Part shown: piece after piece, positions 1-63,860 of the stretch
Layout: each line of letters begins with the position of its first letter
Numbering within the stretch: the first letter of the stretch is position 1
NCBI GenBank assembly: GCA_043801935.1
Contig: JAZDLO010000235.1
Location: 1 to 63,860 of the forward strand
DNA length: 63,860 nucleotides
Reading direction: 5' to 3'
From: a bacterium
Lineage (GTDB): Bacteria; Actinomycetota; Thermoleophilia; RBG-16-64-13
Made by a program: the position numbers and the translations under genes
Notes under the pieces: generated by a model
Databases searched by the model: none
The model's input: only the letters and a program-made list of their open reading frames with translations
What the model was told of the DNA's origin: nothing

Positions 1-2
1 CG

Positions 3-341
3 CATCCGCGAGTGGCCGGGCAGATCAAGCGGCGCATTGCAGAGGCTGCCCCGGGAGCGGTGATAGTGTGCGAGGTGCCGCTGCTGTTCGAATCCCGTTG
101 CGAGGTGTTGTTCGATCTCATCGTCACAGTGGAAGCGGGTCGGGAGAACCGTCGGCGGCGATCGGTCCACCGCTTCGACTTATCGATGTTCTCGGAACTC
201 GAGGAGTTGCAAGCTTCGAGCGAACAGAGGGTGGCGGGCAGCGACCTGGCCTTCTTCAACGACGGTGAAGTCGAGCAACTGCGCGCGTTCGTACAGGGGG
301 CGCACGCGCGGGCGCTGGGAATGCTTCGGGGGGGCCGGTGA
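3..341 (+). CDS. coaE: Dephospho-CoA kinase, C-terminal part (5' truncated by window edge)
   Basis: Frame open from nt 3: HPRV...EVPLLFE...FDLIVTV...ND; directly upstream of a lytic transglycosylase, a common coaE-slt pairing. Confidence 0.85.
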   Translation, partial: HPRVAGQIKRRIAEAAPGAVIVCEVPLLFESRCEVLFDLIVTVEAGRENRRRRSVHRFDLSMFSELEELQASSEQRVAGSDLAFFNDGEVEQLRAFVQGAHARALGMLRGGR

Positions 342-963
342 GACGGTCACGGCGTAGTCGTAATCGGCGGTTGATGCGCTTGGTGATACCGGTGGTGGCG
401 GTCGTGGTCGGGATAGCGATAGCTGTGGTGTGGATCGCGGCCACAGGAGCAGTGGTGCCCGGAGTGTCGGCGAAGTTCCATCCTATCCACTACCCCGAAG
501 GGATCGCCCGGGTAGCGGAGCGATATGATCTCGACCCATATATGGTCGCGGCCGTGGTGCAGACGGAGAGCGGCTATGATCCCAGGGCTCTGTCTCCGGT
601 CGGGGCGGTAGGTCTGATGCAGCTCATGCCCGACACGGCCACCTGGATAACCGGCTTGGAGAGCTGGAGGGGGCGGGATGAGCCTGTCCTGACCGACCCT
701 GAGGACAATCTGGAATTGGGCGCCTGCTACCTGGCCTTTCTGCTGAAGCGCTTCGGTGGCGACACCCGGCCGGCGTTGGCCGCATACAACGCCGGACAGG
801 GCACGGTCATCGTTTGGGTGGAGGCGGCTGGGGGTGGGGACTCCTTCAGCCTAGCCGATATCCGCTTCCCCGAGACGCGGAGTTTCGTCGAGCGGGTGGA
901 GCACTATTGGGAGCTCTACGGCCGTATCCATCCCCATGTGTTCGCCGATGTCGTGACGGAGAC

Positions 964-967
<4 letters not shown>
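338..967 (+). CDS. Soluble lytic transglycosylase (SLT domain) with N-terminal membrane anchor
   Basis: ES catalytic motif (VQTESG), GLMQ, AAYNAG, ETRxFV; N-terminal hydrophobic helix; GTGA overlap with coaE. Confidence 0.9.
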
Positions 968-3075
<2,108 letters not shown>

Positions 3076-3123
3076 GGTCGGCGGGAGAGCCCGTCAGCTT
3101 CACATCCTCGAGGTTCCTGGGAA

Positions 3124-3156
3124 GCTTGAGCAGCAGATGCTTAAGCGTTCATTTCT
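3124..3156 (+). terminator. Possible intrinsic terminator after uvrB
   Basis: Stem GCTTGAGCA/TGCTTAAGC, 5-nt loop, then GTTCATTTCT. Confidence 0.4.
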
Positions 3157-3357
3157 CCGGCCTGGGCGTGCTTTCTTCTGGGGCCTGCCGGCATTCTGTA
3201 CCGACGATCACACCGGGTGCCATTTGGCTCAGAGGGGACAGGCTGGAATAATGGACACAAAAGGACATCACCCGGGTAGGGACATAGTCAACGACCTCAG
3301 GCGAACGGCGGCCCGATGCCCCGTCGGCCCGCGCGCCGATAGACCAGAGGAAAGTGG

Positions 3358-5997
3358 ATGACACGCAAATACGATCCTGAGCTGATCGAAACGAGATGGC
3401 AGAAGGTCTGGGAAAAAGAAGAGACCTTCATCATCCCCAACCCGCCCAGCGGGTCCACTCCCACAAACGGGGGCGGAGGCAAGGGCCGGGACGCCACCTA
3501 TGTCCTGGAGATGTTCCCCTATCCATCGGGCAGCGCGCACATGGGGCATGTCAAGAACTACACCATGGGTGATGTCATCGCCCGCTACCGCCGCCACCTG
3601 GGACAGCGCGTGCTCCACCCGATGGGGTACGACGCTTTCGGCCTGAACTCCGAGAACATGGCCATCAGGACGGGCGAGCCCCCGGGACGCTTCACCGAGA
3701 GGGCCATCACCACCATCGACCGGCAGCTGCGCCGGCTGGGAGTGTCGATAGATTGGAGCCGGGAGATCGCCACCTGCCGGCCCGAGTACTACAAGTGGAC
3801 TCAATGGCTCTTCCTCCAGCTGTACAAGAAGGGTCTGGCTTACAAGAAGGAGGCTCCGGTCAACTGGTGCTCTTCCTGCCAGACGGTGCTGGCCAACGAG
3901 CAGGTGATCGAGGGAGCGTGCGAGCGCTGCGACAGCTTGGTGGAGGCCAAGAAACTCACGCAGTGGTTCTTCCGCATCACCGACTACGCCGAACGGCTAC
4001 TGCGGGACTTCGACAAACTGGAGTCTTGGCCGGAGCGGGTGCTGACGATGCAGCGCAACTGGATCGGCAAGTCGCAGGGGGCCGACGTGATCTTCACCAT
4101 CGCCCCGGTCGAGGCAGGTGAGCCCGAGCCGGGGTTCGCCGGCGGCGCCGGCGCGGCCGCGAGCGGCCCCTCGCCCGAGGCCGGCAAAGCGGAGGCCGAA
4201 ATAAGGGTGTTCACCACCAGACCCGATACCTTGTTCGGAGCGACCTTCTTCATCCTCGCGCCCGAGCACGCTCTGGTGGATGACTTGGTGCGTGGTCTGC
4301 CGCAAGAGCGGGAGGTCAAGCGGTATGTGGCCAAGGCTATGACTACCTCCACCATCGAGCGGGCCAGCATCGAAAAAGAAAAGACCGGCGTCTTCACCGG
4401 CCGCCACGCGATCAATCCCGTCACGGGTGGAAAGATCCCCGTGTACGTGGCCGACTACGTGCTCATGGACTATGGTACCGGCGCCATCATGGCGGTGCCG
4501 GGTCACGACGAGCGTGACTTCGCTTTCGCAAAGAAGTATGGGCTCGAGGTGATCGAGGTCATCTCCAGTCCGACGGAGCTCAAGGACGCACAGGGCGAGC
4601 TCCTGCAGGCCTACAGCGGTGACGGCCTGCTGGTGAACAGCGGTGCCTTCGACGGTCTGGCCAAGGCCGAAGGGATCGTCAAGATCACCGAGTGGCTCAA
4701 AGAGCAGCGTAAGGCCGATTTCGCCGTCAACTACAAGCTACGTGATTGGCTGGTGTCGCGCCAACGCTACTGGGGCGCTCCTATCCCTATCGTGTATTGC
4801 GATTCCTGCGGCGAGGTGCCGGTGCCCGAGGACCGGTTGCCGGTCCTGCTGCCGGATATCACGGACTACGCGCCGAAGGGTAGGTCGCCCCTGGCCGCGG
4901 CCGAGCACTGGGTGGGCACTGACTGCCCCGCCTGTGGCGGCCCGGCCAAGCGGGAGACGGACACCATGGACACGTTCGTCGATTCCTCCTGGTATTTCCT
5001 GCGCTACGCCTCGCCCTGGCGGGAGGACGTGGCCTTCGACCGGCAAGCGGTGGACTACTGGCTCCCGGTGGATCAGTACATCGGCGGGGTGGAACACGCC
5101 ATCTTGCACCTCATGTACTCGCGCTTCTTCACCAAGGTTCTCTACGACTTGGGCCTGGTCGGTTTCGAGGAGCCGTTCAAGAACTTGTTCACCCAGGGGA
5201 TGATCTACTACAAGGGCGCCAAGATGTCCAAGAGCAAGGGCAATGTGGTCGACCCCGACGACTACGTGGCCAAATACGGCGCCGACTCGTTGCGTTGCTA
5301 CATCCTTTTCATGGGCCCGGGGGAGAGCGACGGCGAGTGGAACGACCAGGGGATCGAAGGCATCTATCGCTTCCTGGGCCGCGTATGGCGGCAGGTCACG
5401 GAGGCAGTGGAGGAGGGCCTGTTGGGTGGCGGGCTCGTGGGCAAGCCTGCGAAGCAGCGGGTATGGTCGTTCGACGAGTCTGCCCTTTCCCCGGCGGAGC
5501 GCGCCCTGCTGGTGAAGACCAACCGGGTGGTTCAGAAGGCCACCGCGGATATCGGAGTGCGCTTTCACTTCAACACGGCGCTGGCCGCCATAATGGAGCT
5601 CAACAACGAGATCGCTGCCGCTCGGGCGGCGGGCTTGGTGGGTACCGAGAGCGGGAACCGGGTCCTGGGCTTCGCGCTCGAGACCATGGTGAGGCTGCTG
5701 GAGCCTTTCGCCCCTCACCTGGGCGCCGAACTATGGGAGATGATGGGTCATCGGGCTATGTGGGACGCGCCCTGGCCCCGGGCCGACCCGCGCTTTTTGG
5801 CCGGGGAGACGGTCGAGCTGGCCGTTCAGATCAACGGTAAGGTGCGCGAACGGGTCGAGGTGGCCACAGACGCGGCTGCGCCGGATGTCCTGGCTGCCGC
5901 CAAAGCTCTCCCGGGTCTGGCCAAGTACCTGGAGGGGAAGACGGTGGTCAAAGAGGTAGTGGTTCCGGGTCGCTTGGTGAACCTCGTGGTGAAGTAG
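3358..5997 (+). CDS. leuS: Leucine--tRNA ligase
   Basis: MFPYPSG, HMGH, CP1 editing TTRPDT and GTGAIMAVPGHDERD, KMSKS. Confidence 0.98.
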   Translation: MTRKYDPELIETRWQKVWEKEETFIIPNPPSGSTPTNGGGGKGRDATYVLEMFPYPSGSAHMGHVKNYTMGDVIARYRRHLGQRVLHPMGYDAFGLNSENMAIRTGEPPGRFTERAITTIDRQLRRLGVSIDWSREIATCRPEYYKWTQWLFLQLYKKGLAYKKEAPVNWCSSCQTVLANEQVIEGACERCDSLVEAKKLTQWFFRITDYAERLLRDFDKLESWPERVLTMQRNWIGKSQGADVIFTIAPVEAGEPEPGFAGGAGAAASGPSPEAGKAEAEIRVFTTRPDTLFGATFFILAPEHALVDDLVRGLPQEREVKRYVAKAMTTSTIERASIEKEKTGVFTGRHAINPVTGGKIPVYVADYVLMDYGTGAIMAVPGHDERDFAFAKKYGLEVIEVISSPTELKDAQGELLQAYSGDGLLVNSGAFDGLAKAEGIVKITEWLKEQRKADFAVNYKLRDWLVSRQRYWGAPIPIVYCDSCGEVPVPEDRLPVLLPDITDYAPKGRSPLAAAEHWVGTDCPACGGPAKRETDTMDTFVDSSWYFLRYASPWREDVAFDRQAVDYWLPVDQYIGGVEHAILHLMYSRFFTKVLYDLGLVGFEEPFKNLFTQGMIYYKGAKMSKSKGNVVDPDDYVAKYGADSLRCYILFMGPGESDGEWNDQGIEGIYRFLGRVWRQVTEAVEEGLLGGGLVGKPAKQRVWSFDESALSPAERALLVKTNRVVQKATADIGVRFHFNTALAAIMELNNEIAAARAAGLVGTESGNRVLGFALETMVRLLEPFAPHLGAELWEMMGHRAMWDAPWPRADPRFLAGETVELAVQINGKVRERVEVATDAAAPDVLAAAKALPGLAKYLEGKTVVKEVVVPGRLVNLVVK

Positions 5998-6014
5998 AGG
6001 GTGCGGCAATCCCA

Positions 6015-6042
6015 GAAGGGGCGGCCTTGCGGCCGCCCCTTC
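6015..6042. terminator. Hairpin between convergent leuS and acs (probably bidirectional terminator)
   Basis: Perfect 12-bp inverted repeat GAAGGGGCGGCC-TTGC-GGCCGCCCCTTC. Confidence 0.7.
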
Positions 6043-6064
6043 GCGTGTCTCGATGTCGCAACTT

Positions 6065-8029
6065 CTACTGTTGCCGGTTGGCCACCAGGTTGTCCACCAC
6101 GTGGGGATCGGCCAACGTGGAGGTGTCGCCCAGGTCGCCGATCTCGTTGGCCGCGATCTTCTTGAGGATGCGGCGCATGATCTTACCGCTACGCGTCTTG
6201 GGTAGGCCGGGCGCCCACTGGATGGCATCCGGGGTGGCGATAGGACCGATCTCGGTGCGGACGTGCTTGACCAGTTCTTTCTTGAGCTCGTCCGTGGGTT
6301 CAACGCCGGCGTTGAGAGTCACGTACGCGTAGATGCCCTGACCCTTAATGGGGTGAGGCATGCCTACGACGGCGGCTTCGGCCACGGAGTCGTGGCTCAC
6401 CAGAGCCGACTCGACCTCGGCGGTGCCCATTCTGTGGCCCGAGACGTTGATAACGTCGTCTACCCGTCCGGTGATCCAATGGTAGCCGTCTTCGTCGCGG
6501 CGGCAGCCGTCACCGGTGAAGTACATGCCCGGGTACTGGACGAAGTAGGTCTCGTGGAAGCGTTTCGGATCGCCGTACACTCCCCGCATCATGCCCGGCC
6601 ACGGCCGCTTGATGCACAGGTTGCCCACGCCGGGGCCGGTGATCTGGTTGCCGTCCTCGTCGACGATGCACGGCTCCACCCCGAAGAAGGGGAGAGTGGC
6701 CGAACCCGGTTTGATCTTCATCGCTCCGGGCAGCGGGGTGATGAGGATGCCGCCGGTCTCGGTCTGCCACCAAGTGTCGACGATGGGGCAGCGCCCGCCC
6801 CCGATGACGTCGTGGTACCACAGCCACACTTCGGGGTTGATGGGCTCGCCCACCGTCCCCAGCACCCGGAGCGAGGAGAGGTCGTGTTTCTTGACCCAAT
6901 CGTCGCCCTCGCGGGCGATGGCGCGCAGGGCGGTAGGGGCGGTATAGAAGACATTGACCTTGTACTTCTCGACCACCGACCAGAACCGGTCGGGGCTGGG
7001 GTAGCTGGGGACACCCTCGAACAGGATGCCCGTAGCCCCGTTGGCCAACGGGCCGTACACGATATAGGTATGGCCCGTCACCCAGCCGATGTCGGCCGTG
7101 CACCAGTAGACGTGCTCGGGACGGTAGTCGAAGATCAACTCATGGGTCATGCTGGCGAAGAGGAGGTAGCCCCCGGTGGTATGCATGACGCCTTTGGGCT
7201 TGCCCGTGGAACCGGACGTATAAAGGATGAAGAGCGGATCTTCGGCATCCACCTCTTCGCAGGGGCAATCGGTGGTGATATCGGAAGCGGCCAGCTCCTC
7301 GTGATACCAACTGTCGCGGCCGTCGACCCAGTTGATGCTCTCGGCGCCCGTGTGCTTGACGACGATACACGACTTGACGGCCGGGCTCTCGAGGAGGGCC
7401 GCGTCGGCCGCGGATTTGAGCGGTATCTGCTTGCCACCACGCAGGCCGGTGTCGGCAGTGATCATCAGGGTCGCGCCGGCGTCCACCGCGCGGTCGCGGA
7501 GCGAGTCGGAGGAGAAACCGCCGAACACCACGCAATGGATGGCGCCGATGCGCGCGCACGCCAGCATCGCCACGGGCAGCTCGGGGATCATGGGTAGATA
7601 GATGACGACCCGGTCACCCTTCTTGATGCCCTTCTTCTTGAGGACGTTGGCGAACTTGGTGACCTCCTCCCACAGCTGCCGATAGGTGATGGTGCGGGTC
7701 GAATCCGGGGAATCGCCCTCGAAGTAGTAGGCGACCTTGTCGGCCACCGGCGTATCCAGATAGCGGTCGAGACAGTTGTAGGCGACGTTGAGCTTCCCGC
7801 CCTCGAACCAGCGGATCTTGGCATCCGCGAAGCTGTGGTTCTGAACATAGTCCCATTTCTTGAACCAGTGCAGCCTCTTTTCGGCTTCCTCGGCCCAGAA
7901 GGAGTCGGAGTCGTCGAGAGAGCGCCTATACATCGCCTCGTATTGCTCCATGCTCGAGATCCATGCCGTTTTCCGGAACTCGGCGGGTACCTCGAAGATC
8001 TTCTCGTCCAGGGATTCGTTCGCCACCAT
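6065..8029 (-). CDS. acs: Acetyl-CoA synthetase (AMP-forming)
   Basis: [44 protein letters not shown]; GGAGG RBS. Confidence 0.97.
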
Positions 8030-8225
8030 TTCCTCCGCTTTTACCGTTTGAAGACGACAGCATTGCTTCCCCCGACGCCGCGACTCGGGGGTTCAACGCG
8101 TGTGAAACATTGAACATAGAATAACACAGCGGTCCCTGGGCGCAGCCCGACTCAGTGTGAGAAAGTAGGGGCGACGGGCCTAGAAATGGCCCACCTTCTG
8201 CAGTCGGACGGCTCGAGGAGGACAG

Positions 8226-9629
8226 ATGTTCCTACAGGTCTGCGGAGCAGCACGCGAGGTCACAGGCTCGTGCTATGTGGTCGAGGTCGGCGCCAGCCGC
8301 TTTCTGGTTGACTGCGGAATGCACCAGGGAGGCGACAAGGAGGAAGCTCTCAACTTCGCTCCCTTTGTGTTCGATCCCCTGGAGTTGGATTTCATGGTGC
8401 TCACGCATGCTCATATCGACCACTCCGGAAGGATCCCGCGCTTGGTGAAGGAGGGCTTCCAGAAGCCCATCTATGCCACCGCGCCCACGAGCGACCTGGC
8501 CGAGATCATGTTGCTCGACTCCGCGTACATCCAGGAAACTGAGGCGGATTGGCGCACCCGCAAGGCCCGCCGGGCCGGGCGGCGAGTGGTCGAGCCGCTG
8601 TATACGCAGGACGATGCTCGCAAAGCGATCGGGCTGCTGGAACCCGTCGGATACAGGGTGCCCAAAGAGCTGGCTCCTGGTGTGACCGCAGTGTTTCACG
8701 ACGCCGGGCATATTCTGGGGTCGGCTTTCTTGGAACTCCGGCTACAGGAGCAGGGGGAGAAGGTCAAGGTGCTCTTCAGTGGTGACGTGGGCCAGCCCGA
8801 CCAACCGATCGTGCGCGATCCGGAGATCATCGAGCAGACCGACTACCTGACCATGGAGTCCACCTACGGTGACCGCCAGCACATTCGCAACGGACAACCG
8901 GTGGACGAGTTGGCGGCCATCCTCGAAGATGCTCAGCGTTCTGGGGGAAATGTGATCATTCCCGCCTTCGCCGTGGGCCGCACGCAGGAACTGCTCTACT
9001 TCCTGCGCGAGATCTTCGACAAGCGTCAACTGAACATGGAAGTCTATGTAGATAGCCCGTTGGCCTCCAGGGCCACCGAGGTCTTCCGCCGCCACAGGGA
9101 GGCATTCGACGACGAGGCCTGGAAGCTGGTGGGCGAGCCGGGCGGCATCTTCGACTTTCCTCGGCTTCACTACACTGCCAGTGCGGACGAGTCCCGAGCG
9201 CTGAACGGAAAGAAGGGGATCGTGATCATCTCGGCGAGCGGCATGGCGGATGCCGGCCGGGTCCGTCACCACCTGAAGCACAACTTGTGGCGTCCCGAAG
9301 CCCACGTGGTGATCGTCGGCTTCCAGGCTCAAAACACCCTGGGCCGTCGCCTACTTGACGGCGAGAAGCGGGTGCGGATCTTCGGAGAAGAGATCGCGGT
9401 CAAGGCTCACATCGACGAGATCACCGGACTTTCGGCGCATGCCGACCAAGGACAGCTTCTCGCCTGGGCCTCTCACTTCGTGCCGCCACGGCTCACAATC
9501 CTCACCCACGGCGAATTGAACGCCGCCATGACCTTGGAGAAGCTTCTCGAGGATAAGTTGCGCTTCCGCGTCGTGGTGGCGGAGAAGAACGAGACCTTCG
9601 ACTTGGAGGAGGCCCCCGGTGACCTCTGA
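8226..9629 (+). CDS. MBL-fold beta-CASP ribonuclease (YSH1/Ttha0252-like)
   Basis: GAAREVTGS, THAHIDH, AGHILGS, FSGD, MESTYG, PAFAVGRTQE, SASGM, SAHAD; GAGGAGG RBS. Confidence 0.92.
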   Translation: MFLQVCGAAREVTGSCYVVEVGASRFLVDCGMHQGGDKEEALNFAPFVFDPLELDFMVLTHAHIDHSGRIPRLVKEGFQKPIYATAPTSDLAEIMLLDSAYIQETEADWRTRKARRAGRRVVEPLYTQDDARKAIGLLEPVGYRVPKELAPGVTAVFHDAGHILGSAFLELRLQEQGEKVKVLFSGDVGQPDQPIVRDPEIIEQTDYLTMESTYGDRQHIRNGQPVDELAAILEDAQRSGGNVIIPAFAVGRTQELLYFLREIFDKRQLNMEVYVDSPLASRATEVFRRHREAFDDEAWKLVGEPGGIFDFPRLHYTASADESRALNGKKGIVIISASGMADAGRVRHHLKHNLWRPEAHVVIVGFQAQNTLGRRLLDGEKRVRIFGEEIAVKAHIDEITGLSAHADQGQLLAWASHFVPPRLTILTHGELNAAMTLEKLLEDKLRFRVVVAEKNETFDLEEAPGDL

Positions 9630-10371
9630 CCCCGTGTGCGACGCTACGCTGTCGGAACGCGAAGCGGTCGCAGCTTCCTTCTACAACGGGCGCATCTATC
9701 TTTTTTGCTCGGAGGAGCACCGCCATCTCTTCGATGCCGATCCTGAGCGGTATGCCAAGAACGTCAAGGCTATGGCTCTCAAGGTGGGCGTCATGGGAGC
9801 GGCCTCAGGGAACTTTACGCCCGAGGTGCGCGCGGCCTCGCTCGAGTTGGGGCGAGTCGTGGCGGCGCGCGGGATGGTCCTGATCAGTGGGGCGGCGCCG
9901 GGCTTGCCTCTTGAGAGCGCTCGTGGGGCACAGACTGCCGGGGGCCTATCGATCGGGATATCTCCGGCTCTGAGTCTCGATGAGCACCTCCACGTCTACC
10001 ACTCGCCGGTGGAGGGGTTCGACGTGCTGATCTATACGGGCAGCGGCCTGATGGGCCGGGAGATCGTCAATATCCGCTCCAGCGACATAGTCATCATAGT
10101 GAACGGGCACTCCGGGACCCTGGGCGAGTTTGCCATAGCCTACGACGAGGGTAAGTTGATCGGGGTGCTCCAGGGCAGTGGAGGCATCGCCGACATCGTC
10201 CCGGATCTGGTCGAAACCATCGACAAGGAGACTGGTGCGTCGATCATCTACGACCCCGACCCCGAGCGCTTGATCGATCGAGTCGTGGATCACTACGTGA
10301 ACGTCCACTACCAGCGCCCGTCGGTGTTCATGCGTGAGGGGCGGGAGGGCGGCACGCGGGTGGTCGGTTGA
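9619..10371 (+). CDS. YHS/TRASH domain fused to LOG/SLOG-family (TIGR00725-like) nucleotide-processing domain
   Basis: N-terminal DPVC...Y.FCS...F..DP.RY; C-terminal Rossmann-like domain with GxxGTLGE; overlaps the RNase stop, GGAGG RBS. Confidence 0.8.
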   Translation: MTSDPVCDATLSEREAVAASFYNGRIYLFCSEEHRHLFDADPERYAKNVKAMALKVGVMGAASGNFTPEVRAASLELGRVVAARGMVLISGAAPGLPLESARGAQTAGGLSIGISPALSLDEHLHVYHSPVEGFDVLIYTGSGLMGREIVNIRSSDIVIIVNGHSGTLGEFAIAYDEGKLIGVLQGSGGIADIVPDLVETIDKETGASIIYDPDPERLIDRVVDHYVNVHYQRPSVFMREGREGGTRVVG

Positions 10372-10409
10372 GACCCGCGCCGGCATAGCGCCAACGCGGG
10401 GAGGACCTC

Positions 10410-11408
10410 ATGCGGGCGATGCTTCTTGAATCAGCCGGGCGGCCATTGCGGGTGGCGCGGGTGCGGGCACCCGCGCCCGGGCCGGGACAACTGCGGGTCA
10501 AGGTTCACGGGTGCGGCATCTGCCGGACCGACCTGCACGTGCTGGACGGCGAACTGCGGCATCCCAAACTGCCGCTCATCCCCGGTCATCAGATCGTGGG
10601 CACGGTCGACGCCCTGGGCGAAGGCGTGACCGCCCCCGCCGCGGGGGAACGGGTGGGCATACCCTGGCTGGGCTGGACCTGCGGCCGCTGTCGCTACTGC
10701 CTGAGCGGCCGGGAGAACCTATGCGACCAAGCGAAGTTCACAGGCTACGACGTCGACGGCGGCTTCGCCGAGCACGCCGTGGCCGATCATCGCTTCGCTT
10801 TCCCCCTACCGTCCGGTTACCCCTCGGCTCAGGCTGCGCCTCTGCTCTGCGCCGGTCTCATCGGTTATCGTGCGCTGGGGATGACCGGCGATGCCGAGCG
10901 CCTCGGCATCTATGGCTACGGGGCGGCGGCGCACATCATAACCCAAGTCGCTCGACACCAGGCTCGCAGGGTGTTCGCTTTCACCCGTCCCGGCGATGCC
11001 TCCTCCCAGGAGTTCGCCCGGGAGATGGGAGCCGAGTGGGCGGGCGATACAGCCCAGGCTGCCCCCGAGGAACTCGACGCCGCCATCATCTTCGCGCCCG
11101 CCGGGGAATTGGTGCCGGTAGCTCTGCGGGCGGTGGCCAAGGGTGGGGTCGTGGTGTGCGCGGGTATCTACATGACCGACATCCCCTCGTTCGCGTACGA
11201 GATCCTGTGGGGAGAGCGGATGGTCCGGTCGGTGGCCAATCTGACCCGGCTGGACGGGAAGGAATTCCTGGCCCTTGCTCCTGAGGTCCCGGTGCGCACC
11301 GAGGTGGAGCTGTTTCCGCTCGAGGAAGCGAACGAGGCTCTCGAGCGCTTGCGCCGGGGAGCGATACGAGGGGCGGCCGTACTCGTGGTGGACGCCGAAG
11401 CTGAATGA
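10410..11408 (+). CDS. Zinc-dependent alcohol dehydrogenase family protein
   Basis: CGICRTDLH, GHQIVG, structural Zn CGRCRYC...C, PLLCAG, GYGAAA. Confidence 0.92.
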   Translation: MRAMLLESAGRPLRVARVRAPAPGPGQLRVKVHGCGICRTDLHVLDGELRHPKLPLIPGHQIVGTVDALGEGVTAPAAGERVGIPWLGWTCGRCRYCLSGRENLCDQAKFTGYDVDGGFAEHAVADHRFAFPLPSGYPSAQAAPLLCAGLIGYRALGMTGDAERLGIYGYGAAAHIITQVARHQARRVFAFTRPGDASSQEFAREMGAEWAGDTAQAAPEELDAAIIFAPAGELVPVALRAVAKGGVVVCAGIYMTDIPSFAYEILWGERMVRSVANLTRLDGKEFLALAPEVPVRTEVELFPLEEANEALERLRRGAIRGAAVLVVDAEAE

Positions 11409-11456
11409 GAGTGTGTGCGCGGGCGTACCGGCCCGCGCGACGAAAGGGGTGAGAAC

Positions 11457-12536
11457 GTGCCGGTCCGTGCTCTGGTCTCGTACTCGATAGACCGGGTGGA
11501 AGTGCTTAACCCGGAAGGCGCAGTCGACGAAGCGCTCATGCCCGCTCTTGCCCCGGAAGACATCCGGCGTCTGTACGAACACATGGTGCTCACCCGGCAG
11601 TTCGACGAGCGCATGTTCAAGCTACAGCGCCAAGGAAGACTGGGCACGTTCGCCCGAGTGGCCGGCCAGGAGGGGGCTCAGGTGGGAGCCGCATTCGCGC
11701 TCCGGTCCGACGATTGGCTTGTCCCAGCTTTTCGGGAGACGGGGGCGCTCCTGCTGCGCGGCCTACCTCTGGAGCAGATCCTCCAGTTCTGGAGTGGAGA
11801 TGAACGAGGCGCCGCCTTCCCCCGGGAACTGCGGACGCTCCCCATATCCATTCCCGTGGGCACCCACTTGTTGCACGCCGTGGGTATCGCCTGGGCGATG
11901 AAGCAGGCCGGTGAGAAAGTAGCCGCGCTCACGTTCTTCGGGGAGGGTGCTACTTCGGAGGGCGACTTCAGCGAGGCCATGAACATGGCCGGTGTCTTTC
12001 AGGTGCCGGTGGTGTTCTTCTGCCAGAACAACCAGTACGCCATCTCCGTTCCGTACACCAAGCAGACCGCTTCCTGCACTGTGGCGCAGAAAGCCCTCGC
12101 CTACGGGATGTTCGGAGTGCAGGTCGACGGCAACGATGTGTTCGCGGTCTATCGCGTGACTGCCGAAGCCCTGGATCGCGCCCGGGCTGGTCTGGGACCC
12201 ACGCTCGTCGAGGCGCATACCTATCGGGTGGCCGACCACACTACCTCTGACGATGCCCGCCGCTATCGCTCGGAGGAGGAAGTGGAGGAGTGGAAACAAC
12301 GGGATCCGATCGAGCGCTTGGCCCGATATATGCAGGCAGCCGGACTCTTGGACGACGCAGCCGCGGCGAACGCGGTCGCCCAGGCCGATCAGAGGGTGGC
12401 CGAGGCCGTCGCCGCCTTCGAGGCCATTCCTCCCCCGGGACCGGAGGAGATCTTCGAGCACGTCTACGCAGAAATGACCCCGCAACTGGTCGAGCAGCAG
12501 GCGGAGTTGATGGCCCGCCTGGCGAGGAGGCGGTGA
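11457..12536 (+). CDS. pdhA: Pyruvate/branched-chain 2-oxoacid dehydrogenase E1 alpha
   Basis: LQRQGR, GQEGAQ, ThDP motif GEGATSEGD...QNNQYAIS, YRxxxHTTSDD; GTG 11457 after AAGGGG; substrate uncertain (GEG variant also occurs in BCKDH). Confidence 0.85.
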   Translation: MPVRALVSYSIDRVEVLNPEGAVDEALMPALAPEDIRRLYEHMVLTRQFDERMFKLQRQGRLGTFARVAGQEGAQVGAAFALRSDDWLVPAFRETGALLLRGLPLEQILQFWSGDERGAAFPRELRTLPISIPVGTHLLHAVGIAWAMKQAGEKVAALTFFGEGATSEGDFSEAMNMAGVFQVPVVFFCQNNQYAISVPYTKQTASCTVAQKALAYGMFGVQVDGNDVFAVYRVTAEALDRARAGLGPTLVEAHTYRVADHTTSDDARRYRSEEEVEEWKQRDPIERLARYMQAAGLLDDAAAANAVAQADQRVAEAVAAFEAIPPPGPEEIFEHVYAEMTPQLVEQQAELMARLARRR

Positions 12537-12538
12537 CC

Positions 12539-13519
12539 ATGGCGCGTCTGAACATGGTTGAGGCCATCGACCAGGCTCTCCTTCAAGAGATGCAACTGGA
12601 TGCCAGGGTCGTCGTGCTCGGTGAGGATGTGGGCAGGGATGGGGGGGTGTTCCGGGTCACGGACGGCCTGGTGGAGCGCTTTGGCGAAGAGCGGGTGATC
12701 GACACGCCCCTGGCGGAGTCAGGGATCGTGGGGATGGCCATCGGCATGGCCATCGCCGGTTATCGTCCCGTGGCCGAGATCCAGTTCGCGGGCTTCTCGT
12801 ATCCGGCCTATGACCAACTGGTCTCTCATGCTTCGCGCATGCGCACTCGCAGCCGGGGTCAGTTCACAGTCCCCCTCGTGGTGCGAACGCCTTACGGCGG
12901 GGGGATACGCGCGCTGGAGCATCATTCCGAGAGCATGGAGGCGGTATTCGCCCATGTGCCCGGGCTCAAAGTGGTCATCCCCGGCGATCCATACGAGGCC
13001 AAGGGTCTTCTGGCCGCCGCGGTGCGCGATCCCGATCCGGTGATGTTCATGGAGCCGGCACGGATCTACCGAGCGATCAAGGCGGATGTGCCCGAGGAGC
13101 CGTATACCCTCCCCTTGGGCAGGGCCCGGGTAGTGCGTGAGGGCCGGGACCTCACGGCACTGGCCTGGGGAGCTCATGTCCGCACGTTGAAGGAGGCGGC
13201 ACAACGCCTCGAAGCTGAAGGCACGGCCGACGTCGAGATCATCGATGTACGCAGCCTATCGCCTTTCGATTTCGAGACCGTCATCGCGAGCGTGGCCAAG
13301 ACGGGCCGGGCGGTGGTGGTCCACGAGGCCCCCCGCAGCTGCGGTTTTGGAGCGGAGATATCGGCCCAGATAATGGAGCGCGCGGTCCTCCATCTTAGAT
13401 CCCCGGTGTCGCGAGTCACCGGATTCGATACGATTCCTCCGTTGGCCAAACTGGAGGACTATTTCCAGCCCGACGTGGACCGAGTCGTGGAAGCTATCGA
13501 GGAAGCCGTCAAGTTCTAG
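12539..13519 (+). CDS. pdhB: 2-oxoacid dehydrogenase E1 beta
   Basis: GEDVG..GGVFR, DTPLAESG, RPVAEIQF, HHSES; ATG 12539 after GAGGAGG. Confidence 0.9.
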   Translation: MARLNMVEAIDQALLQEMQLDARVVVLGEDVGRDGGVFRVTDGLVERFGEERVIDTPLAESGIVGMAIGMAIAGYRPVAEIQFAGFSYPAYDQLVSHASRMRTRSRGQFTVPLVVRTPYGGGIRALEHHSESMEAVFAHVPGLKVVIPGDPYEAKGLLAAAVRDPDPVMFMEPARIYRAIKADVPEEPYTLPLGRARVVREGRDLTALAWGAHVRTLKEAAQRLEAEGTADVEIIDVRSLSPFDFETVIASVAKTGRAVVVHEAPRSCGFGAEISAQIMERAVLHLRSPVSRVTGFDTIPPLAKLEDYFQPDVDRVVEAIEEAVKF

Positions 13520-13551
13520 TAGCCGTCCAGTCCTGACCGAAGGAGTCCACC

Positions 13552-14298
13552 GTGAAGTACGAGGAGTTTTTGGAGTTCGTCAAGAGCAGGCGCACGCTTC
13601 GGGCGTTCACGCCGGATCCCATACCGGACGAGTGGGTGGACAAGCTTCTTGAGGCGGCTCGTTGGGCGCCCACGGGTTTCAACATGCAGCCCATGGAGTT
13701 CCTGGTGGTCAAGGACCTGGATCTCCGCACGGGGATCAAGAAGATCGTCGATGATTACAAGAACAGCGACTTCTTCGCCTTGGAAGCTACCCGCGAAGAG
13801 TGGCAGGGCTCTCCTTGGGCCATCGAGACGCACGGCAAGTGGGATTGCCCGCTCGCGCCGGTCGATATTCTGGTCATGGGCGACACCCGCCGGCGAGTGG
13901 GATTGCCGATGGCAGCTCGTTACTCGAAGCAAAAAGGCGACTCCATCTTCGAGTCGTCGCTGTCCAACGCGTTCATGTACATGTGGCTTGCCGCTCACAG
14001 CATGGGTCTGGCTGCGCAGCCGATCTCAGGGGTCAAGTATCCGAAGGTGCAGGGTCTGGTCAAGCACCTCTTGAACCTGCCCGATTTCATCTACGTCTAC
14101 GACATATTCCTGGTAGGGCGAAGCGCGATGGCGGAGGGGCCGTCGGCCAAGCTCATGCGTCACCTCGAGGAAATGGTGCACTACGACCGGGCCGCGGACG
14201 ACGAGTTCCTGAGTGATTCGGAGCTCCACAAGCAGATCGTGAAACTGCGGGCCGGCAACGTGGCCCGGCACGTGGAGGCCGACAAGATCAACGAGTGA
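13552..14298 (+). CDS. FMN-dependent nitroreductase-family protein
   Basis: SRRTLRAF...LLEAARWAPTGFNMQP, LAAHSMGL; AAGGAG RBS. Confidence 0.88.
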   Translation: MKYEEFLEFVKSRRTLRAFTPDPIPDEWVDKLLEAARWAPTGFNMQPMEFLVVKDLDLRTGIKKIVDDYKNSDFFALEATREEWQGSPWAIETHGKWDCPLAPVDILVMGDTRRRVGLPMAARYSKQKGDSIFESSLSNAFMYMWLAAHSMGLAAQPISGVKYPKVQGLVKHLLNLPDFIYVYDIFLVGRSAMAEGPSAKLMRHLEEMVHYDRAADDEFLSDSELHKQIVKLRAGNVARHVEADKINE

Positions 14299-14399
14299 AG
14301 TGCGCGCGCCGGCGTCTGAGATGGGGCACGCGCCCGGGCCCTGAACGAACTGGTCCACAAACGCCCAGAGGGGAACACCGAGACTAGGGAGCGGCAGCC

Positions 14400-15914
14400 A
14401 TGGCCTACGAATTCAGATTTCCCGATATTGGTGAAGGGGTCACCGAGGGAGAGCTTCTCGCCTGGAAGGTGAAAGAAGGCGATGTCGTCGTCGAAGACCA
14501 GACCCTGGCCGAATTGGAGACCGACAAGGCAGTGGTGGAGCTACCGTCACCGAGGGCCGGTCGGGTCAGCCGCCTCCATGGGGCCGAGGGCGACATCATC
14601 CAGGTGGGCGACGTGGTGGTGACCATCGAGGAGGCTCCGGCCGCCGGGCAGGCGGAGGCGCCCCCGTCGTCCCCGCCGGTCGAAGCCCCCACGGCGATCG
14701 GCGCAGACGTCCCCGCCGAAGCGATCCCCGTCGAAGCCGAGGCCGAGGCCTACACCGGCTCGGTGGTGGGTCGACTGGAAGAGGCCCCGGAAGAGGAGGC
14801 CGACGCGGCTGCTGTGACCTTGGCGTCTGCCCCCTCGGGGCTCAGGGCGCCTGCGCCGCCTGTAGCGTCCGCGGCACCAGGGGCCGGAGGGCTGGCTATG
14901 CCGTCCGTTCGCGCCTTCGCCCAGGAACTTGGGGTGGATCTTGCGACCATCCGGGGCACCGGCCCGGGCGGGCGGATCCTGAAGCAGGACGTGGAGGACG
15001 TCGCTGAAGCCGCGGCCTATGGTGCGACCGCGTCCGGCCCACCGGCGACTGCGGGCACCCTGCCGGGAACGGAGGCTACCCCAGTCGCGGCCGTCCCGCC
15101 GGCGGGGATCGCGGGATCTCCAGCTCTCGAGAGGCCGGCCCCAGCGCCTCCCGCCGAGCTCCCAAAGGTGGCGCCGATCATGGGAGGCACTATCGAGCAA
15201 GACGCTTTCGGTCTGGTGGAGCGAGTCGCGTTCCGGGGGGTCCGGCGGACCATGGCGAAACGCATGGCCGAATCGGTGGCCAAGCAAGCCCAGGTGACCA
15301 CCATGGACGAAGCGGACGTCACCATCATCAAGCGCATCAGAGAGAAGGAGCGCACCATCGCGGCGGAGCGCGGGGTGCGCCTGACCTATCTGGCGTTCGT
15401 GGTCAAAGCGTGCACGGCTGCTCTCAAGCGTTTCCCCCGCCTCAACGCGGTCCTTGAGGAATCGGGGGAGGAATTCGTGCTCAAACGTTACTGCAACATC
15501 GGTATCGCGATCGACACAAAGAACGGTCTGGTCGTCCCCAATATCAAGGACGCCGACCGGAAGAGCATCTTCCGTATCGCCGAGGAGATCGTCGATCTGG
15601 TCGACCGGGCTGACGAGCGCCGCCTCAACCTGGACGATCTCCACGGGGGTACGTTCACCATCAGCAACTATGGGGCCGTGGGAAGCACCTTCGCCACTCC
15701 GGTCACGAACTACCCGGAGGCAGCCATCCTCGGGATGGGCCGCGTGCGTGAATTGCCGGTGGTCCGGGAGGGGAAAGTGGTGACCCGGTTGATCCTCCCC
15801 CTAGCGCTTACCATCGACCACCGGTTGATCGACGGGGCCGAGGCCGCTCGTTTTCTTAACCTGGTCATCGGCTACGTGGAAGACCCCGATCTGCTGCTCC
15901 TGGAAGGCGCCTAG
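14400..15914 (+). CDS. pdhC: Dihydrolipoamide acyltransferase E2
   Basis: One lipoyl domain (ETDKA), peripheral-subunit-binding domain (PSVR..A...GVDL..I.GTGPGGRI), catalytic DHRLIDG. Confidence 0.92.
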   Translation: MAYEFRFPDIGEGVTEGELLAWKVKEGDVVVEDQTLAELETDKAVVELPSPRAGRVSRLHGAEGDIIQVGDVVVTIEEAPAAGQAEAPPSSPPVEAPTAIGADVPAEAIPVEAEAEAYTGSVVGRLEEAPEEEADAAAVTLASAPSGLRAPAPPVASAAPGAGGLAMPSVRAFAQELGVDLATIRGTGPGGRILKQDVEDVAEAAAYGATASGPPATAGTLPGTEATPVAAVPPAGIAGSPALERPAPAPPAELPKVAPIMGGTIEQDAFGLVERVAFRGVRRTMAKRMAESVAKQAQVTTMDEADVTIIKRIREKERTIAAERGVRLTYLAFVVKACTAALKRFPRLNAVLEESGEEFVLKRYCNIGIAIDTKNGLVVPNIKDADRKSIFRIAEEIVDLVDRADERRLNLDDLHGGTFTISNYGAVGSTFATPVTNYPEAAILGMGRVRELPVVREGKVVTRLILPLALTIDHRLIDGAEAARFLNLVIGYVEDPDLLLLEGA

Positions 15915-16822
15915 TGGAGCTGAAGGACTGTGACGCGCTGCGCCTGGCCACGCGCGATTGCCGGCTGGTGCTTCTGACGGCGACCGAAAGCGAGGCCGAG
16001 CCCCTGCGGCGCGCGCTATTGGGGCTCGAACCCTACGTGGTGGCGACGAAGAAGCTCTTCGTCGGCCGGCTCGATCCCGGGCAGCGTTCGGCCCGCGAGG
16101 GCGCCACCGTGGTGCCGGTGCGAACGGCGCTGGCCATCAGCGGATGCGACAAGGCCAACGCCGCGCACGTACTCACCTGCCTTCTTCAGGCTATGAGGCC
16201 GAAGCCTTCGCTTGTCTTGCAGGTGGGCGTGGGCGGCGCCTTCCCATCGGTGGAGCGGGGGATGGGCGCGCGGGTCGGCGACATCGTCATCGCCACGAGG
16301 GAGATCTACTCCGACACCGGCAGTTCTAGTCCCGCCGGCTGGCTGTCGGCCGACGAGCTCGGGCTGCCGCTGGCCTGGGTGAACGGCGGTGAATTGGGCG
16401 GTGACTTCCCGCTGGACGCGCGTCTTGTGGAGGCTGCGGCCGCGGCGATCGAGACTGAAGCTTGGCCTGAGCCTCGCCCCAAAGTGGTCATCGGGCCATG
16501 TGTGACGGCCTCCCGGGTCACGGGGCTGCGGGCCGAGGGCGAAGAAGTGGTCCGCAAGTGGGGGGCCGTGGCCGAATCAATGGAAGGAGCTGCGGCGGCC
16601 CACATCTGCGCTCTCTACGGCATGCCGTTTCTGGAGGTCAGGGGGATCAGCAACCTGGTGGTCGACCGGGACCGGACTTCGTGGGAGGTGGACCGCGCCG
16701 TGGCGGCGGCGGCACGGGCTGCGCTCGCGGTGGGGGCCGCTCTCGAAAGGTTGCCCCTCGTCGCCGGGGATGCTCTCCCCGGAAGCGCGGGTCCGCCATC
16801 CCGGGATGCCGAGAAGGTCTGA
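15914..16822 (+). CDS. mqnB: Futalosine hydrolase
   Basis: PNP/MTAN fold: GVGGAFP, EIYSDTG, ESMEGAAAA, EVRGISNLV.DRD..W; adjacent to mqnD; TAGTG overlap with pdhC. Confidence 0.85.
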   Translation: MELKDCDALRLATRDCRLVLLTATESEAEPLRRALLGLEPYVVATKKLFVGRLDPGQRSAREGATVVPVRTALAISGCDKANAAHVLTCLLQAMRPKPSLVLQVGVGGAFPSVERGMGARVGDIVIATREIYSDTGSSSPAGWLSADELGLPLAWVNGGELGGDFPLDARLVEAAAAAIETEAWPEPRPKVVIGPCVTASRVTGLRAEGEEVVRKWGAVAESMEGAAAAHICALYGMPFLEVRGISNLVVDRDRTSWEVDRAVAAAARAALAVGAALERLPLVAGDALPGSAGPPSRDAEKV

Positions 16823-16823
16823 T

Positions 16824-17696
16824 ATGGATCCTCTCCGCCTCGCCTACTCTCCCTGTCCGAACGACACGTACATCTTCCACGCCTGGGTCCATGGCCTGGT
16901 TCCCGGTGCTCCGCCCGTCCACGAGCGTCTCGAGGATATCGACACCCTCAATCAACTGGCCTTGAACGGAGAGGCGGACGTGATCAAGGTCTCGCTGCAC
17001 GCGTTCGCCCATCTACTTGAGAGGTACGCCCTCTTGCATGCCGGCGGAGCGCTCGGGCGAGGCTGCGGCCCGCTGGTGGTCGCTCGCAAAGATTCTTGGC
17101 TGCGCCCGGCGCTTTCCGTCCAGCGGGTGGCTGCTCTCGTGGACCATCTCGGTCGTGCCCGGGTCGCCATCCCGGGAGAGCTCACGACCGGCGCGCTGCT
17201 GTTGGGACTCTTCGCCGGTGGGATCATCGACACGGTGGTAATGCCCTTCGATCGCATCATGCCCGCGGTGGCATCAGGCGAGGTGGACGCGGGCGTGATC
17301 ATCCACGAAAGCCGTTTCACCTTTGGTTCGTACGGTCTGCGCCAGTTGGTGGACCTGGGGGAGTGGTGGGAAGACGCCACCGGGCTGCCCATCCCCCTGG
17401 GAGCGATCGCCGTGGCTCGGTCCTTGGACCGAGCGCTCCAGGCGGATGTGGAACGCGCGGTCCGTGCCAGCGTCGAGCACGCGTCCTCTCATGCCGAGGC
17501 GGCTTTCGAATACGTCCGCGAGCACGCTCAGGAGATGGACCTCACCGTGTGCCGGGCGCACATCGACCTGTACGTGAACGAGTTCACCAGAGACTTTGGC
17601 CCCGAGGGGGAGAGGGCGATCCGGCGGCTTCTGGGTACCGCGACCGAGCTGGGTCTGGCTCCCGGTGCGGACAAGGAGCTGTTCTGGGACAAATAA
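16824..17696 (+). CDS. mqnD: 1,4-dihydroxy-6-naphthoate synthase
   Basis: SPCPNDTYIF, GALGRGCGP, IIHESRFT, DLGEWW..TGLPIPLG, HIDLYVN. Confidence 0.93.
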   Translation: MDPLRLAYSPCPNDTYIFHAWVHGLVPGAPPVHERLEDIDTLNQLALNGEADVIKVSLHAFAHLLERYALLHAGGALGRGCGPLVVARKDSWLRPALSVQRVAALVDHLGRARVAIPGELTTGALLLGLFAGGIIDTVVMPFDRIMPAVASGEVDAGVIIHESRFTFGSYGLRQLVDLGEWWEDATGLPIPLGAIAVARSLDRALQADVERAVRASVEHASSHAEAAFEYVREHAQEMDLTVCRAHIDLYVNEFTRDFGPEGERAIRRLLGTATELGLAPGADKELFWDK

Positions 17697-17814
17697 CGGA
17701 ACCATGTTCCACTCTACGGGATGATTGCTTGCCCGTCTTGTGCGAGGGGTGCTTTAATCAGCGAAAGAGATCCGTAGGCCACCGAGGGCCTCGGCGACAA
17801 GGAGGAGCACTTCT

Positions 17815-18192
17815 ATGGCCGCTAAGCTCGTCAAGATCACCAAGGACACCCCGTGGAACGATAAGGTGCCTCTCCACGAGAATTGCTTCGCCTGGCCCAT
17901 GGTCAATCCCAAGAGCTGCCCCGGGGCGCAATGCGAATTCGGCATCACTGAGCTCCATCCGCTCATCGGCCGTGCGCTGGACGACGTCCATGCCGAAGAA
18001 GACCACGTCTTCTACGGTCTGACCGGACGCGCTGAGGCCGTCGTCGACGGCGAGCATTACATCGTCGAGCCTGGAGACGCCCTGTGGGTGTCCAAGGGCA
18101 GCGTTCACAACTTCACCCCCCTGGGCGGCGAGAACTTCCGGTACGCCGTCTTTTTCGCGCCGGGACGCGCTTTCTGGACGCAGCAGAAGTAG
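17815..18192 (+). CDS. Cupin-domain protein
   Basis: Cupin motifs (xHxxxxH-VFYGLTG; PGDALWV..G..HNF); AAGGAGGAG RBS; followed by its own terminator. Confidence 0.85.
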   Translation: MAAKLVKITKDTPWNDKVPLHENCFAWPMVNPKSCPGAQCEFGITELHPLIGRALDDVHAEEDHVFYGLTGRAEAVVDGEHYIVEPGDALWVSKGSVHNFTPLGGENFRYAVFFAPGRAFWTQQK

Positions 18193-18213
18193 TAGCAGCG
18201 GCCTCCCACGGTG

Positions 18214-18252
18214 TGCGCCCATCCTCTTAGTGAGGATGGGCGCATTTTCTTT
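18214..18252 (+). terminator. Intrinsic terminator after cupin gene
   Basis: 13-bp stem TGCGCCCATCCTC/GAGGATGGGCGCA then TTTTCTTT. Confidence 0.85.
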
Positions 18253-18314
18253 CGCTAGGGAGGATCGCGCGGTGTGGACGCGGGCAGCCCCGAGGCTGCT
18301 ATCCTACCGGTCTG

Positions 18315-20357
18315 ATGCTGCACCTCACCGACATCTCCAAATCCTTCGGCACCCAAGCCGTCCTCGACGAGGCCAGCCTGCACGTGAAGCCGGGCATGCG
18401 CGTGGGCTTGGTGGGACCGAACGGGGCCGGCAAGACCACCCTACTGCGTCTCATCGTGGGCGAGATGTCGCTGGACGGGGGAGAGATCAGCGCGCGGAAA
18501 GATCTTCGCACCGGCTTCTTGCCCCAGGAGATCGAGGAGATCGCGGATCACGCGGTCATCGACGAGGTGCTTGCTTCGCATCTGGACATCCTGTCGGCGG
18601 AGCGGCGCATCGCCGAGCTGGGAGAGCGACTCGGCCGAGCCTATGAGGCGGTGGCGGGGCCTGCGGCCGCCGGCGCCGGAGACGCCGTTGCCAAGGCCGG
18701 CCTCGGAGTGGCCGACGCCGATCCCGACGAACTGCTGCGCGAACTCGGCGCGGTCCAGACCGCCTTCGAGAGTGCCCACGGCTACGAGCTGGAGACCCGA
18801 GCACAGAGTATCCTGCGCGGCATGGGCTTTCGCGAGAGCGACTTCGACCGGCCCATCGCCGAGCTCTCCGGGGGCTGGCGCATGCGGGTCGCCTTGTCTC
18901 GACTCCTCCTGGAGCAGCCCGATCTTCTCCTCATGGACGAGCCCACCAACCACCTCGACCTCGAGAGCCTCGTCTGGCTGGAGGAGTTCCTGCTCAACTG
19001 GCCGGGAGCGCTCATCGTCATCAGTCACGATCGCTATTTCCTCAACCGAATGGTCACCCACATCGCCGATCTCGACCGGGGGGTCATCGACCTCTATGCC
19101 GGCGACTACGACCATTACGAGGCTGAGAAGCGGCAGCGATACGAGGCGCTGGTCAACGCCGCCAAGAATCAACAGAGAGAGATCGACGCGGCTGAGAGTT
19201 TCATCCGTCGGTTTCGGGCAAAGAACACCAAGGCCAAGCAGGTTCAGCAGAAGATCCGGCAGCTCGAGCGCACCGAACGGATCGATGCCCCCACCCTGGG
19301 TCGCAAGACCATCAAGTTCCGCTTCCCCCAACCTCCCCGCAGCGGCCGGGTGGTAGCTGAGGTAAGGCACGTCAGGAAGAGCTACGGCGAAAACGTGGTC
19401 TATAAACGGCTCGAACTGGTCATCGAGCGCGGCGAGAAGATCGCCCTCGTGGGTCCCAACGGAGCGGGTAAGTCCACGCTGCTCAAGCTCCTGGCAGGGG
19501 TCATCGAGCCGGATGGTGGTGCGATCAAGCTGGGACACAACGTGCGTCGGGAGTACTTCGCCCAGCACCAGCTGGAAGTCCTTCATCCCGCCAGGACGGT
19601 CCTCAAGACCATGGAGGAGGCCGCCGGTCCCGCCGGACGCCTGCCCGAGGTGCGCGGCTACCTTGGCACCTTTCTTTTCGGCGAGGACGACATTACCAAG
19701 AAGGTAGGCGTGCTTTCCGGGGGAGAAAAAGCGCGTCTTGCTCTGGCCCGGATGCTGATAGACCCTGCAGGGCTACTCCTGCTCGACGAACCGACCAACC
19801 ACCTGGATATGGACTCGCGCGCCGTCCTCATCGAGGCGTTGCGCCAGTTCGAGGGCTCAGTCGTCTTCATCAGCCACGACCGGCACCTGATCAATGCCAT
19901 CGGCACCAAAGTCATCGAGGTGCGGGACGGTCGTCTGACCCACTACCTCGGGGACTGGGAGTACTACCAGTGGAAGAAGGGTCAGCAAGTGAAGCCGGCC
20001 GTCGCGCCCCCGGATGAATCGACGCCGCTCTCCCTTGCGACTCGGCAGGCGGCTGAAACGCGACCGCAGAAGGTCGCCGCCTCGGCTGCGGGTAGGGGCG
20101 GGGCGGTGACGGTCGAGCTGGGCTACAAGGAACGCAAAGAGCTGCAGAATCGATACCGCAAGGTGGAGAGGCGGATCCTTGTCGCCGAGGAGCGGCAGGC
20201 CACCCTGGCCGCCACCCTCAGCGATCCCGCTCATGCCTCCGACTACGAGCTTCTCACCGCCGCCTCTTCGGAAGCCACCGTTCTCTCCGGGGAGATCGCC
20301 GCTCTGTACGAAGAGTGGGGGAGCCTGGCCGAATCTCTCGGGACCACCGTCACCTGA
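18315..20357 (+). CDS. ABC-F family ribosome-associated ATPase
   Basis: Two ABC cassettes (GPNGAGKT/S, LSGG, DEPTNHLD), no membrane domain, C-terminal coiled coil. Confidence 0.93.
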   Translation: MLHLTDISKSFGTQAVLDEASLHVKPGMRVGLVGPNGAGKTTLLRLIVGEMSLDGGEISARKDLRTGFLPQEIEEIADHAVIDEVLASHLDILSAERRIAELGERLGRAYEAVAGPAAAGAGDAVAKAGLGVADADPDELLRELGAVQTAFESAHGYELETRAQSILRGMGFRESDFDRPIAELSGGWRMRVALSRLLLEQPDLLLMDEPTNHLDLESLVWLEEFLLNWPGALIVISHDRYFLNRMVTHIADLDRGVIDLYAGDYDHYEAEKRQRYEALVNAAKNQQREIDAAESFIRRFRAKNTKAKQVQQKIRQLERTERIDAPTLGRKTIKFRFPQPPRSGRVVAEVRHVRKSYGENVVYKRLELVIERGEKIALVGPNGAGKSTLLKLLAGVIEPDGGAIKLGHNVRREYFAQHQLEVLHPARTVLKTMEEAAGPAGRLPEVRGYLGTFLFGEDDITKKVGVLSGGEKARLALARMLIDPAGLLLLDEPTNHLDMDSRAVLIEALRQFEGSVVFISHDRHLINAIGTKVIEVRDGRLTHYLGDWEYYQWKKGQQVKPAVAPPDESTPLSLATRQAAETRPQKVAASAAGRGGAVTVELGYKERKELQNRYRKVERRILVAEERQATLAATLSDPAHASDYELLTAASSEATVLSGEIAALYEEWGSLAESLGTTVT

Positions 20358-21772
20358 TGGGTGGAGGGCGTGCGAACGGATGGTCGGTCCCCCTGCGGCT
20401 ACGGTCTTTCTCGACGGAATTGGATCTTCCCCCCGGCACGGACGTTCTGCGCCTTCGGGAGCCGGAAGCCTTGCCCGATGTGCCGGCCGCGGTGTCGACA
20501 GCCCTCTCCGCCCCCATCGGCTGTGCGCCGCTCGCCGAACTGTGCCGGGAGACACGTGCGCGAAAGGCGTGGCCGTCGGTGGTGGTCGTGGTGTCGGACA
20601 ACACCCGCCCGGCGCCCTATCGGGGCGCGGACGGTATCCTCTGGCCCCTGCTCGAAGCTCTCCTGAGCGCGGGGCTAGCTCCCGAATCCGTAACGCTGCT
20701 GGTCGCCACGGGCACTCATCGGGTCCTCGACGACGCGGAAATGCGGGCCATGCTGGATGAGCGGGTGCCACGGGCCGGGGTGCGCCTCCGTTGTCACGAC
20801 GCGGGCGATCGCGAAGCGCTGATCCACGTCGGCCGGACCGAGCACGGGGTCGAGGTGTTCATGAACCGTGAGTATGTGGAGGCGGACTTCAGGGTCCTTA
20901 CCGGTGTGGTCGAGCCTCACTTCATGGCCGGCGCTTCCGGGGGCCGCAAGAGCATCTGCCCCGGGCTGTTGAACGTGGAGAGCGTGAGAGAGTTCCATGG
21001 GCCGGCAGTGTTGGCGGACGAGCGGGTCGCCGACCTCGTCCTCGAAGGCAATCCCTGCCATGACCTGTCCCTGGAGATCGCCCGCATGGCCAGGGCTGAT
21101 CTCATACTCAACGCGACCATCCGTCAGGACGGCAGGACGGCGGGTGTCTTCGCCGGGGAGATGGAACTGGCGCACCTCGCGGCGGTGGATCATCTGCGCA
21201 GCTTCGCCCAACTGCCCCTCAGCCGTCTCTACGACGTCGTCGTCACCCATGGGGGGCACGTCGGCATCAACCATTATCAGGTGGCGAAGGCGGCGACTGC
21301 AGCCGCGAGGGCGGTCAGGGAGGGGGGCTACCTGGTCGTGGTGGCGGACACCACCGAGCCCGACCCGGTGGGCACCGCGCCATACCGCAAGATGCTTCGA
21401 CTCCTCGGTGAGGTCGGTCCCGAAGAGTTCATGCGCTTGATCCAGGGGAAGAGGTGGGAGTTCGTCCACGACCAGTGGGAGGTGCAGGTGTGGGCCAAAC
21501 TGCTCGGTCGCGTTCCCGCCGGCAACTTCTTCTACTTCAGCCCGCAGACGCCGTTCCACGACTACGCGATCCTGCCGTGCGCGGACCCTGCGCGGTTTCT
21601 CTCGGAAGGGAGCGGAGCCGAGCCCGGAGAGGTGGTCGCGGGATTCGTGCGGGCTGCGGTCGCCAGGGCCTGCGAGGAGTCTGAGGCTATGCTGGGGCGT
21701 GAACCGGCGATCGCCTACCTGGCCGACGGCCCCCACTGCGTCCCTGTGAGCCTGGATCCTACCGGTACTTGA
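20357..21772 (+). CDS. Lactate racemase (LarA)-family nickel-pincer enzyme homolog
   Basis: [33 protein letters not shown], YQxxKA; TGATG overlap with ABC-F. Confidence 0.82.
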
Positions 21773-23117
21773 TCAGAGTGGGATAGGGGTTCACCGCCGC
21801 ACCGCCCCCGGGGTGTATCTCGAAGTGCAGATGGACCGCGCCGCCGCTGGCGTTCCCCGTGTTTCCCGCATAGCCGATTACTTGGCCGGCCGTCACCCGA
21901 TCCCCCTTGCCGACGCCGCTCTTGATCGATGACAAGTGCGCATAGTAATAGGTGTTGCCGTTATCGCCCTTAAGCCAGAGCGTGATGCCTCCCAGGCCCG
22001 AGTTCGTGGGGTTGGTGCTGCGGATGACCCCATCGACCACGGCGACAAGCGGAGTGTCGCGGGCGGTCATGATATCGGTGCCCTTGTGACTCCGTCCGCC
22101 CGAGCGTGGCGCCCCCCAGGTGTCGACGAAGCTGTTAGGTCCTTGCACGGGGAATACCCACCCGGCGCTTTTGTCGACGACAGGATCGGCCGCCTTGGGC
22201 TGCGTGGTCCCGCTCGAAGTGCCGCTGGTGGTGTTGGTGGTCTTGGCCTTCGTGGTGGCGGTGGCCGCCTTCTGCTTAGCTGCTGCCTCCTTAGCTGCCG
22301 CGGCTTTGGCTGCCGCGGCCTTGGCTGCCGCCTCTTTGGCTGCCGCCTCTTTGGCTGCCGCGGCCTTGCGCGCCTCCTCTTGGCGCCTACGCTCCTCCTC
22401 TTGAAGCGCCGCTACCCGAGCCCGGAGGTTATTGTAGTCGTCCTTTGAATCCTCCAAGGCCTGGAGCGTCTCCTCGGTGGCTGCCGCGAACTTCGCGGTT
22501 TCTTCTTGCTCCGCGGCCTTCGTGTCATTGAGTTCGGCGGCGAGCTGATCCAGCTCCGCGAGCCTGTCCCGGACGTCCGCCACGAGCTGACTGTCGTTCT
22601 GGGCGACGTGGCTCACCATGGCCAGCCGCTCGACGACTGCTCCCAGAGACATGTCGTCACCTGAGAACACCGCGCTCAGTACGTTCAGGGTCTCTGACCC
22701 CCGGTTCTTGTAGATCTCAGCGAGCCGGTCTCCGAGCCTGGCCTGAAGCTCGGCTAAGCTCTTCTGAGCTTTCTCCGTCTTGGCCTGCACCTCTTCGATG
22801 CGCATGCGCGTCTTCTCGAGACGGGTCTCGGCGTCGGCCTGTTTTTGGGCCAGTTTGTCCAGTCGAGCCTGCTCTGCCTTCAGCTCGGCCTTGGCTGCCG
22901 CGAGCTCCTCCTGGGCCGCCGCAAGGCTGGACGACGCGGCGGAAGCGGGACCGGGACCGAATACTTGTGAAGGGAGGACTGCGGCGAAGAGATTGCCGAA
23001 GAGTGCTGCGACCATCACCCATGCGGCGAGATGCGCTGCTCGTGACCTCAGGGCTGCGGATAGTCCTTGCGCCCGCAAAGAACCCGCGGCGCCCTTCCGT
23101 TTTACGTCAGGCGACAT
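21759..23117 (-). CDS. M23 peptidase with long coiled-coil (EnvC/PcsB-like) and N-terminal anchor
   Basis: HKGTD, YYYAHL, HLHFE, VNP; start set to ATG 23117, 7 nt after TAAACT. Confidence 0.9.
22276..22365 (-). repeat. Six 15-nt tandem units encoding (A/E)AAAK in the M23 linker
   Basis: Six units of type TT(A/G)GCTGC(C/T)GCnnCn; peptide [30 protein letters not shown]. Confidence 0.9.
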
Positions 23118-23269
23118 GCCAGGCAGTTTACCAGGGGAGGGCGACGGCTGCCACGCTGCCGCCGGGATCGGAACTACTGCGGCGGCTCTCGCCCCCGGGG
23201 GCTTCAACCCCCAGGTATCCACGCTGCGGTATGCTGAATCCCTACGCTTCTCGCACAAGGAGGAAGAGA

Positions 23270-23761
23270 ATGCCGTCCTTCGACATAGTCAGCCGCGTCG
23301 ACATGCAGGAGATGGACAACGCGGCCAACCAGGTGAGGAAAGAGATCAGGACCCGTTTTGACTTCCGCGGTTCGAAGAGTCAGATCGATCTGGATCGCAA
23401 GGAAGCCAGGATCCAAGTCCTCACCGAAGATGAGATGAAGTTGCGGGCGATCCGGGACATGCTCATCGCCAAGGCGGTGCGGCGTTCCATCGAAGCCGAG
23501 GCGCTCGTTTTCGGTCCGCCCGAGAAAGCCGGAGGCGACATGGTCAGGCAGACCATCACGATAACCAACGGCATCGATGTGGAGACAGCGCGCAAAGTGG
23601 TCAAGCTGGTCAAGGAGACAAAGCTCAAAGTGCAGGCGGCGATCCAAGGCGACGAGGTCCGCATCATCGGCAAGAAGCGCGACGATCTGCAGGACGTGAT
23701 CAGCGCGCTGAAGGAGGCCGATCTGGGCATGCCTCTGCAATTCGTCAACTATCGGGAATGA
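23270..23761 (+). CDS. yajQ: YajQ-family nucleotide/cyclic-di-GMP-binding protein
   Basis: [39 protein letters not shown]; AAGGAGG RBS. Confidence 0.95.
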
Positions 23762-23774
23762 AGAGGGCGGCTTC

Positions 23775-24527
23775 GTGAACGGGCAGCCGGCCGCGGGCGG
23801 GCACCCGCTCTTCTGGGGGGACGACCGCCTAGAGGGGATCCTCGAGTGGCCGGAGACGACTGAGGGGCGTGGGAGATCGGAAGAGCCCGCGCCCGGCGCG
23901 GTGGCCGGCGGAGTAGTGATCGCGCATCCGCACCCCCTCTATGGCGGCACCATGGCACAGCCGTTGGTGTATCGGGTCGCGCAGGCCTGCCTGAAGCACG
24001 GGATGGCCACTCTGCGCTTCAACTTCCGTGGGGTAGGTAGGAGTCGGGGGACATACAGCGGAGCGGAAGAGTATCGGGATGTGGAGGCCGCCGCCGCTTA
24101 TCTGCGGGGGGAGCTGGCCGGCTCGGCCGGGGATACGGGGCCCGGCGCGCACGAGCTACCGGTGGCCCTGGCCGGCTACTCCTTCGGTAGTGTCATGGCG
24201 GCCGTAGCCGCCGTGGGAGAGGTCCCGGTTCAGGCGTTGGCCCTTGTCGCCCTTGTCGTAGCGTGGGACGAGATGCCCCCTCAGTTCATCGAGAGGCTGG
24301 CCGCTTTCCGCGGGCCCGTGCTGGCCGTCTGTGGGGATCGCGATGATTTGGCGCCTCCGCGGGAAGCCGACCGGGTCTTACGTAAACTAAAGCTTGACTT
24401 TAGCTTGAGTGTAGTGCAGGGAGCGGACCATTTCTTCGAGGGCAGACAGCGAGAGGTGGGTGAGCGGGTCGCCGCCTTTCTGGATGCGGCCTTTGGTGGA
24501 CGCACGACTGCGCGCGGTGACTGGTAA
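23775..24527 (+). CDS. Alpha/beta hydrolase (COG2945-like)
   Basis: [23 protein letters not shown] nucleophile, GADHFF. Confidence 0.9.
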
Positions 24528-24627
24528 TGGAGCCCATCCGGTTAGTTTCGACCGGCGGTGGGTAGCATCCGGAACAGTCAGGTTCCCACGGGAGCCTCTT
24601 GGAGAAAGAGAACCGAGGAGAGTACGT

Positions 24628-25200
24628 ATGAACATGAATGGCTCGAAGACCGAACAGAACCTCATGAAGGCATTCGCGGGCGAGTCGCAGGCCCGCAACC
24701 GGTACACCTTCTATGCGAAGGTAGCGGCCGAGGAGCATTACATGCAGATCGCCAACCTGTTCCTGGAGACCGCGGACAACGAGCGGGCCCACGCGTTCAG
24801 CTTCTTCAGCTTGCTCGATGGGGGCATGCCGGAGTTCACGGCGTCGTATCCCGCCGGACCGGTCCACACGACCGCCGAAAACCTGCTTGCAGCCGCTGAA
24901 GGCGAGTTGGCCGAGTGGGGGACGCTGTATCCTGATTTTGCTCAGACGGCGGAAGCTGAAGGTTTTAAGAAGGCCGCGGTCACCTTCCGCAAGGTCGCTG
25001 AGGTCGAGAAGTACCACGAGCGCCGTTACCGGAAACTGCTCGCCAACGTCGAAGCCGGCAAGGTATTCCGGAAAGACGGCCCCATCCTCTGGAAATGTCA
25101 AGAGTGTGGGTATGTCCATGAAGGTGACGAGGCTCCCAAGGTCTGCCCGGTGTGCACCAAGCCTCAACCTTACTTCGAGATGTACTGCGAAGCGTACTGA
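24628..25200 (+). CDS. rbr: Rubrerythrin
   Basis: [12 protein letters not shown], ExxH di-iron motifs, C-terminal CQECG...CPVC rubredoxin domain; GAGGAG RBS. Confidence 0.95.
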
Positions 25201-25232
25201 TCGAGTCGAGCTAGGCACTCACCCGAAACATG

Positions 25233-25277
25233 GCGGGGCTCGGGGCGGGATGAACGCCCCGGGCCCCGCGTTCATTT
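25233..25277 (+). terminator. Probable terminator after rbr
   Basis: 15-bp GC stem GCGGGGCTCGGGGCG/CGCCCCGGGCCCCGC then GTTCATTT. Confidence 0.65.
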
Positions 25278-25367
25278 CGCGCCCAGGTGGTCGCTTGGGG
25301 GACAGGGCGGCCAAGCTCGATCTTTCGTCGTAGTGGGGCTCCGGATGGCGGCCCATATGCTGCGGCC

Positions 25368-26021
25368 ATGTCCGCTATCCCGACAAGACGGCTTTTCGTG
25401 TACATCGCCGCGGGTCTTGTGGTGCTCGTGGTCGGGACGCTCGGCGTGGTCTCGATGCGCGGCGGGTCGGCCGCTTCGGCCGATGGTGTCACTATCCTCG
25501 CGGGTGATCCAAACACAGTTGCGATCGCTGCCGGGAGCCCAGGGCTCTCGGCAGCGACGACGAGCACCACACAGACGCCCGTGATCTACGTTCAGGTGGT
25601 CGGAGCGGTGAGGCGTCCGGGCGTGTATCAGGTGGCTCCCGACGCCCGCGTCTTCCAGGCGGTTGTACAGGCCGGGGGCTTCACCGACGAAGCCGACCAG
25701 CAGAGCATTGCCCTGGCCGCTCGACTCACTGACGGCTGCAGGGTGTATGTCCCCCGAGTCGGTGAACCTGCCGTGGACCCGGTCGTGTCGCCCGCGCAGC
25801 AGGCCGAGGGCGCAGGAGAAGCGGCTACGGGCCCGGTCTCACTCAACACAGCCACCCTCGCCCAACTTGACTCTCTCCCGGGTATCGGTCCCGCGATCGC
25901 CCAGGACATCATCGCGTACCGGGAGGCCCGAGGCCCTTTCACGTCCATAGACCAGTTGACCGATGTTCCCGGCATCGGCCCGGCGAAGTTGGAGAAGCTC
26001 CGTCCCCTGGTGGGGCTCTGA
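25368..26021 (+). CDS. comEA: Competence DNA receptor ComEA
   Basis: TM anchor, SLBB domain (VVGAVRRPGVY), HhH LPGIGP/VPGIG; upstream of comEC. Confidence 0.92.
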   Translation: MSAIPTRRLFVYIAAGLVVLVVGTLGVVSMRGGSAASADGVTILAGDPNTVAIAAGSPGLSAATTSTTQTPVIYVQVVGAVRRPGVYQVAPDARVFQAVVQAGGFTDEADQQSIALAARLTDGCRVYVPRVGEPAVDPVVSPAQQAEGAGEAATGPVSLNTATLAQLDSLPGIGPAIAQDIIAYREARGPFTSIDQLTDVPGIGPAKLEKLRPLVGL

Positions 26022-26033
26022 TCGGTCAGCCGC

Positions 26034-28694
26034 ATGCCGGCCAAGCGCCATCGTGATCTGACCGGCCGGTTCGTTCGGCGGGTGGGGCTGGCGCGGACCA
26101 CGACGATCGCGGTCGCAGTCGGTCTTTCGCTCGCCGCCGTCGGCGGCGCGAGGCCCATGGTTGCGCTCATCGGTCTGATACTCGCTCTGTTAGGCGCCCT
26201 CGGGGGGCTCTTGATGTCGCGTCTTGTGTCTGCAGATGCAGACAGAGCTTCGCTCGTGGTCGTGGCTTCGGTGGTGCTGGTGGGGTTGTTCGGCGGATAC
26301 CTGGGGGGGAGCGCGCGGGTGATGGCGCTACTGGACAGCAGCCTCCAACGGCGGGTCGGAAGCACCATCACGGCGGAGCTGGTCATCACCGGCCAGGTAC
26401 GCTCCAGCGGCGGCTGGCAGAGTGCTGCCGCTGTCGTCAGGGGGCCGGGAGGCCTTTTCCCCGGATCGGGCGGCATCTCGGCCAGCGCAGCCGCCGCAAA
26501 GGGCGAAACCGTTCTACTCGAGATAGCCCCGACCGAAGGGCCGCCCGGTGTGACTCTGCGCCAGGGCCTGATCGTCGCTGTCGAAGGGACGATCCAGGCG
26601 CCGGAAGGGCCCTCTGCCTCCGGATTCGACCAGGCGGCCTACCTGCGGCATCAAGGCATACGGGTCGTTCTCAGCGCCGACGGCAGTGACATCAGCATCC
26701 TTGGACGCCGAGGCGGTATCTCAGGCTGGTTCGATCGGCTGCGGTCCTCTGCTCGGGCCCATCTCAGCCGGGGACCCGACGCGCGACTGGACGAGGTCCT
26801 GAAAGGGGTCGTCCTGGGCGAAACCGGCGGCATCGACAAGGGATGGCTTGAGGCTTTCCGACGCTCAGGGACGGCGCACATGTTGTCCGTCAGCGGCCTG
26901 CACGTGGCCAGCATCGCGGCCATCATGATCGGTCTCGCCAGGCTGGTGAGAGCATCAAGGGGGGTGGGTTTCTTGCTGGCAGCCGCGGCCGCCATTCTCA
27001 TGATCCCCTTCGTCGGGGCCTCCCCGCCCCTGGTCAGAGCGGCGGTAATGATCGTGGTCGTCTTGGCCGGCAGCTGGGCGGGAAGGCGGAGGGACCATTG
27101 GCAGGTGCTCGCTCTGGCTGCTGTCGTGGTGCTGGCGCTCAACCCGTTTGCCGTCTCTGACGTCGGATTCCAGCTTTCGTTTGCCGCTCTCGCCGGAATG
27201 CTCGCACTGGTCGGCCCTCTGCACAGGTCGTTGAAGCGTCTGCCAAGCGCTATCGGTTCGAATCTGGCGGTGTCTATCGCCGCGTCCCTCGGGACGGCCC
27301 CCGTCTCACTGTTGGTTTTCGACAGGACGTCTCTTATCGCGCCTCTGGCAAACCTGCTTGTCGTGCCCGTGTTACCGGTCATCACCGGGCTGGGGATGGC
27401 CGGCGTCTTTCTGGGATTCCTGTGGACTGGGTTCAGTACCGCGCTCGACACCCTGGCGGCCCTTCCCATGACTTGGGCGGTCCAGGTGTCCCGACTCCTT
27501 GCGTTCGCCCCCGTGCTGGACGTCCGCGATCTGGGCAGGGCCTTGCTAGCGGCGGGTGTAGGGGTCGCCGCGGTGCCGGCCGGCCTGGCCTTGACAGGCC
27601 GTGCGGTCGGCACCCCGTTCAACGTCCCCGTGCCGCTGTTCAAGCGATCCATCGGTTGGTTGCGCGCCCGGAGGCCGAAGAGTCGTCGTTGGGCCGTAGT
27701 GCTGGGAGTCGCGGTCGTGTTCGGTGGTCTTGCGCTCGGTGGCGTGGCCTACTCCCCACTCGTCCTCGGTCTGGAGACCGTGGCGACGCTAGCTCCGGGG
27801 AAAGGCTGGCCCGACCAGGTAGAGGTGCGGGTGCTGGATGTTGGGCAGGGGAGCGCAGTACTGGTGCGCACTCCTGGACATCGCGCTTTGCTCTTCGACG
27901 GTGGCCCAGCAGGTTGCGACCTGGCGCGACAGCTCCACACCTTGGGGGTGCGCAAGCTTGACCTCGTGGTGATATCGCACCCTCATGCAGACCATTTTGC
28001 CGGTCTGCTCGAGGCCGTCGACGGCCTCAAAATTGGTACGTTCGTCGACCAGACGGCTGTGGTGTCGGGCGGCCCCCCGGGAGGTTCTTCCGCACCCGGG
28101 ACAGTCCAGGGCCCGGCAGCGCGCACGACCAACGGGGCGCGGGAGGCAGCGGACTACCTGGAACTACGGAGACGCATCGCCATCAGAGGCGGCCGGCACG
28201 TCCAGGCCGGCACCGGGTCCTTGATCGATGTGGACGGCGTGGCGATACGGTTCTTCGCTCCCTCCCGGCCTGTGACTTTGGTCGACGGTCCCGATCCGTG
28301 GCAGGATCGATCCGGCCCTCCGACGGGGGACGAGTTGAACGACAGCTCTCTGGTGGCCGTACTCAGCGCAGGCAGTATCGAGGTTCTGATTCCCGGCGAC
28401 GCCGAGGCCGAGGTTCTGCAGGCCTACAAGCTTCCGCCCATCGACATCATCGTGGTGCCTCATCATGGCAGCCGGGGCGCGGTGTCGGGCAGGCTGTTGG
28501 AGGAATTGGAGGTGAAGGCGGCCTGCATCTCAGTGGGTGGGGGCAACTCGTTCGGTCACCCGGATCCCTCCACCATGTCGATGCTTCAGGCAGCGGTGGC
28601 CAGCGTGCTGCGCACGGATGAGGCGGGTTGGGTATCCTGTACCGTGAACGGGGATCGCGTGGTGCTGGCGACGGAAAGGAAACCCGGGCAGTGA
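26034..28694 (+). CDS. comEC: DNA uptake channel ComEC/Rec2
   Basis: GTAHMLSVSGLH, GFQLSF, many TM helices, MBL domain LDVGQG, SHPHADH, PHHGS, NSFGHP. Confidence 0.93.
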   Translation: MPAKRHRDLTGRFVRRVGLARTTTIAVAVGLSLAAVGGARPMVALIGLILALLGALGGLLMSRLVSADADRASLVVVASVVLVGLFGGYLGGSARVMALLDSSLQRRVGSTITAELVITGQVRSSGGWQSAAAVVRGPGGLFPGSGGISASAAAAKGETVLLEIAPTEGPPGVTLRQGLIVAVEGTIQAPEGPSASGFDQAAYLRHQGIRVVLSADGSDISILGRRGGISGWFDRLRSSARAHLSRGPDARLDEVLKGVVLGETGGIDKGWLEAFRRSGTAHMLSVSGLHVASIAAIMIGLARLVRASRGVGFLLAAAAAILMIPFVGASPPLVRAAVMIVVVLAGSWAGRRRDHWQVLALAAVVVLALNPFAVSDVGFQLSFAALAGMLALVGPLHRSLKRLPSAIGSNLAVSIAASLGTAPVSLLVFDRTSLIAPLANLLVVPVLPVITGLGMAGVFLGFLWTGFSTALDTLAALPMTWAVQVSRLLAFAPVLDVRDLGRALLAAGVGVAAVPAGLALTGRAVGTPFNVPVPLFKRSIGWLRARRPKSRRWAVVLGVAVVFGGLALGGVAYSPLVLGLETVATLAPGKGWPDQVEVRVLDVGQGSAVLVRTPGHRALLFDGGPAGCDLARQLHTLGVRKLDLVVISHPHADHFAGLLEAVDGLKIGTFVDQTAVVSGGPPGGSSAPGTVQGPAARTTNGAREAADYLELRRRIAIRGGRHVQAGTGSLIDVDGVAIRFFAPSRPVTLVDGPDPWQDRSGPPTGDELNDSSLVAVLSAGSIEVLIPGDAEAEVLQAYKLPPIDIIVVPHHGSRGAVSGRLLEELEVKAACISVGGGNSFGHPDPSTMSMLQAAVASVLRTDEAGWVSCTVNGDRVVLATERKPGQ

Positions 28695-29737
28695 GCGAGC
28701 AGGCCATCGGCGCCGACGACAGGTCGGGTTCGACGCGAAACGGGTCAGCTTCGATGCGACAGGGTCCCGTTTCCACGCGTCCTCCGCTGAAGCCTGCCTA
28801 TCTCATTCTGGGTGACGATCTGCCCAAGGTCGAGCTTGCCCTGCGCCGGCTGAAGGCGCGGATCGTGGAGCAGTCGGGTAGCGACCTCAACATCGACGAG
28901 TTCGATGCGGCGGTGGATGGCGGCATCGAAGTGGTCAACGCCGCAAACACCCTGGCCTTTCTCGGGGGGACCAGATTGGTGCTGGTGCAGCAAGTGCAGG
29001 CGTGGCTCAAGGCGGACAAAGAGGCAGTCGCCGCTTACCTGAGGTCGCCGGCTCCCGATGCCTGCCTTGCTCTCGTGGCAGAGAAGATCGCCCCGGGGGA
29101 TCTGCTGCGCACGACCATGGAGAAGCATGGCGAGGTACTCGAGTTCCCTGCTCCCAAAGAGGGACGATTGCCCCAATGGCTGACGCAGGAAGCAGGTCGG
29201 TTGCACCTGAGCCTGGGCATGGAAGAGGCTCGATTCATGGTCCAGCGCTGCGGAGACAACCAGAGCATATTGCTGCGCGAACTGGAGAAGCTGCAGATCT
29301 ACGTCGACGGCCGGACGGTCACCGGTGATGATATCCGCCTTCTCACCACCGCCACGGTCGAAGCGAGCATCTTCGACCTTCTGGACTCGCTCGCTTTGGG
29401 GAGGGGAGCGGCGGCCTTCTCGGCGGCCGACGATCTGCTGGCGTCCGGGGAGCGGACCGAGGTGCTGTTCTACCGCATCCTCCGTCACTTCCAGAACTTG
29501 AGCCGGGTGGCGGCCCTCAGAGACGAAGGCATGAGCCGGGAGGCGATCCAGGCCGAGCTCAAGATGAAGGCCTTCCCCGTGCGCAAGCTGGTGGAGCAAT
29601 CGGCCCTGCTGGGTGCAGACGGGATCGCCCACAGGCTCGCGGTACTCGCCGACACAGACGCCCGCATGAAGGGTCTGGGGGCTCTTCCTGCGGAGATGGA
29701 GCTACAGATGTGTCTCGGCCGGCTGTTGGCCGCGTGA
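28691..29737 (+). CDS. holA: DNA polymerase III delta subunit
   Basis: YLILGDD, FLG..RLV.V, ELEKL, IFDLLD; comEC-holA-rpsT order; GTGA overlap. Confidence 0.9.
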   Translation: MSEQAIGADDRSGSTRNGSASMRQGPVSTRPPLKPAYLILGDDLPKVELALRRLKARIVEQSGSDLNIDEFDAAVDGGIEVVNAANTLAFLGGTRLVLVQQVQAWLKADKEAVAAYLRSPAPDACLALVAEKIAPGDLLRTTMEKHGEVLEFPAPKEGRLPQWLTQEAGRLHLSLGMEEARFMVQRCGDNQSILLRELEKLQIYVDGRTVTGDDIRLLTTATVEASIFDLLDSLALGRGAAAFSAADDLLASGERTEVLFYRILRHFQNLSRVAALRDEGMSREAIQAELKMKAFPVRKLVEQSALLGADGIAHRLAVLADTDARMKGLGALPAEMELQMCLGRLLAA

Positions 29738-29766
29738 TTCGCGTACCGGCTCGGGCGGAACGGGCT

Positions 29767-30027
29767 CTAGAGTTGGGAGAGGAGCCGTGCCACCCTCGAC
29801 TTCTTGCGCGCCGCGTTGTTGTCATGAATAGCGTTGCGCGCCGCGGCCTTGTCGATGGTGGAGGTCAGCTTCTTGGCTGTTTGAGCAGCGGTATCGGCAT
29901 CGCCGGCGGTGATGGAGTCTTTCAGGCGCCGGAAGTGCGTCTTGATAGACGATTTGTAGCGCAGGTTCTCCAGTCGCTGCCTCTGAGCGATGCGCACTCG
30001 CTTACGCTGCTGCTTGGTATTAGCCAA
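29767..30027 (-). CDS. rpsT: 30S ribosomal protein S20
   Basis: MANTK...KR...N...KS.IKT, IDKAA...IH.N.AARKKSR; TTG start with GGAG RBS. Confidence 0.97.
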   Translation of the reverse strand: MANTKQQRKRVRIAQRQRLENLRYKSSIKTHFRRLKDSITAGDADTAAQTAKKLTSTIDKAAARNAIHDNNAARKKSRVARLLSQL

Positions 30028-30084
30028 TCTTCATTCCTCCCATCTTCCCTTAAAAGTCGCAGCAGTTTAGCATAGCCCTAGCTC

Positions 30085-31740
30085 ATGGGCAACGACACAA
30101 AGAGACGTCTGGCGGTCGCGGCCGCCTTTCTTGTGGCGGCGACTGCAGGTTCCCGGGTCTTGGGCTTGGTCCGGGAGATCATCATGGTCTCGTATCTCGG
30201 TCTGGGGCCGGACATGGGCGCCTTCACGGTAGCTTTCAAGGTCCCCAGCCTGGTGCGCACCCTGCTCGCCGACACTGCCCTTTCCGCAGCTTTCATCCCG
30301 GTCTTCTCCGGGCTGCTTGAGAAAGAGCGTCGTCGGGAGGCGTGGCAGGTCGCGTACACGGTCACCGTGCTCGCCACCGCCATCTTGGGCGTTGTCACGG
30401 TGTTGGGGATGATCTTCGCCCCTGCCGTGGTCAAGGTGGTGGCGCCGGGCTTCAGCGACGATCCCCAGATCGTCGCCCTGACCATTCATCTCATGCGGCT
30501 GATGTTCCCCACCGTGGTGATCCTCGGCATAGCCGGGATCTTCATGGGCGTCCTGAACTCCTACAACCACTTCACGCTTCCGGCGCTGGCGCCCATCGTG
30601 TGGAACCTCGTCATCATCGGAGTGGTGGTCGCCTTCTCGGCCGGCTACGGCTTCAAGGCCCTCGCCTGGGGCGTGCTCGTCGGCACGGTGGTCGAGCTAC
30701 TCATGCAGGTGCCGGCGGTCTGGAAGCGCCGATGGAGGCGGGAGGCCGGCTACAGCCCCGCGTCCGACGGCCCCCAGGTCGAGCGGGGCTCCCCCTATCG
30801 TCTGACGCTGCGCAGCCCCGAGGTGCGCCGGGTCGGCATCCTCATCGGGCCGGTGATCCTCAGCCTGGGGATCATCAACTTCAACGCCTTTATCGACACC
30901 GTCGTCGCCACGCTCATCAGCATCCCGGCTCCGGCCATCATCGATAAGGCGTTCCGCTTGTTCCAGTTGCCGCAGGGGGTGTTCGCCATCGCCATCGGGA
31001 CGGTGCTGTTCCCAGCTTTCTCGCGCAATGCCGCGGCAAAGCGCATGGCGGAGTTCCGCGAAGACCTGTCAACGGGTCTGCGCCAGATCTTCTTCGTGAC
31101 CCTGCCCTTCGCCGCATTCTTCGCGGTCTTGGCGCTTCCCACGGTGCGGCTCATCTACGAGCATGGCAAGGTCACAAGCAGTGACACCGCTCTGGTAGCG
31201 TCGGCCCTCACGTTCTTCAGCGTCGGCATGGCCTTCGTGAGTGTCAACACCTTGCTCAACCGGGCCTTCTACAGCATCCAGAAGCCGTGGTTGCCGCTGT
31301 TCACGGGCGTGATCAACCTTGCTCTCAACGCGGGACTCGACCTCCTCCTCTACAAACCCCTGGGAGTGGGCGGGATCACGCTCTCGACTTCGTTGGTCAG
31401 CTTGTTCAACTTCTTCGGGCTCATGTTCCTACTCGGCCCGCGCATCGGCGGGGTGGACGCCCGCGGCGTGGCTTGGTCGGCCGCCCGGTCGATCGCGGCG
31501 CTCATCCCGCTGGCGACAGTCGGATATGGCGTATGGTGGGGGCTCGACGCGGCCCTGGGCCGGTCGCTGTGGGCACAGATCGTTTCGGTGGGCTTGGCGT
31601 ACGTGCTCGGGGGGGCGACGTACTGCCTGGCCGCGTGGGCCATGCGCATGCCCGAACTGCGCGACGTCGTGCGTCTCATACGGCGGCGGCGCGAGCCGCG
31701 GGCGACGGAAGAGGTGATCGATCTCGAAGGTGGGGGCTAG
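30085..31740 (+). CDS. murJ: Lipid II flippase MurJ
   Basis: SRVLGLVRE, AF.VP...R, ALSAAFIP, RLFQLP.G.F, RAFYS; many TM helices. Confidence 0.95.
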   Translation: MGNDTKRRLAVAAAFLVAATAGSRVLGLVREIIMVSYLGLGPDMGAFTVAFKVPSLVRTLLADTALSAAFIPVFSGLLEKERRREAWQVAYTVTVLATAILGVVTVLGMIFAPAVVKVVAPGFSDDPQIVALTIHLMRLMFPTVVILGIAGIFMGVLNSYNHFTLPALAPIVWNLVIIGVVVAFSAGYGFKALAWGVLVGTVVELLMQVPAVWKRRWRREAGYSPASDGPQVERGSPYRLTLRSPEVRRVGILIGPVILSLGIINFNAFIDTVVATLISIPAPAIIDKAFRLFQLPQGVFAIAIGTVLFPAFSRNAAAKRMAEFREDLSTGLRQIFFVTLPFAAFFAVLALPTVRLIYEHGKVTSSDTALVASALTFFSVGMAFVSVNTLLNRAFYSIQKPWLPLFTGVINLALNAGLDLLLYKPLGVGGITLSTSLVSLFNFFGLMFLLGPRIGGVDARGVAWSAARSIAALIPLATVGYGVWWGLDAALGRSLWAQIVSVGLAYVLGGATYCLAAWAMRMPELRDVVRLIRRRREPRATEEVIDLEGGG

Positions 31741-31798
31741 GAGCGGCACGGGCCAGTCTTACCTGGCTCCGATTCTGTGACCAGCAGGCTGTAGGGCC

Positions 31799-31841
31799 TA
31801 AAGAAAGGGCGGCGTTTCAGACTGTATTGAAACGCCGCCCT
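31799..31841 (-). terminator. Intrinsic terminator for katG
   Basis: 14-bp stem AGGGCGGCGTTTCA/TGAAACGCCGCCCT; minus-strand tail TTCTTT. Confidence 0.85.
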
Positions 31842-31969
31842 CACATGTTGCTATAGCCTCCGTTGATCGTTCAAGACATGCGTCAGCTTGCGGCGGTCAT
31901 CGCTTTCTGATGATCCGATTTGCAGTTCATAATACGCTTCAGAAGCCCTCGAAGACGTCTATGCTACGG

Positions 31970-34395
<2,426 letters not shown>

Positions 34396-34558
34396 GGGGT
34401 TTCCTCGTCGATTTCAGTATGCGCCAGCACCCCCGCGTGTCCGCGTGACACCGGCGGGGCGTCCACTGCGCTACGCGAACGGGCCGCCAACGCGGCACCC
34501 GTCGCTCCCCTCACAGGGCGGGGCCACTAGGCTGACTGAGACTGTGTGAGTTGTCATA

Positions 34559-34815
34559 CAGCCCGTCGAGCGGGCTGCGGACACCCTGTCCGCCTCGGCT
34601 GAGCGCATGGGCGTAGACCATCGTGGTGCGCACATCCCTGTCGCCCGGAGCCCCTGGATGGTTCGGATGTCGTAGCCCGCAGCCGGCAAGTGAGGGTGGA
34701 ACGAGTGCCAAAAGGTGAAGCTACCCGCGTGCTTGACGATACCGGTACGGCCGACGGCCTCCTTCACAGCCGGAAGCTGGACGTGCTTTTCGTGGATATG
34801 ATGACGTCCCTCTTC
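34559..34815 (-). pseudogene. intI: Integron integrase (IntI) C-terminal remnant
   Basis: EEGRHHIHE..VQ..AVKEAV...GI.K...FTFWHSF..HL...GYDIRTIQ.L, 1-nt loss near 34646, then GDRDVRTTMVYAH.L.RGG.GVRSPLD; HxxR and LGH degenerate; 5' two-thirds missing. Confidence 0.85.
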
Positions 34816-34868
34816 TGCGGCCCGCCCGCGGCGGCCTCACCCTGCCGTTGCGCTAGAATACGTCCCCC

Positions 34869-36689
34869 ATGGGACGCTTCGATCACATCCGCAACTTCTC
34901 CATAATCGCCCACATCGACCACGGGAAGTCGACGCTGGCGGACCGGATCCTGCAGATCACCAATACAGTGGCCGAGCGGGAGATGCGCGAGCAGGTGCTC
35001 GATCGCATGGACCTGGAGCGCGAGCGGGGCATCACCATCAAGGCTCAGGCCGTCCGCATCTACTACCATGCTGAGGACGGCCGGGAGTATCAGTTCAATC
35101 TCATAGACACGCCGGGCCACGTGGACTTCACGTATGAGGTGTCGCGGAGCCTGGCCGCCTGCGAGGGAGCCATCCTGGTAGTCGACGCCACTCAGGGGGT
35201 GGAGGCGCAGACTCTCGCGAACACCCTTCTCGCGCTCGAGAACGACCTGGAGATACTCCCCGTGCTCAACAAGATCGACCTGCCGGGAGCTGAGCCGGAG
35301 AAGCGGGCGGAGGAGATCGCCAGCGTCATAGGGTGTCCACGCTCGGATATCCTTCAGGTCTCAGCCAAGACCGGTGAAGGGGTGGCCGCGGTGCTCGAGG
35401 CGGTGGTGCAACGGATCCCGCCGCCCCAGGGCGACCCCGACGGGCCCCCCCGAGCTCTGATCTTCGATTCGTTCTACGATCAGTATCGGGGCGCCGTGGC
35501 CTTCGTGCGGGTGCGCGACGGCAGCTTCCGCAAGGACGACCCGTTGCTGGCCATGGTCACTCGGCGGCGGAGCGAGATCGAGGAGGTGGGCATCTTCAGC
35601 CCCGACATGCTCAAGACCGCCGTGCTCCATGCGGGCGAGGTGGGCTACATAATCCCCGGCATCAAAGAGGTGGCCGACCTGCGGGTCGGCGATACCTTGA
35701 CCAGTGCCCGGCACCCGGCGATCGAGCCCTTGCCCGGCTACCGCGAGATCACGCCCATGGTGTTCTGCGGGCTTTTCCCCACCGAGGGCGAGGAGTATCC
35801 CGACCTCCGCGACGCTCTGGAGAAACTCAAGCTCAACGATGCCTCCCTGTTCTACGAGCCGGAGACCTCCAAGGCCCTGGGCTTCGGTTTTCGCTGCGGC
35901 TTTCTGGGCTTGCTCCACATGGAGATCGTCCGCGAGCGGCTGGAACGGGAGTTCGATCTGGATCTGCTCGCGACCACTCCCAACGTCCGCTACGAGGTCG
36001 AGTTGCTGAACGGAGAGGTCCTTTCCATCAGCAATCCGGTGGACTTTCCCGAATCCGGCGACATCAAGGAGGTGCGGGAGCCCTATATATCCGCCACCAT
36101 CTTGGAGCCGGCCGAGTACGTGGGCGCGGTGATGGAGCTGTGCAAAGACAAGCGAGGCACTTTCCGTCACATGGAATACCTCACATCCGACCGGGTCCGT
36201 CTCGATTACGACCTGCCCTTGGCCGAGATCGTGCTCGACTTCTTCGATCTGCTCAAGACGCGGAGCCGGGGCTACGCCAGTCTCGACTACGAGCTCAAGG
36301 ATTATGAGCCGGGCGATCTGGTCCGCCTCGATATCCGTATCGCCGGCGAGGTGGTCGATGCCCTCAGCCTCATAGTCCATGCAGACCGCGCCTATGCCAT
36401 CGGGCGGGGTCTCGCGGAACGCCTGCGAAAAAAGATCCCCCGGCAGATGTTCGAAGTTGCCATCCAGGCGGCAGTCGGCAGTCGCATCATCGCCCGGGAG
36501 AGTGTGGCCCCCCTACGGAAGGACGTGCTGGCCAAATGCTACGGGGGTGACATCACGCGCAAGCGCAAGCTGTTGGAGAAGCAGAAGGCGGGGAAGAAGC
36601 GCATGAAGATGGTGGGAACCGTGGAGATCCCACAGGAGGCTTTCCTGGCCGTTCTCGATCTGGGCGAGGGGAAGGAAGGCAAGAAATGA
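34869..36689 (+). CDS. lepA: Elongation factor 4
   Basis: [54 protein letters not shown]. Confidence 0.98.
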
Positions 36690-36922
36690 CGGTCGAATAC
36701 CTGATACTCGGCGTGGTTCTGCTGGTCATGGGCGTCGTACAGATCTGGTTGCGGCATGGGCCGGGCTCGAAGGACCTCAGCGACGAGGGCGGCGCCGAGG
36801 AGGTGCCGTCCGCCGCCAGGATCCGTGGCGGGCGAGCCTGGGAGGCCTGGACGGCGGTGCTGGGCGTCGTCGGTATCGCCGCGGGGATCGCGCTCATCGT
36901 AATGGGAGTGCTGGGGCGGTAG
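36686..36922 (+). CDS. Small two-TM membrane protein of unknown function
   Basis: ATGA overlap with lepA stop, GGAAGG upstream, two hydrophobic helices. Confidence 0.7.
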
Positions 36923-36983
36923 CGAGCCGTTCCTTCTCCGCGCTCCTCTTCCGGGAGTCGGCGCGGCGTCCAAGGCGGTGGAC

Positions 36984-38237
36984 ATGACCATCAAGCACCT
37001 TTACGTTCACATCCCGTTCTGTCGGTCGCGCTGCGCCTATTGCGATTTCGCCTCCGAACCGATGGGCCCCCACCTGCTGGCCGGACGGGTGGAAGCCTAT
37101 CTGGAGGCGCTGCGCGCGGAGCTCGCCGTCCACAGAGCCGCTGATCGTGGGCCTCAGGCGGCGACCCACAGCGTCGCTCGCGGCGACGCGCCTGCGGCGG
37201 GACCTGTCGAGACCATCTATGTGGGCGGCGGGACGCCGACGGCGTTGCCCGGCCGGGCCCTGGTGACGCTCGTCCGTGAGCTGGCGGCCCTGCAACGGCA
37301 CGCGCAGGGCGGAGCCCAGGCCGCCGGCCCCCACGCGGCGCAGGGCACAGCATCGGGAGTGGCGGCCGGCGCGCAGCAGCCGCTCCGACCAGAATTCACC
37401 ATAGAGGCTAATCCGGGCACCATCGACGCGGCCCTGCTGGAGCAACTGGCCGCCGCGGGAGTGACGCGGCTATCCCTGGGAGTGCAGTCGTTCGCGCCGG
37501 CGCTGCGCGCGGCGCTAGGCAGGCGGGTGGCGCAGAAGGAGATCGAGGCAGCTTTGGCGGCCATCGCGGCCACGCACTGGCGGGAGTGGAACCTCGACCT
37601 GGTGTTCGGCATCCCCGGGCAGACCTGGCGCGAGGCCGCCGCCGACCTCGACGCGGCCGTCGCGGCTCGGCCCGCCCACGTGTCCTTGTACGACCTCACC
37701 TACACCCCGGCGTTCCAGGCCCGCGTGGAGGCGGCGCTCGGCGCACAAGCGCGCCTCGCGGCCGCCGCCTTCGTGGAGCGACACTACGCCGAGGCTGTCG
37801 CCCGGCTGGAGGACGCCGGCTATCGGCGCTACGAGGTGTCGAACTTCGCCTTGCCCGGCCACGAGTGCCGTCATAACCAAGCCTATTGGCGCGGGGAAGA
37901 CTACCTGGGCATCGGAGCCGCCGCCGTGTCCACGGCCGGCGGCGAGCGGCGCACCAACCCGCAGTCGGTCGAAGATTATCTTGTCGGCCGTCCTCCGGCG
38001 ATCGAGGTCCTATCGCCGGCGACTCGTCTGTGGGAGAAGGCCATGCTGGGGCTGCGGACCAGCGAGGGAGTCGACGAGATCCCGGTTCTTCCTGTTCTCG
38101 AGAGCGACGCTCGGGGCCGTCTCCTGGCCCAGGGCTGCTTGGAGAGGCGCTGTGGTAAACTGCGCTTGAATCCAGGGTTTCTGGATGTCAGCAACGCGGT
38201 CATCTCGGCTCTTCTGGTGTCCCCGGAGGAGTCGTAG
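36984..38237 (+). CDS. hemW: Radical SAM heme chaperone HemW
   Basis: LYVHIPFCxxxCxYCDF, GGGTPT, EANP, YEVSNFA, HN..YW; lepA-hemW-hrcA order. Confidence 0.9.
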   Translation: MTIKHLYVHIPFCRSRCAYCDFASEPMGPHLLAGRVEAYLEALRAELAVHRAADRGPQAATHSVARGDAPAAGPVETIYVGGGTPTALPGRALVTLVRELAALQRHAQGGAQAAGPHAAQGTASGVAAGAQQPLRPEFTIEANPGTIDAALLEQLAAAGVTRLSLGVQSFAPALRAALGRRVAQKEIEAALAAIAATHWREWNLDLVFGIPGQTWREAAADLDAAVAARPAHVSLYDLTYTPAFQARVEAALGAQARLAAAAFVERHYAEAVARLEDAGYRRYEVSNFALPGHECRHNQAYWRGEDYLGIGAAAVSTAGGERRTNPQSVEDYLVGRPPAIEVLSPATRLWEKAMLGLRTSEGVDEIPVLPVLESDARGRLLAQGCLERRCGKLRLNPGFLDVSNAVISALLVSPEES

Positions 38238-38259
38238 TTCATACACACGCCGGTGGACG

Positions 38260-39300
38260 ATGGCACTCACAGAAAGACAACGGACGATCCTTAACGCTGT
38301 CACCGAGCGCTACATAGGCACTGGGGCGCCGGTCCCATCCAAGGAGTTGGCCGGCGCGGCCGGGCTGCCCGTCTCCTCGTCGACGGTACGGAATGAGTTC
38401 GCGCTGCTGGAAGAAAAGGGCTATCTCACCCATCCCCATACCTCTGCGGGACGGGTGCCTACCGACATGGGTTACCGGGAGTTCGTCGATCAACTTATGA
38501 GCGGGACCATCTCTCGGCCCGGCATCCATTCGGGAGCCCTAGGGGCCGTGTCACCTGAGGATCTGGCCGGTGAGGTCGATACCGCCCTCCATCAGGTGAC
38601 CGACGCCATGTCGCGGGCCACCAACCTGCTCGCCCTCGCTCTGGCCCCCCGGGTGAGCGGCGCCCGCCTGTGCCACGTGGAGTTGCTCGCCCTCCATCCC
38701 AATCAGTTGATGTACGTGTTCATCGTGTCGACCGGCGGGGTCATGAAGGGCGTGATCGACTGGCCGCACTCCGTCGATCCGGGCCTGGTCGAGTGGGCGC
38801 GCACCTACCTCAACGAGACGCTCAACGACCAGACGCTCACCGCCCGGCTTATCCGGCGGGCGCTCGACAATCCTGAGCTGAGCCCCCGGGAAGGTGGATT
38901 CCTGCGGGCTTTGGCGCCGGCGTTCGAACAGCTGGTGGGCGAGCAGTACCAGGAAGAGCTCTTCGTCGGCGGAGCTTCCCGGCTGTTGATGGCGCCTCGG
39001 CTCCAGGACGTCTCGTCGCTCCACGATCTCCTATCTCTTCTTGAAGAACGCTTCCTCCTGCTCCGGGTACTCAGGGCCGCTTTGGGCACGGGAACGGTGG
39101 TGGTGCGGATCGGCAGCGAGCACGAAGCCACTGCTCTCCAGCCCTTCTCGGTGGTGGCAGCCAGCTATGGGTTACCACAGCGGCGCCTGGGCACGGTCAG
39201 TTTGGTGGGACCCACCCGCATGGACTACGAAACCGCCATCGCGACGGTGCGCGAGACGGCACAACTGCTATCTGACTTGGTCGGGGAACGCTACGAATGA
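38260..39300 (+). CDS. hrcA: Heat-inducible transcription repressor HrcA
   Basis: [15 protein letters not shown]...[29 protein letters not shown]. Confidence 0.96.
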
Positions 39301-40451
39301 AACGTGACTACTACGAGGTTCTCGGGGTCCCGCGTGACGCCGACATCCAGCAGATCAAGAAGGCCTATCGCAAGCTGGCCCGGGAGCACCACCCGGACGT
39401 CAACATCGACGACCCATCGTGCGAGGAGAAGTTCAAGGAGGCCACCGAAGCTTACGAGGTGCTGTGCGACGCTCAGAAACGCGACGTGTACAACGCCTAC
39501 GGACATGAGGGCCTGCGCCGCGGCGCCGGTGGCGCCGGCGGCTTCGGCTTCGATGGGTTCTCCGGCTTCTCCGACCTCTTCGAAAACCTGTTCGGCTCTT
39601 TTGGGGGCGGTGCCTTCGGGGGCGGGAGCCCGTTCGGGGGGAGCGGACCGGTGGGACCGGCCCGGGGAGACGATCTCGCCATCGAGGTCGAGTTGACCCT
39701 GGAAGAGGCCGCTTTTGGGGTGGAAAAGGAGATCAGCTTCAAGGCCCAGGGTGTCTGTCCATCGTGTGAGGGCGCCGGTACGACCGACCCTTCTTCGATG
39801 AAGACCTGCTCCGAGTGCGGAGGCCAGGGGCGGGTGCGCACCGTCCGCCGGACCATGTTGGGCCAGTTCGTCCAGACCGGGGCTTGTCCGCGCTGCGCGG
39901 GGGCCGGGCAGGTCATCGAATCGCCCTGCGAAGAGTGCCGGGGTGCAGGTCGCATCGTTGCCGACCGCACGGTGACCGTACAGATCCCCGCCGGCATCGA
40001 TGCCGGCCAGCGCATCCGGGTCTCCGGCCATGGCGGCGCGGGGGAGCGACGGGCGCGGGCCGGTGACCTCTACGTACGGATACGCGTGGCGGCGAACGAC
40101 CTGTTCGAGCGGCGTGAAGATGACATCTTGTACGGGGCGGACCTCACCATGGTGCAGGCCGCGCTCGGCGTCACCTTGACCATCCCCACTCTGGACGGTG
40201 AGGAAGAGGTGGAGTTCGCGCCCGGTACGCAGCCGGGCGAAGTCAAGGTGCTGCGAGGCAAAGGGGTGCCTCGCCTCCACGGGCATGGTCGCGGCGACCA
40301 AGAGATCCACGTCCGTGTGCTGATCGCCCGCGATCTGGACGAGCAGCACAGGCGGCTCCTCCAGGATTTCGATGATACCTGTGGCCCCGAACAGTACAGC
40401 GCTCGTCCCGAAGGCGTTCTCCACAAGCTCCGTAACCTGTTCACGGGCTGA
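39297..40451 (+). CDS. dnaJ: Chaperone DnaJ
   Basis: J domain HPD, G/F region, four CxxCxGxG repeats. Confidence 0.97.
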
Positions 40452-41518
40452 TGGCGGAGGCTTCGGCCTTGAGTGGCGTCGACCAGGCGATGCGCGTGGT
40501 CCTTCCACGGACGGACGCAGAGGTCGCCGGAGCCATCCTGATGGATCTCCTGGGGCCGTTCGAGCAGCAGTGGGTGGCCGGCACCAACGGTGCGGCCGGT
40601 ATCCCGGCTGCCGGCGGGCCAACGGCCGACAGAGCAGGCGAGATGGTCGCCCTGGTGTTCTACCGGGCCCCTGATGTCCGGTCGGTCGCCGGCCAGGCAT
40701 GGGCTCTCGACGAGATCCTGGCTGCGCTGCCGGCGGCTATGCGCGATTCGGGACGCGTGTGGCTGGAGACGTACGACGTGTCTCGAGACTGGGTGGAGGG
40801 CTGGAAAGACCATTTCCGGCCCATCGTGATCGGCGACGTGCGCCTCCGGCCGCCGTGGGAACCGCCTCTCGGCCCCACGGGGACCGGGAGCTTGGCACGG
40901 CACGAGGGCGTCGCGGCGGCCGAGCCGGGCGCGCGTGAGCCGTTGGTGCCGGTCGACGTGGTCATCAACCCCGGTCTCGGCTTCGGCACCGGCCTGCATC
41001 CCACCACCCGCGGCACCTTGCAGCTGCTGCAGGAGGGCGCCGGACGACCCCGGGGCCCACTGGTGGACGCCGGCACCGGGTCGGGAGTGCTCGCCATCGC
41101 TGCCGCCAAACTGGGCTGGAAGCCCGTCATCGCGTTCGACAATGATCCCGCCGCTCTGCGGTCGGCCCGGGAGAACATCGAGCGCAACGGGGTCGAGGAG
41201 ATGGTACGGGTGCGTGAGGCCGATGTGGCCGGCGCCTCCCCCGACTGGTTCTCAGGGGCGACTGTGGCGGCCAACATGACCCTGGAGTCGGTCACGGCTC
41301 TCGTTCGGAAGTTGGCCACTGGGTCCGCGGCCTTCCCCGGATGCGCCTCGGTCACTGCCAGGGTCGGACGGCTGGTGGTCTCGGGCATCCTCGCGGGCGA
41401 GCAGGAAAGAGAGCTCGTGCGCGTCGCCCGGCGGTGCAGCTTTGCACCGGGACTACGCATAGCCGAGGCCGAGTGGGTGAGCCTGGAACTGCTCCCGACC
41501 TCCTCGCCTCAGGGATAG
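40451..41518 (+). CDS. prmA: Ribosomal protein L11 methyltransferase
   Basis: DW...WK..F.P, PGLGFGTG.HPTT, DAGTGSGVLA, SGIL; follows dnaJ. Confidence 0.88.
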   Translation: MAEASALSGVDQAMRVVLPRTDAEVAGAILMDLLGPFEQQWVAGTNGAAGIPAAGGPTADRAGEMVALVFYRAPDVRSVAGQAWALDEILAALPAAMRDSGRVWLETYDVSRDWVEGWKDHFRPIVIGDVRLRPPWEPPLGPTGTGSLARHEGVAAAEPGAREPLVPVDVVINPGLGFGTGLHPTTRGTLQLLQEGAGRPRGPLVDAGTGSGVLAIAAAKLGWKPVIAFDNDPAALRSARENIERNGVEEMVRVREADVAGASPDWFSGATVAANMTLESVTALVRKLATGSAAFPGCASVTARVGRLVVSGILAGEQERELVRVARRCSFAPGLRIAEAEWVSLELLPTSSPQG

Positions 41519-41523
41519 GATAG

Positions 41524-43341
41524 ATGGCCCGGCACCGCAAGGGGCGCAGCCACTCGGAGCGGCGCCGGGCGACACTGGTGAGGGCCGGTCTCATCCCGGC
41601 TGGCGATCCCACCGGGCGGTCTTCCAGCGTCGCCGGAGTGATCGTGCGCAAGGGCAAGAGTCTTGAGGTGGAGCCCTTGTTCCAGCCCGGCCCGGCGCTG
41701 CCGGTGGAGCGTGGTCCGATCCGGCCCCAGCCCGGTGATCTGGTGCTGTTCACCTTCTCCTACGGCTTCAAGGCGCGCATAGTCCGACCTTTGGGCAAGA
41801 GCAACGTGCTGCCCGACGTCATGGAGGCTCTACTCGTTGACCATCTGGTCCAGCGGGGGTTCAGTCCCGAGGTGCTGGCCGAGGCGGCGCGAGCGGCCGC
41901 ACTTCAAGCGCGACCTGACTCCGATCGGACCGATCTGCGTGCCCTGTACACCTTCACGGTGGATCCGACAATGGCCCAAGATTTTGACGACGCTCTGTCC
42001 TTCGAGCGGACCGCGGAGGGGACCACCGTGTACGTGCACATCGCCGACGTCTCGTACTTCGTGGGCGAGGGGAAGGCTCTCGATCGGGAGGCCTTGCGGC
42101 GCGGGAACTCGGTGTATGTGGCGAGCGGGGTGGAGCCCATGCTGCCACCGATGCTCTCATCGGGGGTCTGCTCTCTCCGACCGGACGAAGACCGCAAGGC
42201 GGTCACCGTGGAGATGGAGGTGGACGACCGCGGACGCGTGCTCCAGACCCGTTTCTACCGGTCACTGATCCGGAGCGCGAAACGGCTCGACTACGAACAG
42301 CTGGAGCGCGTGTTCCGGGGAAAGGAGGCGGTGGATGCAGAGCTTGCCGAGCCTCTCGAGTGGGGCAGGGTGCTGGCTCAGCGGCTCAGGAAGATAAGGC
42401 ACGAACGGGGCAGCCTGCGGATCGACACCCCCGAGCCCGAGTTCGAGTGGGACGAGGCCGGTCAGGTGATCGGGGCCGATCCCAGTGAGGAATTGGAGAG
42501 CCACTGGTTCATCGAGAGCTACATGGTCCTGGCCAACGAGCAGGTGGCTTCGTTCCTGGAGCGCGAGCACGTGCCCACGGTATTCCGGGTGCACGACCTG
42601 CCCGACCCGTTCCATGTCGACCACCTGCTCGACATCCTTTCCAGCCTCGGTCTACCCACGCCCGTTTTCGACCCGATGATGGCGACTCCCCCGGATATCC
42701 GCCGTGTCACTCGCGAGACCGCCGAGTGGGTCGATCGCTATACACCGGCTGGTCGGGGCAAGGCCGCCCTGGTGCAACAGGTGCTGAGGGCCCAGGCCCG
42801 GGCGGTCTACCAGACGGCCAACATCGGCCATTTCGGGCTGGCGTCTCCGACCTACTGCCACTTCACGTCGCCCATCCGGCGCTATCCCGACCTGCTGGTG
42901 CACCGGGGTCTGCTTGGGCGACTGGGTCTGGGCCCGGCGCCCATCACGTCGATGCTGCCGGACTGGGCAGAGCATTGCTCGCGCACCGAGCGCGAGGCCG
43001 CCAAAGTGGAACACAAGGCAGATGACATCGTGCTGGCCCATCTGCTCAAGCGACGTCTGGACGAGAAGGGCTGGCGTGAGAGCGTCTTCGAGGGCCAGGT
43101 GCTCAGTCTGACCCGGCGGGGGATGTTCATCCTCTTCGAGCGCCTGTTCCAGGGTTATCTGTCGGTGAGCGAGCTCCCCCGGGACCAGTATCGCCTCAAC
43201 GAGTTGGAGACCGCTTTGGAAGCACGAAGGTCTGGCACAACATACAGGGTTGCTGATATTGTAAAAATAAGGGTACAGCTGGTGGATGAGACACGGGGTA
43301 GGATCGACCTGACTTTGGCGGAGGAAGAACTTGAATCCTGA
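41524..43341 (+). CDS. rnr: RNase R / RNB-family exoribonuclease
   Basis: DP..AQDFDDA, VHIADV, HFGL...YCHFTSPIRRYPDL, S1 domain; near smpB-ssrA. Confidence 0.9.
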   Translation: MARHRKGRSHSERRRATLVRAGLIPAGDPTGRSSSVAGVIVRKGKSLEVEPLFQPGPALPVERGPIRPQPGDLVLFTFSYGFKARIVRPLGKSNVLPDVMEALLVDHLVQRGFSPEVLAEAARAAALQARPDSDRTDLRALYTFTVDPTMAQDFDDALSFERTAEGTTVYVHIADVSYFVGEGKALDREALRRGNSVYVASGVEPMLPPMLSSGVCSLRPDEDRKAVTVEMEVDDRGRVLQTRFYRSLIRSAKRLDYEQLERVFRGKEAVDAELAEPLEWGRVLAQRLRKIRHERGSLRIDTPEPEFEWDEAGQVIGADPSEELESHWFIESYMVLANEQVASFLEREHVPTVFRVHDLPDPFHVDHLLDILSSLGLPTPVFDPMMATPPDIRRVTRETAEWVDRYTPAGRGKAALVQQVLRAQARAVYQTANIGHFGLASPTYCHFTSPIRRYPDLLVHRGLLGRLGLGPAPITSMLPDWAEHCSRTEREAAKVEHKADDIVLAHLLKRRLDEKGWRESVFEGQVLSLTRRGMFILFERLFQGYLSVSELPRDQYRLNELETALEARRSGTTYRVADIVKIRVQLVDETRGRIDLTLAEEELES

Positions 43342-44413
43342 GGAGCCCGATCGAGAAGACGTCGCTGAACCGTCCGAGACGTCCGAGACGGTAGAGACGC
43401 CCCCGGCCACGCCACCGGAGGGCGACGGTGTTCCTTCGGGCGGCCGAAAGCCCCGGAAGAAGCGCCGCCGCAGGACCGTTCTCATCATCGTCGGCGCGGT
43501 ATTCGTGGTAGTGTTCGTCGCCTCATTCATTACCGCCGAGGCAATGAGCACCAACTCTTCCTGTAACAGTTGTCACGAGATGAACCCTTACTATGACAGC
43601 TGGAGCGCCTCGGTCCACAACGGCGCCGACTGTGTCGATTGTCACATCCCGCCCGGGTTCCCCAATTTCGTGAAGGCGAAGATCTTGTCTTTCGAGGAGC
43701 TTTGGGTTCATCTCACGGGCCAGCACTTGCCGCCGTTCGCGGTCACGCGCGAGCTGCCCCGGAGTAACTGTCTTGAGTGCCACACAGACGGAGGGGGGCA
43801 GACGGTGGGCACCACCACCTTCCCACACTCCGCCCATGCAGCGGTGCTGTGTGTCGACTGCCACGTACGCGAGGTCCATCGCACGGTTCACCCGCCGTAC
43901 TTCGTCAAACCCATGCTCATGGCCCGATGCCTCGAGTGTCACGACAGCCGGATCGGGTCGCCGCCCAGCGAGTGCAGTACGTGTCACGAGCCGCCGCACG
44001 AAGCGCGCGGAGAGTGCGGCGGCTGCCACGGAAACAACAGCTTCTCGCAGATGACACCGGCGGATCATCCTCTGCCGCTGTCCGGCGGCCATATCGGTGT
44101 GCCCTGCGCGGACTGCCACGTGGCCAGGGCCGGCGTCGAGCTCATCCCGGGCACCTCTTTGGCAAAGCCGCCGGGGATCACCTGCGTCTCCTGCCACGAG
44201 GAGCAGCACCAGGGGCTGACCGACTGCGCTCAGTGTCACACCCTGGAGGGCTTCTCAGCTGCGAAAGCAAGCTTCCAGCATCCGCAGATAGGGCAGCACG
44301 TGCCGACGGGAACACGCATCCTCACCTGCCAGAGCTGCCACCCGTCCTCTGACTACGGGCAGTCGGACTGCACGAACTGTCACGAGGATGGGCCGCCAAG
44401 CGCGGGAGAATAG
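43331..44413 (+). CDS. Membrane-anchored multiheme c-type cytochrome, 12 CxxCH, NapC/NrfH-type N-terminus
   Basis: Basic patch plus TM helix, CNSCHEM first heme, 12 CxxCH counted; TTG start with GGAGG RBS overlapping rnr end. Confidence 0.9.
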   Translation: MNPEEPDREDVAEPSETSETVETPPATPPEGDGVPSGGRKPRKKRRRRTVLIIVGAVFVVVFVASFITAEAMSTNSSCNSCHEMNPYYDSWSASVHNGADCVDCHIPPGFPNFVKAKILSFEELWVHLTGQHLPPFAVTRELPRSNCLECHTDGGGQTVGTTTFPHSAHAAVLCVDCHVREVHRTVHPPYFVKPMLMARCLECHDSRIGSPPSECSTCHEPPHEARGECGGCHGNNSFSQMTPADHPLPLSGGHIGVPCADCHVARAGVELIPGTSLAKPPGITCVSCHEEQHQGLTDCAQCHTLEGFSAAKASFQHPQIGQHVPTGTRILTCQSCHPSSDYGQSDCTNCHEDGPPSAGE

Positions 44414-44512
44414 CGGCCTCCCATAGGCGCCTCGCTTCCCGGGCTGAGACTCACCGGCCGGGGTGCCGCGCGGGCGGGTCCAGAGGAGCATGCTTGCTAT
44501 ACTCCCGCAACC

Positions 44513-44980
44513 ATGAGACCCACCGGCATCAAGCTCATCGCGCAGAATAAGAAGGCCTACCACGACTACCACGTCGAGGAGACGTTGGAGGCCGGCATCG
44601 CCCTCACCGGCACCGAGGTCAAGTCCCTGCGGGCCGGCCGGGTGAACCTGCGCGACAGCTACGCTGCTATCGAGAAGGGCGAGCTCTTTCTCATCGGCTC
44701 TCACATCAGCCCCTACGAGCAAGGCAACATCTTCAATCACGATCCCCTGCGCCCGCGCAAGCTACTGGTGCACGCCCGGGAGCTGCGCCGCCTGTACGGC
44801 AAGGTGCAGGTAGCCGGGTACACTTTGGTGCCCACCAAGCTGTACTTCAAGGATGGCCGGGTGAAGGTGGAGATCGGTCTGGCCAAGGGCAAGACCACCT
44901 ACGACAAGCGCCAGACTTTGGCCAAGAAAGAGGCTCAACGCGATATGGAGAGGGCCTTCCGCTCCCGCGACAGGGAGTAG
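44513..44980 (+). CDS. smpB: SsrA-binding protein
   Basis: [31 protein letters not shown]. Confidence 0.98.
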
Positions 44981-45021
44981 TCACTCCCTGCCGCAGCCCG
45001 GCCGGGCGAGGACCCATGCTG

Positions 45022-45027
45022 TATACT
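45022..45027 (+). promoter_or_regulatory. Possible -10 element for ssrA
   Basis: TATACT about 50 nt upstream of the mature tmRNA 5' end. Confidence 0.4.
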
Positions 45028-45076
45028 TGCATAGCTCAGTCAGCGCGGTTTCAGGAGCCGCATGTCTGGGTCTCGT

Positions 45077-45439
45077 GGGGGCGTCATGGTTTCGACGGGG
45101 CTCATGTCTGAGCTTAGGTAGCGAGCCGAGATCCCAGCCGTTCTCGTTAAACAGGCTGGAAAACACAATTGCCAAACCTGAATTGGCTCTGGCCGCTTAG
45201 TCTGACTAAGACTTAAGCGCCTGTCGCGCCTCCCGTGCCTGCCGGGGAGGGTCGTGGCATAAACCAGGCGGGCTCACTCTCGGCGAGTGCCGCCGGCGTC
45301 GAGGGAACATGAAGGTGGCTGGTCAAGCGCACCCTGCTCCTACGGGGGCGTGCGGCGAGAAACATAGTAGGGGCTACGCTCGTAGACACCTGGGCCAGAC
45401 GGGTTTCGGACGGGGGTTCGATTCCCCCCGCCTCCACCA
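45077..45439 (+). ncRNA. ssrA: tmRNA, tag (A)AKPELALAA
   Basis: Acceptor stem GGGGGCG/CGCCTCC-ACCA with G3.U, GGTTTCGAC, T-arm GGGGGTTCGATTCCCCC; tag ORF 45171-45200; follows smpB. Confidence 0.97.
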
Positions 45440-45502
45440 ACCTCTCGGGACTACCCGATCTTAGGGTGATGAACCCCTTCCTCCCGCACGCCTTGCCACC
45501 AT

Positions 45503-45518
45503 TGTGCACATGAGCACA
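45503..45518. promoter_or_regulatory. CRP/FNR-family-like palindrome
   Basis: TGTGC-N6-GCACA centred about 85 nt upstream of the predicted TSS. Confidence 0.4.
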
Positions 45519-45559
45519 TCATCGCCTTTCGTGCGAGTATTCTACCTTATGAGCGCTTA

Positions 45560-45588
45560 TTGCACTCTGCGCGCAATCATCGTATACT
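45560..45588 (+). promoter_or_regulatory. Sigma70-type promoter for the riboswitch/surface protein operon
   Basis: TTGCAC-17 nt-TATACT. Confidence 0.75.
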
Positions 45589-45639
45589 CACGATGGATAG
45601 TCTCGCGGTATTTGCGTTGGATCATGCGAAGAAGCGAGA

Positions 45640-45732
45640 CCGGGGTGCGATGACCTCATAGGACCAGTATCGGTTGCCGGGAGTGCGTGACACTCCAGTC
45701 CTCTGAGAGAGCAAGTGGTGAGACCGACCCGG
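45640..45732 (+). ncRNA. c-di-GMP-II-type riboswitch aptamer (variant)
   Basis: P1 CCGGG/CCCGG; kink-turn UGC-GAU-GA...GA-GCA; P3 CUCA-U-AGGAC/GUCCU-C-UGAG; pseudoknot GG-UUGCC/GGUGA-GA-CC; 3' signature GAGCAAGUGGUGAGACCGACC. Confidence 0.8.
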
Positions 45733-45789
45733 ATGCCCGACACGTCTGTCGGGCCTATATGGGACGGAACGCTCTCAAGGAGGGGCAGC

Positions 45790-47406
45790 ATGAAACTGAA
45801 GACGCCTCGACGGATCGGTCTTGGCTCCGCATTTGCAGTCGCGACTCTGGTCGTGGTCGTCCTTTCCGCCTCCCTGGCGTTGGCGGACAAGCCGACACAG
45901 TTGGAGATAAACAAGGTCCTGATCGCGGGCACCAGCGACTACGACGAGCAGGAGTTCTCGGTACAAGTTCAAGGACTTGGAGAACTGGTCTACGACCAGA
46001 TTCACACCTTCGGGTCAAACAAGAAGATCACTCTTGACTTGCTTCCGGGCGAGTACACGATCACCGAGGTCGACATTCCCTCGGATATCCAGAGTAGCCA
46101 CAGTAGCGGTCAACAAGTCACAGTGACCGAGGCAGAAAAGGCCACCGTCACGGTGACCAATACGTACATTGAGACCGAGAGAGAAGGCATCGAGGACTGG
46201 GCCGGCAACGGCGGCGAGAACAACTGCCAGTACGGTGGCTACTATCACTGGATCCTGACCGCCGGAGGAGGCGGCAGCACGGGATTCGAGGTCCTCTCGG
46301 CTGAACTTACGGTCCACTACAAGGGAGTCGCGGAGACGACCGTCACACAAGGCGAACGCCGGAGCGGCACGGGCAAGGGTGCCATGCACTTCGACGTTCA
46401 TGGCGCGCCAGGGGAAGTCCTGAGCGCCTCTGCGACATACCGGTATATCGGCACGCCTGGCAACCTCGTTCTGACCATCAGCGACGCGACCTGCGACCTG
46501 GCGGAGACGGGTTCACTTCAGATCACCAAGGAGATCGTCGACGCACCTGACGCCACCTGGACCCCCGCGGACTTCTCGATCTCGGTGACGGGCCCATCGC
46601 CGGCGAAGACGGTCGTGCACTCCGGGGCGTTCCCGGCCGGCGGGGTGATCACCATCAACGATCTCGATCCAGGCACCTACACGATTACCGAATCCGACCC
46701 GGGCGCCAACTGGATCGTGACTGGCTCCGGGGACGTCAGCGTGGTCGTCCGCCAGACTACCGGCGTCACCATCACCAACACCTGGACGGAGGATGAGGAC
46801 GAGATCCTCGGCTCTCTGGTGGTCACCAAGTCGATGGTGAACCCGCCCAACGGTACTCCCGTCACCCAGTTCTCGGTACAGGTGACCGGCCCCGGCGGCT
46901 ACGACGTCACCCGGTCGTTCTTGGGCAACGGAACGGCCACGTTTGACGATCTTGCCCTTGGCGTATACACCGTGGCTGAGATCGCCGCGGGCGGTGACTA
47001 CACGGTGGGCTACTCTCTGGACGACCAGATCACCTTGACCCCGACCGACCCTGACGGCGCCATCACCATCACCAACACCTGGTCCACGACTAGTAGAAGC
47101 CTGTCCCCGGACACCACGGAACCGACCGACACCACAGAGAGCTCCGATACCACTGCGTCGACGGATCTGCCCGCGACGACCGAGCCCACCGACGTCGAGG
47201 TCGAGACCACCGAACCAACGGACTCGCCCACCACCTCGGTAAGCTCGGGCCCGGTGACCTCTACGCCCACCCCGAGCGGCATCCAAACGGGTGGCGGCGG
47301 GACCGCCGGCCTCGGAGTCGGGATCTGGGCTCTCATCGCCATGGCGAGTGTCCTGGGTATCGGTCTTTCGGCCTCCGCCGTTCGGCTGCGCCAGAAGGCG
47401 AAGTAA
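45790..47406 (+). CDS. Sortase-anchored surface protein with repeated SpaA/CnaB-like beta domains and a T/S/P-rich stalk
   Basis: Signal peptide (ASLALA); repeats L.I.K...F.V.V.G...L.PG.YT(I/V).E...(V/I)T(V/I)TNT; C-terminal PSGIQTGGGG, TM helix, RLRQKAK; AAGGAGG RBS. Confidence 0.85.
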   Translation: MKLKTPRRIGLGSAFAVATLVVVVLSASLALADKPTQLEINKVLIAGTSDYDEQEFSVQVQGLGELVYDQIHTFGSNKKITLDLLPGEYTITEVDIPSDIQSSHSSGQQVTVTEAEKATVTVTNTYIETEREGIEDWAGNGGENNCQYGGYYHWILTAGGGGSTGFEVLSAELTVHYKGVAETTVTQGERRSGTGKGAMHFDVHGAPGEVLSASATYRYIGTPGNLVLTISDATCDLAETGSLQITKEIVDAPDATWTPADFSISVTGPSPAKTVVHSGAFPAGGVITINDLDPGTYTITESDPGANWIVTGSGDVSVVVRQTTGVTITNTWTEDEDEILGSLVVTKSMVNPPNGTPVTQFSVQVTGPGGYDVTRSFLGNGTATFDDLALGVYTVAEIAAGGDYTVGYSLDDQITLTPTDPDGAITITNTWSTTSRSLSPDTTEPTDTTESSDTTASTDLPATTEPTDVEVETTEPTDSPTTSVSSGPVTSTPTPSGIQTGGGGTAGLGVGIWALIAMASVLGIGLSASAVRLRQKAK

Positions 47407-47449
47407 CTCTGTTGGAAAGCGGCCGCTCGTGACGACTAGACACGCCTAC

Positions 47450-48127
47450 ATGCAGATGCGGAGGCGCCGTGGTCCCCGATGGCCCGCGGCGCTCCTCCTC
47501 GCCGCGTCCTTGGTGATGGTCGTGACCGCGACCGCTCTGGCCACGAGTGAAGGCCAGGTTGTGAAGACCGCCTCCTCGGTGCCCTCTTCGACCAAGCAGA
47601 CATTGGGCGCCATGATCTCGCCCACTTCCTCTGCAACCGCCATCGCCACCAGCTTGTCGACAACGACCACCATCTACATCCACGCGATCCCCCACCCTGT
47701 TCGCATCGTCATTCCTGCCATCGAGGTCGATGCGACCACCATAGACGTGGGTCTCCTCGACGGCGGGGACATGGAGGTGCCTCCCTTCGGGAAGGCTGGA
47801 TGGTATGCATTGGGGCCGGCACCCGGAGCAGGCGGCCCCGCGGTTCTGGTCGCCCATGTGGACTCCACCAAGGGTCCGGACGTCTTTTACCGGCTGAAAG
47901 ATCTGAAGCCCGGGGATGAGATCCTCGTCTACGGTGAGGACGGCGATCTGGCGACGTTCGTCATGGACACGAAGGAGCAGCAACTCAAGAGTGAACTACC
48001 GGTCGAACGCATTTGGAGCGACACCTGGGAGCCGGTCATCCGTCTCATCACCTGTGGGGGTGAGTTTGACCGCGATTCTCGGCACTACCTATCCAACGTC
48101 ATTGTCTACGGGCACTTGACGAAGTAG
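47450..48127 (+). CDS. Class F sortase
   Basis: P.RI.IP.I.VDA, GWY..G..PG..G..V..AHVD, F..L..L.PGD, LITCGG.FD...RHY.SN; start may be GTG 47429. Confidence 0.9.
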   Translation: MQMRRRRGPRWPAALLLAASLVMVVTATALATSEGQVVKTASSVPSSTKQTLGAMISPTSSATAIATSLSTTTTIYIHAIPHPVRIVIPAIEVDATTIDVGLLDGGDMEVPPFGKAGWYALGPAPGAGGPAVLVAHVDSTKGPDVFYRLKDLKPGDEILVYGEDGDLATFVMDTKEQQLKSELPVERIWSDTWEPVIRLITCGGEFDRDSRHYLSNVIVYGHLTK

Positions 48128-48222
48128 GGAAGTCATTGCCGGCAATCGGCCGGAGCCGCCGACAGCGCCGGGGGGTGGAGGCCCGGTGGATGCCCGGTGC
48201 GGGCCTGGTGCTCGGCTCCGCC

Positions 48223-48251
48223 TTGCTCTCATTTGGGTCAGGCCTTATACT
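48223..48251 (+). promoter_or_regulatory. Sigma70-type promoter for the NiCo-CDF transcript
   Basis: TTGCTC-17 nt-TATACT immediately before the aptamer. Confidence 0.75.
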
Positions 48252-48254
48252 GCG

Positions 48255-48352
48255 GCCTTGATCAGGCAGCCCCAGTGTGTGGACGTCGATGGCGCACGCG
48301 GGGTGTAGCCGGGCTTCGAGCAGCAGGCACGTGAGCTCTGCGGGACGTGAGG
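48255..48352 (+). ncRNA. NiCo (czcD)-type metal-sensing riboswitch aptamer
   Basis: Four-way-junction signature UGAUCAGGC...AGCCGGGC-UUCG-AGC-AGCAG...CUGCGGGAC upstream of a CDF gene. Confidence 0.8.
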
Positions 48353-48370
48353 GTCCTGCGGAGCTTTTTC
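48334..48370 (+). terminator. Riboswitch-controlled intrinsic terminator
   Basis: 13-bp stem AGCTCTGCGGGAC/GTCCTGCGGAGCT then TTTT; 5' arm overlaps the aptamer 3' strand; lies before the CDS. Confidence 0.85.
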
Positions 48371-48390
48371 TGCGTGTTTGGGGGTCAGTC

Positions 48391-49380
48391 ATGGAGCTAG
48401 CCAGCAAGAAGACCAGTGTCGCCGCGCTGTCTGTGGCCTCCAACAGCCTGCTCATCATCCTCAAGGTCATCGTCGGCCTGCTCATCGGGTCGGTGTCGGT
48501 CCTGTCGGAAGCCATCCACTCTGGCGTCGACCTCATCGCCGCCGTGATCACCCTGTTCGCGGTGCGCGCATCTGGTCAAGAGGCGGACGAGCGGCATCCC
48601 TACGGCCACGGCAAGTTCGAGAACATCTCCGGGACCATCGAGGCGCTGCTCATCTTTGCAGCCGCCGCCTGGATCATCTATGAAGCCGTGCACAAGCTCA
48701 TCCTTCCCCAGGAGATCGACATGCCCTATTGGGGAGTGGGGGTCATGCTCGTGTCCGCGCTCGTGAACACGGTGGTCTCGAAGCGTTTGTTCAAGGTCGG
48801 CAAGGCAACGGATTCGGTAGCTCTGCAGGCCGATGCCTGGCACCTGCGAACCGACGTGTACACCTCGCTGGGGGTAATGGGCGGGCTGCTGGTGATCTGG
48901 GTAGGGGGAATGATCTCTCCGGGTCTCGAACTGCGCTGGTTGGATCCCGTGGTCGCCATCCTGGTCGCGCTCATGATCATGAAGGCGGCCTACGATCTGA
49001 CCCGGGAGTCGGCCCGCGATCTTCTTGACGTGAGCCTGCCCGATGAGGATGTGGAGTGGATCGCCGGTTTCGTCACCGAAGGCTGGCCTGCGGTACGGAG
49101 CTTTCATAATCTCCGCACGCGGAAAGCCGGGGCGAACCGCTTCATCGACTTCCATCTGGCGGTCGACGACCAGATGTCGGTGGCCGACGCCCACGCTCTG
49201 GGCGATGAGATCGTGGTGGCCATCAAAGAGCGACTGGCTGAGTCCCGGGTCCAGATACACGTGGAACCGTGCGATTTCACGTGTAAGGTCTCGTGCGCGA
49301 GCGGGTGCTCGGTTGACGAGGGGGGGCGGCGGCGCGGGCGAGGACTATCCGATGCCAGGCGAGCGCCGGAGGACGTCTAA
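48391..49380 (+). CDS. Cation diffusion facilitator (CDF) transporter with Cys-rich tail
   Basis: SEAIHSGVD, HPYGHGKFE, ADAWHLRTD, H.LRTR, IHVEP then CxxxCxxxCxxxC. Confidence 0.94.
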   Translation: MELASKKTSVAALSVASNSLLIILKVIVGLLIGSVSVLSEAIHSGVDLIAAVITLFAVRASGQEADERHPYGHGKFENISGTIEALLIFAAAAWIIYEAVHKLILPQEIDMPYWGVGVMLVSALVNTVVSKRLFKVGKATDSVALQADAWHLRTDVYTSLGVMGGLLVIWVGGMISPGLELRWLDPVVAILVALMIMKAAYDLTRESARDLLDVSLPDEDVEWIAGFVTEGWPAVRSFHNLRTRKAGANRFIDFHLAVDDQMSVADAHALGDEIVVAIKERLAESRVQIHVEPCDFTCKVSCASGCSVDEGGRRRGRGLSDARRAPEDV

Positions 49381-49482
49381 AGCGCTGTTGCCCGGGGAAC
49401 ACGCCGCCACGCGGTGGCGGTTTCGCATTTCGGCGCTCTCAGGCATACTGGAAGCCTCTTGAACCAGACCAAGGAGGCGGGC

Positions 49483-51810
49483 GTGGCCAGCGGCGAGCCG
49501 GGGCAGGGGAATGGGGCGGCGGTGCCGGGTCGATCGGCAGCGGCTGGAGGCATGGCGGCGCAAGCAGGGGAGCCTGGACCGGCGGCTAGGCCCGGGCGGG
49601 CGCTGATCGAGGACGCCTTGCGGGCCGGCGCGTCTGCTCTCGACGAGGCGGCCGGTAAGCAGCTCTTCGCCGCGTATGGGATCCCGGTGCCACGGGGAGC
49701 TACGACCACCTCGCCCGATGAGGCCGTCCGGGTGGCGGGGGAGATCGGCTATCCCGTGGTGATGAAGGGGTCTTCTCCCCAGGTGCAGCACAAGACCGAT
49801 GCCGGTCTGGTGCTTTTGGGTCTGATGGACGACGTTGAGGTCCGCGAAGGCTACCGAACGCTCGAGACCCGGGCGGACGCCGCCGGCGTCACGCTCGACG
49901 GGGTCCTGGTGGAGCACATGGTCGCCGGCAAGCGGGAGTTCGTAGTGGGCCTTATCCGCGATCACCTGTTCGGACCGGTGGTGATGTTCGGTCTGGGCGG
50001 CATTCTCACCGAGGCGCTCCACGATGTGGCCTTCGCCGTTGCCCCGCTCGACGACGCCGACGCGCACGAACTCCTCGAGCAGATAGAGGCCAAAGTCCTC
50101 TTGGGCCCCTTCCGGGGCTCGCCGGCGGTCGATCGCGATGCCTTGGCCGCCGTTATCAAGGCCGTTGGACGGATGGCCGCGGACCATCCCGAGATCCGGG
50201 AGATCGACGTCAACCCCTTGCTCATCGACGGCGGCACTCCCGTGGCGGTGGATGCCCTGATAGCCCTGGGCGAGCCGGTGGAGCCTTCGACCAGACCGCC
50301 GGCCGATATCTCCCGGTTGGACGCGCTGGTGGCTCCCCGCTGCGTCGCAGTGGTCGGCGCTTCCTCGGACACAGACAAGTGGGGCGGGATGTTGGTGGCC
50401 AACCTGGTACTAGGCGGCTTTCCGGGCACCATCTACCCGGTCAACCCCAAGGGAGGCACCATCCTCGGGCTACGCGTGCACGCGAGCGTCGCGGATCTCC
50501 CCGAGACTCCCGATCTGGTCATCGTGGCCGTCCATGCTTCTCTCGTTAACGCGGTGGTGGAGCAGTGCGGGCGCAAGGGCGTCTCGGCGCTGGTGGTGGT
50601 GTCGGCAGGATTCTCCGAGGCCGGCCCGGCGGGCGAGGCCCTGGAGGAGCAGTTGGTGGCAATCGCCGAGAAGTACGACATGGCCCTGGTAGGTCCGAAC
50701 TGCATGGGTGTGATCTCCTCGCACAACGATCTCTACGGCACAGGTTTCATGTTGGTGAGGCCGGCACCTGGGGGAGCCAGCATGGTGTCGCAGTCCGGCA
50801 ACTTGGGCCTGCAGTTGCTGGTGGCGGCCGAGAGGCGCAAGGGCGGGGTGGGTAAGTTCATCGGGGTCGGCAACGAGGCCATGATCGACGCCGTGGACTT
50901 CATCAACTACCTGCGCACGGACCCGGACACCAACACCATCGTCGCCTACATGGAGGGCTTCGACGACGGCCGGCGCCTTCTGGACGTCACTCGGACCACC
51001 ACGCTGGAGAAGCCGGTGGTGGTGCTGCACGGCGGCGCGACCGACTACGGGAAGCAGGCGGCCGCTTCCCACACTGGGGCTATGGCCTCCTCGACTGCGG
51101 TGTTCGATGCCGCCGCCCGGCAATCGGGGATGATCGTGACCACCGACCCTGATGACTTCATGGACCTGGCTTTCGCTCTCTCCTACATGCCGCTTCCTCC
51201 GGGGAAACGGGTGGCCGTAGCCACTCTCGGCGGGGGATGGGGGGTGCTGGTGGCCGATGAGATCGCCCGATGCGGCCTGGAGTTGGCCGAACTGACTCCC
51301 GAGGTTGTCGAGGCGCTCAACGAATTGCTGCCGCCCTATTGGAGCCATTCCAACCCGATCGACATGGTGGCGACCATATCTGCCGGTGTCCCCGAAGCGG
51401 TGGTGGAGGCGCTGGCCGCCAGCGAGAGCGTCGACGCGGTCATCGTGATGGGAATAGTAGGCTCCATGAGCGAGAGCCGGCGCGTGGTCACCGAGATCGA
51501 GCATCTCAAGTCGGGCCTGGTGGGGAAGTCCGGGGGTGAAGACCTCGGCCGGGATGAGGAAGAGCCGGCCGAACCGGAACTGAGCGAGAGGGAGCTGGCT
51601 TTCATCGAGCAGACGGCGGCGCTGATGGACCGTTTCTGCAAACCCATAGCCAATATCTCGTCCAAGCCCATGAGCCAGGCTATCTTCTCGGTGGGAGGCC
51701 GGTTCTCGACCTTCGTCCTGCCGTCTCCACTCCGGGGAGTGCGGATCCTCGGCAAGATGGCCGACTACAGCGAGTATCTGCAGAAGAAGGGTCGCGAACT
51801 CCGCTGCTGA
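49483..51810 (+). CDS. ADP-forming acetate/acyl-CoA ligase, fused beta-alpha order
   Basis: N-terminal ATP-grasp (HKTD.G.V, FGPVVMFGLGG, EIDVNP), then CoA-binding and ligase domains (GPNCMG, SQSG, ASHTGAMA, NPID); GTG after AAGGAGG. Confidence 0.9.
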   Translation: MASGEPGQGNGAAVPGRSAAAGGMAAQAGEPGPAARPGRALIEDALRAGASALDEAAGKQLFAAYGIPVPRGATTTSPDEAVRVAGEIGYPVVMKGSSPQVQHKTDAGLVLLGLMDDVEVREGYRTLETRADAAGVTLDGVLVEHMVAGKREFVVGLIRDHLFGPVVMFGLGGILTEALHDVAFAVAPLDDADAHELLEQIEAKVLLGPFRGSPAVDRDALAAVIKAVGRMAADHPEIREIDVNPLLIDGGTPVAVDALIALGEPVEPSTRPPADISRLDALVAPRCVAVVGASSDTDKWGGMLVANLVLGGFPGTIYPVNPKGGTILGLRVHASVADLPETPDLVIVAVHASLVNAVVEQCGRKGVSALVVVSAGFSEAGPAGEALEEQLVAIAEKYDMALVGPNCMGVISSHNDLYGTGFMLVRPAPGGASMVSQSGNLGLQLLVAAERRKGGVGKFIGVGNEAMIDAVDFINYLRTDPDTNTIVAYMEGFDDGRRLLDVTRTTTLEKPVVVLHGGATDYGKQAAASHTGAMASSTAVFDAAARQSGMIVTTDPDDFMDLAFALSYMPLPPGKRVAVATLGGGWGVLVADEIARCGLELAELTPEVVEALNELLPPYWSHSNPIDMVATISAGVPEAVVEALAASESVDAVIVMGIVGSMSESRRVVTEIEHLKSGLVGKSGGEDLGRDEEEPAEPELSERELAFIEQTAALMDRFCKPIANISSKPMSQAIFSVGGRFSTFVLPSPLRGVRILGKMADYSEYLQKKGRELRC

Positions 51811-51888
51811 GCGAGCGTTACGCGCGCGTGCCTGTCGGGTCATGTATACACCGTTGGTCTCTCGGGGTAGCGGTGTAGGATGGTCGGC

Positions 51889-53181
51889 GTGAATGCTTAT
51901 GACAAGTCAGCCGGGGTGTCGTCGGTTCCGGCCGGGATCGCCCGGGAGATGGCGGCCGAAGGCGGGCGGGTCACATTCGCCCGGTTCATGGAGCTTGCCC
52001 TGACCCATCCCACCGACGGCTACTACAGCCGGACTGGGCGTCTCCTCGGCCGGCGGGGTCACTTCAGCACCGCTCCCCACCTTTCGCCGGCTTTTCGCGG
52101 GGCGGTGAGCAGGTTGCTCACCGAGTTGGTGGACGCCTCCTTGGCGAACATTTCGCCGGGCGACGCCTCCCTTGTTGACGCTTCGCCGGTAGACGCTTCG
52201 CACGTGGCGGTTCCGGCGGCCGCCGGACCGTCCGGCGCGGACGCTGTCGGGCGGCAGCCGTTCGCGGTCATCGAGCTGGGGGGAGGAGAGGGCGACCTGG
52301 TCGGCGCCGTACTGGAGGGATGGCAGGGGGCTCGCCCGGAGTTGCGGGAACGCGTCGTCTACAGCATCGTGGAGATCGGCGAAGGCTTGCGCGCGCGTCA
52401 GCGAGCGGCCGTATCGGGGATGTTGGCGCGGGGCTGGGATGTGCGCTGGGCCGATGCTCTGACCGGAGCGGTGGCCGGGACGCGTCCTGGGGTGATTGTC
52501 GGGAACGAGTTCGTCGATGCGCTGCCCGTTCATCTAGTAGACGTTCGCGGACCGCGACCGCTTGAAGCTTGGGTCGACCTCGACCCGGACGGGGGCGGTC
52601 GGGTGAGCGAGCTCTGGGGCGACCTGTCGCGGGAGGCCAAGGCCGAGCTGCGCTTCTTGTTCGGCGGCGCGGAGGGCGACCGCCTTCGGAGTCTGAGCCG
52701 CGACGGCGTCATGGAACTGCGTCCCACGGTCGGGTCTCTCCTGCGGCAGATCGTCGCTGTCATGCCGGAAGGTTGCCTACTCACCGTCGACTACGGCGAC
52801 TGGTTCAAGGGCGTCGAGGCCGGGACGGGGCGTTGGTGCGGTCCATCGGGTGAGCCATCATACGGTCGCACCGTGCGGGGCTATTTTAGGCATCAGCTGG
52901 TCACCGACCCCTACGTGCGCGTCGGGAACCAAGACCTGACCGCGGACGTGGACTTCCGTGCACTCGATCTCCACGGCCGCGAGTCCGGCTTCGAGACCGT
53001 GCTGTTCACGAGCGTCGCCGCTCTACTCCTGGCCGATGGGGGCGAGGCTGAGTTGAGCGTGCTCCAGGCGAGAGCGGGCGATTCACTCCAGGCGGATAGG
53101 GAGGCGGGGGTGTTGGAGGCCCTTCTCGACGAGCAGGGTCTCGGGGGGTCGTTCAAAGTCATGTTGCAGGTCAGGGGATAG
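51889..53181 (+). CDS. SAM-dependent methyltransferase, MidA/NDUFAF7 (DUF185) family
   Basis: F..FME.AL..P..GYY, F.TAP, ELG.G.G, NEF.DALPV, DYG, QDLTA.VDF; start GTG 51889 or ATG 51880. Confidence 0.88.
   Translation: MNAYDKSAGVSSVPAGIAREMAAEGGRVTFARFMELALTHPTDGYYSRTGRLLGRRGHFSTAPHLSPAFRGAVSRLLTELVDASLANISPGDASLVDASPVDASHVAVPAAAGPSGADAVGRQPFAVIELGGGEGDLVGAVLEGWQGARPELRERVVYSIVEIGEGLRARQRAAVSGMLARGWDVRWADALTGAVAGTRPGVIVGNEFVDALPVHLVDVRGPRPLEAWVDLDPDGGGRVSELWGDLSREAKAELRFLFGGAEGDRLRSLSRDGVMELRPTVGSLLRQIVAVMPEGCLLTVDYGDWFKGVEAGTGRWCGPSGEPSYGRTVRGYFRHQLVTDPYVRVGNQDLTADVDFRALDLHGRESGFETVLFTSVAALLLADGGEAELSVLQARAGDSLQADREAGVLEALLDEQGLGGSFKVMLQVRG
52126..52200 (+). repeat. Five degenerate 15-nt tandem units (xxDAS)
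   Basis: LVDAS-LANIS-PGDAS-LVDAS-PVDAS. Confidence 0.75.
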
Positions 53182-53186
53182 GAGCC

Positions 53187-54476
53187 TCACGGACTCGGAG
53201 CCGGCGCAGCTTCGTACAGCGCCCGGTCGCCCGACCGGGTCAACTCCAGTCCCAGACCGGCGCTCAGTTTGATCAAGCGGGTGAGGATCGCATCGGCCTC
53301 CTCGCCGCTGACTGGAGCGGGAACGCCGGTCGATGCGTGCAGGTAAACGGGCACCACCTCCACCGATGGCGGTCCTTCGTGTGCCATGGTCACCCGGAGG
53401 ACGAAGGCCTCCCCCGTCTCCCGGGAGTAATGGTCGAACACGAAGTCACCCAGGCTGTAGGCGATCAGCCTGTTGCGATAGAGCTCCAGTCCCTGGATCA
53501 CGTGGGGGTGATGCCCTAGTATCAGGTCGGCTCCGACGTCCACAGCCTGATGAGCCAGCCGGCGCTGGTCCTGACTGGCCCGTCCCGTGTACTCAGTCCC
53601 CCAGTGGAAGCTCACGATCACGAAATCCGCCTTCTCGTTCGCGGAGGCGATGGCGGCGAGCAGCTTCTTACGGTCAGGCGTGGTGGGATTGACGCCCGGC
53701 TGTCTGGCGGTGGCCGCAAAGCCGCCCGGGACGATATCGGTGAAGGCCAGCACCGCGACGACGCCGGCGGGGGTGATGAGCAAGGCGGGCGCTTGCGCCG
53801 CCGAAGCATCGGCTCCGGCGCCGGCGTGCGCCACTCCAGCGTCATCCAGTCTGACGATCGTGTCGAGCAGAGCGGCCGGACCATAGTCAAGGGTGTGATT
53901 GTTGGCCAAGCTCACCACGTCGACGCCGGCCGAAACCAGGCCTCGGGTCATCAGGGGGCGGCCGCGGAAAGTGTACTCCTTGTAAGGGTTGCGGGTGCCC
54001 TTGTCGGAGACGGGTGACTCGAGATTGACGAAGGCGATGTGGGCTGTCTCCAGAAAAGGTCTGACCTCGGCCAGGACCGCCTCACCACCGTTCTCGTCGA
54101 TGAATGCCCCCACTCCTCGGTCGCCGAGGACGTCGCCGCCGGCTGCCACCGTCAGTGGCAGAGGCGGCGCTTCGGTGGTCGAAGTGGTGGTCGACGTACT
54201 TGTCGACACGGTGGGCGAGGAGGCGGATGTGGTCACCGGGGAGAAGGTCGACGTGGTGGCCTGGGCCGTGGTCACAGTCACCGCCGGGGCCGGCTCCCTG
54301 GGGGTCGCGGCCCCTGCGGCCACGGTCGCCGAAGCTCGAGACGCGGATCCTGCCCCACCGGCGCCCCACAGGTAGAAACCGGTCAGCACGACGGCCGCCG
54401 CCCACAGAACCGCGGCGAGGATCGCCAGCGTGCGATTGGTGAAGAGCGCTCTCCCGGGTGTGTCCTTGGGGGCCAT
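53187..54476 (-). CDS. CapA/PGA_cap family metallophosphoesterase with membrane anchor and Thr-rich stalk
   Basis: GDV, NLE, LANNH..DYG, HWG.EY, GHHPHV.Q, YSLG.F. Confidence 0.9.
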   Translation of the reverse strand: MAPKDTPGRALFTNRTLAILAAVLWAAAVVLTGFYLWGAGGAGSASRASATVAAGAATPREPAPAVTVTTAQATTSTFSPVTTSASSPTVSTSTSTTTSTTEAPPLPLTVAAGGDVLGDRGVGAFIDENGGEAVLAEVRPFLETAHIAFVNLESPVSDKGTRNPYKEYTFRGRPLMTRGLVSAGVDVVSLANNHTLDYGPAALLDTIVRLDDAGVAHAGAGADASAAQAPALLITPAGVVAVLAFTDIVPGGFAATARQPGVNPTTPDRKKLLAAIASANEKADFVIVSFHWGTEYTGRASQDQRRLAHQAVDVGADLILGHHPHVIQGLELYRNRLIAYSLGDFVFDHYSRETGEAFVLRVTMAHEGPPSVEVVPVYLHASTGVPAPVSGEEADAILTRLIKLSAGLGLELTRSGDRALYEAAPAPSP

Positions 54477-54576
54477 GCCTGTGAGTATAATAGCCGAACC
54501 TGCCAGGCGAGCGATGGTCGCAGCGCGCGGGCGAAGAGATCCGGCAAATCGCTGTCAATGGAGGCCTCCGAGGGCA

Positions 54577-55644
54577 ATGCGTCCGGTCGGCAGAGGAGAC
54601 AGAGGCAAGCAGGTCGTCGACATCCAGACGCGTCTGGCCGCATTGGATTTTTTCCTCGGCCGCGAAGGCGCCGATGGTTTCTTCGGCCCCCACACCGAGA
54701 GCGCCATACGTGCGTTCCAGCAGCGACGCTTGCTCCTCGCCGACGGTGTGGTCGAGGACAACACATGGACGGAGCTTGTGGAAGCAGGGTATGAACCGGG
54801 TGAGCGCCTGCTGTACCTGCGCGTGCCTTATATGCGAGGGGACGATGTGCTCTATCTGCAGCGCAAGCTCGACGAGTTGGGCTTCGATTGTGGTCCGGTG
54901 GACGGCATCTTCTCTCCGGCACTGGAGGTCGCGGTGACCGATTTCCAGCGGAATGCTGGGCTCAATGTCGACGGCATCGTGGGGGAGACCACCCTCGACC
55001 GGCTCCGCCGTCTCCGCCAGGTGAATCCTGACAACCACGCGGGAGGCATCCCCGATCGGATGGACGGTTACGTAGGAAGACGTTCCCTCCCCGGGCTGCG
55101 AGTGAGCATCGACCCGGCCCCTAGTGGCCCGGAGCGAGTCTCCCTGGAGAAAGATGGTCCGGTAGAGAATGATCTCAACCTCGCCTTGGGAAGACAGTTG
55201 GCTCACCTGCTCGAGAGCTCTGGGGCCCTCGTCTATCTGCTGGGCGAGATCGGTGCCGCGCTTCCGCTCTACGAGCGGACCGAGGCCGCGAACGCCTGGG
55301 GGCCGGACGTTCACGTGTGCATTCATCACAACTCTTTTGCCAACCCCCTGGCATGCGGAGCAGCGGCCTACTATTTCGCCAACCCCGTGTATCATTCCAG
55401 GAGCGGGAAACGTCTTGCGGGATACGTTGTGGACGCGCTTAGTCGCGAGTTGGGCCGGGTTGACCTGCGCAAGCATGGCCGCAACTACGCCTGCCTCCGC
55501 GAGGTAAAACCTCTGTCGGTCATGGTCGAGCCGGGCTTCTTGAATCACCCCGAAGAAGGCCCGCTTCTCGCCGATCCGGAAGTGATCTCCCGCGAAGCCT
55601 CTGCCATCCTGCACGGCATCGAAGCCTACCTGGCGCGTTTGTAG
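54577..55644 (+). CDS. CwlM-like protein: two PG-binding domains plus Amidase_3 domain
   Basis: DG.FG..T..A...FQ..R.L..DG twice; R.LYL..P..RGDDV..LQ.L..LGF; amidase fold with IDPAP, IHHN, VEPGFL. Confidence 0.85.
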   Translation: MRPVGRGDRGKQVVDIQTRLAALDFFLGREGADGFFGPHTESAIRAFQQRRLLLADGVVEDNTWTELVEAGYEPGERLLYLRVPYMRGDDVLYLQRKLDELGFDCGPVDGIFSPALEVAVTDFQRNAGLNVDGIVGETTLDRLRRLRQVNPDNHAGGIPDRMDGYVGRRSLPGLRVSIDPAPSGPERVSLEKDGPVENDLNLALGRQLAHLLESSGALVYLLGEIGAALPLYERTEAANAWGPDVHVCIHHNSFANPLACGAAAYYFANPVYHSRSGKRLAGYVVDALSRELGRVDLRKHGRNYACLREVKPLSVMVEPGFLNHPEEGPLLADPEVISREASAILHGIEAYLARL

Positions 55645-55705
55645 GGACTGCCGCTCGGCGCGGCACCCGGGGTCGCCGGCCGCCGCGCCGAGCAGATCGC
55701 TCCGG

Positions 55706-55734
55706 TTGGCCCCTGGCCAGGAAAATGGTAGAGT
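55706..55734 (+). promoter_or_regulatory. Promoter for the NlpC/P60 gene
   Basis: TTGGCC-17 nt-TAGAGT with extended -10 TG. Confidence 0.55.
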
Positions 55735-55799
55735 GCGTGGAACTTCGAGACGAGCGGCCTAGAGCCGCTTCAGCCCCGTAATCGATCAGGGAGGCTCCG

Positions 55800-56951
55800 A
55801 TCAACACCGGCAGGTCAGGCGGCATCGGGCGTCGTCTCATTTCGATCCTCCTCAGTGTCGCGGTCATCGCCCTGGTGGGCAGCAGTGTCGCATGGGCCGA
55901 GCCCGCTGCGATCACCCAGGCCAAGAGCGAGGCTGAGGCTCTGCAGGAGCGCATCGACGAGCTCGGCGACCAAATGGACGCCGCCGTCGAGGATTACAAC
56001 TACGCCAAGGCGAAGCTGAGCCAGACGAGGGCGGCCGCCGAGAAGACGCAAGGCAAGCTCACCCAAGCTGAGAAGGACCTGGACAAGGTCCGAGCTCAGC
56101 TTACCGAACGGGTGGTGGAGATCTACAAGCAGGGCCATCTGGGCATGCTTGACACCCTGGCGGGCGCTACCTCGTTCTCCGACCTCATCAACCGCCTCCG
56201 TCTGCTCGAACGCCTCAGTGCCCAGGACAGCGAGATGATCCAACAGGTAGAGACGTACCGGGACCGGGTGTCGGAGCGCAAGACCGAACTGGCCGCGCAG
56301 ATCGAAGAGGAAAAAGTGCTCGCCGCCGAGGCCGAGTCCGGCAGGGCGAAGGTAGAAGAAAGTCTCGCCGCCAATGAGCGCGCCCTTGCCGGCAAGGAGG
56401 CGCAGATCGCGCAGCTGCAGAAAGAGGAGGCGGCGCGGCAGGCGAAGCTGGCTGCGGAGGCCAAGAAGGCCGCCGAGGAGGCGGCCCGCAAGGCCGCGGC
56501 TGCGGCTGCGGCGGCTCAGAAGGCCAAGGCCGCGAGCAAGTCGACCAGCACGAAGACCTCAGGCGGCTCCGGCGGGGTAAGCGTCTCTGTTCCCGATTCG
56601 GCCAACACCAGCGACGTCGTATCGATCGCGATGAAGTATCTGGGGAGCCCGTACTTGTGGGCCGGTGCCAGTCCCAGCGGGTTCGACTGCTCGGGCTTCG
56701 TCATGTACGTGTACGCCAAGGTGGGCGTCAGCCTGCCGCACTCCAGCCGCATGCAGTACGAGTATGGGCAACCGGTATCAAGGGGCAACTTGCAGCCCGG
56801 TGATCTGGTGTTTTTCCACAACCCTATCAGTCACGTGGGCATCTACATCGGTGACGGGAAGATGATCGATGCCGCGGGCACGGGCAAGGACGTGCGCATC
56901 AGCAACGTGTGGCGCAGCAGCTACACTGGCGCCCGCCGCATCATCCCTTAG
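55800..56951 (+). CDS. Secreted coiled-coil NlpC/P60 peptidoglycan endopeptidase
   Basis: PY.WAG..P.GFDCSG, PGDLVFF...SHVGIY.G; complete signal peptide only if started at ATC 55800 (track start 55875). Confidence 0.9.
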   Translation: MNTGRSGGIGRRLISILLSVAVIALVGSSVAWAEPAAITQAKSEAEALQERIDELGDQMDAAVEDYNYAKAKLSQTRAAAEKTQGKLTQAEKDLDKVRAQLTERVVEIYKQGHLGMLDTLAGATSFSDLINRLRLLERLSAQDSEMIQQVETYRDRVSERKTELAAQIEEEKVLAAEAESGRAKVEESLAANERALAGKEAQIAQLQKEEAARQAKLAAEAKKAAEEAARKAAAAAAAAQKAKAASKSTSTKTSGGSGGVSVSVPDSANTSDVVSIAMKYLGSPYLWAGASPSGFDCSGFVMYVYAKVGVSLPHSSRMQYEYGQPVSRGNLQPGDLVFFHNPISHVGIYIGDGKMIDAAGTGKDVRISNVWRSSYTGARRIIP

Positions 56952-56963
56952 ATACAGGTGCGT

Positions 56964-57986
56964 ATGGGCGTTCCCGCCGTCTATTACCATCCGCTGTTCC
57001 TCAAGCACGAGACGGGTGAGCATCCCGAGAACAAAGAACGCCTCGTGGTCGCCAGGCGGACCCTTCTCGATAGCGACCTCGAACTGGAGTGGGTCACGCC
57101 TGATCCGGCGCCTACGGAGGCGATCGCACGGGTCCACGACCCTGCCTACATCGAAACCGTTCGCGAGACGGCCGAGAGCGGTGGGGGCTGGCTGGACTGG
57201 GACACCGCCGTGTCTCCCCACTCCTATGAGGCTGCCCGTTTGGCCGCGGGTTCGGGCTTGGCGGCAGTCGACCGCTGCCTGTCCACCGGGCAGCTCGCCT
57301 TCATGCTCGTCCGGCCTCCGGGCCACCATGCCTGTCACTCGCGGGGCATGGGCTTCTGCCTCTTCAACAACATAGCCGTGGCTGCGGCCCATGCCCTCGA
57401 TGGACTGGGGTTGGAGCGGGTGCTTATCGTAGACTGGGATGTGCACCACGGCAACGGGACGCAGGCCGCCTTCTACGACGATCCTCGGGTGCTCTTCTTC
57501 AGCATGCACGAGGGAGGCCATTTTCCCGGCACCGGTTTGGCCAAGGAGGTCGGGAGCGGTGACGCAGCCGGCTACACGGTCAACGTGCCCCTGCGCGCCG
57601 GCCAGTCCGACGGTGCGGTCCTCCTGGCCTTCGAATCGCTCCTTGCGCCCGTGGCCCGGGCTTTCAAGCCACAGCTGGTGCTTGTCTCAGCCGGGTACGA
57701 CCCTCAAGAAGGAGACCCCCTCGGCGACCTCCGCTTCTCGGAGGCATCATTTCAGTGGATGGCGGCCCGCCTGCTGGCGCTTACGCAGGAGGTGGGCGCC
57801 GCCGGGCCTCTGTGCTTCCTCGAAGGTGGGTATGTGCCGGACATGTTGGCTGCCTCCATCGTCGCTACCTTGAAGGGCCTGCTGGGTGAGTCCCCGCCGT
57901 TCGAGCGCGTGGTCTCCGATACCGAGCTCGGTGACGTGCGCGACGCGCTGGAGGAAGTCCGCCCCTACTGGAAAGGTGTGCTCTAA
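56964..57986 (+). CDS. Zn-dependent histone deacetylase-family protein (AcuC/APAH-like)
   Basis: HPE...R, RPPGHHA, GFCLFNN, DWDVHHGNGTQ, SAGYD, EGGY. Confidence 0.94.
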   Translation: MGVPAVYYHPLFLKHETGEHPENKERLVVARRTLLDSDLELEWVTPDPAPTEAIARVHDPAYIETVRETAESGGGWLDWDTAVSPHSYEAARLAAGSGLAAVDRCLSTGQLAFMLVRPPGHHACHSRGMGFCLFNNIAVAAAHALDGLGLERVLIVDWDVHHGNGTQAAFYDDPRVLFFSMHEGGHFPGTGLAKEVGSGDAAGYTVNVPLRAGQSDGAVLLAFESLLAPVARAFKPQLVLVSAGYDPQEGDPLGDLRFSEASFQWMAARLLALTQEVGAAGPLCFLEGGYVPDMLAASIVATLKGLLGESPPFERVVSDTELGDVRDALEEVRPYWKGVL

Positions 57987-58077
57987 CTCAAAATCCCCTT
58001 AAGTCTCAGGCCGTTTGCACCGACACACTATGAGGAGAGATAGTCGGGCGCGGGCCCACGAGGGTCTGGAGGGGTCC

Positions 58078-59166
58078 ATGAAGAGCGTAGATGAACTATT
58101 GCAGAAGGTGGTGGAGGCGGGTGCCTCTGACCTCCATCTAAAGGTGGGCAGTCCCCCGACGATCCGGGTGGACGGGGAACTCAGCGAATTGGACGAGCCG
58201 TCCTGCTCGCCCGAAGACACGAAGGATTACGCCGCCTCGCTCATGAGCGAGAAACAGATCCGGCGTTTCAGCGAGACCAACGAGATCGACTTCGCCTACA
58301 GCGCTCCGAACGTAGGCCGCTACCGCATCAACATCTACCGGCAACGGGGCACCATCTCCATCGCCCTGCGCCAAGTCGTGACCCGGGTACCCAATTTCAG
58401 CGAGTTGAACCTGCCCCCGGTTGTGCAGAAGCTGGCCCTTGAGCCGCGAGGAATGGTTCTGGTGACCGGCACCACCGGTTCGGGCAAGACCACCACTCTG
58501 GCGGCCATGATCGACCATATCAACAACCATCTGCGCAGGCACATCGTCACTATCGAGGACCCCATCGAGATCCTGCACCAGGATCGCAAGTGCATCGTGA
58601 ACCAGCGCGAGGTGGGCCTCGATACCGAGAACTACGGAACGGCGCTCAAGTACGTGTTGCGCCAGGACCCGGATATCATCTTGATCGGGGAGATGCGCGA
58701 CCAGGAGACGGTGCGCACCGCCCTGACCGCTGCTCAGACCGGTCACTTCGTCCTCAGCACCCTGCACACCATCGACGTGACGGAGACGGTCAACCGCATA
58801 ATCGACTTCTTCCCCCTCTACCAGCAGAAGCAGGTGCGGATCATGCTGGCAGGCTCGCTGCGGGGCATCATCTCTCAGCGTCTGCTGGTGCGTGCCGATG
58901 GGGAGGGGCGGGTCCCGGCCGTGGAGGCCATGGTCATGACCGGACGCATCCGCGATCTGATCCTCGATCCGGCGCAGACCCACAACGTCCGCACGGCCGT
59001 GCAGGAAGGCGACTTCTACGGCATGCAGACGTTCGATCAGAGCCTGCTTGGCCTGTATGAGCGGGGTCTGGTCAATCTCACCGACGCACAGTTGATGGCG
59101 ACCAGCCCCCACGATTTCCGACTTATGGTGCAGGCACGCGGTCACGAAGTGCCGGTGGTCGGGTAG
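58078..59166 (+). CDS. pilT: Type IV pilus retraction ATPase PilT/PilU family
   Basis: ASDLHL, GTTGSGKTT, TIEDPIE, LRQDPD.I.IGEMRD, TGH.V.STLH, GMQTFDQ. Confidence 0.9.
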   Translation: MKSVDELLQKVVEAGASDLHLKVGSPPTIRVDGELSELDEPSCSPEDTKDYAASLMSEKQIRRFSETNEIDFAYSAPNVGRYRINIYRQRGTISIALRQVVTRVPNFSELNLPPVVQKLALEPRGMVLVTGTTGSGKTTTLAAMIDHINNHLRRHIVTIEDPIEILHQDRKCIVNQREVGLDTENYGTALKYVLRQDPDIILIGEMRDQETVRTALTAAQTGHFVLSTLHTIDVTETVNRIIDFFPLYQQKQVRIMLAGSLRGIISQRLLVRADGEGRVPAVEAMVMTGRIRDLILDPAQTHNVRTAVQEGDFYGMQTFDQSLLGLYERGLVNLTDAQLMATSPHDFRLMVQARGHEVPVVG

Positions 59167-59239
59167 CAACGGCGGTCGATCTGTAGAAAGAGGCGCCGTT
59201 GCCCTCGGCCATACGCGCCACCGCGACGAGGCGGCCCAC

Positions 59240-59686
59240 CTAGGTCCGAGCTCGGGGCGCCCTCGTTGCCTGCTTGTCAGGGCGACGGGTGGTCGTCCTC
59301 TCACGCCCGGATGGCCGCGCTTTCTCTTTGCTCTTGAAGCCCACGAGCCAGTTGATCACTCCGGTCAGAACCGACACAAACGCCGCAGCCACCAGGATCC
59401 ACACGAAGCTAGTCACAGTCAGCGCTGCCCCAGCCCAGATGAAGAGCTGGAGTATGAGGGCGTTGATCAGCACCGTCAGCACGGTCGCTATGAGGGCTAT
59501 GAACGGCTTGCTCCGCGCCCGGCGTAGGGGGCGCACGAAGCTGCCGAGCAGCCCCAGGAGCAGGGCCAGGATCAACGCCACCCATGCCGCTGTCAGCTGG
59601 AATCTGCCCCTTGCCACGGTGTCCAGAAGGTAGAGCGCCAGGAAGATGGCGAGCGCGTTCGCGGTCCAGCGTAACCAGGACTTCAC
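59240..59686 (-). CDS. YvlD/DUF360 ('phage holin 4' family) membrane protein
   Basis: W..NALA, ALLLGLL..FVRP, .INAL.L, four TM helices; GTG 59686 overlaps the WYL stop (GTGA) with GGAGG upstream. Confidence 0.8.
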   Translation of the reverse strand: MKSWLRWTANALAIFLALYLLDTVARGRFQLTAAWVALILALLLGLLGSFVRPLRRARSKPFIALIATVLTVLINALILQLFIWAGAALTVTSFVWILVAAAFVSVLTGVINWLVGFKSKEKARPSGRERTTTRRPDKQATRAPRART

Positions 59687-61809
59687 GCCTCGCCTCCCGC
59701 GCGGCCGGTGGCGGACGGGGTCTGACATGCGGTCTCATAGCGCAGCGCAAGCGCAGAGGCCAATTCACCGACCAGCTGTCTCGTCGAGGCCGGGTGCTCG
59801 AGCACCGCATCCCCGAGATAGCGGATGATCTCTTGGGCCATCCAGTGGTCGTCCAGATAGGGCATGCGGACCTTCAAGGAACCATCGGGGCCAGGTTCGC
59901 AGTGCGCTCCCCGATCTTCGAGATGGGTGCGCCAACGCGGATCGAAGCGGACGATCGCCCAGATGGCCACGTCGTCGGGTGAAAACGCCTGTCCGGTCTG
60001 ACGCACAGCGAGGTCTACAGCGGGGCGCGGGACGAAGCCTGTATCGACGGGGCGAGCGCTTCGGATGCGCTCCAGCTTGAACGTGCGCTGCCCATCAGCC
60101 ATGAGGCAGTAGGCTTCCAGATACCACCCATCCCGGGAGCGAAAGAGCAGGTACGGTTCCACCTGTCTTTAGCTGAGTTCGTGCCGGGACGAGGTGAAGT
60201 ACTCGAGTACGACGACCTGGCGGTCCCGGATGGCGTGGTTGAGCACCTCGACGATGTCGTGATCGGGAGGGGGCAGGTCGTCGACGATGATGGTGCTCTC
60301 TCGGGCATCGGAACCGACCAGGGCCCAGACCTTCTCGCGTATCGAGGCGAGGGAATCCATGCCCTCCAAAGCGACTGCGTCGCCCAGGAGATCGAGTGCC
60401 AGCAAGAGCGCGCGCCCCATGACCGGTGACAGCCGCGCCGGGTGGGCGAAGATGCCGGCCATGACGTCGCGGATCACCCGGACCCCTTCATCGCAGGCTT
60501 CCGCGGTGAGGGCATACGTGCCCCCGCCGAAATTGACCAGGTTGATCAAGGACAGGTCGGTCTCGACCTCAGCGCGTGTGAGCCCCAGGTCGTCTTCGAG
60601 CGACCGCCAGGTGACCAGATCCGATCTTTGCTCGTCCACCAGGTAGTGGAGGAGGGCCATCGCCCGGACGAGATGCTCGGGTGCGATGGGATCGGGCTTG
60701 CCTCGGGGCCCCTTCTGCGAGCGAGACCGTGGGGGACGGCCGCCTGCCATCGTCCCGTCGCCTGCCATCGTCCCGTCGCCTGCGGCCGCCCCGTCGCCGG
60801 CCACCGTCCCTTCGTGGACCCGGCGTACTAACGACAGGTCCTGCCGCAAGCGTTCGCGCAACTCTAGAGGTTCCAGCAGCTCGCCGCACACGCCCAGGCC
60901 GACCACCCAAGAGAGAAGCACTCGCTCGTCCGCATAGGGGGCGGAAAACCGGGTGCAACCATCGGCGTCGTCAGCAAGCCAGGCGATGTGGGGCTCCAAC
61001 CGCGCGACCCACCAAGCCAGGTCATCGTTCACCTTGATGGTAGCCGCTCCTCGCACCGGGCCGATAAGCCAAGGCGGACGGGCCCGATACTCCTCAGGAT
61101 GGTAGTCCAGGGGAACGGAGAAGTCGCGTGTCTTCTCGGTGAGGAAAGACACCGTCCCTTGGATCCTGCCCACCCGGAACGTGCGGATGGCCCGGCGTGT
61201 GTGGTCGGAACCCACCACATACCAGCGACCCTGGATAAGGAAGAGGCTATAGGGGTCGAGAGTGCGCTCTTCCGGACTCCCGCCGGTGGATGGGTAGAGA
61301 AAGCGGACCGTCTTACCCCGCGTCACGGCATCCTCCAACCGGGCCAACTGCTTGCCGGCCCGTTGGGCGTCTTCGTCGGGGGCGAGCACCACCGGCAGCC
61401 GTTGCAGTTCGTCACGCATCGGGTCCGGTCGCCCTTGGGAGATGGCGGTGAGTGCCAGCCGCAAGGGCCGGGCGTAGGCGAACCGTCCGTCCAGGGCAGC
61501 CAGGGCCAGAGCGAGGGCATGCAGCTCCGCCGGGGTGAACTCGACGCCCGGGAGGCGGAAGTCTTCCTCGGGTAGGAAGTACAACTGCGAGTCGGCCGCC
61601 TCGGCGTCGCTCACGCTTCTGATCTCTATGCCGATCTTGGCGAGGTCAGTCCTATCGCCGTGAAAGCGACGCGCGAACGTATCGTCGGTCATCTCCGCGT
61701 ACCCCTCTACGGACTCCTGCACTTCCCGCGCCGTGAACGGGCGCGGCTGGCTCAGCAGAAAGGAAAGGAGCGACAGCTGGCGTATGAGCTTGTCCTCGTC
61801 GCGGCTCAT
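59683..61809 (-). pseudogene. pafBC: PafB-PafC fusion (HTH-WYL-WCX x2) interrupted by an in-frame TAA at 60169-60171
   Basis: Two HTH-WYL modules (RTLDPY...WYVVG...RTFRVGRI; RQVEPY...WYLEAYC...RTFKLERI); ORFs 60169-61809 and 59683-60162 share a frame across ELS*RQVEPY. Confidence 0.8.
60741..60812 (-). repeat. Four 18-nt tandem units in the PafB-PafC linker
   Basis: CGCCTGCCATCGTCCCGT twice exact plus two degenerate copies; peptide GTVAGD-GAAAGD-GTMAGD-GTMAGG. Confidence 0.85.
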
Positions 61810-61880
61810 GCGGTAAGACTAGCGCAGAAGTGCCTCACTGGTCAGTATCTATCCGGACAGGGCCTTACAATGACCGTGAC

Positions 61881-63860
61881 ATGAGTAGATCGCCACATAC
61901 GAGCGATGCGCCACCCGGCCAGGATGCCCGGCCCGGGTCGCCCGGACTGACCCTCGTCCTCGGGCCCGCAAATTCGGGCAAGATGGGCTACGCCCTCGAG
62001 TGGTGGCGCGCGAGGCTTTCCCTGCATCCCCTCGTCGTAGCGCCGACCGGTCCCGACTCCCAGGAATTGACCGCGGACATGGTCCGCCGTGCGGGGGCTC
62101 TCGTCGGCCAGTCCCCCGCCCTGACTTTCGACGGTCTGGTGCGGGTCATCCTGCAGCGGCCCCCGCGCCGCCTGACCGAGTTCGAGCGGAGTCTTGTGAT
62201 GTCCCGGCTGCTGCGGCGGACGCCGTTGCGGTCGTTGGACAAGGTGGCCTTCCTCCCGGGCGCTGCGACCTCGCTGGCGGCATTGCTGCAACAACTAGGC
62301 GAGAGCGGCAGGACTTCGGAAGAGCTTGACGAGATCCTGACCCTATGGACGCGGTCGGAGCCCGGTGCGGCGGGTCTGGCCGACGACATCCGGCGCCTCA
62401 ACGAAGCCTACGCGGACGCGCGCGATGGGTGGGGTCTCACCGATGGCCCAGCAGCGGTGCGTCACGCCGCCCGCGAGGTCGCCCAGGAGGCAAGGGACTG
62501 GGTGAGGCCGGTGGCCTTCTATGGATTCACTTCCTTCACGCCGGGGCAACGGGCGTTGATCGAGGCTTTGTCTCGCCGGGGACCGGTGCTGGTCACGCTT
62601 CCGTACGAGCGCTCGCGGCCGGCCAACTTGAGCACAGCGTCCGAGGTCTCATCGTGGAAGACCATCGCCACCGAGATAGTGGAACTCACTCCTCAGGTGC
62701 CTGCCTACTCCTCGCCGGCCATAGCCTATCTCGAGCGTCACTTCTTGGGCGATCCGCCTCTTCCCGATCCTCCCTCAGCACTCTCCGGGCCTCAAGGGGT
62801 CCGTTTTCTGCTTGCCTCTGGACAGCGCAACGAGGCCGAGTTGGCGGCTCAGCACATCTCCGCTCTCATACGAGAAGGCTTCCGCCCCGGAAACATCGCC
62901 GTCATCGTGCGCCGGATGCGGGCGTGGAGCGGCCTTCTTTCCCAGGTGTTCGATTCATGCGGCATCCCTTATCGCGTCGACGATCGGTGCACGTTCGCAG
63001 AGACCGGGCTGGGCAATGCCTTGCTCAGCGCGGTCAGGGGGGTGATACGCGACGATGCGGAAGCCATCCTCGCCTACCTACGCTGCCCCTACAGCGGGCT
63101 CGACATCGAGGCGGCAAGCGACCTGGAACTTCACTACCGGCGCGGCGCCGCCCGGGGGGCGCGCGCACTGGCCGAAATCGGAGAACACCGGCATCAGGGT
63201 GGGTTCGAACCCCTGTGGAGCGCTCTTGGCGCTGGTGAAGGTGGTCTGCGTGTCGACGTGTCCAGCCTGGAGGGCCTGGGTCGGCGCATGGTCATCGCCG
63301 GTCTGCGCGGCGCGGCCCAGGGCAGCCGGGAAATGGAAGAAGACGCCCGCGCGTTTCGCGCCCTTGGCGGAGCGCTCTCGACGTTAGAAGCTCTGACTTC
63401 CGGCGGTGATGCCTCCGAATGGCTGGATCCTGAGGCGGTGCTGCCGGCGCTGGCGAAGGTCACGGTTCCGGCTAGCCGCTCCGAGGCTCGGGACGCGGTG
63501 CATGTTCTCAGCGTTCAGCGGGCACGGGCCCGACGCTTTGACGCGGTGGTGGTCCTAGGGTTGGTCGAAGGCGAGTTCCCGGGGCGGCCGGACACGCCGT
63601 CTCTGCTCACCGGCGCCCAGCGAGCGCGCATCGACTCGTTGGCAGGAGGGGGGCTTCTCCCGCCGGAAGCGGATCAAGAGGGGGCGCTGTTCGCGAGCGC
63701 AGTCTCTCGAGCTTGGCAGCTGCTCTTCCTGAGCGCGCGGGATGCTGATGACGGCGGGGGACAGGCCATGCCCTCCTACTTCTGGCATATGGCCAAGGAA
63801 CTACTTCGGGTGGGCGTGGTCGAGCACGAGCGACGGACTTTGGCCGATCTGACCTTCGAC
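61881..63860 (+). CDS. addB: AddB/RexB-like helicase-nuclease subunit (3' truncated; absent from the ORF track because no stop is in the window)
   Basis: Manual translation: LTLVLGPANSGK, FYGFTSFT..Q..LIE.L, E.E..A..I..L...G.....IAVIVR, VVVLGL.EG.FP, F..AVSRA...L.LS, PSYF. Confidence 0.8.
   Translation, partial: MSRSPHTSDAPPGQDARPGSPGLTLVLGPANSGKMGYALEWWRARLSLHPLVVAPTGPDSQELTADMVRRAGALVGQSPALTFDGLVRVILQRPPRRLTEFERSLVMSRLLRRTPLRSLDKVAFLPGAATSLAALLQQLGESGRTSEELDEILTLWTRSEPGAAGLADDIRRLNEAYADARDGWGLTDGPAAVRHAAREVAQEARDWVRPVAFYGFTSFTPGQRALIEALSRRGPVLVTLPYERSRPANLSTASEVSSWKTIATEIVELTPQVPAYSSPAIAYLERHFLGDPPLPDPPSALSGPQGVRFLLASGQRNEAELAAQHISALIREGFRPGNIAVIVRRMRAWSGLLSQVFDSCGIPYRVDDRCTFAETGLGNALLSAVRGVIRDDAEAILAYLRCPYSGLDIEAASDLELHYRRGAARGARALAEIGEHRHQGGFEPLWSALGAGEGGLRVDVSSLEGLGRRMVIAGLRGAAQGSREMEEDARAFRALGGALSTLEALTSGGDASEWLDPEAVLPALAKVTVPASRSEARDAVHVLSVQRARARRFDAVVVLGLVEGEFPGRPDTPSLLTGAQRARIDSLAGGGLLPPEADQEGALFASAVSRAWQLLFLSARDADDGGGQAMPSYFWHMAKELLRVGVVEHERRTLADLTFD

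Follow-up and report, generated by a model that had tools for sequence, protein, structure and literature searches.

The 63,860-nt stretch of bacterial DNA analysed here (hereafter, the window) encodes a leader RNA that, on balance, we take to be a c-di-GMP-II-GAG family member with a covarying extra hairpin, acting as a translational ON switch, likely c-di-GMP-sensing, for a sortase-anchored surface protein. An earlier note on this DNA had described an aptamer of the class II c-di-GMP type, its pocket altered and a further hairpin present, guessed at a GAG-type model, and proposed comparison with Rfam RF01786 and the GAG and GCG variant models. Every element it named was recovered in its place, and the guess was correct: cmscan of the whole window against Rfam returned c-di-GMP-II-GAG (RF03169) at 45634-45738 on the plus strand (51.9 bits; E 2.4e-7; gathering cut-off 40). 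The alignment spans the full model (1-86 of 86), with an 18-nt insertion exactly at the extra hairpin. This is the sole RF03169 match in the genome and, together with a tmRNA at 45077-45439, one of two above-gathering matches in the window. The aptamer remained below the cut-offs of canonical RF01786 (34 bits vs 53.5) and of RF03170, c-di-GMP-II-GCG (42.9 bits vs 47.9), and the c-di-AMP riboswitch RF00379 gave no match in window or genome. We regard 45634-45738 as almost certainly a member of the c-di-GMP-II-GAG family. It lies in cis within a 5' leader, ending 51 nt upstream of the ATG at 45790 on the same strand, and the surrounding region (45595-45800) folds with a z-score of -4.49, a value that 0 of 200 shuffles equalled. 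The leader RNA is real and conserved: a structural variant within a catalogued riboswitch family that apparently lacks an assigned ligand.

The name "GAG" presumably denotes G, A and G at pocket positions 69, 70 and 73—here G45722, A45723 and G45726—and "GCG" a C at position 70. RF03170 shares with RF03169 the Rfam clan (CL00127) and with the window the G at 69, but the window has A45723, not C, at position 70. The GAG family was reportedly defined by Weinberg et al. 2017 (PNAS 114:E2077) and is said to have been separated there as a possible altered-ligand class; in the accessible part of PMC9943018, c-di-GMP-II-GAG is merely listed as a model.

All elements that make for membership—P1, P2, kink-turn, P3 and pseudoknot P4—are present in the window aptamer. 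Family model and alignment place P1 at 45640-44/45728-32, P2 at 45646-48/45711-13 and P3 at 45655-64/45698-707, with the junction base G45645 between P1 and P2 opposite A45727. The kink-turn involves G45652/A45653 with G45709/A45710, and P4 pairs 45672-78 with 45717-21 and 45724-25, leaving G45722 and A45723 bulged within its second strand. The pocket strand G69 A70 C71 C72 G73 A74 corresponds to 45722-45727 and the equivalent of C37 to C45671, the presumed partner of G45722; the pocket-strand letters and C37 are those of the RF03169 consensus. This putative mapping to 3Q3Z numbering was made by spacing, from the residue list in the accessible part of PMC7288161 and the roles of A69, A70 and G73 in PMC13715770.

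As the earlier note had suggested examining, helices and extra hairpin covary across 19 related aptamers. In a MAFFT alignment of these long forms, 92.8% of 570 cells are paired (31-48% in slid registers), with P4 at 100%, and ten aptamer pairs show changes on both sides, a score reached by 3 of 500 shuffles; the 19 sequences are kin rather than independent, so these covariation figures, and those for the extra hairpin below, are overstated. The conserved architecture bears on the idea that this is a degenerate or constitutive leader that has lost switching. Decay of this kind would fit the window's score (51.9 bits, set against up to 67.7 in homologs), the two G-U pairs of P4, a mismatch (U-C) within P3 and the strong predicted preference for the OFF fold (below). 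However, pocket, kink-turn and pseudoknot positions are all kept, the helices covary across the 19 sequences, and a related contig from a DNA sequencing run shows just 6 differences across 45626-45784; loss of switching thus appears highly improbable.

The 61 genomes of the family yielded RF03169 matches at 26 places in 24 genomes: 19 long forms with the hairpin (17 genomes), one short GAG aptamer and six canonical class II aptamers. Beyond the family, a pattern scan of GTDB returned at least 130 loci. Of the 137 matches listed, 108 passed a rough helix filter—which admits a few false matches, such as L050—and 90 of these were distinct. All 14 hairpin-bearing GTDB loci given to cmscan passed RF03169, and the aptamer records among the matches listed span Actinomycetota, Chloroflexota, Acidobacteriota and others.

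The perfect hairpin that the earlier note had seen after the pseudoknot strand (GGAGTG-CGTGA-CACTCC, 45680-45696, plus strand) is real. It occupies L3, following the pseudoknot strand on its 3' side, and has no counterpart in the Rfam model; it covaries in the 19 aptamers from 17 of the 61 family genomes: 97.9% of its cells are paired, and at two of its pairs both partners have changed, in 7 and 8 of the 19 sequences, respectively. Hairpin-like inserts (at least 22 nt, folding at -4 kcal/mol or lower) recur in 27 of the 90 distinct GAG aptamers among the GTDB matches listed, and in some other copies an extra hairpin instead lies 5' of that strand of the pseudoknot. Given this recurrence within the family and at a distance, the comparison of sequences indicates that the hairpin is a variable-sequence addition to L3, optional and recurrent, rather than a peculiarity of this locus. 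It is presumably a structural appendage without a role in setting ligand specificity.

The pocket had been described as deviant, reading GA-CC-G. Those letters are present, but the deviation was overstated: this is the RF03169 signature, and it behaves as an exchange of C37-G69 for U37-A69. The A69 (and U37) of the canonical RF01786 pocket is absent from the window, which has G45722 and C45671. Positions 37 and 69 are C-G in 16 of the 19 long-form aptamers and U-A in the other three (L012, L024, L025). The latter belong to one genus, in which L011 has C-G, and probably reflect one event in that genus. The canonical class II matches of the family genomes have U with A in five of six cases (L013 was not parsed cleanly), and one bldD leader (L260) combines A at 37 with G69. 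We read 37-69 as a compensatory pair, with C37-G69 apparently replacing U37-A69, which we take to be a base pair in 3Q3Z. Literature support for that pair in the 3Q3Z crystal was searched for and none was found, so the proposed pairing rests on the covariation described here. The GTDB pattern had C37 and G69 fixed and therefore cannot test their covariation.

The junction G between P1 and P2, also singled out earlier, is indeed present (G45645) but no oddity. G13 occurs in 5 of the 19 family aptamers, opposite A74 in 5/5. Among 85 GTDB matches listed, positions 13/74 are A-G in 31, A-A in 28, G-A in 13, G-G in one and other in 12, and a junction G is accompanied by A74 in 13 of 16 cases. Since the pocket floor is a non-canonical purine pair in PMC13715770, G13/A74 looks like a stacking platform. 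A specificity change at the junction was ruled out as this is a common purine-purine variant, occurring with A74 in all five family cases and in 13 of 16 elsewhere among the matches listed.

Which ligand does this pocket read? Gene associations and the genome's own enzymes, as judged from sequence, point to c-di-GMP, which is probably the main ligand in vivo. We favour it because no cGAMP synthase was found, because the U37-A69 forms precede the same kind of gene, and because hairpin-bearing GAG aptamers stand before bldD. The literature searched yielded no report of a ligand test for c-di-GMP-II-GAG; the family-defining study may contain one.

The alternative is that the same switch, through C37-G69, has shifted to an adenine-containing cyclic dinucleotide (3',3'-cGAMP, c-di-AMP) or to another signal. 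Besides the reported separation of the GAG family as a possible altered-ligand class, the chemistry of the site speaks for it. A class II aptamer uses the sugar edge of A69 to read the upper base of its ligand, and in one class II variant, which binds 3',3'-cGAMP at 11.1 nM, adenine takes that place (PMC13715770). Judged by base-pair geometry, the donors and acceptors of G69 would suit adenine; G also brings an amino group to the sugar edge, and an altered specificity is therefore conceivable even with 37-69 paired. A DAC domain is present once in this genome and in 60 of the 61 family genomes. GGDEF, however, is present in 61/61, and because both are near-universal in the family, their presence does not discriminate between ligands.

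Hypr GGDEF enzymes, which make 3',3'-cGAMP, carry Ser/Thr at the specificity position according to the accessible part of PMC6456294. Among the nine GGDEF matches in this genome, all eight that could be aligned have Asp there (the ninth is a contig-end fragment); the 53 of six relatives, whose genomes are incomplete, have 48 D, 2 E, 1 N, 2 unreadable and 0 Ser/Thr. No Hypr-type GGDEF was thus found in this genome (93% complete) or the six relatives, and no SMODS match in the genome. A search for DncV-like proteins found no match anywhere, controls included, and is uninformative.

Natural variation argues against a changed ligand as well: C37-G69 and U37-A69 forms precede the same gene kind, the three U37-A69 relatives having the same long aptamer before similar secreted proteins. 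So do the genes downstream of the GTDB matches listed, for which 72 ORFs were picked and 57 scanned with Pfam. The 23 with hits include six BldD, one GGDEF, one glycosyltransferase and seven proteins with surface-protein repeat domains, and no potassium or osmolyte transporter is among these 23. A shift of ligand appears unlikely on this evidence. Less likely again, and decidedly doubtful, is its wider version, in which C37-G69 would retune the hairpin-bearing GAG class to an adenine-containing or other cyclic dinucleotide from an unrecognised enzyme, controlling sortase-anchored surface proteins as well as translation of the master regulator BldD across deep actinobacteria, with the natural U37-A69 forms of one genus as a reversal of specificity.

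The association with bldD extends across at least six GTDB loci, in which a hairpin-bearing GAG aptamer lies directly before the gene. All six aptamers pass RF03169, and all six BldD proteins match solved structures and retain RxD-X8-RxxD intact—the motif through which BldD binds c-di-GMP, according to the accessible part of 10.1101/2021.08.26.457767. One further hairpin-bearing GAG aptamer precedes a GGDEF gene. In metagenomes, the pattern found an aptamer with hairpin at 14 of the 77 bldD loci having enough upstream DNA, and 9 of 20 scanned passed cmscan, in a set biased by having been ranked by likeness to the six GTDB BldD proteins. A riboswitch upstream of bldD was not named in the titles and abstract openings returned by our literature search, and the family-defining study may cover the link. 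That said, bldD need not be controlled by BldD's own ligand.

Turning to output, structure prediction indicates that the leader likely works as a translational ON switch, in which the P3 3'/kink-turn strand would sequester the Shine-Dalgarno sequence (SD; 45778-83, with GGAGG at 45779-83). The putative switching strand (CCUCU-GA-GAGAGC, 45700-45712, plus strand) contributes to the 3' strand of P3 and to the kink-turn/P2 strand in the folded aptamer, and is predicted to be the anti-SD otherwise. In the ligand-free minimum free energy (MFE) structure of 45595-45800, CCUCU at 45700-04 pairs with the SD GGAGG and GAGAGC at 45707-12 with GCUCUC at 45771-76, forming an 11-bp anti-SD helix; the pocket/P1 3' strand (45724-31) is sequestered by 45760-67. 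The whole OFF-state partner strand thus covers 45760-45783, as placed by the MFE structure and homolog tests. When folding was followed by transcript length, the nested aptamer was the MFE structure at ends 45733 and 45755 and was lost from 45768 on.

Homologs largely behave alike in tests on 18 of them, L008 being left out as its contig ends at the SD. At least five anti-SD pairs appear in the MFE structure of 16/18 (exceptions: L003 and L007), the anti-SD duplex beats linker shuffles at p<=0.05 in 13/18, and the SD is more open with the aptamer taken as folded in 14/18. P3 is lost at full length in 18/18; in several homologs it is weak already at aptamer length in the pseudoknot-free model. 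The whole 3' half beats shuffles in 12/18, with the window itself at p 0.08. On the alignment, 78.9% of anti-SD cells are paired, as compared to 46-62% in slid registers, and C-G replaces U-A in this helix where the SD reads GGGGAGG. Its covariation score was matched by 3 of 500 shuffles; two of the five measures, however, did not set the helix apart from shuffles (147 and 319 of 500, the former for pairs changed on both sides). SD-like purines, as a rule, pair readily with CU-rich strands.

As an expression platform, the earlier note had proposed the hairpin at 45735-45754 in exchange with the aptamer's CCGAC. The hairpin itself is present (plus strand), and one of -5 kcal/mol or lower follows directly after P1 in 17/18 homologs. 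The exchange did not hold up: CCGAC/GUCGG pairing is possible on paper but has an ensemble probability of 0.0 and lacks conservation, with 56% of cells paired and 108 of 500 shuffles scoring as high. This exchange belongs with transcription termination and mRNA stability as ways in which a c-di-GMP aptamer could have another output. In support of these, 23 of the 90 GAG aptamers outside the family can pair their pocket/P1 3' strand with sequence further downstream, 14 of them with terminator-like sequence (among the matches listed), and the window's own strand is likewise sequestered in the OFF fold, by 45760-45767. However, no terminator-like site was found on the plus strand of 45000-46400, and the 45735-45754 hairpin is predicted to persist as a spacer in both states (P 0.96 at all lengths). 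Outputs of this kind seem very unlikely to us.

Under the translational reading, the aptamer would fold first during transcription, P1-P3 together with the extra hairpin forming the most stable nested structure at 45733-45755. If no ligand is bound, 45760-45783, once made, would invade the pocket/P1 strand and then the kink-turn and the P3 3' strand, and this strand invasion would bury the SD (OFF). Bound ligand—c-di-GMP, read through C37-G69 in place of U37-A69—would lock pseudoknot, kink-turn and P3 so that the SD stays open (ON), turning on translation of the sortase-anchored surface protein. The model favours the OFF fold over the nested ON fold by ~28 kcal/mol (-91.9 vs -64.2, with the pseudoknot at ~ -7, the kink-turn and the ligand outside the model), and switching would therefore have to be kinetic.

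The predicted anti-SD platform is specific to this family of genomes. As a general GAG mechanism, the P3-strand anti-SD was rejected, appearing in only 6 of 90 aptamers outside the family among the GTDB matches listed. An anti-SD in bldD leaders was likewise discarded: 0 of 14 reached p<=0.05 and 2 of 14 a probability of 0.5 or more.

The leader precedes a predicted surface protein and a sortase. The former (45790-47406, plus strand; 538 aa) has a signal peptide, three SpaA (PF17802) stretches and a Thr/Ser/Pro stalk, and ends in an IQTGGGGTA motif, a hydrophobic helix and a basic tail; an atlas search with residues 128-240 gave only scores under 0.9. A class F-like sortase (PF04203) follows at 47450-48127 on the same strand, its start codon being a putative assignment. 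It scores 156.2 bits against NF033748 (class F; curated cut-off 166; E 4.9e-46), class E being far lower, and is the only tblastn match to itself in the genome. The arrangement recurs: among the 18 other long-form loci, 9 have a related sorting motif no more than 1.5 kb downstream; a sortase match occurs in 12 of the 19 loci; and of the 16 long-form loci scanned, 10 have a tmRNA at a distance of up to 1.5 kb. Surface anchor proteins are often found behind canonical class II switches, according to the accessible part of PMC9481103.

Set beside known systems, the window RNA has the likely mode of action of a class II c-di-GMP ON switch. With RF03169 it shares C37, G69-A70-G73, kink-turn, P1-P4, 5' leader position and a passed gathering score; it differs in the 18-nt L3 hairpin outside the model, in G13/A74 and U14-A60 at pocket floor and wall, and in the family-specific predicted platform on the P3 3' and kink-turn strand. 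With the canonical RF01786 aptamer (Clostridium acetobutylicum, 3Q3Z) it has in common the fold, A61, A70, C71, C72 and G73, and a place before surface-anchor genes, whereas C37-G69 for U37-A69, the extra hairpin and the sub-threshold score set it apart, and c-di-GMP binding is putative here. The c-di-GMP-II-Bh variant, which binds 3',3'- and 2',3'-cGAMP (PMC13715770), has the same class II scaffold, with a pocket that can take adenine-containing ligands; unlike the window RNA, it is an engineered deletion of the Bacillus halodurans aptamer that keeps adenine at A69, lacks G69 and has no extra hairpin described.

Taken alone, this single locus is ordinary. Together with its relatives, it makes the ligand question directly testable, since nature supplies this long aptamer in both versions, C37-G69 and U37-A69, upstream of one kind of gene, and the helix predicted to switch is short and can be mutated. 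Should c-di-GMP prove to be the ligand, a widespread orphan class would be the RNA sensor for c-di-GMP in Actinomycetota, Chloroflexota and Acidobacteriota, and a feed-forward loop would be likely, with c-di-GMP controlling BldD through its synthesis as well as its activity; binding of a different ligand would reveal a new signal. The present analysis adds a hairpin backed by covariation, the exchange at 37-69 together with its naturally occurring canonical forms, a predicted anti-SD platform specific to the family, and the bldD association, points that the defining study may already cover.

Upstream of the aptamer, a plausible promoter consists of TTGCAC (-35; 45560-45565) and TATACT (-10; 45583-45588) on the plus strand, with a predicted start near 45595. 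Letters and 17-nt spacing are as the earlier note had them, but a consensus scanner makes no call here (the -35 box matches 3/6) and the boxes of homologs are weak: a loose, uncontrolled best-match script found similar ones 31-49 nt upstream of the aptamer match in 16/19, scoring 6-9 of 12. In an RNA run (X3), a 200-nt contig of depth ~4 matches the window without a difference over 45595-45794, starting 7 nt past the -10 box; it is a weak hint only of a transcript, because a contig does not define a start and the run may include DNA. Runs X3 and X13 have no cover over the coding region and are uninformative on expression. No run in a sequencing-run search held half of the query words, and small shares give no habitat. 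Between the predicted start and P1, the 5' hairpin P0 (GTCTCGC, 45600-45606, with GCGAGAC, 45634-45640; plus strand) was found just as first described; it abuts P1 and varies in sequence, and a similar hairpin is predicted in most homologs.

Hairpin-bearing GAG variants of the c-di-GMP-II aptamer (RF03169) stood directly in front of bldD in six GTDB loci: L057 (2488-2589, minus strand), L066 (2488-2595, minus), L086 (752-855, minus), L088 (2466-2574, plus), L098 (2488-2592, minus) and L103 (2467-2567, plus). The same kind of bldD leader was present in metagenome loci L242, L243, L245-L247, L249, L255, L256, L260, L266, L268, L269, L273, L275 and L276. A literature search at the level of titles and abstract beginnings returned no entry naming a riboswitch before bldD. 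Genomes G085 and G086 were rich in RF03169 matches (10 and 11, respectively; L222-L241), some arranged in tandem and followed mostly by genes for LPFTG-type surface proteins and by bldD. In many aptamers of this set an additional hairpin flanked the pseudoknot strand on its 5' side, and one aptamer (L241) had C at pocket position 70.

On its upstream side, the aptamer cassette of the window adjoins smpB and the tmRNA gene (44513-45439), preceded by a gene (43331-44413), between those for RNase R and SmpB, whose product is a multiheme cytochrome c with c7-type hemes and a NapC/NirT N-terminal region. Since a tmRNA lay within 1.5 kb of the aptamer in 10 of the 16 long-form loci scanned, the cassette is often located behind ssrA.

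Aptamers with C rather than G at position 73 (L007:1501-1605, plus strand; L047; L137; L140) are an additional pocket variant; a sortase gene immediately follows that of L007. The long aptamers at L006:1501-1605 and L019:1383-1487 (both minus strand) precede an SD followed by an ORF of just 6 and 32 codons, respectively, with a membrane protein gene, polysaccharide biosynthesis-like by eye, next in L006.

Downstream of canonical class II aptamers from the same family (L014:1501-1585, plus; L016:1501-1585, plus; L026:1501-1585, minus), whose leaders those of L013 and L015 resemble, secreted proteins with CxxCH motifs are encoded that look, by eye, multiheme cytochrome-like. These loci are reminiscent of Geobacter, where cytochromes are under cGAMP control; no Hypr-type GGDEF was found in genome G003.

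A NiCo riboswitch match (L005:2360-2458, plus; 39.3 bits, cut-off 37) lay ~750 nt downstream of a GAG aptamer. The window's own genome (G000) contained a second, weak RF03170 match (C77:2220-2310, minus; L322; 25.1 bits, E 0.05), possibly due to chance, and two GGDEF fragments at contig ends (C208:19190-19489 and C144:23574-23885), which share a degenerate GGDQF motif and identical overlapping sequence and probably represent a single gene or a duplicate.
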